NCBI GenBank assembly: GCA_020724555.1
Contig: DYGT01000001.1
Coordinates: 65,197 to 129,196 of the forward strand
Source of the DNA: Candidatus Microgenomatus sp.
GTDB lineage: Bacteria; Patescibacteriota; Microgenomatia; UBA8517
Direction: 5' to 3'
DNA: 64,000 nucleotides
Shown: piece after piece, positions 1 through 64,000 of the stretch
Numbering within the stretch: position 1 is the first letter of the stretch
How the letters are laid out: each line of letters starts with the position of its first letter
Position numbers and translations under genes: made by a program
The notes under the pieces: model-generated
Told to the model about the DNA's origin: nothing
The model's database searches: none
Seen by the model: only the letters and a program-made list of their open reading frames with translations

Positions 1-47
1 AGCCAATTGTAGCCCAAAAACGGTATAATTTGAAGGAAGATCTTTTG

Positions 48-121
48 TACCAGGGGTGGGAGTCGAACCCACGACCTTCGGTTTATGAATCCGATGCTCT
101 AACCAACTGAGCTACCCTGGC
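48..121 (-). tRNA. tRNA-Met (anticodon CAT); could alternatively be the lysidine-modified Ile2 (CAU) species
   Basis: The reverse complement folds as a cloverleaf: GCCAGGG-TA-GCTC/AGTTGGTTA/GAGC-A-TCGGA/TTCATAA/ACCGA-AGGTC-GTGGG/TTCGACT/CCCAC-CCCTGGT-A. The pairs are G1.U72 wobble plus an A31.A39 mismatch. No CCA is encoded. Confidence 0.8.
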
Positions 122-193
122 GAGTGTAATGAGAGAGGGCTAAGCTTTGCTTACCCTGGCTTACCCTCGTATTCTACCATAATAACTAAAAAA

Positions 194-217
194 AGCGCCC
201 CCGACGAGGCGCTTTTC
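194..217 (-). terminator. Intrinsic terminator: 6-bp GC stem (AGCGCC/GGCGCT) with a T-run on the minus strand, and a shorter T-run on the plus strand too (bidirectional)
   Basis: Seen directly: the hairpin agcgcc-cccgacga-ggcgct is followed by ttttttt on the minus strand. It lies immediately downstream of the tRNA at 225-294. Confidence 0.6.
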
Positions 218-224
218 GACTTTG

Positions 225-294
225 TTGCGGAGCCGGGGGTTGAACCCGGCCTGCGAGATTATGAGCCTCGCGTGCAGCCGTACACTACTCCGCA
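225..294 (-). tRNA. tRNA-Met (anticodon CAT), short D-loop; either the elongator/initiator species or tRNA-Ile2(CAU)
   Basis: Reverse complement: TGCGGAG-TA-GTGT/ACGGCT/GCAC-G-CGAGG/CTCATAA/TCTCG-CAGG-CCGGG/TTCAACC/CCCGG-CTCCGCA-A. The acceptor stem is fully paired, the anticodon loop is CU-CAU-AA, and the length is 70 nt. Confidence 0.75.
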
Positions 295-391
295 TGTAAA
301 GACTATTATAAACCATTACCTCAAATTCGCAAATCAGCGGCCTTAAATTATCAACTCATAACGCTAGCCGTTATTAAAAGATTTTATTTTT

Positions 392-796
392 TTAGAGAAA
401 AAGTTCAAGCCAAGCTTCCCAGTTACGAAGCGGGCGCATTTCTTCGTCTGGTTTTTGGGTTCTGGGTGATAAACGGCGAAGCACATCTTCCTGGGGCAGC
501 ACAAGCACTACTTCGCCTTCGTGTACTAAATTAAGCTTATCGTGCGCTTCTTTATCCAGATATTGCCTACTTTGAATCATCTCCAGATCTTCTTTTAATT
601 GATCCTGAATCTCGTTTAGCTCAGTTAATTGATTTTTTGCAGATATTATTTGTTGCCGGGCATTTTTAATTTTAATTATATTTCTGCCAAGCGATAAACC
701 CATAACAATAAATATAAAAAGCAGAAATAGAGTTGATAAAGAACCAATTTTATGCTTAAAGTTTGGGAATTTTTGGATTAAATTTGAGTGACCCAT
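392..796 (-). CDS. Septum formation initiator-like protein (FtsB/DivIC family)
   Basis: 134 aa with an N-terminal TM helix followed by a coiled coil (ARQQIISAKNQLTELNEIQDQLKEDLEMIQ). This is the typical FtsB/DivIC architecture. Confidence 0.5.
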   Translation of the reverse strand: MGHSNLIQKFPNFKHKIGSLSTLFLLFIFIVMGLSLGRNIIKIKNARQQIISAKNQLTELNEIQDQLKEDLEMIQSRQYLDKEAHDKLNLVHEGEVVLVLPQEDVLRRLSPRTQKPDEEMRPLRNWEAWLELFL

Positions 797-945
797 AATT
801 TTTTAAACACCTCTTTAATATTTTACCACGCCATTTCAGCTTATTTATAAAAAAATTAAATATTAAAAATTTAATATCTTATAATATTGACCAATTATAA
901 TTTTATGTTATGATATAAGAACTGCCGATACCAAATAATTATAAG

Positions 946-1809
946 ATGTCAAACGAAACTTTTCACACACTTCTGCCTAAATTTATCGAGGATTTAGGAC
1001 AAAAAGGCCGGTCTCCCTCTACAATTCTAGCCTATAAAGCTGACCTTGAGCAGCTTGTCGATTACGCCACGCGCCACAGCAAATCCGAACCGGAACAAAT
1101 GGAGCCAACGGATATCGAAGCTTTCCGTGACTACCTTTTAACACAAAACTATACACCCAAAACAGTCTCGCGAAAACTTAATGCCATCAAAACTTTTTAT
1201 CGCTGGCTTATTGACGAAAAATTTATCACCCGCGACCCCTCAAAAGATGTAGGGCACCCAAAAATTGAATCATCTGTGCCAAAATTTTTATCACAGCTTG
1301 AATACCGGGCGCTTCGTGATGTAGTAAGAAGTGACCCCAGGATTGCCGCCATTATCGAGCTTATTCTTCAAACGGGCATGCGTATTTCGGAAGTAGCCAA
1401 CCTTAAGCGCTACAACATAGAAGAAGACCGTCTGACAATTGAAGCGCATGCTACCCAGCCCGGGCGCAAGGTGGAACTAAACGAAGCTGCGAGAAATGCC
1501 ATAAACGAATATCTGGAAGTGCGGCCTAAAGCTGAATCTGAATTTTTGTTTGTCAGCAAAAACGGCAAGCCACTGGCCGTTAGAAATATCCGAGCAGCCA
1601 TCGACCGCTATATGGAAAAAGCCGGTATGCCCCAATACTCAGTCAACGACATCCGCACAACTTTTATCGTCGAAAACTTAAAGCGTGGCGTCGATTTGGT
1701 AACGGTTTCACAAGCAGCTGGCCACAAACGCCTATCCACCACAGAGCGGTATTTGGAGCTCGCGGACATCAAAGAGCCCGGTAAAGAGCAAAAACTCGAA
1801 GAGCTTTAA
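946..1809 (+). CDS. Tyrosine site-specific recombinase/integrase (XerC/XerD-like)
   Basis: N-terminal SAM-like core-binding domain (AYKADLEQL...FRDYL). The C-terminal catalytic region carries the His-Arg motif and the catalytic Tyr (AGHKRLSTTERYLEL). The gene is flanked by tRNA genes. Confidence 0.8.
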   Translation: MSNETFHTLLPKFIEDLGQKGRSPSTILAYKADLEQLVDYATRHSKSEPEQMEPTDIEAFRDYLLTQNYTPKTVSRKLNAIKTFYRWLIDEKFITRDPSKDVGHPKIESSVPKFLSQLEYRALRDVVRSDPRIAAIIELILQTGMRISEVANLKRYNIEEDRLTIEAHATQPGRKVELNEAARNAINEYLEVRPKAESEFLFVSKNGKPLAVRNIRAAIDRYMEKAGMPQYSVNDIRTTFIVENLKRGVDLVTVSQAAGHKRLSTTERYLELADIKEPGKEQKLEEL

Positions 1810-1917
1810 ACTTCATATTAGTGGATGTACATCGGCGGTCTTGTGGGCCAGGATGGATTCAAACCATCGACTTCCAACTTACGTTAACTAATTGTTAACG
1901 CACCAAAATGGAGTTTG

Positions 1918-1990
1918 TGGATGTGCATGGATTTGAACCATGGACCCCCGACTTATAAGATCGGTGCTCTAACCGCTGAGCTACACATCC
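1918..1990 (-). tRNA. tRNA-Ile with anticodon TAT (UAU, reads AUA)
   Basis: Reverse complement: GGATGTG-TA-GCTC/AGCGGTTA/GAGC-A-CCGAT/CTTATAA/GTCGG-GGGTC-CATGG/TTCAAAT/CCATG-CACATCC-A. It is a perfect 73-nt cloverleaf with anticodon loop CU-UAU-AA. Confidence 0.75.
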
Positions 1991-2042
1991 ATTTTGGTGT
2001 AAGATTGACAGAGGTATAATATTTTACCAAACCGAAGCTATT

Positions 2043-4364
2043 TTATTTAAATTTATTCCTTCTGTCTATCTCTGCCTCAACTTGCCTTACGTCACGCCCA
2101 TATTTAAGCCTGCTCATTTCTTTTATTATCTCTGCCACTTTCGGGTTTCCTTTCTTCGCAATCTCGTTTAAATCCATAGTCAAATCCATACTAAACGGCG
2201 GCACAGGTTCGTTATTGACGATGGTTTTTATATAAACATTATAGCGCTCAATGTTTAACAAATCCTCCTCACTAAAAGTAGGAGCATATTCGTGCGTTAA
2301 ATAACTTGCATCATTAACACCCACACGGTAGGAAATCAAAGTACCCACGTTTCCGAAAACTGCGTTTTTAACTTCCTCGTCCACCTGACCAATAAACTGG
2401 TTTGCCACGGTCAGGCTTAACTTGTATTTTCGCGCTTCGGACAAAATTTGGGCAAAATCCGGTGTGGCAAAATTCTGAAACTCGTCAACATATAGATAAA
2501 AATTGCGCCTTTGCTCTTCCGGGATATCTGCCCGACTCATAGCAGCCATTAAGATTCTTGGTACTAAAACCAAGCCCAAAAAACTGCTGTTTTCTTCGCC
2601 AAGCTCTCCTTTGGAAAGATTAATCAGAAGAATCTTTCCCTCATCCATAACGCGTCTGAAGTCAAACGAAGAACGAGATTGCCCCACAATATTGCGGATA
2701 GTCCTATTGCCTACAAAGCGCCCGAATTTAGATACCGTATAATCCAATACTTCGGATTTGTGAAAATCTGAGGTTTGCGCAATCTGATCCTGCCAATAAC
2801 TCCTTACCATTGGATCATGAACATTAGGCAAGAGCTCACGTACAAAATCTGAATTAGTCATAACCCGCATCACTTCAATAAATGTGCCGCCTTCCATTCC
2901 TTGCATAACTGTGAGCATTGCATTTCGCACCCCATGTTCAAACCTGGGTCCCACTATCCCCGTTTTATAAGGATCAAAAAGCTTATACATCATATTAATA
3001 ACGGCTGTGGCTGCAAAATGCTGCTGGTCTTCATTTGCCGCTTCCAAAAGGTTTAAGCCCATGGGCCGCTCGGTATCAGAAGGACGAAAATAAATAACAT
3101 CTTCCACACGGCTTGGGGGCACAAAATTTAAAATATCTTCAACCGCGTCTCCGTGCGGATCCATAAAACAAAGACCATGACCGGCTTCAATATCTTGCCT
3201 AATCATAGATTTTAAAAACTCGCTTTTCCCAGTCCCTGTGCGGCCAATAATATACATATGTCTTTGCCGGTCCGACTCGGAAATAAACACATCCCTGGAA
3301 ACCCCACGGTAGTTGCTTTTCCCCAAAAAAAGTCCTTCCTGAGGAATTTGGGCCGGGGCAGGCGCGGTTTTTGCATTCAGCCAATAAATATGGGGCGTGG
3401 TAATTAATTTATTGGGAAAATGAAAAATGGTCGCCAATTCTTCACTATTTAAAATAGACACCCTACTGCCCAAACGAAACATAGGCTGATAACGGTAAAT
3501 AAAATTGGTTATAAAAGCAGATTTATTGCGAATTTTTTTGCTCCCCAAACTGTTAAGCTCACTATTAAACTGAGAAAAAGCGCTTGTAATATTGGATAAG
3601 TGAGCCTTCGCCATTTCTATGGTTTCAGACACAACTACAACGCGGATATTTGTATCAAATCCAGGTTTGCTTATTTTATTTTCTATCGCTTCCAGGGTTT
3701 TGGCAGGAACTGCGTATTTGGCTTTTTCCGGGTCGGCCTCCTGTTTTTTAGTTGAAGATATAAATGATTTACCTGCACCCTGCCAACTTGATTCAGCGGG
3801 TGATAATAAAATCTGCACAACCGCTGCTTCATCTTTACCCATTTTGGCCATGGCAGACGTTATGGATGCCAAAGGGTCTACCGGTAAATCTTTATAAGTT
3901 TTTAAGGGTAGATAGTTTTCTTTTTTCAGCTCAAGGGCTTTGTAAGCAACTTTACCGGTTTCGTTAAAAATGTTATATTCGTCAACAACACTAATTTTCG
4001 CATCAGGATAAGCCCCATGCACCTGTTTTTCTACCAAATCTCTTAAGGCACCCGTCGTCCAGATATAAAAACGAATGTCCTCAGAGCGGGCGACGATTTC
4101 AAAGGATATGACCGGCTGACTATCAAAACGCATTTTCCATCCGCCTTTTTTTATTGAATAAAGCGAGGCAAACAACTGCTCCATGGCATCAATTTTTATT
4201 TCATTGTTGCGCTGAACTGCAACCAACAACAAAATCCCATCCAAAGAGCGCTCTTCCCTTTTTCTGTTGCGGTAAAGAATAAAAAAATAGTATGCAAATA
4301 AAAAAAACAAAAAAAAGACTATTGTGCCGCCAACTAAAACTGGAATTAATAAATTAATATCCAT
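2043..4364 (-). CDS. virD4: Type IV secretion coupling protein-like ATPase (VirD4/TraD/TrwB family)
   Basis: N-terminal TM helix, then Walker A (IIGRTGTGKSEF) followed about 25 aa later by the TrwB/TraD-type CFMDPHGD motif. There is a Walker B-like YLYVDEFQNF further on. Start chosen at MDINLL (4364), 4 nt after the stop of the upstream ORF; the alternative start is 4397. Confidence 0.65.
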   Translation of the reverse strand: MDINLLIPVLVGGTIVFFLFFLFAYYFFILYRNRKREERSLDGILLLVAVQRNNEIKIDAMEQLFASLYSIKKGGWKMRFDSQPVISFEIVARSEDIRFYIWTTGALRDLVEKQVHGAYPDAKISVVDEYNIFNETGKVAYKALELKKENYLPLKTYKDLPVDPLASITSAMAKMGKDEAAVVQILLSPAESSWQGAGKSFISSTKKQEADPEKAKYAVPAKTLEAIENKISKPGFDTNIRVVVVSETIEMAKAHLSNITSAFSQFNSELNSLGSKKIRNKSAFITNFIYRYQPMFRLGSRVSILNSEELATIFHFPNKLITTPHIYWLNAKTAPAPAQIPQEGLFLGKSNYRGVSRDVFISESDRQRHMYIIGRTGTGKSEFLKSMIRQDIEAGHGLCFMDPHGDAVEDILNFVPPSRVEDVIYFRPSDTERPMGLNLLEAANEDQQHFAATAVINMMYKLFDPYKTGIVGPRFEHGVRNAMLTVMQGMEGGTFIEVMRVMTNSDFVRELLPNVHDPMVRSYWQDQIAQTSDFHKSEVLDYTVSKFGRFVGNRTIRNIVGQSRSSFDFRRVMDEGKILLINLSKGELGEENSSFLGLVLVPRILMAAMSRADIPEEQRRNFYLYVDEFQNFATPDFAQILSEARKYKLSLTVANQFIGQVDEEVKNAVFGNVGTLISYRVGVNDASYLTHEYAPTFSEEDLLNIERYNVYIKTIVNNEPVPPFSMDLTMDLNEIAKKGNPKVAEIIKEMSRLKYGRDVRQVEAEIDRRNKFK

Positions 4365-4368
4365 AAGT

Positions 4369-4704
4369 TTATTTTCCCACAACCGCTTGAAAACCACGCT
4401 TTAATGCCATATGTATCGCTCGAAGGATTGCCACACCGCTCCAAGTACGAGCTTCTGAATCTGAACCCTTTGACCAGGATTTTGCAGTTTTTTCGTCCGC
4501 CGGAACGACAACGATTTTTGCCGGATCCATATTGGCAACGGGATCTGTGGTCTTTGCAATAGTCCGCTTGTCATCAGTTATTGACTGTGCCTGAGCAGGG
4601 CGCGGTGTTATCCCCTGTTCTGCCATAGATTCGGTAACGTCAACAGTTTCCGGGGTAAACTGAATCTTATTGGGTTTGGTATTAATATTTTCGGGCGAGG
4701 ACAT
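4369..4704 (-). CDS. Hypothetical protein, translationally coupled to the coupling-protein gene
   Basis: 111-aa ORF whose stop lies 4 nt before the VirD4-like start. No recognisable domain. Confidence 0.35.
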   Translation of the reverse strand: MSSPENINTKPNKIQFTPETVDVTESMAEQGITPRPAQAQSITDDKRTIAKTTDPVANMDPAKIVVVPADEKTAKSWSKGSDSEARTWSGVAILRAIHMALKRGFQAVVGK

Positions 4705-4718
4705 GTACCCTCATTGTA

Positions 4719-5264
4719 TCACTTTGGCATTCCCTTCCAAGGAGTTTCTTTAATGCCAGCCAAATAATTTTCCAACCTGGCAAAAGTAAACATCATATCA
4801 GACAGGCGGTTCATGAATCTTATAGTTTCAGGTTCCACTTGGGAATTTTGCGCCAGAAAAACAAGGGCCCTTTCAGCCCTTCGCACCAGCGTGCGGGCAT
4901 AATGAAGGTGAGCAGCGATCAAGGTTCCGCCGGGCAAAATAAAATTACTCAAAGGGGTAATAACTTTGTCTATTTGATCAATTTTTTTCTCAAGCACCGC
5001 GGTGTCGCCTTTTTTCAGCTTAAGGTCAGCCCCTGCAAGCTGGGAGTTGATTAAAAACAGTTTTGTTTGGATTGTTATGAGTGAATCAACAAGCTCGCGC
5101 CTTGGATTCAAAGCAATAATTATTCCTAAATAACTATTTAGCTCATCTAATTTTCCTATAGCCTGAAGGCGCGGCTCGCTTTTATAAATTCGCCTTCCCC
5201 GGGTTAATTCTTTAGAAAAAAGAGTGGTTGTACCTTGGTCGCCTTTTTTTGTGTAAATCGGCAT
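4719..5264 (-). CDS. ATP:cob(I)alamin adenosyltransferase, PduO type
   Basis: N-terminus MPIYTKKGDQGTTTL matches the PduO/MMAB family signature. Sits downstream of the B12-dependent RNR. Confidence 0.8.
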   Translation of the reverse strand: MPIYTKKGDQGTTTLFSKELTRGRRIYKSEPRLQAIGKLDELNSYLGIIIALNPRRELVDSLITIQTKLFLINSQLAGADLKLKKGDTAVLEKKIDQIDKVITPLSNFILPGGTLIAAHLHYARTLVRRAERALVFLAQNSQVEPETIRFMNRLSDMMFTFARLENYLAGIKETPWKGMPK

Positions 5265-5270
5265 CTTATT

Positions 5271-7742
5271 TTAACATTCGCTGTGGCCGCAAACATAACA
5301 TTTTGAACACCCCTCCTCGTAAACCAAAGCACTTGCCCCGCAATTCGGGCAGATATCTGCTTTAACCACGCTTTCTTGTAAAAACATATTTTCTTGCGCA
5401 GCCGACACTTCAAGAAGTGGCTCTTGTTTGCTAAAACCGTTTGTATGGCCATTTTTTTGCGTATGTCCATTATCGACAGGAATCTCACCCACATCCTCTT
5501 TTAAATTAAGATGCGTAGATATAGCCACAGCTACGGCATCCGGAAGAGAACGTATACGATTGGCTCCAAAACCCACAGAACGCCGGCCGCCAATGCCAGA
5601 AAGCTGTTTAGCTATTTCAATTGCGCGCTCCCGCGGAGTTAAAGCCCCACGGAAACGGAGTGCGGTTGATACGGTCCTACCCAAAGCTTCTGCCACCGCA
5701 GTGATATCCGAGCCGGCTTTGCCGACGTTAATAAATATTTCTATTGGCTCTCCTTGGGCATTTTCATTAATAGTGATAAAGGCATTGCCCATAGGAGTAT
5801 TCATTTTGTAAGTTGCACCGGTTACTTTTAAAGGGCGCTCGAGCGTGGGTTCATAATTCTCCTCAGCTTCCTGTTTAGGCTTTTGGTCATTTTTTATGCC
5901 CATGTTTAAAACCTGCGCATCTTTACAGCCGTCACGAAAAACGGTAATGCCTTTACAATTATTTTCCCAGGCCAATAAATATGCATCTTTAATATCCTTG
6001 TCTGTCACGGAGTTGCGCATATTAATGGTTTTGCTGACTGCGTTTTCCGTATATTTTTGGAAAGCCGCTTGCATTTTTATATGCCAGTCGTGATGTATCT
6101 CATGTGCTGTACCAAATACGCGCCTCACTCCATCGGGAACCTCGGCTATATCTCTAACCGTTCCGTGTTCGCCAATTTTTCTTTCCAGTTCGGCGTTCCA
6201 AAACCCTTGCTTTTGAGCGATTTCTTTAAACTTCGGGTTTACAAAAGTAAGCGTACGCTCAAGGTGTTTATCTTTAACAATATGCTGGTAGGCTATCGCA
6301 AATATGGGCTCAATTCCGCTACTTGTACCGGCAATTATTGAAATTGTGCCGGTTGGCGCTATGGTAGTTACTGTAGAATTGCGCCGCGGCTTGTCATTTT
6401 TGTAGATACTTATCTCCCACAAAGGGAAAGCACCGCGCTCGCGAGCAAGCTTTTCGCTTTCCGCTACCGCTTCTTTTTGAATTACCTGCATAACTTTTTC
6501 ACCTAAATTCAAAGCTTCGCGCGAATCATAAGCAATCCCCAGATCAATTAACAAATCGGCCCACCCCCCAACACCCAGACCTATCCTTCTAATTGCCAAT
6601 GAGGTACGGCGGATCTGGTCCAAAGGGTACGGATTCATTTCTATAACATTGTCCATAAAACGCACTGCTTGCCTGGTTACTTTTTTAAGTTTATCCCAAT
6701 CAACATCTCGTCCTTCCTTTTTTTCAGTGACAAAATATGACAAAAATATCGAACCTAAATTACACGAATCAAACGGGTACAAAGGTTGTTCACCACAAGG
6801 ATTGGTGGATTCCACCGGACCTAAAGCGGGCACTGGATTCGCAGCACCTTCGTTCATTTTGTCTAAAAATACCAATCCCGGGTCACCCGTTTTCCAAGCG
6901 CTTTCGGCAATTTCATCAAAAATTTTTCTTGCGGACAAAGATCCTGCCACCTTTTTTGTTCTTGGATCTATAAGGTCATAATTTTCATCGTTTTTATAAG
7001 CTTCAATAAAATCGTTGGTTATGGCTACAGATATATTAAAATTAGTTATATCGCCCGTATCCTTGCAGTGGATAAACTCCTCAATATCGGGGTGATCAAC
7101 ACGTAAAATCCCCATGTTAGCTCCTCGCCTTTTGCCGCCTTGTTTTACTTCGTTGGTCGCGGCATCAAAAATCCGCATAAAAGAAACCGGGCCCGAAGCC
7201 GTACCGCTACTGCTTCTCACCATCGAACCTTTGGGCCGCAAACGGGAAAATGAAAAGCCCGTTCCCCCTCCACTTTTATGAATTAACGCCTGGTATTTAA
7301 GCGCATCAAAAATACCTTCTATCGAATCTTCTACAGGAAGGACAAAACAAGCTGAAAATTGAAGCATATTTCCGGTTCCGGCATTCATAAGAGTAGGAGA
7401 ATTCGGTAAAAATTCACGACTGACTAAAAGTTTGTAATATTCCTTGGCGTGGGCTACCACCTCGCGTTTTGTTTGTCCCCACAACGCCTCTGCCGAGGCA
7501 ATTTCCCAAGAAACTCTCCAGCACATATCTTCAGGCGTTTCGACAACCTCTCCTTTTTCATTTTTTTGTAAATACCTTTCCTCTAATACCTTTAAAGCCT
7601 GTTCTGTCCAATTCCCTTGAGGAAGGTTGTTAGGCAGAGGTGGAAGCTCACCGACTATTTTTATAATTTTGGCTTTATTTTCCTCGTAAGAAGCAAATTC
7701 TAAGTTTTCTAATGTAGGTATTTGTTTATTTTTTCTTGGCAT
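5271..7742 (-). CDS. nrdJ: Adenosylcobalamin-dependent ribonucleotide reductase (class II, NrdJ)
   Basis: 823 aa with the RNR active-site motif NPCGEQPL. There is no ATP cone. The C-terminal Cys cluster is CPNCG...CSKCYVCG. Co-operonic with nrdR and the adenosyltransferase. Confidence 0.85.
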   Translation of the reverse strand: MPRKNKQIPTLENLEFASYEENKAKIIKIVGELPPLPNNLPQGNWTEQALKVLEERYLQKNEKGEVVETPEDMCWRVSWEIASAEALWGQTKREVVAHAKEYYKLLVSREFLPNSPTLMNAGTGNMLQFSACFVLPVEDSIEGIFDALKYQALIHKSGGGTGFSFSRLRPKGSMVRSSSGTASGPVSFMRIFDAATNEVKQGGKRRGANMGILRVDHPDIEEFIHCKDTGDITNFNISVAITNDFIEAYKNDENYDLIDPRTKKVAGSLSARKIFDEIAESAWKTGDPGLVFLDKMNEGAANPVPALGPVESTNPCGEQPLYPFDSCNLGSIFLSYFVTEKKEGRDVDWDKLKKVTRQAVRFMDNVIEMNPYPLDQIRRTSLAIRRIGLGVGGWADLLIDLGIAYDSREALNLGEKVMQVIQKEAVAESEKLARERGAFPLWEISIYKNDKPRRNSTVTTIAPTGTISIIAGTSSGIEPIFAIAYQHIVKDKHLERTLTFVNPKFKEIAQKQGFWNAELERKIGEHGTVRDIAEVPDGVRRVFGTAHEIHHDWHIKMQAAFQKYTENAVSKTINMRNSVTDKDIKDAYLLAWENNCKGITVFRDGCKDAQVLNMGIKNDQKPKQEAEENYEPTLERPLKVTGATYKMNTPMGNAFITINENAQGEPIEIFINVGKAGSDITAVAEALGRTVSTALRFRGALTPRERAIEIAKQLSGIGGRRSVGFGANRIRSLPDAVAVAISTHLNLKEDVGEIPVDNGHTQKNGHTNGFSKQEPLLEVSAAQENMFLQESVVKADICPNCGASALVYEEGCSKCYVCGHSEC

Positions 7743-8186
7743 TTATTTACCTTCTATAGCTTTTTCAAAATCTGTCAAAACTTCAAATTCCAAATATACG
7801 CTGGCAAATCTCAACCAGGCTACTCTATCAACTTTTTTAAGTCTCTTCAAGACTGCAGAACCAATTTCTTTTGAAGATACTTCTTCACGCTCATGCCTAA
7901 GCATCTCCCGCTCTACCTGGTCAACTAATTCATTAACGTACTCCAAAGAAATCGGTCTTTTTTCTATGGCCCTTAATACTCCCCTTTTAATTTTTTCGCG
8001 ATCAAAGGGTTCCCGCCGACCGCTTTTTTTTACCACCCATAAAACACTGCCTTTTACCTTTTCGTAGGTGGTAAAGCGTTTCTTGCATTTACTGCATTTT
8101 CTCCGCCTTCTGACGGCATCACCCTCGTCAACCACGCGTGACTCCAGTACTTGTGTATCGATATTAGAACAAAAAGGACATTTCAT
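7743..8186 (-). CDS. nrdR: Transcriptional repressor NrdR
   Basis: MKCPFCSNIDTQVLESR...CSKCKKRFTTYE gives the zinc ribbon, and it is followed by an ATP-cone. Confidence 0.9.
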   Translation of the reverse strand: MKCPFCSNIDTQVLESRVVDEGDAVRRRRKCSKCKKRFTTYEKVKGSVLWVVKKSGRREPFDREKIKRGVLRAIEKRPISLEYVNELVDQVEREMLRHEREEVSSKEIGSAVLKRLKKVDRVAWLRFASVYLEFEVLTDFEKAIEGK

Positions 8187-8202
8187 GTATGAAACAAAAA
8201 AA

Positions 8203-8248
8203 CACTACTAACAGTGACAGTATTTATACTCTAACACTAAATGTAGTA
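8203..8248. promoter_or_regulatory. Two tandem NrdR-box-like palindromes with centres 32 bp apart, upstream of nrdR-nrdJ
   Basis: CACTACTAACAGTG at 8203-8216 is an inverted repeat CACT..AGTG. CACTAAATGTAGTA at 8235-8248 matches the NrdR-box consensus acaCwAtATaTwGtgt at about 10-11 of 14 positions. The 32-bp spacing is typical of tandem NrdR boxes. Confidence 0.45.
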
Positions 8249-8279
8249 TGTCAACCAGATAATAATCACTCAAACCATA

Positions 8280-8900
8280 TCAATTTTTAAAAGGGTTGGG
8301 TGGAGGGGTTTTTCCACTTTCATTTAATAGCTGTGTCGTTTTTTCGTAAACCATTCTTGCATAGTCGTTTATCTGATTAACAATTGGCTGAGCATCTTCC
8401 GGAGATGAACTGCGCAAATCTTCAAGCACTTGCCAGTGTTTTAGAGACGCAACAGCCAAAGTGTAGGCAAATTCTTCAACACTCACTCCCTCTTCCTTTG
8501 CCTTTATCATATAATTATAACTATTTTCTAAATACATTCCGGATTTTTTGGCAGCCGCTACTCCGCTTTCGTAATCCCCTTTGCGGTACATGACAATACT
8601 TGACCCAAGCCGTTTGTCTGCTAAAAGAAGCGACGCTTCGGCCTTACTCAATGAATTTTGTTTAAACAAAAGCAGTACTCTGTCGCGTACAACCTTTATC
8701 GGCCAAAGAATGCTATTGGGGTGAATATTCCCAGGATAAGGCAAATTATAATCAACTTTATTTATCACTTTTGTCGCAGTCACATTCGGCAAATACTGAA
8801 AATCGTACTGCAAAGATGAGGCTTTATAAACAGATGTGAACAAAATTGCCAAAGCAAAAAATAAAAAAACAGGTACGGCAATTATGCGGGCCATCAGCAA
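8280..8900 (-). CDS. Hypothetical secreted/membrane-anchored protein
   Basis: 206 aa with an N-terminal hydrophobic signal/anchor. No recognisable domain. Confidence 0.5.
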   Translation of the reverse strand: MLMARIIAVPVFLFFALAILFTSVYKASSLQYDFQYLPNVTATKVINKVDYNLPYPGNIHPNSILWPIKVVRDRVLLLFKQNSLSKAEASLLLADKRLGSSIVMYRKGDYESGVAAAKKSGMYLENSYNYMIKAKEEGVSVEEFAYTLAVASLKHWQVLEDLRSSSPEDAQPIVNQINDYARMVYEKTTQLLNESGKTPPPNPFKN

Positions 8901-8939
8901 TCAAATGCTAAACCATAAAACCCACACAGTCAACCTAAA

Positions 8940-9593
8940 CTAGCGGAACAATATAATAGGCCACTGCCATAAAAAATTAAGAAGAATTGCTGAAAAAACA
9001 TTTTTTGTGCGCGCAAACACAAACGACGCACCTATAGAATAGACAAATACCAATGCAGCATATAAAACTAAATTGCCCAAGTTAAATTTCCAATCCAAGA
9101 TAGCAATTGGCAAATGAATCAGCACCCAGCCCAGAGCGGTCACAAAATTCGCTCTCCATTCGCTCTTGATCACGCTCCAAAGCCGGGAGAAAATAAAACC
9201 ACGAAAAACCAACTCTTCCACCACAGCCGTAGACAAAGAAACGGCAATTAAAAGAAAAAAAGAACTTTCTCCTAAATTGGCATAAAATTCTACCGAACCG
9301 TACTTTAAATAGTTGACAATAAGACCTTCAAGCGAAAAAACAGCACCTAAAACAATTGCCAAATAAATTGTAGGGAAAAAATTTTTTTGTGTAATTCCGA
9401 TTGAAGACACAGATGATTGTTCTTTTTTCAAAAGATATACCATGGGACCTAGCCAAATAACGGGTTTGATTATAAATTCTTCAAGGCTTTCGGGAAGCTG
9501 AAAAAGCAAACGGTAAAAACCCCAAACCAACAGCAAAAAAGCATATAAACCCACTGTGTGTTTTAGTTTGACGATTGCTGTTTTTTCCGGCAT
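8940..9593 (-). CDS. CPBP family intramembrane metalloprotease (CAAX protease/Abi family)
   Basis: Multi-TM protein carrying the EELVFRG motif (EExxxR) and a downstream His motif, both characteristic of CPBP/Abi proteases. Confidence 0.7.
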   Translation of the reverse strand: MPEKTAIVKLKHTVGLYAFLLLVWGFYRLLFQLPESLEEFIIKPVIWLGPMVYLLKKEQSSVSSIGITQKNFFPTIYLAIVLGAVFSLEGLIVNYLKYGSVEFYANLGESSFFLLIAVSLSTAVVEELVFRGFIFSRLWSVIKSEWRANFVTALGWVLIHLPIAILDWKFNLGNLVLYAALVFVYSIGASFVFARTKNVFSAILLNFLWQWPIILFR

Positions 9594-10097
9594 CTAATAT
9601 TTTAATTGTACACTACATTCGCCAAAGACCTCATCAATTGCCACGATTACCATTTCGATTCTTTTTTCAGCTTCCACAAGATCTATGGCATTTTGTTCAT
9701 TGGGGAACCAATGGGTAACTAAATTGCGTGAATTTTTCCAAGTCTGCCATAATTTTTGGGGAAGCGCTTCGCCTTTACAAAACTTGGTCAAATCATCGTA
9801 AACCCAATCGTTGTCCCGAAATCTTGGATCCAAAGTAGGATTAAGGGATTTTCCAATACGAAAGTGTTTGCCGTAGTAGTCATCTTTGCTAATAAAACCC
9901 ATGTCCAAAAAAAGCTTTTTTAAAAACCCCTCATAAGCTTTGGCTGCCGGAAAAACCACAAAAGAATAATCATGAAACGATTGGTCCCACTCTTTTGTCC
10001 GAACCAAAAGCACCAAAGACTCAGATAAAAGCTCCTGCAAATCCCGCTCAAGATACATCCACCACTTTTTTTGTCTTAAATCTTCAAGTTTAATCAT
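9594..10097 (-). CDS. Hypothetical cytoplasmic protein, possible HEPN-like (Rx4H motif)
   Basis: 167 aa and all-alpha-looking. It contains SRNLVTHW, which fits the Rx4-6H HEPN motif. Its stop abuts the CPBP protease start. Confidence 0.4.
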   Translation of the reverse strand: MIKLEDLRQKKWWMYLERDLQELLSESLVLLVRTKEWDQSFHDYSFVVFPAAKAYEGFLKKLFLDMGFISKDDYYGKHFRIGKSLNPTLDPRFRDNDWVYDDLTKFCKGEALPQKLWQTWKNSRNLVTHWFPNEQNAIDLVEAEKRIEMVIVAIDEVFGECSVQLKY

Positions 10098-10126
10098 AAT
10101 TTCTTTATAGAGTATAATCTATCAAC

Positions 10127-12409
10127 ATGGCAGGTAAAAAATCAAGCAAAAAAGGCATTAACAAACCAAAAAAGGATTTTAGAAATAGGTTTTATCGTAT
10201 AGACAAATTCAGTCGGAAAATTAAAATCTTCATACTTATTTTACTGGCTCTTTTCGGCTTTGGTGTCTGGTTGTTTTGGGATTTGCCAATATCAACAAAT
10301 ATCACCGATATCCCGGCAGTTTCCACCAAAATTTTCGACAGGAATGGAAAATTAATTTATGAAATTTACGCCGATCAGCGCCGAACACCGCTGACACTTA
10401 GTGAAATCCCGGAACATGTTAAAGAAGCAACAATAGCCATAGAAGATAAAGATTTTTACAAGCACAGCGGTTTTGATATTATGGGTATGATCCGCGGACT
10501 TTCCCGCCAGTTTACCCGCGGACGCGCCGAAGGAGGCTCCACCCTTACACAGCAGTTAGTTAAAAATGCCCTCTTAACTCCGGAGCGGACAGTTAGGCGG
10601 AAACTTCGCGAATTTGTATTAGCTGCCTTGGTGGAAATACGTTATTCCAAAGACACAATTTTGGAAACCTATTTAAACCAAATTCCCTATGGCTCAACCG
10701 CTTATGGCATTGGCTCAGCAAGCGAACTTTACTTTGGCAAAAGTGCAAAAGAGCTGGACCTTGCAGAGGCCGCCCTTTTAGCCGGACTTACTGCAGCGCC
10801 TACGCGTTACTCCCCTTATGGGTCACACCCTGAACTTGCAAAAGAGCGACAAAAGCAAGTACTCAGGCGCATGGTAGAAGACGGCTATATCAGCCAGGAG
10901 GAGGCGGATGAAGCCGCAAACAAAGAACTTAAATTTAAAAAACAAGAAAACCTCAAAGCTCCTCATTTTGCTTTATGGGTTAAAGAAACTCTAGCAGAAA
11001 AATACGGAGATGCCCTGGTAGAACAAGGCGGGCTCAGGGTTACCACAACGCTGGATTTGGATCTTCAGGAATTTGCCCAAGAGGTTGTGCGTGAAGAAGT
11101 GGAAAAACTTGCCGATCAAGACGTAGGCAATGGAGCTGCACTCGTCACACGCCCCGACACAGGTGAGGTTCTGGCTATGGTAGGGTCAAAAGACTATTTT
11201 GCCGAAGACGAGGACGGCAAAGTCAATATCCTTTTTGCCTTACGGCAACCAGGAAGTTCTATCAAGCCGCTGAACTACGCCCTTGGTATCCGCGATAAAA
11301 AAATTACCGCCAGCACTCCTCTGGCTGACATACCAACTTGTTTTATTGTAGCCGGACAACAACCTTACTGCCCCAGAAATTACGACGGAGGGTTTCATGG
11401 CGCTACACAAGTTCGCTTTGCTCTAGGAAACTCATACAACATTCCGGCAGTCCGCGTATTGGCCTTAAATGGTGTTGACAATTTTATTAACTTTGCAAAA
11501 GAGATGGGAATTACAACTTTTAACGATCCTTCCCAATATGGCCTTTCATTAACTTTGGGCGGGGGCGAAGTGCGCCCGGTAGACATGGCCGTTGCTTTTG
11601 GTGTCTTTGCCAATGAAGGGGTTAAGCAACCATTGCTATCTATCTCTAAAATCGAGGATTGGAAAGGCAAAGTCCTCTTTGAGCTCGATCGGGAAAGTAT
11701 TGATGGAGATCGCGTGCTAGACCCTGCTGTAACTTTTATTATTTCCCACATCCTTCATGACAACAATGCCCGAGTCGCAGCTTTTGGCGTTAATTCTTTT
11801 TTGCGTGTCACTGGCCACCCGGAAGTGTCTGTAAAAACCGGAACTACCAATGACAGACGTGATAACTGGACAATTGGCTACACCAAACACGCCCTTGTCG
11901 TTTCGTGGGTGGGAAACAACGATAACACGCCCATGAGCGGAGCCGTATCCGGAGTGTCGGGCGCTTCTCCCATTTGGAATGCCATCATAAAAGAAGTATT
12001 AAATAAAGCCGAAGACGGAGTATATGGAAGTGATTTCAAAGGCCATGCATGGCCAAAACAACCAAACAATGTTATAGGTGCAAACGTTTGTGCAAACACC
12101 GGCGCCCTACCGGGAAACGAACTCTCAGACTGTCCTACCCGATATGAATATTTTTTGGAAAATACTGTGCCGGCTTCCAATCTTAGGCGTGAAGACATAT
12201 TTATCGATCGCGAAAAGCAAGAGCTGGCCACCCAAGAAACACCACAAGACAAAATAGAAACACAAAATCATATAGTAATATCTGACCCATTAGGAACAAA
12301 AATTTGTCTGACGTGCCCATTTCCCATGCCGAGCGTTACTGTAAACTATCCTTTATCTGGTATTACGAATATTTCCGCACCCTCCAACAAAGAATCTGTT
12401 AATCAGTAA
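10127..12409 (+). CDS. Class A penicillin-binding protein (PBP1A family: glycosyltransferase plus transpeptidase)
   Basis: N-terminal TM. GT51 motifs EDKDFYKHSGFD and GGSTLTQQLVKN. Transpeptidase SxxK motif RQPGSSIKP and the KTGT motif. Confidence 0.85.
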   Translation: MAGKKSSKKGINKPKKDFRNRFYRIDKFSRKIKIFILILLALFGFGVWLFWDLPISTNITDIPAVSTKIFDRNGKLIYEIYADQRRTPLTLSEIPEHVKEATIAIEDKDFYKHSGFDIMGMIRGLSRQFTRGRAEGGSTLTQQLVKNALLTPERTVRRKLREFVLAALVEIRYSKDTILETYLNQIPYGSTAYGIGSASELYFGKSAKELDLAEAALLAGLTAAPTRYSPYGSHPELAKERQKQVLRRMVEDGYISQEEADEAANKELKFKKQENLKAPHFALWVKETLAEKYGDALVEQGGLRVTTTLDLDLQEFAQEVVREEVEKLADQDVGNGAALVTRPDTGEVLAMVGSKDYFAEDEDGKVNILFALRQPGSSIKPLNYALGIRDKKITASTPLADIPTCFIVAGQQPYCPRNYDGGFHGATQVRFALGNSYNIPAVRVLALNGVDNFINFAKEMGITTFNDPSQYGLSLTLGGGEVRPVDMAVAFGVFANEGVKQPLLSISKIEDWKGKVLFELDRESIDGDRVLDPAVTFIISHILHDNNARVAAFGVNSFLRVTGHPEVSVKTGTTNDRRDNWTIGYTKHALVVSWVGNNDNTPMSGAVSGVSGASPIWNAIIKEVLNKAEDGVYGSDFKGHAWPKQPNNVIGANVCANTGALPGNELSDCPTRYEYFLENTVPASNLRREDIFIDREKQELATQETPQDKIETQNHIVISDPLGTKICLTCPFPMPSVTVNYPLSGITNISAPSNKESVNQ

Positions 12410-12525
12410 TAAATCTTCTCATTTTTTGTATTTTATATCAAACTATAGAGTATTATTTATCGATTGAAGTATACAAATTTCCCCTTCAAAACGCCAGTCG
12501 GTGATGATATTATATAGGGTGACAT

Positions 12526-14838
12526 ATGGGGTTTGCGTTTAACGGCAAATTATTTAATCATATAAAACCCATAACAAGAAGGTCACAGATACTTTTAAAA
12601 ACTATTGTTAACTGCGCCAAAGACTTTTTTTCTTGGGTGGGAAAACCGCTTTATTGGCTCCTCTTGGCAGCCTTTTTTTTCATCTTATTTTTGCAAAAAA
12701 TCATTGTTTTCGTTATCTACGATTTTTTTCTGCATCCCTTGCCGAAGGTTAAATTAAAGACTAAAAATACTCGGCTGCCCAAACTCTTAATTAAGCATGA
12801 AAAATCCCGCCGCTTAATCCACCTAACCACACTCGCGGTTCTAATTGTTTTTTTGGCTTATACGGTTTTTTGGAATTTTATTTTAAAAGACTTGCCTTCC
12901 CCCGAATCCTTAACAAATCGCGAGATTCAATTTTCAACCAAAATATACGACAGAAACGATAATCTTTTATATAACATCTACAAAGACGAAAACCGCACTC
13001 CTATAAAATTGTCAGATATTCCTATCCATATCCAGCTTGCAGTTTTGGCCGCGGAAGATGCCGAATTTTATAATCACCCGGGTTTTTCCGTTAAAGGCAT
13101 GGCCCGGGCAATTTATAAATATATAAACGAGGACAAGCTAGAAGGTGGCTCTACCATAACGCAACAGCTTGTCAAAAACGCCCTCCTAACACCCGAGCGC
13201 ACCGTCATCAGAAAAGTAAAAGAGATTTACCTTGCCATAAAAATTGAAAGGCTTTATTCAAAAGAAGAGATCCTGGAGATGTATTTAAATGAAGTCCCCT
13301 TCGGCGGTACGGCATATGGAATCCGCGAAGCTGCGAAAGTTTACTTTAACAAGGATGTAAAAGAATTGAGTTTGGCAGAAGGAGCACTGCTTGCCGGCCT
13401 GATTCAAAGTCCCACAAAATACTCACCTTTTGGCGCGAACCCAAAACTTTCAATTAACAGGCAACAAGAAATTCTTGAGCTTATGGCAACGCACGGATTT
13501 ATTACAAGCGAACAAAAAAAGGAGGCTTTAGAGGATGAGCTGGTTTTTGCCGACAATAAGATCGACATCAAGGCACCTCATTTTGTGATGTTTGTCCGCC
13601 AAGCGCTTGTGGAACGCTTTGGAGAAGAAATGGTAGAAAAAGGAGGGCTAAAAGTCAAAACAACCCTGGACCTTAAGATACAAAAATTGGCAGAGGAGGC
13701 GGTTGCCCAGGAGGTAGAAAAGCTTAGCTCTTTAAACGTAAGCAATGGTGCGGCCCTGGTTGTTGATCCCCAAAATGGAGATATACTTGCTATGGTAGGA
13801 TCAAAAGATTATTTTGACACCCAAAACGACGGCAATGTCAATGTTTTAACAAGCTTAAGGCAACCCGGATCAAGCATTAAAGTCATCAATTATGCCTATG
13901 CTCTTGGCCATGGTTATACACCGGCCACCATACTGGAAGACACTCCTATCACTTACAATATTGCTGGCTCTCCCCCTTATACTCCTAAAAACTATGACAA
14001 CACTTACCGCGGAAAGATAAGCCTTAGAAGCGCCCTGGCTGAGTCAAGAAACATCCCGGCCGTCAAAGTACTGGCAAGCTATGGGGTTGCCAACATGGTG
14101 TCTCTTGGGCAAAAAATGGGTATTGCAAGCTGGCAGGACCCTACGGATTATGGTCTTTCACTAACCCTTGGGGGTGGAGATGTACGCTTAATTGAACTTG
14201 CACAAGCGTATGCTACCATTGCCAACAATGGAGTGCGGGCAGACCTCCACAGCATCCAAAGCGTAACAGATAGCCGCGGTAAAATTGTCTATGAAAATAG
14301 CTGTAACAACAAAAACCGCTTTATTATTGATAGCGCCGAGAATACTTGCGGAGAGAAGGTCTTAGACCCCCGCATTACTTATATTCTAACTGATATTTTA
14401 AGTGATAACGCTGCCCGATCCCCGGCGTTTGGCAGCCACAGCGCGCTTAATATTCCAGGACACAAAGTGGCTGTAAAAACCGGAACCAGCAACAATCTTC
14501 GCGACAATGTAACTATAGGCTATACGCCGGACATTCTGGTCGCAACTTGGGTGGGCAATAACGACAATTCTCCCATGTCCCGCCTGGCTTCCGGAATTAC
14601 GGGTGCCGCGCCAATCTGGAATAAAATAATTACCAACTTAATTGGCGAAAAAAATATTGCGTGGGATACGCCTTCCGGACTAGTACAAAAACCAATTTGT
14701 CCGTTAACAGGCACGCTCCCGTGTAGCGGTTGCGGCACTAAAAATGAATGGTTTTTAGAAGAAAACCAACCGCCAAGCTGTGGGCCAAAATCGTTTGAGG
14801 ATAAAGCTCAGGGTGAATCGGAGAACTCAGTTTTGTGA
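12526..14838 (+). CDS. Class A penicillin-binding protein, second paralogue
   Basis: GT51 motifs EDAEFYNHPGF and GGSTITQQLVKN. Transpeptidase motifs RQPGSSIKV and KTGTSNN. Confidence 0.85.
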   Translation: MGFAFNGKLFNHIKPITRRSQILLKTIVNCAKDFFSWVGKPLYWLLLAAFFFILFLQKIIVFVIYDFFLHPLPKVKLKTKNTRLPKLLIKHEKSRRLIHLTTLAVLIVFLAYTVFWNFILKDLPSPESLTNREIQFSTKIYDRNDNLLYNIYKDENRTPIKLSDIPIHIQLAVLAAEDAEFYNHPGFSVKGMARAIYKYINEDKLEGGSTITQQLVKNALLTPERTVIRKVKEIYLAIKIERLYSKEEILEMYLNEVPFGGTAYGIREAAKVYFNKDVKELSLAEGALLAGLIQSPTKYSPFGANPKLSINRQQEILELMATHGFITSEQKKEALEDELVFADNKIDIKAPHFVMFVRQALVERFGEEMVEKGGLKVKTTLDLKIQKLAEEAVAQEVEKLSSLNVSNGAALVVDPQNGDILAMVGSKDYFDTQNDGNVNVLTSLRQPGSSIKVINYAYALGHGYTPATILEDTPITYNIAGSPPYTPKNYDNTYRGKISLRSALAESRNIPAVKVLASYGVANMVSLGQKMGIASWQDPTDYGLSLTLGGGDVRLIELAQAYATIANNGVRADLHSIQSVTDSRGKIVYENSCNNKNRFIIDSAENTCGEKVLDPRITYILTDILSDNAARSPAFGSHSALNIPGHKVAVKTGTSNNLRDNVTIGYTPDILVATWVGNNDNSPMSRLASGITGAAPIWNKIITNLIGEKNIAWDTPSGLVQKPICPLTGTLPCSGCGTKNEWFLEENQPPSCGPKSFEDKAQGESENSVL

Positions 14839-15825
14839 GGTTGTTTCGTAGATAAACCGCGAGAGCTCAACAATTGCTTCGTCCGCTTCGCTTTCGACAA
14901 TGCCATCGCTCATAATGACAACAACATAAGGGTTGGGTGCCAGAACCAAGCCGGCGTCATTAATAACGTGCGTTTCGCGACCAAATTTATGTGCTACAAC
15001 CACTTTTTCGGGAACACCGTTTACCAACCAATCTTCAAAATTTGTGTTGGTCAGATATTCCAAAAGCTCATCCCGGCTTTTTACGCTTACCAGCTTGCCT
15101 TCATACAATTTGTTCAATAAAATTCCGATGTCTTGCGGTGTCGTCAGGTTTTGTTCCAGCGAGGTGTTTGTCATGCCTGTTTTTTGTAAAAATTCATTTA
15201 TTGCCTCATCCCCAAGCATATTTTTTACGATATTATAAGCTGTGTTATCGGATTCTTTACCCATAAGCTTCGTCAGTTCACGGTATGAAAATTCACTACC
15301 GGCTGGTTTAGTCTGCAAACTTCCCGCCCCCGAAAGCTTATCTTCGTCTTTTAAAATGTATTTTGCTTCCAAATCGATATTACCTTCTTCAGCTTCTTTA
15401 TAAAGTAAAACCATAACCGGAAGTTTTATCAAAGAAGCCGCTTGAAACTGGCGTGATTCGTTTATGCCCCACCGGATATTATTTTTTATCTCATATACAT
15501 ACACTCCATAAATACCGGAATAAGCTTGGGTTATATCCGCCAATTTGTTTTCCATCTCTTTTCTGACATTCATGTCGCCTTCAATTATATAGGTTTGTTC
15601 CCATGAAATATTGGGCAGCTTTAAGGCCGGCAGCCCTCCCACCTTCCAATGGCGTGCCGAAAAAGCTAATAATACCGCAGGGAAAACTGTTAAAAAAAGG
15701 ATTCCTAAAACCAAAATTCTCTCTTTTTTGCTCCAAGGCTTTTGTTCTTTTTTTATTTTTTCTTTTTTAGTTTCCGGCGCAATTCGTTCAATTTCCGGTT
15801 TTTTGCCACGCTGAAAAAAGCTCAT
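14827..15825 (-). CDS. Serine hydrolase, class A beta-lactamase-like
   Basis: N-terminal TM anchor. Class A-like motifs: S-x-x-K (ASLIK), SDN (ESDNTAYN), and a degenerate KTG (HKFG). Confidence 0.55.
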   Translation of the reverse strand: MSFFQRGKKPEIERIAPETKKEKIKKEQKPWSKKERILVLGILFLTVFPAVLLAFSARHWKVGGLPALKLPNISWEQTYIIEGDMNVRKEMENKLADITQAYSGIYGVYVYEIKNNIRWGINESRQFQAASLIKLPVMVLLYKEAEEGNIDLEAKYILKDEDKLSGAGSLQTKPAGSEFSYRELTKLMGKESDNTAYNIVKNMLGDEAINEFLQKTGMTNTSLEQNLTTPQDIGILLNKLYEGKLVSVKSRDELLEYLTNTNFEDWLVNGVPEKVVVAHKFGRETHVINDAGLVLAPNPYVVVIMSDGIVESEADEAIVELSRFIYETTSQN

Positions 15826-15853
15826 GGCTTATTTTACATTAATTAGTGTCTTT

Positions 15854-16840
15854 CTAAACCCGACGTTTCTCCCACACTTCTTCGTTTGCGATATTGTCCG
15901 GTTTTTGACCGGACAAAAGCATCAGGACAGAGTTTACAGCCTGGTTGCCCATTTTATTGCGGGCTTCCCAAGTGGCAGAGGCAATATGAGGGGTAAGGAT
16001 GACATTTTCCATAGCAATGAGTTCAGGATTAATATCGGGTTCGTTATCAAAAACATCCAAAGCTGCCCCCCCAAGTTTTCCCGTACGCAGCGCATTCACC
16101 AATTCCTGTTCATAGACAACAGAACCCCTTGCAGTATTGATTAAGAATATTCCGTCTTTCATCTTAGAAAACGCGTCGGCATTTATCATATGGTGGGTCT
16201 CAGGAGTCAAAGGTACATGCAAACTCACAATGTCTGAGTTTGCGTATAAATTGTCTAAATTGCTAAAGACAACTCCCAACTCACGCTCGGCTTTCTCATC
16301 TCTACTTCTTTTATTATATAAAATATTCATGCCAAACCCTTGAGCACGTCTGGCAACCATTCCCCCGATTCTCCCCATACCAATAATTCCCAAGGTTTTC
16401 CCTGCCAAGCTTTTACCCAAAAATATGCCTGGCTCCCAGCCTTTATAAGCACCGCGGCGCGTGGATTCGTCCGCTTCAACCACACGTCTGGCAAGGGCTA
16501 AAATTAAGGCCCATGTATGCTCGGCCACCGCCTCATTGACTTCATCGGAAGGCGTATTGGTGACAACTATCCCGCGGTCTGTAGCATCCGCAAGATTAAT
16601 GTTGTCAAAACCAACCGCATAGTTACTTATAAGCCTTAGCTGCGGACCGATCGCGTCCATAACTTCCCCATCAATTTTATCGCTCAAAAGGGTGATAAGT
16701 GCGTCCGACCCCGCAGCCTTTTCTAGAAATTCAGACGGAGTAAGTGGGCGGTCAAATTCAGACACAACAATTTCATGCCCACTCGCAAACAAGGGGCGCA
16801 AACAATCACCCGGTACTTTACGACTGACAAATACTTTCAT
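15854..16840 (-). CDS. D-isomer-specific 2-hydroxyacid dehydrogenase (glycerate dehydrogenase/hydroxypyruvate reductase-like)
   Basis: NAD-binding motif GIIGMGRIGGMVARRA, with the conserved catalytic R/E/H arrangement. Confidence 0.8.
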   Translation of the reverse strand: MKVFVSRKVPGDCLRPLFASGHEIVVSEFDRPLTPSEFLEKAAGSDALITLLSDKIDGEVMDAIGPQLRLISNYAVGFDNINLADATDRGIVVTNTPSDEVNEAVAEHTWALILALARRVVEADESTRRGAYKGWEPGIFLGKSLAGKTLGIIGMGRIGGMVARRAQGFGMNILYNKRSRDEKAERELGVVFSNLDNLYANSDIVSLHVPLTPETHHMINADAFSKMKDGIFLINTARGSVVYEQELVNALRTGKLGGAALDVFDNEPDINPELIAMENVILTPHIASATWEARNKMGNQAVNSVLMLLSGQKPDNIANEEVWEKRRV

Positions 16841-17830
16841 TTATATTTCATAAACACCAACCTCGCTGGATTCTGCTCTCTCAAGCCATTGTGGCAAATC
16901 TTGTGCTCTGAGTAAACCCCTTTGGCTGCCAATGTAACCAATAACCGATGCTGAATTTACTGTCCCCCAAAGAAGAGCTTCATTAATAGTTTTCCCTTGA
17001 ATCAAGGCGGAAATACAACCTGCCCCAAATGCATCACCCGCTCCTGTGCGCTCATAAGCGTCTACCGGCAATACGCCGCTATGGTAATAACGCGCGCCAT
17101 CAAAAGCATACGCACCACCACCGCCGTCGGTAATGATACTTATTTTGGGGCCCAAGCGGCACGTAGCCTCTAAAAGCTCTTTTTCTCTGCCGTGGGTATC
17201 TGTCATACCAGTTAAACTTTCAGCTTCACTGCGGTTTATATAAACGATATAAGTTTCAGATAAAACATTTTGTATTTTTTCCTTACCAGCCCTTATTTGT
17301 CTGGATCCTGGATTAAAGGCAAGTTTAACTTTGTTTGCTTTTACCCACTCCATCACTTTGTCGTAAAACTCGCTAAAATTTTCTGCAAGGGACGTTAAAT
17401 AAGCCCACCCAACTAAAGGAAGACTTTGGGGAAAGGTGTAAATTCGCTCGGGTCGATAAGTAAAAATAGTACGCTCGCCACCGTAATTAATAATTGTAGA
17501 ATAATTGGATGGGCTATTTTCTTGTACGGTAAGATAACTTAAATCTACACCTTCTTGTTCCAAGCTAGACTTAATGGTTCTGGCAATTTCATCATCACCC
17601 ATTGTTGTTACAAGAGCCGTACGAACTCCTAAACGCGTCACGCCCACGGCATTATTAGCGGCATTTCCACCCACAGAAACTTCCAAATTTTTAACAGGAA
17701 TTTTATCCCCATAGGTAAAGCAAATAAAACTTTCCCGCTCGCGAATGTCACACATTGCCTCGCTTTCGATTGGCGTCATAAAGGTGTCATAGGTAACATC
17801 GCCAATTGATAAGAGTTTTACATCATCCAT
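16841..17830 (-). CDS. PfkB-family carbohydrate kinase (ribokinase/phosphofructokinase-like)
   Basis: PfkB signature GAGDAFGAG plus an N-terminal GG motif. Start chosen at MDDVKLL; the long ORF begins at 17875. Confidence 0.7.
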   Translation of the reverse strand: MDDVKLLSIGDVTYDTFMTPIESEAMCDIRERESFICFTYGDKIPVKNLEVSVGGNAANNAVGVTRLGVRTALVTTMGDDEIARTIKSSLEQEGVDLSYLTVQENSPSNYSTIINYGGERTIFTYRPERIYTFPQSLPLVGWAYLTSLAENFSEFYDKVMEWVKANKVKLAFNPGSRQIRAGKEKIQNVLSETYIVYINRSEAESLTGMTDTHGREKELLEATCRLGPKISIITDGGGGAYAFDGARYYHSGVLPVDAYERTGAGDAFGAGCISALIQGKTINEALLWGTVNSASVIGYIGSQRGLLRAQDLPQWLERAESSEVGVYEI

Positions 17831-18836
17831 TAGTCTCCTCCTCATATGTATACTCTCCCATCCTTGCCATTGCATTTAAACGAGCACGTTTTAAGAATGC
17901 CTCCTGTGCCGGCTTTATATTTTCCCTGTCTTTTGCCCAAGCTTCCATAGCCGGCGCCTGGAGAGCTCGGCCATAGCTAAAGCTTAACTGCCAAGGCAAA
18001 TCGGCCTGTCTATTTACTTCACACAAATAAAGGGTGGCAAGCTCGGGGGCTAAACCGCCCGACAAAAATACAATACCGGGGACATCGTGGGGTACGGTCT
18101 TATTTAATACACCTATGGTCTTTTGCACCACATCCGACACCTCGTCTTTTGCTTGAAAATCACGCCCGGAAACAACAAAATTGGTTTTTAACAGCATACC
18201 ATTTAAGGCCACACCTCTTTTTTCTAATGCCGAAAATACTTCGGTTAATGTATGGGTGCTTACCTCCTCGCATTTGTTAATGTCGTGCTTTCCATCCATT
18301 AACACTTCGGGCTCAACAATTGGTACCATTCCATGCTCCTGAGAAACATATGCAAATTCCGCCAAAGCTGTCGCATTTTCCTTCAATACCTGGGGGGTGG
18401 GCGTATTTTCACTAATTAAGGTAACCGCCCGCCACTTTGTAAAATGCATCCCGTGGGCTTTATATTTAGTCAAACGCTCAGATAAATTATTCAGTCCTTG
18501 TGTAATTTTTTCTGTTGGAGAGCCGGGTGCGTCTATTTTGCCCTCATCCACTTTCACGCCCGGAGTTATGCCGCGTTGAGCCAAAATATCATGTAGCAAT
18601 ATACCCTCCTCGTTTTCCTGAAAAACCGTTTCATCAAACAAAATAACTCCGCTTATGTATTTTTCTATCTCAGGCGTTGTAAAAAGAAGTTGCCTGTAAG
18701 ATAAACGATTTTGCGGTGTATTTTCTATGCCGAGCCTAGAAAAGCGTTTTTCAATTGTTGGCATCGATTCATCTGCCGCCAAAATTCCTTTTGGCTTTTC
18801 TACTAATTTTTCGGCAATTTCAAAAAGCTCTAACAT
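17823..18836 (-). CDS. fba: Fructose-bisphosphate aldolase, class I
   Basis: N-terminal ILAADES motif and the Schiff-base Lys region. The overall sequence resembles class I FBA. Confidence 0.8.
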   Translation of the reverse strand: MLELFEIAEKLVEKPKGILAADESMPTIEKRFSRLGIENTPQNRLSYRQLLFTTPEIEKYISGVILFDETVFQENEEGILLHDILAQRGITPGVKVDEGKIDAPGSPTEKITQGLNNLSERLTKYKAHGMHFTKWRAVTLISENTPTPQVLKENATALAEFAYVSQEHGMVPIVEPEVLMDGKHDINKCEEVSTHTLTEVFSALEKRGVALNGMLLKTNFVVSGRDFQAKDEVSDVVQKTIGVLNKTVPHDVPGIVFLSGGLAPELATLYLCEVNRQADLPWQLSFSYGRALQAPAMEAWAKDRENIKPAQEAFLKRARLNAMARMGEYTYEEETNG

Positions 18837-18866
18837 CCTTACTTTTAGATTAACACGATTTAACCC

Positions 18867-19856
18867 TTACTGCATCCGTCGCGCCAAAACCATTTTTGTG
18901 CGCCTAATTATTTCATCTGCATTAAGTCCGTATTCCTTTTTTAATTCGCTTGAGTTCCCTGACTGGCCGAATCGGCCATAAACCCCCACAAACTCAATGG
19001 GTATGGGTAAATTTCGCACCAACAACTCAGCCACGGCTCCACCCAAACCACCACTGACCTGGTGGTCTTCAATTGTTACCATGGCTCCCGAAATTTTGGC
19101 TTCGTGTATCAAAGCTTGCTCATCCAAAGGACTGACGCTGTGGCAAGCCACAACTCTTACTGTTATTCCGTCTTTTTTGAGTTTTTGCGCCGCAACCAGC
19201 GCTTCATAAACCAAAGGACCACAGGCCACAAGCGTGGCTTTAGAATCCGTATCTTCCCACACAACGTTTATTTTGCCCGTTTCAAATGGGGTGTTGGGGG
19301 TTGTAATCACCGGACTTTTTGACCTTGTAAGCCTGATGTAAGTTGGACGCAAGCTTTTTGCCGCGACACCAACGGCCTTTTTTGCTTCCTCATAATCACA
19401 AGGAACCAAAACATCCATGTTGGGAAGCGTACGCATTAAAGCAATATCTTCAAGTACCTGGTGTGTGGCCCCGTCTTCGCCCACATCAATTCCGCTGTGG
19501 CTACCTACAATTTTAACAGGCACGTTATTTAGGGCGATTGTCGTCCTTATCTGTTCCCAGTTTCTGCCGGGAGAAAACGCGGCAAAACTGGTGGCAAAGG
19601 GAATTTTGCCATAATTTGCCATACCCGAAGCAATGGTAACCAAAGCTTGTTCGGCTACTCCCACCTCCCAAAAGCGCTCGGGAAATTTTTGGGCAAATGA
19701 CAGTACTCGAGTTGATTCTTCCAGGTCCGCTGACAAAACTACAATACTCTCATTTTTTTCTGCCTCAATAACCAAGCCCTCTCCAAAGCCATCGCGTGTG
19801 GCTTTTAGCTCAACGTTCTTTTTAAATAAATTTTGATTTAAAGTGTTATTTAACAT
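18867..19856 (-). CDS. Transketolase, C-terminal section (pyrimidine-binding plus C-terminal domains)
   Basis: Split transketolase, second half. Adjacent to the N-terminal subunit gene. Confidence 0.8.
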   Translation of the reverse strand: MLNNTLNQNLFKKNVELKATRDGFGEGLVIEAEKNESIVVLSADLEESTRVLSFAQKFPERFWEVGVAEQALVTIASGMANYGKIPFATSFAAFSPGRNWEQIRTTIALNNVPVKIVGSHSGIDVGEDGATHQVLEDIALMRTLPNMDVLVPCDYEEAKKAVGVAAKSLRPTYIRLTRSKSPVITTPNTPFETGKINVVWEDTDSKATLVACGPLVYEALVAAQKLKKDGITVRVVACHSVSPLDEQALIHEAKISGAMVTIEDHQVSGGLGGAVAELLVRNLPIPIEFVGVYGRFGQSGNSSELKKEYGLNADEIIRRTKMVLARRMQ

Positions 19857-20679
19857 CTCGACAGACTTCTTCTAGTTCACGCAGCGCGGCTTTAGCTTCG
19901 TTTTTATTTGGCGCTTTACCGTGCCACAGATAATTGTCTTCCATAAAACTTACCCCCTTACCCGGAGTGGTTTTTGCAATAATCACCGTAGGTTTATCGT
20001 AAACCAGCCTTGCCTGCTTAACCGAATTTAGAATTTGAGAAATATCATGGCCGTCTATTACCAAAGCATTCCAAGAAAAAGCCTGATATTTGCCAAGCAA
20101 AGGCTCAAGCGGCATAACATCACTGGTTTTCCCGCTTATCTGGATGTTGTTGCTGTCAACAAATGCAGTTAAATTTCCTAGCTTATATTTGGCAGCAAAC
20201 AATACAGCTTCCCAATGGTTTCCTTCCTGATGCTCACCGTCGCTTGTCACGCAAAACACCCGAAAACGCCTGCCTTCCCTTTTGGCAACGGCCGCTATTC
20301 CACAAGCTTGGGCCAAACCGGAACCTAATGGTCCGGATGTGATTTCTACCCCGCGAAGTCTTTCTCTTTCCGGGTGGCCTTGCAGAAAAGAGCCAAATTT
20401 ACGAAGGCTTTTTAACTTCTCTTGGGGAAAATATCCAGCATAGCTCAAAGCTGCATATAAAAGCGGAGCAATATGGCCGTTGCTTAAAAGCAAACGGTCT
20501 CGGTCTTCCCAATGGGGATTTTCAGGGTCGTGATGAAGAATGGAAAAATATAAGCAAGCAAAAATGTCCGCCATTCCCAAAGACCCCGCAGCGTGCCCGG
20601 ATCCTGCGGATTCAAGCATTTTGATAACTTCTTTTCTTAAATCACAAGCAATTTCTTTAAGTTTGGCGTTATCCTTCAT
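19846..20679 (-). CDS. Transketolase, N-terminal section (TPP-binding)
   Basis: GHxxxxLG-type TPP-binding region (SAGSGHAAGSLGMADI). The split tkt arrangement is the one seen in archaea and small-genome bacteria. Confidence 0.8.
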   Translation of the reverse strand: MKDNAKLKEIACDLRKEVIKMLESAGSGHAAGSLGMADIFACLYFSILHHDPENPHWEDRDRLLLSNGHIAPLLYAALSYAGYFPQEKLKSLRKFGSFLQGHPERERLRGVEITSGPLGSGLAQACGIAAVAKREGRRFRVFCVTSDGEHQEGNHWEAVLFAAKYKLGNLTAFVDSNNIQISGKTSDVMPLEPLLGKYQAFSWNALVIDGHDISQILNSVKQARLVYDKPTVIIAKTTPGKGVSFMEDNYLWHGKAPNKNEAKAALRELEEVCRDVK

Positions 20680-21341
20680 TAATTGGTATAGGCAAGGCCA
20701 TCTTTATAATCCTTTTTTTTCATGCTCTGCAATTTTTTTTCAAACCTGGCAATAGTTGGGAATACATCCTCACGCTTAGTTACAATTTCAAAGACAGACA
20801 TTTCTTTGTGATCGATATTTAGGCCTTTTTTAATAGCGTCAATAATCTCAATCCAAAATTCTCCAAATAAAATGAAGGGCTTATGGTGGCCGTAATAAAT
20901 ATTAGCCAAAACCCAGGCCGTACCGAACTCACTCATTGTACCGCTCCCACCTTTAAAAATAATAAACATATGGGCGTGTTCCATTAGTTTAAACATCCGC
21001 TCTATGTAATTACTTGTCACAATCTCTTTATCTGTAATATTGCCTAAATACTTTCCTTCAAAACCCGGAGCATCCTGGGGATAAAAAGTTACAGACAGTG
21101 TTTCGCCGTGCACTTTTTTGGCCCCCTGCGTAGAAGCATTCATTACGCCAGGGCCACCACCATTTACAATTGTAAACCCACGGCCTGCTAAATCACACGC
21201 TATCGCATACGCATCCTTATAAACAGGGTCGCTCTCGGAAATATTGGCATCGCCAAAAAATGCTATGTTTTTAATAATACTGCGCTTGAGTTTGCCAATC
21301 TTTTTTTGGGGAATTTTTTTTATGTCTATTTTTTCTGCCAT
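20679..21341 (-). CDS. LOG-family protein (TIGR00730, cytokinin riboside 5'-monophosphate phosphoribohydrolase-like)
   Basis: Motifs IVNGGGPGVMNAS and KGGSGTMSE (PGGxGTxxE). Confidence 0.7.
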   Translation of the reverse strand: MAEKIDIKKIPQKKIGKLKRSIIKNIAFFGDANISESDPVYKDAYAIACDLAGRGFTIVNGGGPGVMNASTQGAKKVHGETLSVTFYPQDAPGFEGKYLGNITDKEIVTSNYIERMFKLMEHAHMFIIFKGGSGTMSEFGTAWVLANIYYGHHKPFILFGEFWIEIIDAIKKGLNIDHKEMSVFEIVTKREDVFPTIARFEKKLQSMKKKDYKDGLAYTN

Positions 21342-21346
21342 GATAT

Positions 21347-21991
21347 TTACGCTATAAGCTGGTCGTTAAATTGTTGCAGATTTTTTTCAATGTTTCCAGT
21401 GATTAAGCTTCGCCCGACCGCCACCTCGTCTACGCCAGCCTGATTTAATGCTTTAATATTACCGGGGTTAATCCCACCATCAACAATTATGGAAAAATCA
21501 GCACCGGATTCATTTTTAATGTTTATTAAATCAGCAATTTTAGAAAATACACGCTCATCAAACTCTTGCCCTCCAAAACCGGCTTTTACGCTCATCAAAA
21601 GTACAGCGTTCAGACTGGTTAGTAATTTTGGATGAATATTAGCAACCGGTGTCTTAAGATCCAAACCAAAACCCACACCACGGCCTTCTTCAGTAACTTT
21701 TTCCACAAAGGCAAACTGGTCACCCATCGCCTCAATGTGGCCAATAATCCGCTCGGCTCCCACTCGTACACACTGCTCTACCCAATTAATTGGCTCTTTG
21801 ACCATAAGCTGAAAATCAAGCATGAGATTAGTTTCAATATAACCCAAGGAGGAGGGCTCAACGGTTTTATTGTCTGCATAAATCCCGTCAACAATATCAA
21901 TCTGTGCGCGATCAAAAACATTTTCACACGCATTAATCATCGCTTTCAACTCACTGGCGTTATTAGTAAGTATGGCAGGCACAATTCTCAT
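21347..21991 (-). CDS. rpe: Ribulose-phosphate 3-epimerase family protein
   Basis: TIM-barrel phosphate-binding enzyme. Matching motifs are MRIVPAIL, LMVKEP and IIVDGGINPGNI. Confidence 0.55.
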   Translation of the reverse strand: MRIVPAILTNNASELKAMINACENVFDRAQIDIVDGIYADNKTVEPSSLGYIETNLMLDFQLMVKEPINWVEQCVRVGAERIIGHIEAMGDQFAFVEKVTEEGRGVGFGLDLKTPVANIHPKLLTSLNAVLLMSVKAGFGGQEFDERVFSKIADLINIKNESGADFSIIVDGGINPGNIKALNQAGVDEVAVGRSLITGNIEKNLQQFNDQLIA

Positions 21992-22002
21992 TTTAAGTGG
22001 TT

Positions 22003-23115
22003 TTACTGAACAGGTTTAAACGACAAGGTAATCGGGTCTGTGGGGGCGCTTGCAGTATCCAGGGTGTTGCCAACACGTATTACTTGCTCCACAAGCCTGT
22101 TGGCATAGCCCCATTCATTATCATACCAGGCAAAAATCTTGACCATATTACCGGCCACCACCTGAGTACTCAATAAGTCCACTATGGCGGATTCGCTTCT
22201 GCCGATGATGTCAGATGAAACCAAAGGTTCCTCGCTTACTGCTAAAATACCTTTATATATGGGGTTTTCGGAAGCTTGCTTTAAAGCCTGATTTACTTCC
22301 TCAACAGAAGTATCTTGTTTCAATAGAAGCGTAAAGTCGGTTATGGAACCCGTTGAAACCGGCACCCTCAAGGCTCGCCCGTCAAAAAGTCCTTTAAGCG
22401 CGGGGATAGTCTCTGTCGTGGCAATGGCTGCCCCGGTGGTGGTTGGGATGATGTTTTCTGCAGCCGCACGGGCTCGGCGCATATCTTTGTGGGAATTATC
22501 CTGCAAATTCTGATCATCCGTATAGCCATGGATCGTGGTCATCATAGCTTTTTCTATCCCAAATCTTGCATGCATCACTGCCGCAACCGGTGCGACGCAA
22601 TTGGTGGTACAACTGGCATTATTTAGCACAACCGCCTGTCCGTCGTACTCATTAACGCCAATTACAAAAGTCCCCACATTGCCTCCTTTGGCGGGGGCTG
22701 AAATGACTACTCTTTTGGCTCCACCCAAAGCGTGTTTTTTTGCATCTTCTTCACTCAAAAACACTCCGGTAGACTCAATAATCACCTCAGCACCATACTG
22801 TGCCCAAGGGATTTTACCAGGATCCTGTTGGGCCAACACAGCAATCTTTGTCTCTTCCCCTTTAACTTTTAAATAACCAATTAAAGGATCTTCATCGGTT
22901 GCTTCTTTGGCAGACCTCACCTCCTCAGCAATAATTTCTTTTTCAAATTTGCGGTAGGTCGTGTCATAATTAATCAAGTGTGCCCAGCCGGGAGTATCCA
23001 TAGAACCGCTGGTGTTTATGGCCATAATTTGCACATTGCCGGCCTGACGCGTAAGGGCTATACGCGCAGCCAACCTGCCAATTCTCCCAAAACCATTAAT
23101 ACCAATCTTTATCAT
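22003..23115 (-). CDS. gap: Glyceraldehyde-3-phosphate dehydrogenase, type I
   Basis: N-terminal IGINGFGRIGR Rossmann motif and the catalytic ASCTTNC. Confidence 0.9.
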   Translation of the reverse strand: MIKIGINGFGRIGRLAARIALTRQAGNVQIMAINTSGSMDTPGWAHLINYDTTYRKFEKEIIAEEVRSAKEATDEDPLIGYLKVKGEETKIAVLAQQDPGKIPWAQYGAEVIIESTGVFLSEEDAKKHALGGAKRVVISAPAKGGNVGTFVIGVNEYDGQAVVLNNASCTTNCVAPVAAVMHARFGIEKAMMTTIHGYTDDQNLQDNSHKDMRRARAAAENIIPTTTGAAIATTETIPALKGLFDGRALRVPVSTGSITDFTLLLKQDTSVEEVNQALKQASENPIYKGILAVSEEPLVSSDIIGRSESAIVDLLSTQVVAGNMVKIFAWYDNEWGYANRLVEQVIRVGNTLDTASAPTDPITLSFKPVQ

Positions 23116-23118
23116 AAT

Positions 23119-24156
23119 TTAGTCTAGCAATGCCTTAATGCCCGGTAAAGTACCACTCACCAAATATTCAAGCATGGCGCCTCCTCCGGTTGAAACCCAA
23201 TCAAACTTAGGCAAAAGCCCCAGCATACCCAAAGCAGAAGATGTATCCCCACCGCCAACCAGCTTGTAAGCTTTGGCATTGGCAGCTGCCTCAAAAACGC
23301 GTTTTGTCCCCAGCATATGACCTTCGTCTTCAAATTTTCCAGGAACACCCGCCAAAATAACAGTACCTGCTTTTTTTAATTCAGCTTCTATGGCTTCTAT
23401 GGAATGAATGGTGATGTCTTCTTTATCGGGTGTAAGATGGGAAACAAATACCTTGGGACCAAATTTAGCGTCTTCTAAATATTCAGGAAGCCTACCTGCA
23501 ATCATTAATTTGTCGGATATTTTCTCCAAACCCTCTGTGTATTTTAATTTATCTTTTTTAACTCCGGACAACAGGCTTACCACCGGGCGCTTTGGATTAT
23601 CCCGCACCCGATCAAGGTGTATAACCTCTTCTTGAAAATTTAGACCAACATACGCTCTGGGCTTTAAAGCCTCTGCCAAACCCACAACTGAGGCGCTTTG
23701 TCTGTGACTTGCGGCAAAAGCTTCATTTACAAACACCTCTCCCCGGGACCTAAATAAATCTACAAAAACAGGATCATTTACCTCCTCGCCTGTCCAAAAG
23801 CGCAGATTCTCCACCAATAAATATTTATTATTGTTTTCCAAAGCGGACACAAGTCCTTGTTCAAACTCTTCCAAAAACGGAGCAAATTGCACAAAAAATA
23901 TCTCACTGCCTAAGGCTTTAGATAAAAACGGAGTCAAAGGAAACAAAGACAAATCTTTTTGATACACCCCCTTGGGGCGGCCGCGGTGGCCAAGGATAAT
24001 AATTTTCTTGGCATTGTTAAGATTACCGATCGTCCTAACGGCAGCGCTTATTCTTTTGTCTTCTAATGTGTTTTCGTCAAAATTAACGTCCAGGTCGCAG
24101 CGCAGCAAAACGTTTTTACCGGAAACGTCAAGATTTTTTAAAGTGGGAAGCTTCAT
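23119..24156 (-). CDS. pgk: Phosphoglycerate kinase (short form)
   Basis: N-terminal GKNVLLRCDLDVN matches the PGK start. At 345 aa it is shorter than typical PGKs. Confidence 0.7.
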   Translation of the reverse strand: MKLPTLKNLDVSGKNVLLRCDLDVNFDENTLEDKRISAAVRTIGNLNNAKKIIILGHRGRPKGVYQKDLSLFPLTPFLSKALGSEIFFVQFAPFLEEFEQGLVSALENNNKYLLVENLRFWTGEEVNDPVFVDLFRSRGEVFVNEAFAASHRQSASVVGLAEALKPRAYVGLNFQEEVIHLDRVRDNPKRPVVSLLSGVKKDKLKYTEGLEKISDKLMIAGRLPEYLEDAKFGPKVFVSHLTPDKEDITIHSIEAIEAELKKAGTVILAGVPGKFEDEGHMLGTKRVFEAAANAKAYKLVGGGDTSSALGMLGLLPKFDWVSTGGGAMLEYLVSGTLPGIKALLD

Positions 24157-24589
24157 ATTTTTTTATTTTTCTAACGCGCCTTTTGTGTCTTTGAGCTTGG
24201 GAAAAACGCGTATTTAAAAAAACATCAACCATTCTTTTTGCGGTTGTTGAACCCACATAATCTGCCCCCAAAGAAATAACATTGGCATTATTGTGCTCGC
24301 GGGCCTTTTGTGCCATTTTTAAGTTTGTACAAACCGCCGCATAGACTCCACTAACTTTATTGGCAACAATAGCCTCGCCAATACCCGACCTGCCGATCAC
24401 AATACCAAAACCTTCTTTAGAGGTCGAAACAGCCTCGGCTAAAGGAAAAACAAAATCAGGATAATCGTCGTACTTTTCGAAAATTTTATTGCCTACGTCT
24501 TCAACCGAATACCCCAAGCCTAACAAAAAAGATTTTATTTCTTCTTTTAAATAAAATCCACCGTGATCGCTGGCAATAAATATTTTCAT
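24128..24589 (-). CDS. rpiB: Ribose-5-phosphate isomerase B (RpiB/LacAB family)
   Basis: MKIFIASDHGGFYLKEE N-terminal signature. Confidence 0.8.
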   Translation of the reverse strand: MKIFIASDHGGFYLKEEIKSFLLGLGYSVEDVGNKIFEKYDDYPDFVFPLAEAVSTSKEGFGIVIGRSGIGEAIVANKVSGVYAAVCTNLKMAQKAREHNNANVISLGADYVGSTTAKRMVDVFLNTRFSQAQRHKRRVRKIKKYEASHFKKS

Positions 24590-25245
24590 TTAAATCCTTT
24601 TGCTAAATTTTCAATTACTGTGCGCGGGTTTTCTGCGTTCATTATACCCGAGGCAATTGCAAAACCGCTTGCACCCAAATTAAGACTGGTTGTTATATCT
24701 TCCTTTGTCTGTATGCCGGCCCCGACGATCAAAGGTATATCCGCGTTTTTTGCTATATTTACCGCTTTCTTAACAATGTCGGGCTTTTCAGTTGCCACAG
24801 ATTTGTCACTACTGCCGATTAGTTCCGGGGGTTCATACGAAACAAAATCCGGCTTAAGTGAAATTGCCTGCCTCAACTCATCAGTGCTATCGGCAAATAT
24901 TAAAGTTTTTAAACCTACGTCCCGGGCACGTTGATTTCTGCCGGCAAGATCTTCCACATTTAAAGCCTTATTTTCTGAATGGTTTAAGACTGCCCCTTTT
25001 GCGCCTGCCAAAAGAACCCCTTCGGGCAAAGTGTGCCCGGTGTGCGCGCCATAAGTAATGTTATCTATGCCCTGCACCCACACCTCCAAGCTGGTCTGGC
25101 CGGCAATCATCCTTAAATCCAAGGCTTGAACAATTGGGATAAGTTTAACCCCTGTTTCCCGGGATACCGACTCCAACGTCTTTACCATTTCCAACGCTTT
25201 TTCCCCGGTACCTGTTTCGTACGTTTTAAAATTTATAAAAATCAT
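24586..25245 (-). CDS. tpiA: Triosephosphate isomerase, archaeal type
   Basis: Contains EPPELIG, the motif typical of archaeal-type TIM, rather than the bacterial AYEPVWAIGTG. Confidence 0.75.
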   Translation of the reverse strand: MIFINFKTYETGTGEKALEMVKTLESVSRETGVKLIPIVQALDLRMIAGQTSLEVWVQGIDNITYGAHTGHTLPEGVLLAGAKGAVLNHSENKALNVEDLAGRNQRARDVGLKTLIFADSTDELRQAISLKPDFVSYEPPELIGSSDKSVATEKPDIVKKAVNIAKNADIPLIVGAGIQTKEDITTSLNLGASGFAIASGIMNAENPRTVIENLAKGFK

Positions 25246-25491
25246 TTAATTAATTTGCAAAAGCTGACTTATTTTCGCTTTATCAAAGCCTATCACAGTT
25301 TCTCTTTTATTGTCTTTGTTAATAACTACAAAAGGCACACCCAAAAACCCACCCGATATGGCCACCATTTCCTCGCGCGCAACATCGTCCTGGTCCACCA
25401 ACTTTTCCGTAAATTCCACGCCATAGCTTTGCAAAAATTCTTTGAGCATTTTGCAATAAGGACAAGTAGTAGTTGAATAAATGGTCACCAT
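25246..25491 (-). CDS. Glutaredoxin-like protein (NrdH/Grx family)
   Basis: 81 aa with a CPYC active site and a thioredoxin fold. Confidence 0.8.
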   Translation of the reverse strand: MVTIYSTTTCPYCKMLKEFLQSYGVEFTEKLVDQDDVAREEMVAISGGFLGVPFVVINKDNKRETVIGFDKAKISQLLQIN

Positions 25492-25494
25492 CGT

Positions 25495-26244
25495 TCACGC
25501 CACCACCTTTCTCTGGAACAAAAATCCAAGTATCTGGAGCCACACTGGCTGGTTCACGTCCTCGATCTTGCCCGTAGAAGCAGATACCAAAACAGATACA
25601 TCCACCGGCAACTCCATCAAATTAAACAAAGAGACTATTTTTTGCCCTTCAAGCTGGTACAGAACCTCCCCATCAATGCCCTGCTTTAAGGTCATTATTG
25701 AATTCTCGTTTAATTTTGTAACAACATTAGACCTCACAGCTGAAAGTAAAGCCTCTGACGGCATCACCAAAAGATATTGCCTACCCGTATCTGTACTGAC
25801 CGAAACCCTACGATCCTTGGTGTCAATATATATGGGGTATTGTGTTTCAGCTGCCACGCCATTTTGGACAATGCGAAATTTACCTTCGGTATTTAATATG
25901 CGAATTTCTTGAGGTTTTTGTTTCGCCTCAAGCGTAATAATTTCGTCACCGTAGGACGTAACATCCGCCACTGTTTGCTCGCCATTAACGACCACGGTTA
26001 ACTGAACTGTATCGTTTTGCCGTTCAAGCGCCAAATAGGCTTCATTTTTTATGTTTTTCCCGTCTAAAGCATTGGTGACCACTAGTTCTTCGGGGGGGAG
26101 GCTTGTCAGGGCACCGTCAGTAAGCCCCAAAACGTTCCACCTTAAATTTCCGTCTGTTTGGATGTTGACCAAAGAAGCATGAGCATAAGGAGGAACAAAC
26201 ATAAAAATCAAAAAAAACACTCCCACTAGCAAAGAAGTTTTCAT
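25495..26244 (-). CDS. Hypothetical secreted protein
   Basis: Signal peptide MKTSLLVGVFFLIFMFVPPYAHA. No known domain. Confidence 0.5.
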   Translation of the reverse strand: MKTSLLVGVFFLIFMFVPPYAHASLVNIQTDGNLRWNVLGLTDGALTSLPPEELVVTNALDGKNIKNEAYLALERQNDTVQLTVVVNGEQTVADVTSYGDEIITLEAKQKPQEIRILNTEGKFRIVQNGVAAETQYPIYIDTKDRRVSVSTDTGRQYLLVMPSEALLSAVRSNVVTKLNENSIMTLKQGIDGEVLYQLEGQKIVSLFNLMELPVDVSVLVSASTGKIEDVNQPVWLQILGFLFQRKVVA

Positions 26245-26274
26245 TACACTAATTGTAGCGCAACCGATTATAAT

Positions 26275-26760
26275 TTAAAAAGACCCTTCCAAAAATTTGT
26301 TTGAGGGCACTTCTCCCCGCACGCTTTCGCGGCTAATAACAACATGGTTTGCGTCTTGCCAGCCGCTTTCAATCATATACTCTCCCACATAACCTCCTTT
26401 AGCAGCTTCAAGCTCTCCTAAAAGCTTATATCCGTCTTCTTTTTGAAGCCATACAAAGTACTTGTCAGTCCCTGGATTTTCCAAATCCGCAAGAACGCTT
26501 AAGCTGTTTTTGTCTTCACTTCTGGTAACAAGCGCCATTTGATTCTCACGGGAAAGTTCAAGCTTTTCTCCCTCATCGCTTATGACGGATGAGCCAAAAA
26601 CCTCTTGCATGCGGTCACGCACAGACGGGGTCGGGGTTGGTTCTAAAGCAATCTTCTGAGGAGTATTGTCATTTCGGGACCAAAAAAAATAACCTAGTCC
26701 CAAAATTATTGCTGCAACTAACGCAATTAATATCCTTTTGTCCATTATTATTCGCAACAT
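26275..26760 (-). CDS. Hypothetical membrane-anchored protein
   Basis: 161 aa with an N-terminal TM anchor. Confidence 0.5.
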   Translation of the reverse strand: MLRIIMDKRILIALVAAIILGLGYFFWSRNDNTPQKIALEPTPTPSVRDRMQEVFGSSVISDEGEKLELSRENQMALVTRSEDKNSLSVLADLENPGTDKYFVWLQKEDGYKLLGELEAAKGGYVGEYMIESGWQDANHVVISRESVRGEVPSNKFLEGSF

Positions 26761-26897
26761 GGGTCTTTAAAGCCACAATTTTTACAAATTGCTTCTTTAC
26801 TCCCAGCTATGATGCCTATTAGCATACCACACTGGGGGCATTTTTGCATCTGCCTTAATTTTTTCCGCATTTTAACTGCATTTTTACCGCGCGTCAT
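26748..26897 (-). CDS. Small zinc-ribbon protein (49 aa, CxxC...CxxC), absent from the ORF track
   Basis: Hand translation gives MTRGKNAVKMRKKLRQMQKCPQCGMLIGIIAGSKEAICKNCGFKDPCCE. Its stop overlaps the start of the downstream gene (ATGTTGCGAATAA). Confidence 0.3.
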   Translation of the reverse strand: MTRGKNAVKMRKKLRQMQKCPQCGMLIGIIAGSKEAICKNCGFKDPCCE

Positions 26898-27079
26898 GAA
26901 TTCATTCTGCTATAAAGCCCAAATAGGGATAAAACAGCGGCAATCAAAAGCCACTGGGTTGAAGCCAACCAGATATCCTGGCCAAGGTAGCCAATACCCG
27001 ATAATACAATGGAAATCAAGGCTCCTCCCATCAGAATCTGTGATAAAAGTCCCCAGTCTTTCTTTTTCATCTTCATCAC
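26894..27079 (-). CDS. Small membrane protein (61 aa, two TM segments)
   Basis: Hydrophobic ORF directly upstream of the zinc-ribbon ORF on the same strand. Confidence 0.3.
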   Translation of the reverse strand: MMKMKKKDWGLLSQILMGGALISIVLSGIGYLGQDIWLASTQWLLIAAVLSLFGLYSRMNS

Positions 27080-27129
27080 CCCCTTTCATATTAACATCAT
27101 ATAAAACCATATTAAAAGCGCGACATTGC

Positions 27130-27158
27130 TTGACAAATAAGGGTTTAAAACCTATAAT
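27130..27158 (+). promoter_or_regulatory. Near-consensus sigma70-type promoter (TTGACA-N17-TATAAT) for the M23 peptidase gene
   Basis: TTGACA at 27130-27135 and TATAAT at 27153-27158 with a 17-bp spacer. This is an exact consensus match. Confidence 0.6.
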
Positions 27159-27165
27159 TGGCCAC

Positions 27166-27193
27166 TCGCAAAAAATGCGAGTTTTTTATTTGC
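27166..27193 (+). terminator. Terminator-like hairpin plus U-tract in the 5' leader of the M23 peptidase transcript (possible attenuator)
   Basis: ctcgca-aaaaat-gcgag followed by ttttttattt. It starts about 8 nt after the predicted transcription start site. Confidence 0.4.
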
Positions 27194-27223
27194 CTCAAAT
27201 GAGCCGGTCTCACGCGAGGCGTT

Positions 27224-27904
27224 ATGAGTAAGCTATCCATCAGTTTTATCGGTGGCCGAAGACTCGACATAGCTTTGGTCAAGCCACGCATAAAACCAAA
27301 AACCGAACCGCTTATTCCCTCCTTGTCCACGCTTCGGAGAGTTCGCCGTGGCAACAAAATCTCGCGTTTTTTCAGTCTCATCGCCCAACATAATAAATTC
27401 AGGCGTATTCTAGGCACAAATCTTGCTGTAGCTTTACTGGCGAGCTCAATCGTTCCCACTACCACAAACTTTACAGTGGAGGCAGAAACGTCAATTATCA
27501 CCTCTGATTTAACCAATTTTAAGACCGAGCGCAGTATCAAAAAACCAACAGATACTACAAAAATCAGCCAAAGATATAGTTTTTTCCACCCGGCAGTCGA
27601 CTTCGACGGCGAAACCGGAGATCCTGTATACGCGATTATGAAAGGCGAAGTAAAAGAGGTGCAATACTCACGCTTTTCGTACGGCAATGCCATAATCATC
27701 GACCACGGCGATGGTGTGGAAAGTTTATACGCCCATTTAAGCAAAGTCGAGGTTAAAAAAGAAAGTATAGTTGCCGCAGGAGAAAAAATTGGCGAAATTG
27801 GCTCAACCGGCCGCTCTACAGGGGATCATTTGCACTTGGAAATCCGCTTTGACGGTAAAGCCATTAACCCTGAATCAATCCTTCCTGCACCAGATACTCT
27901 TTAA
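27224..27904 (+). CDS. M23 family (LytM-like) peptidoglycan metallopeptidase
   Basis: HxxxD...YAHL...GSTGRSTGDHLHLE motif set typical of M23 peptidases. Confidence 0.85.
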   Translation: MSKLSISFIGGRRLDIALVKPRIKPKTEPLIPSLSTLRRVRRGNKISRFFSLIAQHNKFRRILGTNLAVALLASSIVPTTTNFTVEAETSIITSDLTNFKTERSIKKPTDTTKISQRYSFFHPAVDFDGETGDPVYAIMKGEVKEVQYSRFSYGNAIIIDHGDGVESLYAHLSKVEVKKESIVAAGEKIGEIGSTGRSTGDHLHLEIRFDGKAINPESILPAPDTL

Positions 27905-28322
27905 CTCTAACTGCCACAAGCTGGTCCAGAGCCAAAGGTAAATTACATGCTTCTTCTAAATCAATCCATCTGTGACGGCTTTTACCAGGTTCTTTATTCG
28001 CCACCTCTCCATTTACAGCCAAAACCACATAAGGAGAATATTCTACAAAACGATTGCTCAAGGTCATATCTAAAAAAACAGGAAGTTTAGTAAATTGTGT
28101 AGGTTTTACACCTAGCTCTTCATCCATCTCTCGCTCCAATGCTTGCCGGGGAGTTTCTCCTTCTTCGATTGCTCCACCAGGAATTATCGTATAACCAAAA
28201 TGGCCTGACTCTGGACTTACCCTATCCTCAACCAGTATTTTTCCATCAGAATTTATTACAGCAAAAATTGCCGCATAAAACCAAGGAACTAAACGTTCTT
28301 TTTGTATTTCTGCCCAAGACAT
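27864..28322 (-). CDS. NUDIX hydrolase
   Basis: Nudix box GGAIEEGETPRQALEREMDEELGV. Confidence 0.8.
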   Translation of the reverse strand: MSWAEIQKERLVPWFYAAIFAVINSDGKILVEDRVSPESGHFGYTIIPGGAIEEGETPRQALEREMDEELGVKPTQFTKLPVFLDMTLSNRFVEYSPYVVLAVNGEVANKEPGKSRHRWIDLEEACNLPLALDQLVAVRVKEYLVQEGLIQG

Positions 28323-28338
28323 GGAGCTATTATATCAC

Positions 28339-29052
28339 TTACTCAGTTCCCACAGTCACAATAATGTCATAGCCGCTGGTTGAGAGCAACGCATCGCCCA
28401 TTTCCACGCTGTACGTATCACTTAATGCGTCTTCTATCATTTGCAATACTTGCTCGGGGACTGTTTCTTTTGCCTGAATCACCGTAGCCTCATAATCATA
28501 TTTTGTGGCATTACCAATGTTTGCTATTTCAAAACCAGCCTCTTCCAATAGACTTCCCACACTTCCCGCAGCTCCAATTTGCCCAGATCCATTTAGCACA
28601 CTTACTTTATAAGAAGAAACGTCGATTTCTTCACCCGGAATTGGCGACGGACTCGGCTCTTGTGGAGTGGGTGTCGGTGAAAGCACCTGTGGCGCTTGTG
28701 TGGGCTTTAGTACTGACTCTTCTATTTGGGATAGGCCGGTAAAGTAAACATATACTCCACCCGCCACAAAGCCAACGACTACAGCGGAAATAACAGTTAC
28801 CAATAAAATGAGCTTATAATCGGTTTTTCCTGAAGGAGAATCGCCTGCCGAATGCTTATCGCTTATAATTTCTCTGGCTTTTTCCTCGGGGCTTATTTCT
28901 TCTTTTGGTTCAACCGCTCCTGGAGTTACCTGTTCGGCACCCTTCTCCTCTTGTGTTTGTTGGGTTTCCCCTACCGGCCCTGATGCCACTTCCTCAATCA
29001 CCGGCCGAATGCGTTTTTTTTCTTTTCCTGGGGGCATAATCCATTTTAACAA
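28339..29052 (-). CDS. LytR_C domain-containing membrane protein
   Basis: Single TM followed by a C-terminal LytR_C-like domain (VSVLNGSGQIGAAGSVGSLLEEAGFEI). Confidence 0.55.
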   Translation of the reverse strand: MLKWIMPPGKEKKRIRPVIEEVASGPVGETQQTQEEKGAEQVTPGAVEPKEEISPEEKAREIISDKHSAGDSPSGKTDYKLILLVTVISAVVVGFVAGGVYVYFTGLSQIEESVLKPTQAPQVLSPTPTPQEPSPSPIPGEEIDVSSYKVSVLNGSGQIGAAGSVGSLLEEAGFEIANIGNATKYDYEATVIQAKETVPEQVLQMIEDALSDTYSVEMGDALLSTSGYDIIVTVGTE

Positions 29053-29091
29053 AAGATTATGAATTTAATCAAGAATTCAAAGAAGTGAGTA

Positions 29092-30726
29092 TCAGAGGCC
29101 GCCCATACCGCCGGGCATACCACCGCCCATATCGGGATTGCTTTTTTCTTCTTCCGGAATATCGGTCACTAATGCTTCTGTCGTTAAGACCATCATAGCA
29201 ACCGAAGCCGCGTTCTGAAGAGCCGAACGGGTAACTTTGACCGGATCCAAAATTCCAAAAGTAAACATTGAGCCAAACTGGTTAGTCAAAACGTTATAAC
29301 CGTAATCCGGGTCTTTATTTTCTTCTATTTTTCGAAGGATATATCCATCGTCCTCACCAGCATTCTTAACCAACCAACGAGTTGGCTGCTCTAAAGCACT
29401 ATACACAATGTCAATACCAATCTGCTCGTCTTTAATATTACTTGTAACCTTGGCAACGGCTTGTCTGGCTTTTAGAAAAGCAATCCCCCCTCCCGGAACG
29501 ATTCCTTCTTCAATGGCAGCCTTAGTCGCTCCTACCGCATCTTTGACACGCTCCTTTTTCTCATTTAGCTCTACCTCTGTAGCCGCCCCTACATTAATCT
29601 GGGCAACTCCACCGGAAAGTTTGGCCAAGCGCTCTTCCAATTTTTCGCGGTCAAAATCACTGTCTGTATTTTCTATCTGAATCTTAATCTGAGCAATACG
29701 TGCCTTTATGTCGTCTGTTTTTCCTGCTCCGCCAATTATTCTGGTGTTGTCTTTGTCGGACCATACTTTGTCGGCTCGCCCCAGGTCTGTTACTTCCACA
29801 GATTCAAATGTGCGCCCGGTATCTTCTGATATCACTGTCCCGCCTGTTAAAACGGCGATATCGCTAAGCATCTCTTTTCTTCGATCACCAAAGCCAGGGG
29901 CTTTAACAGCCAAAACATTAAACGCACCTCTTAATTTATTAACTACCAAGGTGGCCAAGGCTTCGCCTTCAATGTCGTCGGCGATAATGACCAAGTTTTT
30001 GCTTACTTTGACAAATTTTTCCAAAAAAGGAAGAAGTTCCTGGATTGAGCTTATTTTTTTGTCGGTTAAAAGTATATATGCATCTTCAATTTCTGCCTCC
30101 ATGCGCTCGGGATTGGTCACAAAATAAGCGCTTGCATATCCCCGGTCAAACTCCATGCCTTCTTTGTATTCAATCTCTATTTCAAGTCCTCGCCCTTCCT
30201 CAACGGTTACCACGCCGTCACGGCCGACTTTATCCAAAGCTTCGGCAATTTGTTTGCCTATAGTTTGGCTTCCGGCGCTCACTGTAGCGACTTGTTCGAT
30301 TTCTGCTTTATCTTTGATGGGTTTGGCAATCTTTTTAAGCTCAGCTATTGCAGCGTCAACAGCCATTTCCATACCACGCTTAACAATCATGGGGTTGGCG
30401 CCAGCCGTGATATTTTTAAGCCCAGCTTTAGCCATTTCCCGAGCTAACAGAGTTGAAGTGGTCGTGCCGTCTCCTGCTGCGTCATTGGTTTTACTGGCAG
30501 CTTCCTTGACAATCTGGGCTCCCATATTTTCAAACGGGTCAGCTAAATCAATTTCTTTGGCGACAGATACTCCGTCGTGAACAATATTTGGCGCTCCCCA
30601 TTTTTTATCCAAAGCCACGTTTCTGCCTTTAGGACCAAGAGTGGTGACCACTGCCTTAGCAACGGTATCAATGCCCGTCAGCAAAGATTTTCTGGCTTCA
30701 TCTGAAAATTGTAATTGTTTTGCCAT
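29092..30726 (-). CDS. groL: Chaperonin GroEL
   Basis: 544 aa with a highly conserved GroEL sequence and the C-terminal GGM repeats. Confidence 0.95.
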
Positions 30727-30752
30727 AGTAATTTTAAAAAATAACCGATTTT

Positions 30753-31070
30753 TTAGCTCTTTTCAATGGCTAAAATATCGTCAAATTTTGAAAACAAATA
30801 TTCTTTTCCGTTAATCTTTACTTCAGATCCGCCCCATTTTTTGTAAATGACAATATCGCCAACTTTGGCAGGGCTTACCCTTTTTGTACCGCTATCGGTA
30901 ATCTCATCCGGCCCCACGGCCAAGACTTTTCCTTTTTGTGGCTTTTCAGTGTCAGCGCTGTCCGGCAAATAAATTCCTGAGCTGGTTTTAGTTTCGGCTT
31001 CAAATGGCTTAAGCAGCAAATAACCCGCGGTGGGGTGAAGATTTATTTTATTTGTCTTTTTGTTTGCCAT
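30753..31070 (-). CDS. groS: Co-chaperonin GroES
   Basis: GroES fold sequence. Start chosen at MANKK; the ORF track extends it to 31103. Confidence 0.85.
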
Positions 31071-31096
31071 ATCTTCTTTGTATTTAGTATTATATG

Positions 31097-31123
31097 TTAG
31101 CACTCAATTCTGTCAAGTGCTTG
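31097..31123. promoter_or_regulatory. CIRCE-like inverted repeat (HrcA operator) upstream of groES-groEL
   Basis: TTAGCACTC-N9-AAGTGCTTG against the consensus TTAGCACTC-N9-GAGTGCTAA: the left arm is perfect and the right arm matches 6 of 9. Confidence 0.5.
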
Positions 31124-31173
31124 GTATCGCAAAGTATTTTAAAAAAACAAACCTTTAATTGTCAAGGGGTTAT

Positions 31174-31575
31174 TTAGTTAGCTTTTTTCTCATGAAATTT
31201 TTTAAGCTTAATATCAAAAGTTGCAAGCTTTGCCCAAGCTTTTTTCGTAAGACAACTCAAATATATATCCACCAAAGTCAAGCTTTTATTTGAAGAGTAT
31301 AAATCCAAAGCGCAAAAAAGTTCCTTTTTATTAATTGTTTTTATATATTTTTCTTCAAGAAGCACCCGCATATTATCGGCGATATCTGCTCTATCAACCT
31401 TATAGAGCTTTTCTAAAACAAACACCACCTCAAATAAAACCTGCGGAATAAGTCTGACCGTCTGCTTTTTATCTTTTGCTTCTAAAAAAAGTTTCCGAGC
31501 CTTTGCGTAATAAGTCTTATTGTCATTCAAAAGAAACCTTAAAATAACATTTGTATCAACAAAAACTTCACTCAC
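31174..31575 (-). CDS. vapC: PIN-domain toxin (VapC-like)
   Basis: N-terminal VFVDTNVIL PIN signature. Overlaps the upstream antitoxin gene. Confidence 0.75.
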   Translation of the reverse strand: MSEVFVDTNVILRFLLNDNKTYYAKARKLFLEAKDKKQTVRLIPQVLFEVVFVLEKLYKVDRADIADNMRVLLEEKYIKTINKKELFCALDLYSSNKSLTLVDIYLSCLTKKAWAKLATFDIKLKKFHEKKAN

Positions 31576-31834
31576 TCAACATACCTTTCTCTATTGCCTT
31601 TTCCTCAAGGGCCAAAACATCATTTATAGATTTATTTTTTAAGGCTTTAGACTGAAATACTCCTGCTAAAGAAGCTATATCTTTGTGAGGTAATACCAAA
31701 ATGGATTTACCTTTTCTTTGCACTTTTACTTTTGCACCAACGGAAAGCCCAACAACATCTCTTACCTGCTTGGGGATAGTGACCTGTCCTTTTTGTGTAA
31801 TGGTGGTTACAAAGTCCATAAGTAATACTAACAT
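31568..31834 (-). CDS. vapB: AbrB/MazE/SpoVT-type antitoxin (VapB-like)
   Basis: ITQKGQVTIPKQVRDVVGL swapped-hairpin motif. The 8-nt overlap with the PIN gene is typical of toxin-antitoxin pairs. Confidence 0.7.
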   Translation of the reverse strand: MLVLLMDFVTTITQKGQVTIPKQVRDVVGLSVGAKVKVQRKGKSILVLPHKDIASLAGVFQSKALKNKSINDVLALEEKAIEKGMLSE

Positions 31835-31883
31835 AAAATGTATTACGATGTCAATTAGTTGTACTGGCAGTGAAAAAATCTTT

Positions 31884-32786
31884 TCATTTTAGCATCAAAC
31901 CACGGGAGGCAAGCTTTTGAATAACCCTTTTATCCCAGTCTACGGGGTGAAAAAAGGCGCGAGTTCTAGTAACTTCTTCTCTAGTTTTATGTCGCCCCAT
32001 ATAAATATTTTGAATCCAAAAACATACAGGCTCAACAATAATTCCAATAAGTTGGCAGGCATATTTTCGTTTTTCTATATACGACATATGGTTTTCTACC
32101 TTCTTTTTTCTTGATGCATTTGGCCAGTATTTTTTATACCAAAAATTTTGCAGCATAAATTTTTCATAAATTTTGTTTTTATTTACCAAAGGAATAATTT
32201 GGGCTATTTCATGGGCGGCAAATAAGCTTGGTTTTATTTCTAAATTATCCTCAGCCAGCCACATGTTAAGGCAAAGCATATCTTTTTCTTCTTTATGCCT
32301 AAAGCGTCGAACGGGCACACCGTTTATTTTTAGAAGGGTGTGTACCAACAAACGGGTTGCCCAAAGTGTATTTTTTTGCGTGATTATCATTAAATCAACA
32401 TCATCTTTGGCTTTAGCGTTGTGCATGGCCAAAGACCCGGTTATTCCCACAAATAAAACGCTTGGTATTTTTGCAATAATACTTGCTCCATCTTGGGCTA
32501 TTTTCAATTTTCTTTTTGATATATCGGACCGCAATTTTCGTGTTTTTATAATATTTTCTCTGCCTTGTAGGAAAAAATAACCTTTTTTCTTTGAAGCTTT
32601 GGGTTGTACTCTAAAATCAAACACCCCGCTCCCCATTTGCCAACGGTCAAGTTCCAAGCTTGTTAAAGGGTAGGAAAAAAGATCGTGGTAAACAAGAGAG
32701 GCTAGACTACTGCGTTTGCGTTGTACTGACAAGGCCATATTGAGATAAAACTTGCTGTACTCCAGCGGCTGTAGTTTGCAAGGCAC
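31884..32786 (-). CDS. Nucleotidyltransferase-fold protein (Pol-beta superfamily)
   Basis: GITGSLAMHNAKAKDDVDLMII carries the G[GS]...D.D nucleotidyltransferase motif. The true start may be an internal Met (MALSVQ). Confidence 0.5.
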   Translation of the reverse strand: MPCKLQPLEYSKFYLNMALSVQRKRSSLASLVYHDLFSYPLTSLELDRWQMGSGVFDFRVQPKASKKKGYFFLQGRENIIKTRKLRSDISKRKLKIAQDGASIIAKIPSVLFVGITGSLAMHNAKAKDDVDLMIITQKNTLWATRLLVHTLLKINGVPVRRFRHKEEKDMLCLNMWLAEDNLEIKPSLFAAHEIAQIIPLVNKNKIYEKFMLQNFWYKKYWPNASRKKKVENHMSYIEKRKYACQLIGIIVEPVCFWIQNIYMGRHKTREEVTRTRAFFHPVDWDKRVIQKLASRGLMLK

Positions 32787-34392
32787 TTACTGTATCACCT
32801 GCGTTTATCGCATCCAGATAATAATCACCAATGCGGCTGTTGATACCGGTTTCTCCGTCATGGGTGCGACTTGCCAAATACCAACTTTTCGCATTCGGGG
32901 CCAGACGAATGATTCCCCCCAAAATTGGGTCCGAAGAAATTAAATCTTGCATATCTGGTCTTGGATATGGCTCACCAAACAAACGGGCGGCAGAAGCTTG
33001 GGTATAAAACTTGATGAGTGTCTCTTTCTGGGTTAAGTAATCTAAAAACTCCCACGCTTCTTTTGCGCGCTCGCTTCTTTCCCAAACACCCTCTACCCAA
33101 TAAGTCGCATAAGTTAAGTCGGGTTCATTGGGGTCGTCTTTTCTTAATTGTGGAACGGGCACGACACGAAACTTAAGCGATGGATTCAAATCAGCAATTT
33201 CCAGCGCTCTCCAAGATGGGCCAAAATACATTGCCAAGTCTCCATTGGCAAACATAATTGTTGAGGGCGGCAAAGTTTTGTCCCAAGCACTAAAGCGGCG
33301 GTTTATAGCTTTATAATAGTCAAGGGCACTACTTGCCAAATTGTTTGTGGGATTAACCAAACTGGCTCCGTTTTGAAGCATCATAAGAGCCACTATTTCC
33401 TGCCAGTGGTCAACGTTTTCGGTTAACCCCATGGCAACGCCCGCTTGCTGGATAACACCATTTTCATCTTTAATAGTAAGCTCAAGTGCCAATTCCAAAA
33501 GCTCATCCCAAGTGGTCGGCGGAGTTTTACCATAGGTGTTAAAAATTTCTTCATTGACATAAAGACCTAACCCGTCATACATCAGAGGCATTCCCACAAT
33601 TTCAGCGCCAACGGTCAAGTCAGACACGGCAACAGGGTAAAACGTTTGCGCAAACTCTTGGGCCGTCATAACCGAACTAGGCATAGCAGAAAGTTCGCTT
33701 TTAAACATGGGTACCCAGGAATTATGAATGCGAAAAATATCCGGCCCTTCACCGCGGGCCAAAGAATTCATCAAGCGCTCCCGGTAATCCTCTTTGGATT
33801 GTGCTTCATAATTTATTTTTATCCCCGGATGGCTGGCCTCATAATCCGCTATTATTGGCCCAACAACTGTTTCATCTTCCCAAAGGCCCCACCAGGTTAT
33901 TGTTGCTTCACCGTCGTCCATAATTCCCAAACTTGGTAGTATAAATCTCCAAATTGAAAAAGCCAGTCCTAATAAAAGAATAATCAGCAAAGAAATAACA
34001 ACAAGCTTTTTAGGAAAACTTTTTTTGGGTTTTGATCCTTCGCTTGTAGCAACCACTTCCGGCGGTTTATCGACCGGAGGCGCCGGAGGGATCTCTGAAA
34101 TAGGTTTTGCTGCGGAACCTGCGGGCAGACCGCTTTGGGTATTTATAGCTGTACCAGATGCTGCAGAGGGCGGAGTCTGGAAAACCGGCGGGGTTGGATT
34201 TATAGGAGATTGCATGTTTTGAGGCTGAACCTCAACGGGTTTTGGCTCGGGTGGCTGCGACACGGGCGGGGTTTTAGTTTGCGGGCTGGCTGAACCAATG
34301 GGTGCCGGTGGAGGCGAAACCGCCTCATCGCCGGACGGCGGAAAGATTGGTATGGGTTGATCGCGTTGGTCTTGTGGGTTTTGAGCAGCCAT
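32707..34392 (-). CDS. ABC transporter substrate-binding protein (family 1, sugar-type) with a Pro-rich N-terminal region and a TM anchor
   Basis: SBP_bac_1-like core (TWWGLWEDE...YEAQSKEDYRERL). Start chosen at MAAQNP to avoid overlap with the VanW gene; the ORF track gives 34446. Confidence 0.65.
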   Translation of the reverse strand: MAAQNPQDQRDQPIPIFPPSGDEAVSPPPAPIGSASPQTKTPPVSQPPEPKPVEVQPQNMQSPINPTPPVFQTPPSAASGTAINTQSGLPAGSAAKPISEIPPAPPVDKPPEVVATSEGSKPKKSFPKKLVVISLLIILLLGLAFSIWRFILPSLGIMDDGEATITWWGLWEDETVVGPIIADYEASHPGIKINYEAQSKEDYRERLMNSLARGEGPDIFRIHNSWVPMFKSELSAMPSSVMTAQEFAQTFYPVAVSDLTVGAEIVGMPLMYDGLGLYVNEEIFNTYGKTPPTTWDELLELALELTIKDENGVIQQAGVAMGLTENVDHWQEIVALMMLQNGASLVNPTNNLASSALDYYKAINRRFSAWDKTLPPSTIMFANGDLAMYFGPSWRALEIADLNPSLKFRVVPVPQLRKDDPNEPDLTYATYWVEGVWERSERAKEAWEFLDYLTQKETLIKFYTQASAARLFGEPYPRPDMQDLISSDPILGGIIRLAPNAKSWYLASRTHDGETGINSRIGDYYLDAINAGDTVSALQTTAAGVQQVLSQYGLVSTTQTQ

Positions 34393-34403
34393 CTTTAAAA
34401 TAA

Positions 34404-36185
34404 ATGATATCATACAAGAATATGACAAGTAAGATAAAACGGTCATTAACTATTGGATTTATAGCGACTCCTGTCGGAGTCTTAATAATTTTGGCACTTT
34501 TTTATATAGCACATTACGGCCGTATCTACCCGGGCATAAGCATTACCAAAATACAGGTGGGAGGCAAAAACAAAACACAAGCCCTAGAAGCTATCAAAAA
34601 AACTCCAATTCCTGCCGAGTTAGAATTATTCTACCCACAGCTACCCAACCAGAAATTTACTATTTCATTAAAAGAAATTGGCTTTAGCTATGAATATGAC
34701 AAAAGTGTAGAAGAGGCATATTTGCTAGGCAGAGAGGGCAATTTCCAAAAAGACATAAGCACAATAGTCTGGGCTGCCAAAAACAAAATTAACTTGCCTC
34801 TTAAATTTAGCTATAACCAGGAAAGACTAAACGAGTACGTTTCCGTAATCGCCGGTCAGGTTTCCGACGAGCCCGTTTATCCCAAGGCCATTAAGAGCAA
34901 CGGTCAAATAAAAGTTGAGACAGGGCGTGCCGGCCACGAGCTTAACCAACACGAGCTTAAAGAAACAATTATTACCCGCTTATCCATGGCAAACTTTTCT
35001 CCCATTCAAATCACCACTGAACAAGTAAACCCCGAGATTGATAACGACCAAGCGCAAATGCTTAAAACGCGCGCGGAAAAATTGATCGGTAAAAGCTTGA
35101 CGCTTAAACATGAGTATCAAGAAATTTTTTTAGACGACAGCGTTTTAATCAGCTTTTTAACAAGCCCAAAACAATATAACGAGTTTGCAATTGAAACATT
35201 TATAGAAAACCACAAAACAAGTGTCGAGCGGCCGGCACAAAATCCTACTTTTATTTTTATAAACGAAAACGGCTCCCAAGCCAAAGTGCAGGAATTTACG
35301 CCGGCAAAAGCCGGAATTGAGATAGACAAAAAGGCTTTAATGCAAGAGTTAACCAGTGCCATTTCAAAACTTGAAAATGAAAGCGTAAACGAGCTGACAC
35401 TGAATATCGTTGTCAAAGAAACACCGCCGGATTATCAAACAGAGGACGTAAATAACCTTGGTATAAAAGAACTTATCGGGCGCGGTGAATCGAACTTTCG
35501 CGGTTCAGATGCCTCTCGTATTTACAACATTAATCTGGCTGCCGACAGGATCAACGGCTCTCTGATTGCGCCCGGAGAGATTTTCTCCTTTAATCAAGCA
35601 CTGGGAGACGTTTCCAAATTCACGGGTTATAAAGAAGCTTATGTAATACAGGACGGTAAAACCGTCTTGGGGGACGGCGGCGGCGTTTGTCAGGTATCAA
35701 CCACACTTTTTAGAGCTGCCTTAGACGCCGGGCTACCAATTACCGAGCGGCGTGCACATTCATACCGCGTGGGTTATTACGAACAAGGATACCCTCCAGG
35801 GCTCGATGCCACTGTCTATTCACCCACTACCGATTTAAAATTTAAAAACGACACACCGGCACACATTTTAATCCAAGCATATCCGGATACTCAAAATTTA
35901 ACTTTAGTGTTTGAGCTTTACGGCACCAGCGACGGCAGAATTGCCACCACTACAAACCCAGTAATCACTTCGTCGATCGCCCCCGGAGAAGATGTTTACA
36001 TAGATGACCCCACCATTCCCACAGGACAAACAAAACAAATTGAATATAAAGCTTGGGGTGCAAAAGTGGAGTTTGACTACAAAGTAGAACGAAACGGCGA
36101 AATCATTTACGAAAAGACTTTTTACAGCAATTACAAACCCTGGCAGGCGGTGTATCTTCGCGGCACCGGACCGGCAGAACAATAA
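34404..36185 (+). CDS. VanW family protein
   Basis: N-terminal TM plus the VanW domain (GGGVCQVSTTLFRAALDAG...ERRAHSY). Confidence 0.75.
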   Translation: MISYKNMTSKIKRSLTIGFIATPVGVLIILALFYIAHYGRIYPGISITKIQVGGKNKTQALEAIKKTPIPAELELFYPQLPNQKFTISLKEIGFSYEYDKSVEEAYLLGREGNFQKDISTIVWAAKNKINLPLKFSYNQERLNEYVSVIAGQVSDEPVYPKAIKSNGQIKVETGRAGHELNQHELKETIITRLSMANFSPIQITTEQVNPEIDNDQAQMLKTRAEKLIGKSLTLKHEYQEIFLDDSVLISFLTSPKQYNEFAIETFIENHKTSVERPAQNPTFIFINENGSQAKVQEFTPAKAGIEIDKKALMQELTSAISKLENESVNELTLNIVVKETPPDYQTEDVNNLGIKELIGRGESNFRGSDASRIYNINLAADRINGSLIAPGEIFSFNQALGDVSKFTGYKEAYVIQDGKTVLGDGGGVCQVSTTLFRAALDAGLPITERRAHSYRVGYYEQGYPPGLDATVYSPTTDLKFKNDTPAHILIQAYPDTQNLTLVFELYGTSDGRIATTTNPVITSSIAPGEDVYIDDPTIPTGQTKQIEYKAWGAKVEFDYKVERNGEIIYEKTFYSNYKPWQAVYLRGTGPAEQ

Positions 36186-36189
36186 ACCT

Positions 36190-37209
36190 ATGAATATTTT
36201 AGCCATTGAAACCAGCTGTGACGAAACCGGGGCTGCGGTCATAAAAAACGGAAATACCATTCTGTCCAACGTAGTTGCCACATCCCAAGCGCTTCACGCC
36301 AAAACAGGCGGCATAATCCCGGAAACCGCCGCACGACAGCAGCTCTCCTCGATTCACCCGGTAATTGATGAGGCAATGACATTCGCTCAAGTAACAAAAA
36401 ATGATATCGACGCAATTGCGGTGACTATCGGTCCGGGATTAATTGGTTCTCTTCTTGTTGGCGTGGAAACCGCCAAAACTTTAAGTTATTTATGGAAAAA
36501 GCCGCTTATTCCTGTAAACCATTTGCTTGGCCATGTTTACGCAAATTTTATAAATAACTCACCAAAATTTCCCGCCATAGCATTGGTTGTATCAGGCGGA
36601 CACACAGACATGATTTATTTAGAAGGCCACCCGATAACTGCAAAAGTAAAACTCCTGGGCAGCACCCAAGACGACGCCGCCGGAGAAGCTTTTGATAAAA
36701 TCGCACGACTTTTGGGGTTGCCCTACCCCGGAGGACCAAAATTGGCGCAAATGGCCGATGTCTATCTTAAAAATAACCCCCAAGTAAAGCTGGATCTTTT
36801 CCCCAGACCACTTTTTAATTCTAATGATTTTAATTTCAGCTTTTCCGGGCTTAAAACAGCGGTAAGAAATTATCTAAAAAATGTCCCGGACGCAGACAAA
36901 TCGTTTGTGGCCGCCCAGGTCCAAGCTGCAGTTGTCGATGTAATTGTTAAAAAATCAACCTTTGCTTTAGAAAAATATAGGCCTTCATCTTTTTTGCTTG
37001 CGGGCGGAGTAGCAGCCAATAATATGCTTCGGAAAAATTTGGGCTATAGTATTGAGAATATAGGGAGGTCTAGCCAGTTGCACATACCTCTAGTAAATTT
37101 GTGCACGGATAACGCAGCTTATATTGGGGTATGCGCTTTTTATAACTACAGGCCATATTCTTGGAAAAAAATTGCCGCCAATCCGGAGCTTACAATCGTT
37201 GAGCTTTAA
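36190..37209 (+). CDS. tsaD: tRNA N6-adenosine threonylcarbamoyltransferase TsaD (Kae1/YgjD)
   Basis: N-terminal ILAIETSCDETGAAV signature. Confidence 0.9.
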   Translation: MNILAIETSCDETGAAVIKNGNTILSNVVATSQALHAKTGGIIPETAARQQLSSIHPVIDEAMTFAQVTKNDIDAIAVTIGPGLIGSLLVGVETAKTLSYLWKKPLIPVNHLLGHVYANFINNSPKFPAIALVVSGGHTDMIYLEGHPITAKVKLLGSTQDDAAGEAFDKIARLLGLPYPGGPKLAQMADVYLKNNPQVKLDLFPRPLFNSNDFNFSFSGLKTAVRNYLKNVPDADKSFVAAQVQAAVVDVIVKKSTFALEKYRPSSFLLAGGVAANNMLRKNLGYSIENIGRSSQLHIPLVNLCTDNAAYIGVCAFYNYRPYSWKKIAANPELTIVEL

Positions 37210-37228
37210 ACTCCTACCCGCTATACTT

Positions 37229-39340
37229 ATGCCAATGGAAAAACAATATAACCACATAAAATACGAGGCGGGAATTTATGCATTGTGGGAAAAAGCAAAT
37301 GCATTTGCTCCGCAAGAAGTAAACAAAAAAAATTTAAAAAAATCTAAAAAATCATTTTCTATTATCATGCCCCCGCCCAATGCCAATGAAGATTTACACA
37401 TCGGACACGCTCGTTTTGTGGCTATTGAAGACATCCTCATTCGCCACGCCCGAATGAAGGGTTTAGCCACTTTATGGTTGCCCGGAGCAGACCATGCAGG
37501 CATTGAAACTCAGTATGTTTTTGAAAAAAAATTAAAAGAACAAGGAAAAAGCCGCTTTGATTATGAACGCGAAGATTTGTATAAAATGCTTTGGGATTAT
37601 GTCCATAAATATAAAGACAGTATGTACGACCAACTTAAAAGATTGGGCGCCTCCTGCGACTGGAGCCGTGAAAAATTTACCTTAGACCCCGAAATCATCG
37701 CGATCGTAAAACAAACATTTAAGTCTTTATACGACGAAGGCATGGTTTACAGAGATGAACAATTGGTTAATTATTGCCCCAATTGCGGCACTTCATTTTC
37801 AGAACTTGAGATAGATTATGTGGAACGAGATGACCTTATGTATTATCTTGACTACGGGACCGTTACCATCGCAACCACAAGGCCTGAAACCATTTTTGCA
37901 GACGTTGCCATAGCTGTTAACCCCCAGGACAGCAGGTATAAAAAACTGATAGGTAAAAAGGCTACCATTCCTTTAATTAACAGACAGATCCCGATAATTA
38001 AAGACTCCGCGGTTGACAAAAAACTAGGAACTGGAGCTTTAAAAGTAACACCGGCACACGACCCGACCGACTTTGAAATAAGAAAAAGACACAATCTCCC
38101 AACCGTATCCGTAATCGACAGTGAAGGTAAAATGATAAATACCCCACCGGAATACATAGGCTTGCGCGTGGCAGATGCACGTCGAAAAGTTGTTTCTATG
38201 CTTAAAGACCGGGGTGTTCTTATAAAAGAAGTGCCAATCCGCCATGCTGTTGCTACGTGTTATAAATGCAAAAACACAATCGAACCCATGATCTCAAAAC
38301 AGTGGTTTATAAAGGTTAAACCACTTACTAAAGACGCACTTTTAGCAATACGAAAAAAACAAGTAAAATTTGCAAAAGATAAATATAAAAAGATTGCCGT
38401 TCACTGGCTTAAAAATTTGAAAGACTGGAATATTAGCCGGCAAATAGTATGGGGAATCCAAATACCTGCCTGGAGATGTGATCAATGCATGGAGTGGGTT
38501 GTAACAGCAGGGGAAACTCCAAACAAGTGCCCTAATTGCAAAGCCAGCTCTTTTACACAGGAAACCGACACCTTTGACACCTGGTTTAGCTCGAGCCAAT
38601 GGCCATTTGCTACCCTAATGACAACGGGAAAAAATGACTTTAAGCGCTTTTATCCCACTTCTGTTATGGAAACCGCTTATGATATTTTACCTTTTTGGGT
38701 GATTAGAATGATCATGCTTGGTTTATATAAAACTAAAAATGTGCCTTTTAATAACGTCCTTATCCACGGCCTTGTCCGCGACAAAAATGGCCAAAAAATT
38801 AGCAAATCCAAAGGTAATGTTATAAATCCCTTGGTTATGGTAGACAAATATGGGGCGGACGCCTTGCGTATGGGATTAATATGGGGGACTCTCATAGAAA
38901 ACGATATTTCTCTTTCAGAAGAAAACATCCGCGGACAAAGAAACTTTGCCAATAAGCTTTGGAATGTCGCGCGTTTTGTATCACTCAACCAAAGCCAACT
39001 AAAAGCTATGTCGCGCGCTCCCCGTTCCCAAAACAAAAACGACCACGCTATTATTAAAAAGCTTCGCCGCACTGCTAAAATTATTGATAAAGAAATAGAA
39101 AACTACCGACTGAACCAAGCCGCAGAAAACCTTTACAATTTCATTTGGAAGGATTTTGCCAATGATTATTTAGAATCAACAAAATCCCGCCGCAGCAAAG
39201 CCCAACCCACCCTGGAATATATCCTTTCTGAGTCTATAAAAATGGCCCACCCGTTTATGCCGTTTATAACCGAAGCTATTTGGCAAAACCTATACGGAAA
39301 CTCACAAAAGCCGTTAATTTTTCAGTCCTGGCCCAAATGA
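37229..39340 (+). CDS. valS: Valine--tRNA ligase (short form lacking the C-terminal coiled coil)
   Basis: HIGH region PPPNANEDLHIGHA, KMSKS as KISKSKGNVI, and the ValRS-type WFSSSQWPF. Start chosen at MPMEKQ (37229); the track ORF starts at 37124 and overlaps tsaD. Confidence 0.8.
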   Translation: MPMEKQYNHIKYEAGIYALWEKANAFAPQEVNKKNLKKSKKSFSIIMPPPNANEDLHIGHARFVAIEDILIRHARMKGLATLWLPGADHAGIETQYVFEKKLKEQGKSRFDYEREDLYKMLWDYVHKYKDSMYDQLKRLGASCDWSREKFTLDPEIIAIVKQTFKSLYDEGMVYRDEQLVNYCPNCGTSFSELEIDYVERDDLMYYLDYGTVTIATTRPETIFADVAIAVNPQDSRYKKLIGKKATIPLINRQIPIIKDSAVDKKLGTGALKVTPAHDPTDFEIRKRHNLPTVSVIDSEGKMINTPPEYIGLRVADARRKVVSMLKDRGVLIKEVPIRHAVATCYKCKNTIEPMISKQWFIKVKPLTKDALLAIRKKQVKFAKDKYKKIAVHWLKNLKDWNISRQIVWGIQIPAWRCDQCMEWVVTAGETPNKCPNCKASSFTQETDTFDTWFSSSQWPFATLMTTGKNDFKRFYPTSVMETAYDILPFWVIRMIMLGLYKTKNVPFNNVLIHGLVRDKNGQKISKSKGNVINPLVMVDKYGADALRMGLIWGTLIENDISLSEENIRGQRNFANKLWNVARFVSLNQSQLKAMSRAPRSQNKNDHAIIKKLRRTAKIIDKEIENYRLNQAAENLYNFIWKDFANDYLESTKSRRSKAQPTLEYILSESIKMAHPFMPFITEAIWQNLYGNSQKPLIFQSWPK

Positions 39341-39666
39341 CTCTCGAATCTGCCCTAAAATATCTCAGTAAACCCCTGTTTGTCGGTTTTGTGATAGCCA
39401 TTGGCCTACTCAATTTTTACACAATTCATTTAATTAAACTGAGGCGCGCGCAAACGGAAAAAAACATTAAACATCAAGAAATAAATTTTTGGAATGATTT
39501 AATCAGACAAAATAGCACCTACCGCGATGCGTATCTGGGGCTTTCATATTTTTACCAAAAAGAAGGAGACCCTGAAATTGCTAAAATATATTTAAAAAAA
39601 GCTTATATGATTGATCCTAACAATGAAGAAGTAAAAGGCGCTTATTCTGAAATTTCTTCCTTTTGA
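39337..39666 (+). CDS. Small TPR-like membrane protein
   Basis: TM helix followed by a TPR-like repeat (DAYLGLSYFYQKEGDPEIAKIYLKKAYMIDP). Confidence 0.4.
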   Translation: MTLESALKYLSKPLFVGFVIAIGLLNFYTIHLIKLRRAQTEKNIKHQEINFWNDLIRQNSTYRDAYLGLSYFYQKEGDPEIAKIYLKKAYMIDPNNEEVKGAYSEISSF

Positions 39667-40331
39667 CCTTCTGAGGTATCCTTATCTGGCTGTTCCTTCT
39701 TACCTCCGCTTTCTTTTTCTGTAATTATCTCCACCTCTTCGGGAGCTTCTTCCTGAGGCTCCGCTTCCTCCTCCTCTTGTGGTGGTTCGACTTTAGCGAC
39801 AATCAATTCAAGGTCTGCTTTAATTTCAACCTTGTTTTTGTCGTATTTCAAATCTTTAAGAGCCAAAGCGTCATCAACCTTTTCCAGGCTTGAGGTATCA
39901 AGTTCAAATTCGTCCGGCAAATCAGTCGGTAGGGCTTCCACTTCTATTTCTAGGATTTGCTGAACGACCGTCCCCTCACCGTTTTTCTCTGCAGGAGCCT
40001 CACCTGTCAGCACAATTGGTACAGTTGCCGTTACTTTTTCTTTTAAATTAACTTGTTTAAAATCTACATGAATCGGTTCGTTAGTTACGGGATGAAGCTG
40101 GATATTGGCAATTAACACAGGATAAGATTTTTTATCTATCATAAGCTCAACGATTCCGGTTTCTCCTACTTTCTCATATAATTCCAAAAAAACTTTTTTT
40201 TCTAATTGGATAGCTTGGGATTTAACTCCTTTACCAAAAATATTTGCTGGCAAAATATTATTGGCTCTTAAATTTTTTACTTTACGGCCGGTAATCTCTC
40301 TTTTTTCAACTGTAATCTTTTGTGTATCCAT
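39642..40331 (-). CDS. rplY: Ribosomal protein L25 (Ctc form with acidic C-terminal extension)
   Basis: L25/Ctc N-terminal domain (EKREITGRKVKNLRANNILPANIFGKG) followed by an acidic tail. Confidence 0.8.
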   Translation of the reverse strand: MDTQKITVEKREITGRKVKNLRANNILPANIFGKGVKSQAIQLEKKVFLELYEKVGETGIVELMIDKKSYPVLIANIQLHPVTNEPIHVDFKQVNLKEKVTATVPIVLTGEAPAEKNGEGTVVQQILEIEVEALPTDLPDEFELDTSSLEKVDDALALKDLKYDKNKVEIKADLELIVAKVEPPQEEEEAEPQEEAPEEVEIITEKESGGKKEQPDKDTSEGQKEEISE

Positions 40332-40332
40332 A

Positions 40333-42897
40333 TTATTTTTTCAAGTAAAGCTCTATATCTTTACCAAGAGCCGTATTATATTCAAAATTATACCCCTCAG
40401 TCAAGAAAGCGGCTTCACTATACGCATCCAGTAATTCGTGGCTTGTAATTTTAATTTCAAATGGGTATGCAGAAACGCCCGATTGTTTTCGCCAATATAA
40501 CCTATATTGGTCGGCATTCTTCGGCAAAACCGGCTCGGTCCATTTATAAGTAAGTGTGGCTTCCGCTTGTGGCACGACGGTTAGTAAAACTCCGGCTTCT
40601 ACACGCCCACTTTTATTACTTAAAATTTCAGGAAAAACCTCCTTTGTTTCATTACCACTTTGAAAAACTACTTTTTCAAAGCGCGCACTGTCATTGGCCA
40701 AAAGTCTAACGTAAGCTTTGTAACCAAATTCCGGTATCTGGCCAAGAGCTTTTGCTTCATTAGAAAAAACTACGCGATAAGTATAATTTATATTTTCAGC
40801 GCCGATTTCGATACTTAATTGCGCCCTTCGCTTTATGTTTACGTTTGCCTTGTTAACACCAACATTATCTTCAACTAAGCCGCCCCACAAACTCACACAA
40901 TTCGGGTATTTACAGGCAGGGTTTAATTCGCCACTCCAACCCAACACACTTGCCATATGGTTAATGCCGGGTTCGTGTATAAATACCTGAATATCGCGTG
41001 CTTCAAAATGCATCACCAATTTTTCAAGAAGCGGCAAATAAGCGCTCCGGTCCAGGCTTGTTAACGAAGCAAGAATTTCATTGGTTAAAGCAGTTAAATA
41101 ATGAGCCTTTTTCCGCGAGCCGGGGAAAAAATCATCCTCAACTTCAAATTGGATTTTTTGATAAAAATTGTCTTGTGTTATGGTGTCATTAAAATCCGTT
41201 ATTTCCAGAGGACCGTTTATTGCTAAATAGCTTCTTAAAACCTCTAAATTTATGCCAATCACACCGTCCACCTGGCGGTTAATAGATTTATCCAAAAACC
41301 ACTCAGCCTTCTGCGCCGATGACACAAAATCCGGATCCCAGTTAGAATCGCGCATGTACCAAGTTGCTTCACCCAGATATTTTTTGATTGGTTCAGGGGG
41401 GGCGACATACCCTTTAAGTTGCCCATCGGCAGAGTAAACATCAAAAACATTAGCGTCTATCAATTTTCCGTTTTCAAATGTAATCAAAGCAAAAGACCCA
41501 ATAAACCCTCCCGTTGCTCTTAGCTCCATGTTGTTTTGCAAAAGCACTAAATATGTCTTGGTCGAATCACTACCCAGTGTTTCTCCCAAGCTGCGGCTTG
41601 TTTCGCGTAAAGCGTATAAATATTTCAAATTATTTTGAACGTCCAGGTTGTCAGGAACAAAACCTGCAAAGAGCGGTTTTAAATTTTTATATTGTCCATA
41701 TGCAAATAAACTCTCTTTATATAAAGCGTCGCTTAATAAAAAAAGCTTATTAGTTTCTGCCTTTAAATCATAACTTTTTCCTAAGACAACGTTTTGCAGC
41801 AAGTTCTCGCTAATTTCTAAAGCGTCTAGGCCCCTTTTCCCGAGTCGTGAGATTTTATAAAGCAAATCAGAGGCATTGTAGGCAGTTTGGGAAACCGATT
41901 TTAATCCCGGAATATTAGACGCCGTACCAAAAAAACCGGAAGAAAAATAAGCTGTGGAACGAGACAGCGTAAACAACGCATCAGATGCACCAAAGTTAGT
42001 TTTTTGTGCCGCCAAGGCTCCTAAATATAAACTGGCAGCCGAGAAGGCCAGTGCCACAAACGGGGTTAGGATAAGCCAAATGAATGCTAAGCAGAGAAAA
42101 AATAGTTTTTTAAATTTAAAAGGGGAGCGTGGTTTTGAAAAAAACTTTTTTTTGTTTGTTGCTTTCTTATACCCTTTTTCCGGAGGCTTGTTAAGCTCAA
42201 TCCTGGCTAAATCTGCGGGGAAAAAAGTTGGCCTTTCAACAGTATTTTCATTTTTCAGAGCCAAAGCAAGTGATTTTATTGTCTCATGATCTAAAGGTGT
42301 ATTAATTATGTGTGAAGATGAAATAATATTTTGGTCTTGACGTTTTTGCTTCCGGTTTATAACCAATCCGGGATTAACACTTTTTAGCTTTGCGGCAAAC
42401 ATTTCTTCAGTGGTTTTTGTAGATAAAGAAATTTCCCGACCGTGAACATAAGTAAACAGTTCGCGAATAATAAAATCGCACGCTTGATTTGCGGATATTG
42501 GATAAAATACTGTTGCAGGAGAGATATTTAAATTATTGCCTTCAATGATCTCTAAAAACCGAGAATTTTTTAAAAAGTTATTTCTTTCAAAATATACATC
42601 CCCTATATAAATTGTTTTAATTTTTGCCGATGTTTGCAAGGTAAGTAGTTTTTGTAACTCCTCATCCTTTGGTCTTTGATCATCAATTAAAGAAAAAACA
42701 AAAAGTACTTTTCCGGAAAGCATGGATAACAAGTTATCGTATTGCGGACTATCACTTGTTAAATGAATAATAACACTATACTGGGCGTTAACAAATTCAT
42801 TAATGCTCGTTACAAACCCTTTATTTTCAAGCTGTAATTTTAACTTCTCAAGAAGTAATAAATTTTTATTCCCATAAAGGGCAACAACTGGATTCAT
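40333..42897 (-). CDS. Large membrane protein, DUF4012-like
   Basis: 854 aa: a cytoplasmic N-domain, a TM helix, and a large extracytoplasmic domain resembling DUF4012 proteins. Confidence 0.4.
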   Translation of the reverse strand: MNPVVALYGNKNLLLLEKLKLQLENKGFVTSINEFVNAQYSVIIHLTSDSPQYDNLLSMLSGKVLFVFSLIDDQRPKDEELQKLLTLQTSAKIKTIYIGDVYFERNNFLKNSRFLEIIEGNNLNISPATVFYPISANQACDFIIRELFTYVHGREISLSTKTTEEMFAAKLKSVNPGLVINRKQKRQDQNIISSSHIINTPLDHETIKSLALALKNENTVERPTFFPADLARIELNKPPEKGYKKATNKKKFFSKPRSPFKFKKLFFLCLAFIWLILTPFVALAFSAASLYLGALAAQKTNFGASDALFTLSRSTAYFSSGFFGTASNIPGLKSVSQTAYNASDLLYKISRLGKRGLDALEISENLLQNVVLGKSYDLKAETNKLFLLSDALYKESLFAYGQYKNLKPLFAGFVPDNLDVQNNLKYLYALRETSRSLGETLGSDSTKTYLVLLQNNMELRATGGFIGSFALITFENGKLIDANVFDVYSADGQLKGYVAPPEPIKKYLGEATWYMRDSNWDPDFVSSAQKAEWFLDKSINRQVDGVIGINLEVLRSYLAINGPLEITDFNDTITQDNFYQKIQFEVEDDFFPGSRKKAHYLTALTNEILASLTSLDRSAYLPLLEKLVMHFEARDIQVFIHEPGINHMASVLGWSGELNPACKYPNCVSLWGGLVEDNVGVNKANVNIKRRAQLSIEIGAENINYTYRVVFSNEAKALGQIPEFGYKAYVRLLANDSARFEKVVFQSGNETKEVFPEILSNKSGRVEAGVLLTVVPQAEATLTYKWTEPVLPKNADQYRLYWRKQSGVSAYPFEIKITSHELLDAYSEAAFLTEGYNFEYNTALGKDIELYLKK

Positions 42898-43063
42898 CTT
42901 CCACTAATCTTACATGCTGGGAAGCTATCTCTCAAGCAAATGCCGACATGTGAAACTATTCGAAAATTATTATCGCAAAAAAGTATCGATTCATTTCATT
43001 AAAGTGGTATTTTTCTTTACACATGAAGGAAATCTCAAACCTTCTTGAGATACGTGAAGAGGT

Positions 43064-43483
43064 CTAATTTTTCATCAAGCCATTAAGCGCCTCGTTAGCA
43101 AGCTTGTCGGCACGTTTATTAAATTCTCTTTTGACATGCAAATAAGTTATCTTAAAAGGTAAGCTTTTTTCCTTTGCTTTTATTTTTAAAACCAGCGGAA
43201 TAAGATGCGGGCTTTTAATTTTATATTCTCCGGTTAATTGTTTTGTGACAAGTTCGGAATCAAAAATAAAATTTACTTTATCAATTTGGTTATCAGCCGA
43301 AAAAGATATCAACCAATCATATGCCATAACGACAGCTTTATATTCAGCTACATTATTTGTAGTAATGCCAACATATTCTGTGTTCTCATATATAAGCTTG
43401 TCTTTGTGATAAGCGCAAAACGCTGTGGCAGCAGGGCCGGGGTTGCCGCGGGATGCCCCATCGCAATAAATTGTAATTTGCAT
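43064..43483 (-). CDS. rnhA: Ribonuclease HI
   Basis: IYCDGASRGNPGPAA carries the RNase H catalytic DxS...GNPG motif. Confidence 0.8.
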   Translation of the reverse strand: MQITIYCDGASRGNPGPAATAFCAYHKDKLIYENTEYVGITTNNVAEYKAVVMAYDWLISFSADNQIDKVNFIFDSELVTKQLTGEYKIKSPHLIPLVLKIKAKEKSLPFKITYLHVKREFNKRADKLANEALNGLMKN

Positions 43484-43493
43484 AATAGTTATT

Positions 43494-44735
43494 TTAAAGG
43501 CTTTTAATTTTTTTTGCGAGAAGCATTTCTTTTAAAAACATAGTAAAAACCAAAGTTAACATCAACTGTGTTTGTTGCAGCGTCAGCCAATAATGATCAG
43601 CAAGACCCGTTAACAAAATACCAAAAAATGAATAGGAAAGGGGAGTTCCCAAAAAATTTTTTCTCAGCTTTTTGTAAATAAAAACAAAAACCAATATCAG
43701 GCCGACAAAACCTGTTTCACTTAGTAGCAATAAAAAAATATTGTGAACGGGTTGTATCCAATATCTTGCTTCTGCAATTATCAAACTGTGGAATCTTTGA
43801 TAATACGAAAAAATTTCATAGATAAAATTTCCTAGTCCCACACCAAAAAACGGGTTGTCTTTCACCATATAAATACTTACAAGAGATAAGTTATAACGAC
43901 GGCCAATGCTTGGATTTATGTTTGTAAAGTAATAAAAAAATAAAGGAGTTAAAAAAGAAAATAATAAAATAAAGAAAAATGCGAAATTTAATCTGACTTT
44001 AATTTTTGAAAAAAATAAAGAAAAAATTACAATACCCGAAATCCATGCGGCTTGCGAGATAGACAATAGCACCATAATCGAAGCCATAAAAATACTTAAG
44101 TACTTTAAAACTTTTTGGTGAATTGTCGACAAAAGCGGAATTGCAACTAAACTAAAACCTGCCAAGGCGTTCGGGTGGGGAAAAAACGCGTAAGGGCGTA
44201 AATACTCTTTTCCCAAAAACGCAAATCTGGCAATCGATGGTGTATTAACAAAAAAACGCCGCTCTCCCCAAAAATAAAACAATCTGGTTTCTGATTTTTG
44301 CGCTAACAGTTGGAGAGTAAAAGAAAAAAATATAACAAATAAAGATAAGGATAAAACATAAGCAATTTCTTTTGTGGATATATCTTCCAAAAACACATAA
44401 ATCCCTAAATAGATGAATTTATAAAATGTTAACCATTTATAAAGAGCCAGATAAGCATTCGCGCTGAAAGCAACATTGATAATTGAAAAAATAAAAATAA
44501 AAAGAAAATAAAATTTGTATTTTTTAAAAAAACTTAAATAATCTTTTCTATAATCTATATCAAGTAAGCTAACCAACAACAAAACCAATATTAAAATATC
44601 AGTTAAATAAATAGTCGGAGATAAATAATCTATCCGCACGCCCCGCACATAAGACCACTGGGGCCACATATGATAACCAAACTGGGACGGAAGAAAAAAC
44701 AAAAGAAAAAAGAATACTAGTTTACTTGGTTTCAC
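43494..44735 (-). CDS. O-antigen ligase/polymerase family membrane protein (Wzy_C-like)
   Basis: 413 aa and polytopic, with a large periplasmic loop typical of the WaaL/Wzy family. Confidence 0.5.
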   Translation of the reverse strand: MKPSKLVFFFLLFFLPSQFGYHMWPQWSYVRGVRIDYLSPTIYLTDILILVLLLVSLLDIDYRKDYLSFFKKYKFYFLFIFIFSIINVAFSANAYLALYKWLTFYKFIYLGIYVFLEDISTKEIAYVLSLSLFVIFFSFTLQLLAQKSETRLFYFWGERRFFVNTPSIARFAFLGKEYLRPYAFFPHPNALAGFSLVAIPLLSTIHQKVLKYLSIFMASIMVLLSISQAAWISGIVIFSLFFSKIKVRLNFAFFFILLFSFLTPLFFYYFTNINPSIGRRYNLSLVSIYMVKDNPFFGVGLGNFIYEIFSYYQRFHSLIIAEARYWIQPVHNIFLLLLSETGFVGLILVFVFIYKKLRKNFLGTPLSYSFFGILLTGLADHYWLTLQQTQLMLTLVFTMFLKEMLLAKKIKSL

Positions 44736-45213
44736 TTTTTGCAGTCACGATTAGGCAGCGTTCAGCGCCTTCACCTTGAGATTCAGAAGACACGTCGCTG
44801 CGCTGGGAGAGCGCCATATGGATAATTCTTCGCTGAGCAGGGCTTAAATTATATAAATATTGGGGCTCTCCGGTAGAAATGGCACGCTCAGCTGTCTGTT
44901 CTGCTAAATCTTCCAAATAATCCTCATGGCGGCTACGCCAATTGCCGATGTCGAGCCTTACCGGTACCCACTGTCCAACAGACTGCCGTAAAGAAAGCGC
45001 CAAAAAAGATTGGATAGCATTTAAGGTGGAGCCGCGCGAACCAATTAAAAGACCGGATTCTTCGACCTCCTCCATCTCAATCTTGACAACAAAAGTGCCT
45101 TCGTTTTCTTCAACCGAAGTTTCAAAATCAGCGTTAATTGCAAGAAGTTCCAACAAACGTTCAAAAATTTGGTTGGCTGTTGCTTTTAGTTTTTCCGGAT
45201 CCATATTAACCAC
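44722..45213 (-). CDS. jag: RNA-binding protein Jag/KhpB (KH plus R3H domains)
   Basis: KH-like region and an R3H motif (QRRIIHMALSQ). Conserved position downstream of yidC. Confidence 0.75.
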   Translation of the reverse strand: MVNMDPEKLKATANQIFERLLELLAINADFETSVEENEGTFVVKIEMEEVEESGLLIGSRGSTLNAIQSFLALSLRQSVGQWVPVRLDIGNWRSRHEDYLEDLAEQTAERAISTGEPQYLYNLSPAQRRIIHMALSQRSDVSSESQGEGAERCLIVTAKSETK

Positions 45214-46024
45214 GCAATTGTAGCAAACCCAAGCGTTTAATTAAAGGGGTAAGGCCACCCCATCCCTGGGAGCGGTATTGCTGCACAAACTGAAAGACCG
45301 AAAACGTCACCCAATATAAAGCAAGTCCGGATGGGAAATTAAGTCCGATCAAAAGCGTCATGAGAGGAAGTGTATAAATCATCGAGGACTGAAGCGCCAC
45401 TTGGATATCATCTTTTGCGTCTTTAGTTTTGGCGGCAACTTTTTTTTCTTCCTCAAGATACGGCATTGAAAGCTTTGCTGACAAAAACTGTACTAAGGCT
45501 GCAAGTATCAATATGGGCCCCGGAAGCGAAAAGGGTATAGCTGGTACATTAAATTTATCTGGCTCTGAAACGTCCAAATATAAAAAGCGGGTGTTGATCA
45601 CGGCTCCTTCTTGGAATTGTAATGGCGGGTATAGGCGTTCATTAAATTTAGCGGTAACGTCTTGCCCGGGAACTAAAATAGAAGTAAAAACTTGAAACAG
45701 TGCAATTAAAACCACGAACTGTAATAAATAAGGCAAACAGCCTGCCCCGGGGTTAACCCCTTTCTCGCGAAAAAAATCGGCCTGTGCCTGTCTTAATTTT
45801 AAAGGCTCATCTTTATATTTCTTTTTTAATTTATCAATGTCCTTTTGGTAGTCTTTCATTTTTTTCATTGACTCCAGATAAGGGCGTGTTAGAGGAGTAA
45901 GAACTAAACGAAGAACTACGGTAAAAACTATAATACCAAGGCCCATATTGCCTCCCATTAAGCGGTAAAATAAAGCAAGCCCGTTAACGAGAGGTTCGAT
46001 TAAAATTGTATTTATTATTTCCAT
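45206..46024 (-). CDS. yidC: Membrane protein insertase YidC (short form)
   Basis: YidC/Oxa1 core (GCLPYLLQFVVLIALFQ) in the conserved rnpA-yidD-yidC context. Confidence 0.85.
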   Translation of the reverse strand: MEIINTILIEPLVNGLALFYRLMGGNMGLGIIVFTVVLRLVLTPLTRPYLESMKKMKDYQKDIDKLKKKYKDEPLKLRQAQADFFREKGVNPGAGCLPYLLQFVVLIALFQVFTSILVPGQDVTAKFNERLYPPLQFQEGAVINTRFLYLDVSEPDKFNVPAIPFSLPGPILILAALVQFLSAKLSMPYLEEEKKVAAKTKDAKDDIQVALQSSMIYTLPLMTLLIGLNFPSGLALYWVTFSVFQFVQQYRSQGWGGLTPLIKRLGLLQLRG

Positions 46025-46026
46025 TT

Positions 46027-46251
46027 TTATTTAAACGGGACCGGGTCGTAGCCACCTTTGGCAAACGGGTGGCAACGCAATATGCGTTTAACCGACAAAA
46101 ACCCACCTTTAAGAATACCATGTTTGGCAATGGCTTCGTTTGCATAGACTGAGCAAGTTGGCGTATACCTGCAGCCCTTTCCAAACAACAAAAACAAAAG
46201 GGGGGACAATGTTAATTTATAAATTTTTAATAATAAATTATTCATTTGCAA
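46027..46251 (-). CDS. yidD: Membrane protein insertion efficiency factor YidD
   Basis: YKLTLSPLL...[12 protein letters not shown] signature. Confidence 0.85.
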
Positions 46252-46586
46252 ATTCTACAGCTTACCAAAGCATCCATTAATTGATTCATAATATCTGAGG
46301 TATAAACCTTGGCAATAGATGGGAAGGCAACAATTACCACATCGTATGCGTTTTCCATACAATATAAACTTCTTCTTATTCCTTCTCGAATGGCTCTTTT
46401 CGTCTTATTACGAACACTTGCGTGAGGACTTATGTCTTTATCAACAATAATTCCAAAACGGGAATTTTTTTGGTTTTTTTTAACAACGTACTGAATTAAA
46501 AAATGTTCAGTTTTGTATCTTTTGCCTTTATTTTTTACAAACAAAAAATCTTCCTGTTCTGTTAAACGGTTTTTTCGCGGCAGCAT
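46242..46586 (-). CDS. rnpA: Ribonuclease P protein component
   Basis: RnpA-like basic protein in the conserved position after rpmH. Confidence 0.8.
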
Positions 46587-46587
46587 T

Positions 46588-46722
46588 TTAGTGGGCCAAT
46601 TTTTTACGCCCTTTTTGGCGTCGGCGTTTTAGAATTAGTTTTCCTTTTTTTGAACTATTTCTTTTCAAAAAACCAAATCTGCGTCTTTTAATTTTACTTG
46701 GCTGGTATGTTCTTTTTGTCAT
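46588..46722 (-). CDS. rpmH: Ribosomal protein L34 (44 aa, not in the ORF track)
   Basis: Hand translation gives [44 protein letters not shown], a classic L34. Confidence 0.85.
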
Positions 46723-46911
46723 GATAAAAAAATTATATTAAGTTAAAGCTTGCAATATCTCGCATTATAAACTGATCTTACTCGAATTTGCAATTCTTGT
46801 AAGAGATTTTGAACCCAAAATTCTATTTCTAAACTTGTAAATTGGAGTATTTTGGGTATAGCAAAAAAAACTTTTTTATACCAATTCGCATTTTTTAGGG
46901 GTTGACGTTTT

Positions 46912-46920
46912 GTGGATAAC
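46912..46920 (-). promoter_or_regulatory. Perfect DnaA box (TTATCCACA on the minus strand) in the dnaA promoter region
   Basis: tgtggataa at 46912-46920, 28 bp upstream of the dnaA ATG. Confidence 0.6.
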
Positions 46921-46947
46921 TCACTACTTTAAGGTCAATCACTATAA

Positions 46948-48327
46948 ATGGAAAAATTTGATAAAGAACAAGTATGGCGTGATGCGCTCCAAAGCGTCAA
47001 GCTTTCTGTTTCTCCTGCAATTTTTCAAACCTGGCTTTCCCAGACTCATTTAGTGAGTTTGCAAAACAAAGGTGAAAAACGCTATTCGGCCGAGGTCGGC
47101 TGCCCTTCTGCCTTCATCAAATCAACCGTTGAAAAGCGCTATTTCGGACTTATTCAAGACGCGCTTATAAAAGCCGTCGAAAGCCCGGTTGATTTAATAT
47201 TCTTAGTTAAAGCACCAACGCAAAAATGGCAAGAAAAAAACACTCAACTACCACCTTTGTTTGATGAAAAAGATACTCAAGCGGAACTAAGGGAGTTGGC
47301 AATAAAAACCAGGCTGCGACCCGGTTTTACTTTTTCCAACTTCGCCGTTTCTGATTCTAATCAAATGGCGCACGCAGCGGCCGAGGCTGTAGCCCAAAAG
47401 CCTGGTATCAACTATAACCCACTATTTATTTGGGGAGGAGTAGGAGTGGGTAAAACGCATTTAATGCATGCGGTTGGTTACCGAATGCTTGAAACAAACA
47501 TGGGGTCAAAAATTATTGTTTGTACCGGAGAAGAATTTACAAACGACATTGTAGAAGGAATCAGAAACAAAACTACACAAAAATTTCGGGATAAATACAG
47601 AAAGGCAAACGCGCTTTTCATAGACGATATTCAATTTATTGCCGGAAAGGACGCGGTACAAAATGAGTTTTTCCATACCTTCAACGCCGTAACCGCTGCC
47701 GGTGGTCAGATAATCCTTACCTCAGACAAGCCACCTACAGAAATTGCCAAACTCGAAGACAGATTAAGAAGCCGCTTTGAAGCCGGATTAATCGTAGACG
47801 TTGCTCCACCCGACTTCGAACTAAGGTGTGCGATTACACAAATAAAAGCCCGGGAAAAAGAATTAGATTTAAGCAATGAAATAGTTCACATGATTGCAGG
47901 GAATATGGATACTGCAAGAAAAATAGAAGGATTATTAGTGAGGCTTTCATCAGAAGTTAAATTAAAAAATGCAGTTATCAGTGAAGAGCTTATCCAAAGC
48001 CTGGTTGGTGCAAACGCTAAAAGCGAAAACTTTGAAAAGCGTTTAAATCCGGATAGCGTTATGGATGCTGTTTGTAAACATTATTCAATTAGTAGACGGG
48101 CAATGACCGGTAAAGCTCGCGCGCGCATAATAGCCAGGCCCCGCCAAGTTTTAATGTACCTACTTCGAACTGAGCTTGGCATGCCTCTTGAAGAAGTGGG
48201 GCGGATGATTGGCGGGAGAGATCATTCCACTGTGATTCACGCTGTGGATAAAATTACCAAATTAGCCTCACAAGATATTAACACGCGTGAAGATATCTTG
48301 CAGATAAAAAATAATTTTGGCGGATAA
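46948..48327 (+). CDS. dnaA: Chromosomal replication initiator protein DnaA
   Basis: AAA+ Walker A GGVGVGKTHL, the sensor motifs, and the C-terminal DNA-binding domain. Confidence 0.95.
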   Translation: MEKFDKEQVWRDALQSVKLSVSPAIFQTWLSQTHLVSLQNKGEKRYSAEVGCPSAFIKSTVEKRYFGLIQDALIKAVESPVDLIFLVKAPTQKWQEKNTQLPPLFDEKDTQAELRELAIKTRLRPGFTFSNFAVSDSNQMAHAAAEAVAQKPGINYNPLFIWGGVGVGKTHLMHAVGYRMLETNMGSKIIVCTGEEFTNDIVEGIRNKTTQKFRDKYRKANALFIDDIQFIAGKDAVQNEFFHTFNAVTAAGGQIILTSDKPPTEIAKLEDRLRSRFEAGLIVDVAPPDFELRCAITQIKAREKELDLSNEIVHMIAGNMDTARKIEGLLVRLSSEVKLKNAVISEELIQSLVGANAKSENFEKRLNPDSVMDAVCKHYSISRRAMTGKARARIIARPRQVLMYLLRTELGMPLEEVGRMIGGRDHSTVIHAVDKITKLASQDINTREDILQIKNNFGG

Positions 48328-48565
48328 TTTGTTTATAAATCACCCGCTTATCCACATATAAACAAAAATAACTATATCCTCCACAAATTTATCAACAAAA
48401 GTTTCAAGGCAACAATCTACAATTCCACTAGCGCTTATAGCCAGCGTAATATTCTACTTATCCACACGGCCTACTGCTACTACTACTGTATTAAATAAAT
48501 AAATTATATAAAACAAAAAAATATGACTTGTGAATAATCGGCGATGTCATATAATGCATATAAAT
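48328..48565. promoter_or_regulatory. oriC candidate: DnaA-box cluster plus an AT-rich unwinding region between dnaA and dnaN
   Basis: Perfect TTATCCACA at 48348-48356 and 48458-48466. One-mismatch boxes TTATCAACA at 48389-48397 and TGTGAATAA (reverse) at 48529-48537. AT-rich tract at 48490-48525. Confidence 0.65.
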
Positions 48566-49669
48566 ATGAATGTGTCTGTTTTTCAAAAAGATTTATCACA
48601 AAGCGTTTTTCTTACCACTCATTTTGTTTCTAAAACCGCTCAACTGCCCATCCTTGAGAACGTGCTTTTAAGAACCAAAAAAAATAAACTTCAATTAATG
48701 GCAACTAATTTAGAAATGTCTGTGCTGGCCAGTGTTGCCGCCAAAGTGTCGGAAGAGGGAGAAATCGCCGTTCCTGCACGTACTTTTTCGGAGATAATTA
48801 CAAATTTACAAAGCGAGCAGGTAAAACTTGAAAGTCATGAAGAAATTTTAAAAATTAAAACAGATACAACAACTGTTGATTTATCCGGCATGAATACATC
48901 GGATTTTCCGGATGTACCTTCACAGATTCCGGACAGTGCTGTTTTTATTCCTGTTTCTGAATTTATCGAAGCTTTAACTCAAGTTAGTTTTGCGGCTTCA
49001 CGCGATGAAACAAGGCCACAGCTGACAGGCATACTTTTTATTATGGAGTCGGGAAGTTTAAAACTTGTTGCCTCAGATGGTTTCCGTTTGTCGCAAAAAA
49101 CTATCAAAGTTCCCGGGGATGCCAAATCCAAAAAAGTGATTATTCCTAAAAATATACTTTTAGAATTGCAAAAAGGTATAAAGGACGAGGATGAACTAAA
49201 GCTTTTTATAAATGAAGAAGATAACGAAGTTTTATTTACTTCGAGTGACTGTGTTTTTAGTAGCCGTGTAATAGAAGGTGAGTTTCCAAATTTTGAGCGT
49301 ATTATTCCCAAGTCCAGTAGTGTTACTGCTAATTTTGATAAAGACGAGTTTGCAAAAGTCATTAAGGTTGCCTCGGTTTTTGCGCGCGATACTGCAAATA
49401 TCGTGATGCTTAAAGTGAATGAGGGAAGTTTGTCTGTCCGGGCTGAAAGTAGCCGTAGTGGGCGCGGCGAAGCAACTATTCCTGCCAAAGTGGAAGGTGA
49501 TCCGGTGGAGATATCTTTTAACTTTAAGTTTATTGAGGACTTTTTGGCAGTTTCAAAATCAAGCGAAATCGAGATCGCTCTCACAAATACAACTTCTCCC
49601 GGAGTTTTTAAGGATATCAGCTCCCCGGATTTTCTTCACTTAATCATGCCTGTAAGGGTGCAAGAGTAG
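48566..49669 (+). CDS. dnaN: DNA polymerase III beta sliding clamp
   Basis: Three-domain beta-clamp sequence. Start chosen at MNVSVFQKDL. Confidence 0.85.
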   Translation: MNVSVFQKDLSQSVFLTTHFVSKTAQLPILENVLLRTKKNKLQLMATNLEMSVLASVAAKVSEEGEIAVPARTFSEIITNLQSEQVKLESHEEILKIKTDTTTVDLSGMNTSDFPDVPSQIPDSAVFIPVSEFIEALTQVSFAASRDETRPQLTGILFIMESGSLKLVASDGFRLSQKTIKVPGDAKSKKVIIPKNILLELQKGIKDEDELKLFINEEDNEVLFTSSDCVFSSRVIEGEFPNFERIIPKSSSVTANFDKDEFAKVIKVASVFARDTANIVMLKVNEGSLSVRAESSRSGRGEATIPAKVEGDPVEISFNFKFIEDFLAVSKSSEIEIALTNTTSPGVFKDISSPDFLHLIMPVRVQE

Positions 49670-49674
49670 ACTAA

Positions 49675-64000: not shown

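Follow-up and report, generated by a model that had tools for sequence, protein, structure and literature searches.

A conserved chromosomal T4CP-family ATPase of Patescibacteria and its possible link to the oriC-proximal T4SS

The coupling-protein-like ATPase gene near the beginning of the DNA analysed here (“the window”: 64,000 nucleotides of Candidatus Microgenomatus sp., GCA_020724555.1 DYGT01000001.1:65197-129196) belongs to the core chromosome of a CPR (Woesebacteria-like) bacterium, where it is highly conserved, and is not part of an inserted element. We read its product as a vertically inherited, domesticated coupling protein (T4CP), most likely the second motor of the chromosomal secretion system (T4SS), and give this explanation as a whole a probability of slightly under 60%. 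The candidate coupling ATPase is among the most conserved genes of its neighbourhood rather than a stray mobile-element gene, and its ancestry appears to lie among the coupling proteins of Gram-positive conjugation modules. Patescibacteria are host-dependent, and no T4SS other than their chromosomal one has, to our knowledge, been shown to be required for the growth of a bacterium; the ATPase, its N-terminal domain and its partner ORF provide concrete targets for genetics in culturable Saccharibacteria.

Architecture and family of the ATPase and its small partner

2043..4364, (-): likely form of the T4CP-family ATPase gene, 773 aa, ATG start at 4364
2043-4397, (-): longer ORF form of the ATPase, 784 aa, GTG start at 4397
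4269..4358, (-): N-terminal membrane anchor, residues 14-43, a predicted single long hydrophobic helix (AlphaFold helix 14-43; Kyte-Doolittle segment 10-44)
3408..4238, (-): DUF8128 N-terminal domain, residues 54-330, with a predicted fold like the VirB4 N-terminal domain
2178..3332, (-): RecA-like ATPase domain with helical insertion, residues 356-740
3222-3245: Walker A, GRTGTGKS
2481-2495: Walker B, LYVDE
4369..4704, (-): small partner ORF, 111 aa, upstream of the ATPase

Homologues of the ATPase are 773 aa long and start with MNINLL, which corresponds to an ATG start at position 4364 and makes 2043-4364 the likely gene; residue numbers follow the 784-aa form throughout. Both Walker motifs are intact, as in P-loop ATPases of the VirB4/VirD4/HerA/FtsK clade, and the catalytic motifs are invariant when homologues are compared. 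More than 5,700 close homologues have the precomputed domain PF26449 (DUF8128), and 23,316 cluster representatives (50% identity) match the ATPase at E<=1e-3. In the AlphaFold model, helices 456-571 form an all-alpha insertion between Walker A and Walker B; since VirB4 C-terminal domains also have a helical insertion, this element does not separate a T4CP from a VirB4.

The sequence-only reading had called the gene T4CP-like, and this is borne out. TrwB_AAD_bind (28.3 bits, gathering score 20.5) and TraG-D_C (23.6 bits, gathering score 22) both pass in Pfam, DUF87 is also matched, and among PDB sequences it is best matched by the coupling proteins DotL (6e-6) and TrwB (5e-4), in the P-loop region only. 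The T4CP signatures are found by structure as well as by sequence, with the TrwB structure aligning to the predicted model over 356 of 420 residues. Against a role as T4SS motor stands the wide miss of the NCBIfam models, with 51 bits for TraD (cut-off 366) and 43 bits for VirD4-like CD1115 (cut-off 250).

The domain order, too, differs from that of canonical T4CPs (TrwB of R388, VirD4, Cagbeta and DotL), in which two membrane helices are followed directly by the ATPase, and to which sequence similarity is confined to the P-loop region and the TraG-D_C segment. Here, a single hydrophobic segment (residues 10-44) provides the N-terminal transmembrane anchor as one long helix, and an extra domain of ~280 residues precedes the ATPase domain. 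According to the model, this succession of a VirB4-type N-terminal domain and an ATPase domain is shared with VirB4/TrwK of R388 and with the VirB4 of Thermoanaerobacter pseudethanolicus. That DUF8128 has the fold of the VirB4 N-terminal domain may be a new point; profile comparison of DUF8128 with the TrsD and VirB4 of the window gave no significant similarity (hhalign, E 0.13 and 0.67), so the proposed relationship comes from the predicted structure. VirB4 itself is a poor description of the protein, which scores 15.7 bits on the NCBIfam model TIGR00929 (cut-off 643) in a genome that already has a separate TrsD and VirB4 pair at 51877-54454 in the T4SS cluster. As modelled, a single helix joined to a VirB4-like N-terminal domain is not textbook T4CP architecture, and this also counts against a T4SS motor.

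Two further families of the clade were considered. The FtsK motor-domain sequence signature was not found in the ATPase, and its sequence and fold matches to FtsK are weaker; together with the ftsK annotated in the TM7x genome (PMC10768705), this weakens the idea of an FtsK substitute. PADLOC matches would suit a HerA/DndH-type ATPase of an anti-phage defence system, but they are generic to the ATPase fold or partial, and we consider this assignment very improbable. No nuclease, Sir2 or other effector partner lies beside the gene, which is universal, single-site and highly conserved, quite unlike defence genes with their patchy distribution, and the T4CP-specific TraG-D_C domain and the homology to plasmid T4CPs (below) fit better with a coupling protein.

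The upstream coupled ORF of 111 aa reported from the sequence does exist, overlapping the GTG-started form of the ATPase by 29 nt and lying 4 nt from the ATG-started form. In 83 of 85 loci the ATPase start coincides with the end of an ORF of ~100-130 aa, and an abutting upstream ORF is also found in Dojkabacteria and Parcubacteria loci; this positional conservation may be new. The N-terminal part of the small protein is variable and a C-terminal amphipathic motif is conserved (alignment consensus tWla.fwlR.iKkA..fGw), with no match to the ORF in Pfam, NCBIfam, PADLOC or PHROG. It is probably an adaptor or regulator, as the CagZ-Cagbeta and DotL adaptor systems suggest by analogy.

The conserved block and the question of an integrated element

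7743-8186, (-): NrdR (Pfam)
5271-7742, (-): B12-type ribonucleotide reductase, RNR (Pfam)
4719-5264, (-): cob(I)alamin adenosyltransferase, CobAT (Pfam)
1917..1990, (-): tRNA-Ile(UAU) (ARAGORN; Rfam tRNA 72.7 bits)
1843..1881, (-): orphan copy of the 3' half of another, different tRNA-Ile(UAU) (nhmmer E 2.6e-5, model positions 36-74)
946..1809, (+): Xer-like tyrosine recombinase, convergent with the ATPase and tRNA (Pfam Phage_integrase and SAM-like N domain)
392..796, (-): DivIC/FtsB-like septum protein, conserved Xer neighbour (Pfam DivIC 1.2e-11)
47-121 and 224-294: two tRNA-Met(CAU) genes

Gaps of 0-14 nt pack the genes for NrdR, RNR and CobAT (4719..8186) against the small ORF on the same strand. 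A promoter and terminator scan for operon limits found sites no more often than in shuffled sequence, so the ATPase can only be presumed to be co-transcribed with the RNR genes. The order NrdR-RNR-CobAT-small ORF-ATPase-tRNA-Ile-Xer-DivIC is kept in 82 non-redundant loci of related species, from 84 fetched, 80 of them from one-per-species GTDB genomes. Across the syntenic loci the ATPase is 63-87% identical, and it is the most conserved gene of the block in 54 of 73 loci, with a median identity of 69% against 63% for RNR and 62.5% for the PBP. Xer holds the same position in 71/84 loci and DivIC is present in 67/84, while tRNA-Ile(UAU) lies between ATPase and Xer in all 72 rows that hold both genes (71 loci and the window). 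The family extends to Dojkabacteria, Doudnabacteria, Parcubacteria and Buchananbacteria, always with the abutting upstream ORF; Xer has the same position in three Dojkabacteria-type loci as well, Xer-DivIC-FtsH are its neighbours in Woesebacteria and Dojkabacteria, and DnaX is its neighbour in Parcubacteria. The ATPase has had tRNA-Ile(UAU), the Xer-like recombinase and DivIC as neighbours since an ancestral stage; they do not belong to a mobile element.

This bears directly on the suggestion, made from the sequence, that the gene sits in an integration hotspot and might be a remnant of an unrelated integrative element. The tRNA-Ile(UAU) and the tyrosine recombinase named in that suggestion are indeed beside the ATPase; the recombinase is Xer-like, scoring ~150-157 bits on NCBIfam XerA/XerC/XerD, below the equivalog cut-offs. 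A tRNA, a tyrosine recombinase and a T4CP-like gene have the classic look of the end of an integrative/conjugative element that entered at the tRNA with the recombinase as its integrase, and the orphan tRNA-Ile half, located 35 nt beyond the 3' end of the tRNA and before the stop codon of Xer, adds to that look, as do orphan tRNA-Ile and tRNA-Met halves, broken at the anticodon loop, in many relatives, and the variable ATPase-Xer spacing among relatives (0.1 to 6.5 kb). We nevertheless judge such an origin of the ATPase to be extremely unlikely. The gene order is constant in the 82 related loci, with the ATPase-Xer order also present in Dojkabacteria, and no other gene of the block evolves as slowly as the ATPase. 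Its composition is that of the window, with GC of 0.407 (window mean 0.417+/-0.033), GC3 of 0.399 (0.384+/-0.042), a codon distance of 0.108 (0.129+/-0.029) and an ordinary tetranucleotide profile.

Integration at the tRNA would also leave the gene on the wrong side. Elements integrated at a tRNA sit 3' of it, and the ATPase is on the 5' side, its stop codon followed by the tRNA-Ile 53 nt downstream. Exact and fuzzy searches for att-like repeats found none of >=12 nt bracketing the ATPase gene; the 12-nt matches were chance matches elsewhere and an inverted pair flanking tRNA-Ile, and the single tRNA-Ile half-copy (1843-1881), lying towards Xer, leaves the ATPase outside. The vicinity of the ATPase contains no transfer genes such as a relaxase or VirB4, and a search of the window and of about 90 CPR loci revealed no relaxase homologue. 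The largest ATPase-Xer insert examined (locus L081) holds MgsA, ThyX and unknown genes and no mobility genes, and a pattern scan of IMG/VR gave 140 pattern matches, 0 of them confirmed as relatives. What stands of the hotspot is that the tRNA genes carry orphan half-copies in many relatives; the ATPase gene is not involved.

Plasmid relatives and the T4SS next to oriC

50385..63982, (-): T4SS cluster, oriC-proximal (Pfam, NCBIfam), which includes a 499-aa ORF
51877-53751/53835: VirB4 (CD1110 family 377 bits, cut-off 325)
53732-54454: TrsD
54451-55557: PrgI-like
55632-58148, (+): one of the large unknown ORFs in the cluster
63656-63982: VirB2-like (T4SS) pilin
46948..49669, (+): dnaA and dnaN, origin region (Pfam; dnaA 46948-48327)

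The nearest relatives of the ATPase outside the CPR are long T4CPs located between VirB4 and relaxase on Gram-positive plasmids. An 812-aa Embleya plasmid protein is homologous over its full length (25% identity, residues 58-767, E 8e-71), and the order there is PrgI-XF1762-VirB4-homologue-Replic_Relax (NZ_CP108778, WP_331738717.1), a module of the same PrgI/TrsD/VirB4 type as the T4SS cluster of the window. The 63.6-kb plasmid NZ_OX419581 of Bacillus subtilis encodes a homologue of 913 aa (WP_144625398.1) beside a replication-relaxation protein; homologue and relaxase are followed downstream by TcpD/TcpE-family genes and a VirB4-type ATPase. These T4CPs of Replic_Relax plasmids are colinear with the ATPase over almost its whole length, N-terminal domain included, and share its Pfam signature (TrwB_AAD_bind, TraG-D_C, DUF87) as well as a common motif (ILNSEELATIFHFP / LLSVPELAALAHLP). 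The identity is only ~25%, and the setting differs: the plasmid genes are directly beside relaxase and VirB4, while the ATPase of the window is a chromosomal core gene without a relaxase and with the T4SS 46 kb away.

That distance, also seen in the sequence-only reading, is correct, the nearest gene of the T4SS cluster being 46.0 kb and virB4 47.5 kb from the ATPase. To equate it with the whole left replichore arm is an overstatement for a genome of probably about 0.9 Mb; the origin does lie in the window, as seen from dnaA and a cumulative GC-skew minimum near 48-49 kb. Similarly, the ATPase is the only T4CP-like ORF of the window (phmmer, Walker A scan), a statement that does not extend to the genome because the literature gives ~2 T4CP homologues per Patescibacteria genome. 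The T4SS gene order recurs beside dnaN/dnaA in relatives. On a 925,565-bp contig of one relative, 51 kb separate the ATPase from the VirB4 cluster near oriC, as in the window. VirB4 and the ATPase are similarly conserved. None of the VirB4, TrsD, PrgI and pilin genes is within 10 kb of the ATPase in the 84 loci, or within 8 kb in five more distant loci; that the ATPase is never near T4SS genes in the loci sampled speaks against a T4SS motor.

The separation is an instance of a pattern already published for the phylum. The survey of Quinonero-Coronel et al. (2025, Microb Genom 11:001409, PMC12102498) describes a Patescibacteria T4SS that is MPF-FATA-derived, often near dnaA and without relaxases, with T4CP homologues encoded elsewhere, almost never near virB4, and possibly exapted. 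The window agrees with that description, with VirB4, TrsD, PrgI/VirB3 and a VirB2-like pilin near dnaA, no relaxase, and the T4CP elsewhere. The survey lists 5,713 T4CP homologues in 2,918 of 3,035 genomes, only 148 of them near virB4, and VirB4 in only 2,417 genomes; it also reports the t4cp homologue of S. epibionticum to be non-essential for epibiotic growth and its T4SS genes to be essential. Both the unequal counts and the non-essential homologue argue against a T4SS motor. The T4SS cluster of S. epibionticum has no recognizable coupling protein (PMC10633639). Counts and possible exaptation are the subject of the passages of PMC12102498 consulted here; domain architecture, partner ORF and conserved chromosomal neighbourhood are not described in those passages.

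Of the two origins offered by the sequence-only reading, the element remnant fails on synteny and composition, and the data agree with a T4SS whose parts are encoded at dispersed loci, a plausible reading in view of the full-length homology to plasmid T4CPs near VirB4 and relaxase and the recurrent layout of ~50 kb. The history we favour would start from a Gram-positive-type (MPF-FATA) conjugation module domesticated in an ancestor of these bacteria. From this module, the PrgI-TrsD-VirB4-pilin genes would have been fixed beside oriC and the coupling ATPase kept at a core locus of its own, with loss of the relaxase. The ATPase is a vertically inherited, chromosomally fixed member of the VirD4/TrwB family, in a group marked by DUF8128 that occurs across the Patescibacteria classes sampled; its gene makes up a two-gene module with that of the small, poorly conserved protein, which ends in a conserved amphipathic helix. 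By analogy with TrwB, VirB4 and HerA, the ATPase would be expected to assemble into a ring anchored in the membrane and to use the energy of ATP to pass on or drive a macromolecular substrate. The weakest step is the last one, in which this ATPase would serve the chromosomal T4SS as a second motor for a non-conjugative substrate.

At this step the main competing explanation enters, in which ATPase and small partner are an exapted motor that works independently of the T4SS in housekeeping on DNA or another polymer; we think this rather less than probable, and still to be taken seriously. It might take up or export DNA as part of the cell's nucleotide economy, or assist Xer at division in the manner of FtsK. 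In its favour are the wider distribution of the family compared with VirB4 and the S. epibionticum phenotypes reported in PMC12102498, the complete lack of linkage to T4SS genes in 84 loci, the same-strand packing behind NrdR-RNR-CobAT, and a conservation equal to or above that of core enzymes. The neighbours (dNTP synthesis, Xer/DivIC, and DnaX in Parcubacteria) could likewise point to DNA housekeeping.

Full-length homologues are also found in Bacillus phages, which have no T4SS: phrog_5156 (phage G gp156 and SPO1-like phages) is homologous to residues 213-768 (7.9e-98), and tblastn with the ATPase covers 82-88% of the query at 21-24% identity. These phage-encoded proteins have no assigned function and no T4SS context. 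A stand-alone motor would account for the wider retention of the ATPase and its slower evolution compared with the secretion system. If true, a coupling protein with a VirB4-type docking domain would have been recruited to core DNA handling, for example to move DNA across the membrane for nucleotide supply or to act with Xer at division. That the DUF8128 ATPase and its partner are in fact a self-contained, Patescibacteria-wide motor no longer serving the T4SS is a tentative idea that we hold to be doubtful.

Finally, the tRNA genes of the region have an arrangement of their own. Orphan halves accompany the tRNA-Ile and tRNA-Met genes of many relatives, and the tRNA-Ile(UAU) of many relatives is nested inside another tRNA-Ile gene or flanked by the halves of one, an arrangement that may be new. 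These outer, interrupted genes were not reported by ARAGORN in intron mode, and their halves were joined by hand. The orphan half at 1843-1881 of the window matches the 3' half of the full tRNA in the closest relative (locus L005).

Identity and architecture of the coupling ATPase

The coupling-ATPase gene is real: the open reading frame at 2043–4397 (minus strand) clears the gathering thresholds of the Pfam models TrwB_AAD_bind and TraG-D_C, and within the PDB it is matched best by two coupling proteins, DotL and TrwB. Because the 773-aa homologues begin at ATG 4364, the coupled upstream ORF of 111 aa, confirmed here, stops 4 nt before the probable start of the ATPase; with the GTG start the two would overlap by 29 nt. 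The remaining elements also bear out the sequence-only reading: the tRNA-Ile(UAU) is called by both ARAGORN and Rfam, the recombinase is an Xer-like tyrosine recombinase, and the T4CP-like gene is single, no second ORF resembling it being found within the 64-kb window.

392–796, minus strand, DivIC
946–1809, plus strand, Xer-like tyrosine recombinase
1917–1990, same strand as the ATPase, full tRNA-Ile(UAU)
2043–4364, minus strand, ATPase of the T4CP family (773 aa; 784 aa from GTG 4397)
4369–4704, minus strand, small ORF (111 aa)
4719–8186, minus strand, NrdR-RNR-CobAT

The AlphaFold model of the ATPase (from 48 homologues; mean pLDDT 83; numbering of the 784-aa ORF) has a single long N-terminal hydrophobic helix (residues 14–43), an α/β N-terminal domain (54–330) that corresponds to Pfam DUF8128 in precomputed annotations, and a RecA-like ATPase domain with a helical insertion (356–740). 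Foldseek aligns it over its full length to TrwK/VirB4 of R388 (E 7e-18, about 860 columns), which points to a fold like that of the VirB4 N-terminal domain for DUF8128; this assignment rests on the predicted structure, since profile–profile comparison of DUF8128 with the window's own TrsD and VirB4 was not significant. The curated NCBIfam models for TraD, VirD4 and VirB4 all miss the protein by a wide margin, and it represents a separate family inside the VirB4/VirD4 clade, with 23,316 clusters of 50% identity at E ≤ 1e-3 and 6,087 at E ≤ 1e-30. The gene is under strong constraint and its catalytic motifs are intact.

Among 598 plasmid records matched by tblastn, 42 span 80% or more of the ATPase at about 25% identity. 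The homologue on an Embleya plasmid (812 aa) matches over residues 58–767 with E 8e-71, so that the N-terminal domain is included; PrgI, XF1762 and VirB4 precede it in that order, and a Replic_Relax relaxase and then an NlpC/P60 hydrolase come after it. A Bacillus subtilis plasmid of 63.6 kb carries a homologue of 913 aa and, behind it, a replication-relaxation protein, proteins of the TcpD/TcpE families and an ATPase of the VirB4 type. The plasmid homologues thus hold the coupling-protein position of Gram-positive conjugation modules, and homology makes the window ATPase a true member of a “long” T4CP class. Large Bacillus phages likewise encode full-length homologues that take in most of the N-terminal domain (21–24% identity, 82–88% query coverage), among them gp156 of Bacillus phage G (JN638751.1, 91000–93120) and SPO1-like phages (e.g., KF669649.1, 93701–96025); they form phrog_5156 (7.9e-98), which is annotated as of unknown function.

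Conserved surroundings of the ATPase

A scan with one genome per species found at least 552 relatives, the best 80 of which, all Microgenomatia at 63–87% identity, were compared with the window; every close relative found belongs to Candidatus Woesebacteria or elsewhere in Microgenomatia. Exact-protein look-ups added four loci, bringing the set to 84 (82 non-redundant). Its members share the order PBP-HEPN-Rce1-DUF5667-NrdR-RNR-CobAT-[small ORF]-ATPase-tRNA-Ile-Xer-DivIC: of the 84 loci, 74 retain CobAT, 71 Xer, 70 RNR and 67 DivIC, and contig ends explain most of the missing neighbours. The tRNA-Ile(UAU) lies between ATPase and Xer wherever both genes are present (72/72, i.e., 71 related loci and the window), and an ORF of about 100–130 aa ends at the ATPase start in 83/85 loci. 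Within the block the ATPase is the most conserved gene in 54/73 loci (median identity to the window 69.4%, against 69.0% for NrdR, 64.3% for Xer, 63.0% for RNR and 62.5% for PBP).

The proximity of tRNA genes and a recombinase had suggested the remnant of an integrative element. That reading is wrong: the block is syntenic in 82 loci and the ATPase highly conserved, its GC, GC3, codon usage and tetranucleotides are unremarkable, no direct repeat of the tRNA end brackets the gene, and neither the window nor any of the CPR loci fetched has a relaxase homologue. Furthermore, the ATPase sits 5′ of the tRNA-Ile on the same strand; tRNA-integrating elements lie on the 3′ side of the tRNA. Among species the gap between ATPase and Xer, on either side of the tRNA-Ile, ranges from 115 bp to 6.5 kb (e.g., loci L081, L060 and L052), and the largest insert examined (L081, 12277–18806; 6.5 kb) has genes for MgsA, ThyX, DUF6804 and unknown proteins but none for an integrase, a transposase or another mobility function. 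An island remnant and a defence ATPase are each highly improbable explanations of the gene.

Two further features of the block were observed. A 167-aa HEPN protein with an RNase LS/RnlA-like toxin domain (window 9594–10097) belongs to the conserved core, with a median identity of 55% in 50 loci, which is unusual for a toxin-type domain. The RNR gene is single copy in the window (5271–7742); in relatives a second RNR gene, one with an ATP-cone, separates the first from CobAT (L001, 6973–9108; L002, 5450–7651).

Using a distant representative (39% identity), we reached homologues in Dojkabacteria, Doudnabacteria, Parcubacteria and Buchananbacteria. Dojkabacteria-type loci have the order SmpB, small ORF, ATPase, a variable stretch, Xer and an ORF of ~135 aa, followed in 2/3 loci by FtsH and PolA, while Parcubacteria-type loci read CysRS, an ORF of 165/176 aa, ATPase, an ORF of ~200 aa and DnaX; no VirB4 was found near the ATPase in the loci of either type examined. 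As the upstream ORF abuts the ATPase here too, it is its constant companion; its sequence is weakly conserved, yet it keeps a C-terminal amphipathic helix of similar character. One Dojkabacteria-type locus (L089; 1–116, 135–6896) has, 1–8 kb upstream of the ATPase, genes for a faintly TrbC/VirB2-like pilin, for a protein with a SpoIID domain and for an uncharacterized protein of 804 aa, the sole hint of T4SS-type genes near it among the loci examined.

The distant T4SS cluster and a proposed role for the ATPase

The chromosome is that of a Patescibacteria (CPR) bacterium, small and with a GC content of about 42%. Its replication origin region lies within the window, with the cumulative GC-skew minimum near 48–49 kb, and is followed by the T4SS cluster.

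44.7–46.6 kb, minus strand, rnpA, yidC and jag, origin region
46948–48327, dnaA, origin region
48530–49669, dnaN, origin region
50385–63982, T4SS cluster, directly past dnaN
51877–53835, VirB4 ORF
53732–54454, TrsD/TraC-like gene, N-terminal-domain-like, overlapping the VirB4 start from upstream (counterpart pair in the related locus L090, 9328–11896)

The VirB4 belongs to family CD1110 (377 bits against a cut-off of 325); the other products of the cluster are a VirB2-like pilin, a TrsD-like and a PrgI/VirB3-like protein, and several large proteins that carry no annotation. A database protein identical to this VirB4 (P0390, 100%) starts 28 codons inside the ORF, placing the virB4 start probably near 53751; a separate TrsD/TraC-like gene beside VirB4 has already been described for Patescibacteria. 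The 46 kb between cluster and ATPase hold ordinary core genes: RNase H, L25, LeuRS, TsaD, GroEL, PGK, GAPDH, transketolase, aldolase, two class A PBPs, NrdR and ribonucleotide reductase. The layout recurs on the single 925,565-bp contig of a relative, with the VirB4 cluster by dnaN/dnaA at 798.6–800.5 kb and the ATPase at 851.9–854.2 kb, 51 kb apart. In the 84 loci, no gene for VirB4, TrsD, PrgI, a pilin, DnaA or DnaN comes closer than 10 kb to the ATPase; VirB4 homologues are about as conserved as the ATPase.

Quinonero-Coronel et al. (PMC12102498) report, for 3,035 Patescibacteria genomes, VirB4 in 2,417 as a clade nested in MPF-FATA, T4SS genes often near dnaA, relaxases almost absent, and 5,713 VirD4-type T4CP homologues spread over 2,918 genomes, with only 148 of the homologues close to virB4. 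The distance noted from sequence is therefore one instance of a known phylum-wide pattern. The authors regard exaptation of the T4CP homologue as possible, because in Southlakia epibionticum t4cp is distant from virB4 and non-essential for epibiotic growth (PMC12102498); the essential T4SS cluster of that organism lacks recognizable coupling or relaxase proteins (Wang et al., PMC10633639).

The ATPase is a core, vertically inherited homologue of conjugative coupling proteins, with a membrane anchor, a VirB4-like N-terminal domain and a constant pairing with the small ORF. As the likeliest mechanism, we propose that it would assemble into a membrane-anchored ring, and that it and the oriC-proximal T4SS may descend from one ancestral Gram-positive-type conjugation module; the Gram-positive plasmid modules combine PrgI with a CD1110/AAA_10-kind VirB4, the same type as in this cluster. 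After loss of the relaxase, the ATPase would work for the T4SS, either as its second motor or as its substrate receptor, on a non-conjugative cargo, the small ORF perhaps acting as its adaptor or regulator. The other alternative offered from sequence, a T4SS assembled from dispersed loci, is reasonable given the relative's layout and the coupling-protein homology; it is unproven, and already discussed in the literature.

The main rival is a stand-alone motor exapted to a T4SS-independent task, which we regard as possible at clearly less than even odds. In its favor, the family is more widely distributed than VirB4, is reported dispensable where the T4SS is essential, and completely lacks linkage to T4SS genes; moreover, its neighbors belong to DNA metabolism (NrdR-RNR-CobAT upstream on the same strand with gaps of 0–14 nt, Xer-DivIC, and DnaX). 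Co-transcription with the RNR genes is putative, a scan for promoters and terminators having given no more sites than shuffled sequence does.

Nested tRNA genes beside the ATPase

Separate from the ATPase gene is a phenomenon of tRNA half-copies. A 12-nt inverted repeat (1901–1912/1988–1999) borders the window's full tRNA-Ile(UAU), which is followed by the orphan 3′ half of a different tRNA-Ile(UAU) at 1843–1881; the closest relative is the mirror image, with an orphan 5′ half of the window's type and then a full tRNA of the orphan's type. Half-copies lie within about 10–50 nt of the full tRNA-Ile gene in 19/85 loci (28 pieces, E ≤ 1e-3), as in the following.

Window, 1843–1999
L005, 2345–2507
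L012, 13150–13340
L014, 13648–13890
L022, 11562–11800
L054, 5285–5469

The break is at the anticodon loop, where 5′ halves end and 3′ halves start. Both halves are present in ten loci, and in 8/10 of these the outer halves, read by eye, show perfect acceptor-stem complementarity with compensatory changes relative to the inner gene; three outer pairs, joined by hand, were called tRNA-Ile(UAU) by ARAGORN. The inner gene, a complete tRNA-Ile(UAU) with short inverted repeats at its ends, thus sits nested in the anticodon loop of another, in some loci in two layers. No account of this nested or half arrangement was found in a paper on Patescibacteria tRNA introns (PMC13011429).

In many relatives, orphan pieces likewise accompany the tRNA-Met(CAU) genes beside DivIC (24 pieces, E ≤ 1e-3, e.g., L041, 15838–15877 and 15910–15951; L043, 15573–15612; L002, 16373–16416), 20 of them 3′ halves that start at the anticodon loop (model positions 29–34). 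Orphan 3′ halves are what integration into a tRNA gene classically leaves behind, but no mobility gene was seen next to the tRNA-Met pieces. Speculatively, the tRNA anticodon loops of these genomes may be repeated targets of site-specific insertion or replacement, perhaps through the neighbouring Xer-like recombinase.

A tRNA-Ile(UAU) is uncommon in bacteria, most of which read AUA through a lysidine-modified CAU tRNA; here, the UAU anticodon is kept at the same position in 71/71 relatives checked. Two CAU tRNAs neighbor the locus, at 47–121 and 224–294, the latter scoring low for a tRNA (47 bits); it could be initiator, elongator or Ile2.

Follow-up and report, generated by a model that had tools for sequence, protein, structure and literature searches.

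The tRNA-Ile gene with a genomically encoded UAU anticodon that lies in the window (the whole 64,000-nucleotide stretch of DNA analysed here) is probably vertically inherited and functional, and most likely replaces tRNA-Ile2(CAU) together with TilS, as in Mycoplasma mobile. A UAU-anticodon tRNA-Ile is the rule in the window's lineage, and UAU-based AUA decoding is apparently undescribed for the CPR/Patescibacteria; in the literature that we searched, no paper ties AUA decoding, lysidine or TilS to this radiation.

ARAGORN finds three tRNAs in all in the 64-kb window, every one on the minus strand, and calls the gene as tRNA-Ile(tat) at 1917–1990 (−). The Rfam model RF00005 (gathering score 29) matches 1918–1990 over its full length at 72.7 bits (E 5.5e-14) with zero non-canonical pairs; beyond the three tRNAs, Rfam has no match in the window at gathering score. 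Read directly, the 5′ part of the tRNA is GGAUGUG-UA-GCUC-AGCGGUUA-GAGC-A and the 3′ part CCGAU-CUUAUAA-GUCGG-GGGUC-CAUGG-UUCAAAU-CCAUG-CACAUCC-A, which gives an acceptor stem GGAUGUG/CACAUCC, a D stem GCUC/GAGC, an anticodon arm CCGAU-CUUAUAA-GUCGG, a T arm CAUGG-UUCAAAU-CCAUG, and the discriminator A73. The anticodon loop occupies 1959→1953, with U34 at 1957, A35 at 1956, and U36 at 1955. The first-pass annotation, made from the letters alone, had proposed a 73-nt cloverleaf with the loop CUUAUAA at this place, and ARAGORN, Rfam, and direct reading all bear it out, ARAGORN assigning the same UAU anticodon and the same amino acid, Ile. The anticodon in the DNA is TAT; the CAT of tRNA-Ile2(CAU), the lysidine substrate, is absent from the gene. 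The gene is followed by CAA, and CCA is therefore not encoded. Coordinates of this and the other features discussed are collected in Table 1.

Table 1. Features of the tRNA-Ile(UAU) locus and related genes in the window, in window coordinates
Feature	Position	Strand	Basis
Elongator tRNA-Met(CAU), G1·U72, A31×A39 mismatch	48..121	−	Rfam 71.4 bits; ARAGORN 47–121
Terminator-like hairpin of tRNA 225–294	217→190	−	Terminator scan
Initiator-type tRNA(CAU), non-canonical anticodon stem	225..294	−	Rfam 47.1 bits; ARAGORN 224–294
Promoter-like site of tRNA 225–294	332→305	−	Consensus scan
Xer-like tyrosine recombinase, 287 aa, convergent with tRNA-Ile	946..1809	+	Pfam Phage_integrase and SAM-like domains
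12-nt direct repeat of the intact gene's 3′ end, ATGTACATCCAC vs ATGCACATCCAC	1821..1832	−	Repeat search
Relic 3′ half (nt 36 to discriminator) of a different tRNA-Ile(UAU), acceptor CUGGCCC	1843..1881	−	Local alignment
Trailer TCCATTTTGGTG (1912→1901), then hairpin CGTTAAC-AATTA-GTTAACG (1900→1882)	1882..1912	−	Sequence reading, complement scan
tRNA-Ile, genomic UAU anticodon, 73 nt	1918..1990	−	ARAGORN, Rfam, covariation, synteny
Leader segment CACCAAAAT, complementary to trailer	1991..1999	−	Leader/trailer complement scan
Promoter-like TAGACA-17-TAAAAT, ~50 nt upstream of tRNA-Ile	2040..2068	−	Consensus scan, 10/12; consensus match only
VirD4-like/DUF8128 ATPase, synteny anchor directly upstream of the tRNA	2043..4397	−	Pfam, NCBIfam; PF26449
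TsaD, catalytic subunit for t6A37	36190..37209	+	TIGR03723, 368 bits, above cut-off
RNase P protein, 5′ tRNA maturation	46242..46586	−	Pfam Ribonuclease_P

For a covariation analysis we aligned 45 distinct CPR tRNA(UAU) sequences; the search pattern constrained nothing beyond the D arm and the anticodon loop, and the remaining stems could therefore vary freely. Standard pairs fill 98.9% of the pair cells of this alignment, with two-sided changes at 15 pairs that include all 12 of the acceptor and anticodon stems, and the covariation score is 0.705, against 0.168 when shuffled and at most 0.13 with the partners slid. Close relatives of the window carry the compensatory variants GGAUGCG/CGCAUCC and GGGUGUG/CACACCC. 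With respect to isoleucine identity, G3 or A3 paired with C70 or U70 marks tRNA-Ile among CAU tRNAs, Met and fMet tRNAs having C3–G70 (Silva et al. 2006, PMC1635315). The window tRNA has A3–U70, as well as A73, A37, A38, and U12–A23, while the Escherichia coli Ile identity pairs C4–G69 and C29–G41 are U4–A69 and G29–C41 in it. Pair 3:70 is G–C or A–U in 51 of 54 CPR UAU tRNAs, A73 is present in 50, and C4–G69 in 33; a Parcubacteria locus has a UAU tRNA and a tRNA-Ile(GAU) side by side that are 81% identical.

The codon that this tRNA would read is heavily used. Across 58 window ORFs, AUA accounts for 459 of 20,446 codons (22.4 per 1000), or 30% of Ile codons, and it is used even in GroEL, with no avoidance. 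When eight conserved proteins are aligned with their E. coli orthologues, AUA sites face I at 32%, V at 28%, and M at 5%, a profile that AUU and AUC share and that differs from that of AUG, which faces M at 29%. Since AUA sites align to I, V, or L in the orthologues, AUA is read as Ile, and we rejected its reassignment to Met on the same alignment (5% against 29% for AUG). The proposal that the gene is an AUA-decoding tRNA-Ile thus draws support from the UAU anticodon with A37, A38, and A73, from A3–U70, from the use and alignment of AUA, and from the covariation of the stems.

The first-pass annotation had also placed two CAU tRNAs in the cluster, 1.6 kb upstream of the gene. Their positions, 48–121 and 225–294, stand; on the minus strand that carries the tRNA, though, they lie downstream, 1.6–1.9 kb away. 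It had left open whether they were elongator and initiator tRNA-Met or whether one was tRNA-Ile2. In tRNA 225–294, the acceptor UGCGGAG/CUCCGCA-A resembles the bacterial initiator type, with an initiator-like xGCGGxG, and G12–C23, described as a discriminator of fMet (Silva et al. 2006, PMC1635315), is present. We took as marks of an initiator tRNA-fMet a 1×72 mismatch, A11:U24 and G12:C23, and three G–C pairs at 29–31/39–41; against these, tRNA 225–294 has U1–A72 and U11–A24, and of the three G–C pairs it has G30–C40 alone. Its CPR orthologues (L070, L029, L061, L084, and L116) have the classical C1×A72, and A11 occurs among the CPR orthologues. As for tRNA-Ile2, its signature is G3 or A3 with C70 or U70, frequently with C4–G69 and C5–G68 (Silva et al. 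2006, PMC1635315). The tRNA at 48–121 has C3–G70, A4–U69, and G5–C68 with an elongator D stem GCUC/GAGC and is therefore tRNA-Met; the same three pairs rule it out as tRNA-Ile2, and the suggestion that one of the two is tRNA-Ile2 goes unsupported. Acceptor, D-stem, and orthologue features support instead the assignment of 225–294 as initiator-type and of 48–121 as elongator tRNA-Met, neither appearing Ile2-like. The Ile2 signature is likewise found in 0 of 24 CAU tRNAs near UAU tRNAs at other loci. Because the CAU tRNAs classify as fMet and Met without the Ile2 signature, the cluster consists of Ile(UAU), fMet, and Met.

The host is a Woesebacteria-like bacterium of the CPR/Patescibacteria, and the window is ordinary chromosome, neither phage nor plasmid. 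It holds dnaA and dnaN (46948–49669), with a change in GC skew nearby, together with rnpA, yidC, groES/EL, glycolytic and pentose-phosphate genes, a class II RNR with nrdR, two PBPs, ValRS, TsaD, a type-IV-secretion-like cluster, and CPR-typical domains, among them DUF5667, DUF4012, and DUF8128. The nearest named genome is the complete Candidatus Woesebacteria Ch104b (CP055307.1), in which the VirD4-like protein that neighbours the tRNA is 79% identical; homologues of this protein carry the NCBI name Woesebacteria, and near-identical contigs occur in several public metagenome assemblies. On the tRNA strand, the order is VirD4-like/DUF8128 ATPase, tRNA-Ile(UAU), Xer-like recombinase (convergent), divIC, and tRNA-fMet, followed, as read from L130, a contig that extends further left, by tRNA-Met, trpS, a tRNA_bind protein, and ftsH; the recombinase gene and divIC thus separate tRNA-Ile(UAU) from the CAU tRNAs. 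XerA, XerC, and XerD models match the recombinase below their cut-offs. We also considered it as an integron integrase and rejected this (TIGR02249 at 64.9 bits against a cut-off of 265; 287 aa; generic Xer models matching best), and with it an integron attC at the tRNA locus.

The arrangement is widely conserved. The window tRNA is 92% identical to the syntenic gene of Ch104b, and the gene block is common to that complete genome and many other CPR loci: the VirD4-like/tRNA-Ile(UAU)/Xer block recurs in Woese-, Levy-, and Dojkabacteria and at some loci labelled Saccharibacteria, with protein identities of 39–79%. The VirD4-like ATPase adjoins tRNA-Ile(tat) in 17 CPR loci as well as in L262–L264, and the Xer-like recombinase adjoins it in 14 CPR loci (39–74% identity). 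A search with the VirD4-like protein returned relatives of which the best 120 are all at least 69% identical. L262–L264 were chosen through this protein, hence with no anticodon bias, and all three have tRNA(tat) at the site.

Our pattern scan, which covered one genome per GTDB species, gave at least 120 matches, and among the matches listed at least 107 are bona fide tRNA-Ile(tat) by ARAGORN. At least 54 UAU tRNA genes come from genomes named as CPR groups; the groups among the matches listed are Parcubacteria/Paceibacterota, Woese-, Levy-, Shapiro-, Dojka-/WS6, Saccharibacteria, and Peri-/Peregrinibacteria, and further Magasanik-, Kuenen-, Falkow-, Buchanan-, Morani-, and Jorgensenbacteria. 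Several MAGs labelled "uncultured Gammaproteobacteria" carry the window's CPR gene block. Other matches listed come from Planctomycetota tRNA arrays, Ignavibacteria, Dormiibacterota, DPANN archaea, and Streptomyces plasmids. The description of genomic UAU tRNA-Ile as rare, with which the gene was first presented, is accurate for the literature, where bacterial examples are called "rare cases" and the published counts run from 9 to 19 species or genomes (nine species without tilS, 19 species with TAT genes, and 17 genomes in tRNAscan-SE 2.0), but not for this lineage. A metagenome pattern for C34/G34 twins, AGAGCNCCGANCTSATAANTCGGNNGTC, was too permissive: its matches, at least 120, are unrelated CAU tRNAs and are therefore uninformative on a C-to-T origin.

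For replacement of the lysidine system, the evidence from gene content is indirect. The region read amounts to ~80 kb (the window plus 6.3 kb to its left and 10 kb to its right), ~9% of a genome of roughly 0.9 Mb, and our search of it turned up neither a TilS-like or PP-loop (SGGxDS) protein nor IleRS or a third CAU tRNA. When E. coli TilS was used as a tblastn query, neither the window nor its flanks nor any of 120 genome loci yielded a TilS. The same search with E. coli IleRS found a single true IleRS, which is archaeal, all other matches being ValRS; ileS is absent from the window, the flanks, and the CPR loci examined, and the class I synthetase at 37124–39340, considered as a candidate IleRS, was rejected as ValRS.

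Bacillus subtilis has the order tilS-hprT-ftsH. More generally, tilS lies beside ftsH in Firmicutes and Mollicutes, and its loss from there has been used as evidence (Silva et al. 2006, PMC1635315). In the window organism, and in L074 and L262–L264, the genes upstream of ftsH are trpS and the tRNA_bind gene, without tilS. At 14 UAU-bearing CPR loci with ftsH, we found no PF01171 protein upstream of that gene and no tblastn match to TilS, and in 8 of the 14 the UAU tRNA lies 20–300 nt downstream of ftsH. The cultured Saccharibacterium Southlakia epibionticum presents the other state: in its annotation table (the source for what follows, rather than its sequence), TilS (SEML1_0730) is directly upstream of FtsH (0729), three genes labelled tRNA-Met (0733, 0739, and 0741) lie around divIC (0740), and there is one tRNA-Ile; the table has neither MnmE nor MnmG. 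Judged by gene content, the conserved block would come in two forms, one with TilS and three CAU tRNAs, the other lacking TilS and having one UAU tRNA besides two CAU tRNAs, a pattern that probably reflects replacement. We infer that tilS has been lost in the window organism.

In the proposed mechanism, tRNA-Ile(UAU) would be transcribed alone, and RNase P and a 3′ nuclease would process its ends before CCA is added. It most likely carries t6A37, a modification that would be expected on a tRNA with U36–A37. IleRS would charge it, and it would read the abundant AUA codon through ordinary U34:A pairing, most likely substituting for tRNA-Ile2(CAU) and the lysidine synthetase TilS, with the neighbouring initiator and elongator Met tRNAs serving AUG. 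For M. mobile, an unmodified U34, an adaptation of IleRS at Arg865, and ribosomal discrimination between AUA and AUG have been shown (Taniguchi et al. 2013, PMC3575796); by analogy, charging by IleRS, the state of U34, and the rejection of AUG may be similar in the window organism. In an IleRS adapted to UAU, one would expect Arg or Lys at the position of E. coli W905, or else an enzyme of type 2.

The main rival to replacement is redundancy, in which the UAU tRNA is functional, tilS and tRNA-Ile2(CAU) are kept elsewhere in the genome, and AUA is read by both; we consider it unlikely, though a serious contender. Such a both-systems state is the transition proposed by Taniguchi et al. 2013 (PMC3575796), and bacteria with both systems are known, for example Lactobacillus casei and L. 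plantarum. Southlakia, a cultured CPR bacterium, has a TilS that scored as essential in two of three Tn-seq analyses. Moreover, the ~80 kb read being ~9% of the genome, tilS and a third CAU tRNA may lie outside it. Against redundancy, the conserved position of tilS, upstream of ftsH, is without this gene both here and at every ftsH-holding UAU CPR locus, and the AUN tRNA cluster has exactly two CAU tRNAs, classed as fMet and Met, where the TilS-bearing Saccharibacterium has three in the equivalent block.

Two further explanations deny the gene its place as the resident Ile decoder. That it is mobile cargo, recently imported by an integrative or conjugative element and outside the core translation set, might be suspected from the tyrosine recombinase and coupling-protein-like ATPase on its flanks, from the foreign half-tRNA and direct repeat just downstream (described below), and from the UAU tRNAs in jumbo-phage tRNA arrays and Streptomyces plasmids. 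Yet the order of the block is conserved across CPR classes at the protein identities given above, G+C is even along the window, the flanking genes are core (RNR, divIC, trpS, and ftsH), and the intact stems match those of vertical relatives (GGAUGYG/CRCAUCC) while those of the relic differ, all of which makes recent import very improbable. We give still less credence to a pseudogene or a tRNA of other identity, for example one charged with Met in a genome with AUA reassigned. The loss of two E. coli Ile identity pairs and the very atypical D arm at the site in the relatives L262 and L264 would fit it; it is disfavoured by the high Rfam score without mismatched pairs, the strong covariation, the alignment of AUA with I, V, or L rather than M, and a frequency of AUA too high for an undecoded codon.

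Replacement is the state already described for M. mobile, whose tRNA-Ile2(UAU), in a genome without tilS, is likewise a UAU-encoded bacterial tRNA-Ile (PMC3575796, PMC1635315), and none of the defining features that we tested spoke against this already known kind of AUA decoder, to which, by analogy, the window gene would belong. In both organisms, AUA is frequent, the genome is reduced, and tilS is missing beside ftsH; M. mobile belongs to the Tenericutes, however, and the window organism to the CPR, an unrelated phylum. Conservation of the gene at its locus across several CPR classes points to an old state rather than to a single-species event. In Bifidobacterium and Neorickettsia, too, a UAU tRNA (tRNA-Ile3(UAU) in tRNAscan-SE 2.0) replaces tRNA-Ile2(CAU); there this is explained by a horizontally acquired type-2 (eukaryote-type) IleRS. 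The canonical system of tRNA-Ile2(CAU) and TilS (with lysidine, or ava2C), for which Southlakia is the CPR example, performs the same task of reading AUA as Ile. The window tRNA shares with tRNA-Ile2(CAU) a purine at 3 and a pyrimidine at 70, and C4–G69 and C5–G68 are frequent among CPR UAU tRNAs; unlike in tRNA-Ile2(CAU), the DNA anticodon has T in place of C, so that lysidine is neither needed nor possible. The archaea Nanoarchaeum equitans and Korarchaeum cryptofilum, from ultra-small lineages with reduced genomes, also have a UAU tRNA instead of a modified CAU tRNA, and UAU tRNAs of DPANN archaea are among the pattern matches listed; these cases belong to another domain, and the system replaced there is TiaS with agmatidine.

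The usual account of how bacteria tell AUA from AUG is TilS with lysidine, and TilS is treated as essential and near-universal. Judging from this locus and its relatives, the simpler U34 solution seems to be in routine use in a very large, poorly studied radiation. Taken on its own, the gene is of modest importance, a real and expected part of the translation machinery of the organism; it matters chiefly because it points to a lineage-wide pattern that the literature we searched does not describe. We put forward tentatively, as somewhat short of an even bet, the broader claim that lysidine-free AUA reading is normal and ancient in large parts of the CPR, and that this tRNA gene is a recurrent target of recombination with an undescribed layout. 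If it is true, the CPR would be the largest bacterial group living without TilS, a minority like Southlakia keeping TilS and a third CAU tRNA; there would be consequences for annotation and completeness estimates insofar as they count TilS as a near-universal marker; models of AUA-box evolution would have to account for it, including Taniguchi's proposal of an ancestral UAU (PMC3575796); and the question of how the ribosome avoids reading of AUG by a U34 tRNA would become more pressing.

Integrative elements use tRNA genes as attachment sites, their tyrosine integrases acting at the anticodon loop or at the 3′ end. The stretch that separates the tRNA-Ile gene from the recombinase gene carries what appears to be the remnant footprint of such a site-specific integration, an 84-nt insert with a foreign half-tRNA. 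The 12-nt copy of the resident 3′ end is exact (12/12) in the sister strains L130 and L131, which differ from the window by an SNP at 1829, so that the insert lies between direct repeats of the resident 3′ end. The relic half-tRNA within it aligns with a score of 53, where 200 shuffles reach 31 at most, and has a weak, partial Rfam tRNA match. It is identical at 34 of 39 positions to the tRNA-Ile(tat) of L119, another Patescibacterium, and among 321 tRNAs, 38 of its 40 best matches are Ile(tat); L130 and L131 have C at 1861, which gives the relic the canonical T loop GGUUCGAAUCC. We searched viral contigs with the relic for an attP, and all that matched were complete tRNA-Ile(UAU) genes within the tRNA arrays of large phages. 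The 3′-end direct repeat and displaced half-tRNA beside a tyrosine recombinase gene resemble known tRNA attachment sites, as does the variable cargo that relatives carry at the same spot; in contrast to typical sites, there is only the 84-nt remnant, and the recombinase does not stand out as island cargo, its gene being a conserved resident. In Ch104b and L007, the spot is occupied by unrelated spacers (306 nt in Ch104b); L262 and L264 have inserts of 0.8–1.5 kb there that encode TPR proteins, alongside a very divergent tRNA(UAU).

Read along the minus strand, the scar runs from the intact tRNA (1990→1918) through CAAAC, TCCATTTTGGTG, a 7-bp hairpin, the 39-nt half-tRNA, and 10 nt to the 12-nt copy, after which 11 nt lead to the stop codon of the recombinase. 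The segment TCCATTTTGGTG is complementary to the 5′ leader and the first 3 nt of the tRNA. Neither this inverted repeat, which surrounds the intact tRNA, nor the hairpin ahead of the half-tRNA belongs to the standard features of att sites; possible origins are integration scars, a small non-autonomous cassette with a replacement tRNA, or an IS200/IS605-like element, which would have subterminal hairpins. Nine un-nested UAU genes showed no comparable complementarity of leader and trailer, two of them having scattered 7–8-nt A/T runs. A fuller version of the layout is present in the CPR loci L082, L014, L030, and L103, where a 5′ half-tRNA, an inverted-repeat arm, the intact tRNA, the complementary arm, and a 3′ half-tRNA follow one another; the 3′ half-tRNA starts at nt 33–36 in these four, and in L082 and L014 a hairpin precedes it.

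The window's initiator-type tRNA(CAU) deviates from bacterial rules, with U1-A72 where a mismatch is expected, U11-A24, and G30-C40 as the only one of the three G-C pairs, the others being A29-U41 and G31.U39. These deviant features are kept in Woesebacteria-like relatives; the Dojkabacteria orthologues retain C1xA72 and A11. The acceptor stem of the elongator tRNA-Met opens with a G1.U72 wobble, and its anticodon stem is cut to 4 bp by an A31xA39 mismatch; both features are seen again in relatives. Anticodon stems of 4 bp are reported for 27% of bacterial tRNA-Met genes (2026 NAR paper).

In loci of Parcubacteria and Saccharibacteria type (L003, L020, L038, L048, L055, L067, L077, and L082), ftsH is followed 20-300 nt downstream by the tRNA-Ile(UAU) gene. 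The neighbor of ftsH in many other bacteria is tilS. At L082 and three further CPR loci (L014, L030, and L103) the gene is nested, in the order 5′ half-tRNA, inverted-repeat arm, intact tRNA-Ile(UAU), complementary arm, and 3′ half-tRNA. This 3′ half begins at anticodon nucleotides 33-36, and in L082 and L014 it is preceded by a hairpin. Complementarity between leader and trailer is absent from the un-nested UAU genes.

On the 3′ side of the window's own tRNA-Ile(UAU) gene we observe a scar resembling integration, an 84-nt insert bracketed on the minus strand by a 12-nt direct repeat of the tRNA-Ile 3′ end. Within the insert lie a stretch complementary to the leader of the tRNA, a hairpin of 7 bp, and the 3′ half of a different, foreign tRNA-Ile(UAU). 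In the sister strains, SNPs at 1829 and 1861 bring both copies, the 12-nt repeat and the half-tRNA, closer to tRNA sequence. At the orthologous site of L262 and L264, two relatives chosen through the VirD4-like protein, the body of the tRNA(UAU) is highly atypical: it has T8-C9, a D stem of ATTT/ATAT or GTTC/GGAC, and an anticodon stem rich in A/T. Between this tRNA gene and the recombinase gene lies a 0.8-1.5 kb insert that carries genes for TPR proteins.

The CPR gene block is also present in MAGs titled “uncultured Gammaproteobacteria” (L016, L053, L070, L120, and others), which carry the VirD4-like protein at 57-68% identity together with tRNA-Ile(UAU) and, in L016, L053, and L070, the Xer-like recombinase gene as well; these titles look like mislabels. 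We also find tRNA-Ile(UAU) among the tRNA arrays of IMG/VR viral contigs (L252-L257; 40-370 kb, two of them >300 kb), with a T arm and acceptor end similar to the CPR type.

Among the other genes, ValRS (738 aa) stops at about position 700 of 860-position models, and thus the usual C-terminal part is missing. After the type-IV-secretion-like cluster (VirB4/TraG-like, PrgI-like, and TraC-like) come at least seven T4SS_pilin paralogues in tandem; Pfam gave no match for the cluster's 499-, 561-, 838-, and 1253-aa proteins. The predicted tag of the tmRNA is DDDYSYTPKQGFAYAYA.

Coordinates of the features in the window, in its rightward extension (L124), and in compared loci
Feature	Sequence	Coordinates	Strand	Remark
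Elongator tRNA-Met	window	48-121	-	
Initiator-type tRNA	window	225-294	-	
Integration-like scar	window	1821-1912 + 1991-1999	-	
HEPN/RnlA-like protein	window	9594-10097		toxin-antitoxin-like
PIN + MazE-type pair	window	31174-31834		toxin-antitoxin-like; adjoins groES
ValRS	window	37124-39340	+	
Type-IV-secretion-like cluster and pilins	window; L124	50385-63982; 6412-10327		
tmRNA	L124	951-1338		adjoins smpB; ~9 kb past right end of window
Nested layout	L082	~3990-4270		
Nested layout	L014	~6650-6950		
Nested layout	L030	~1180-1400		
Nested layout	L103	~2270-2520		
Highly atypical tRNA(UAU)	L262	12371-12445		orthologous site
Highly atypical tRNA(UAU)	L264	12356-12428		orthologous site
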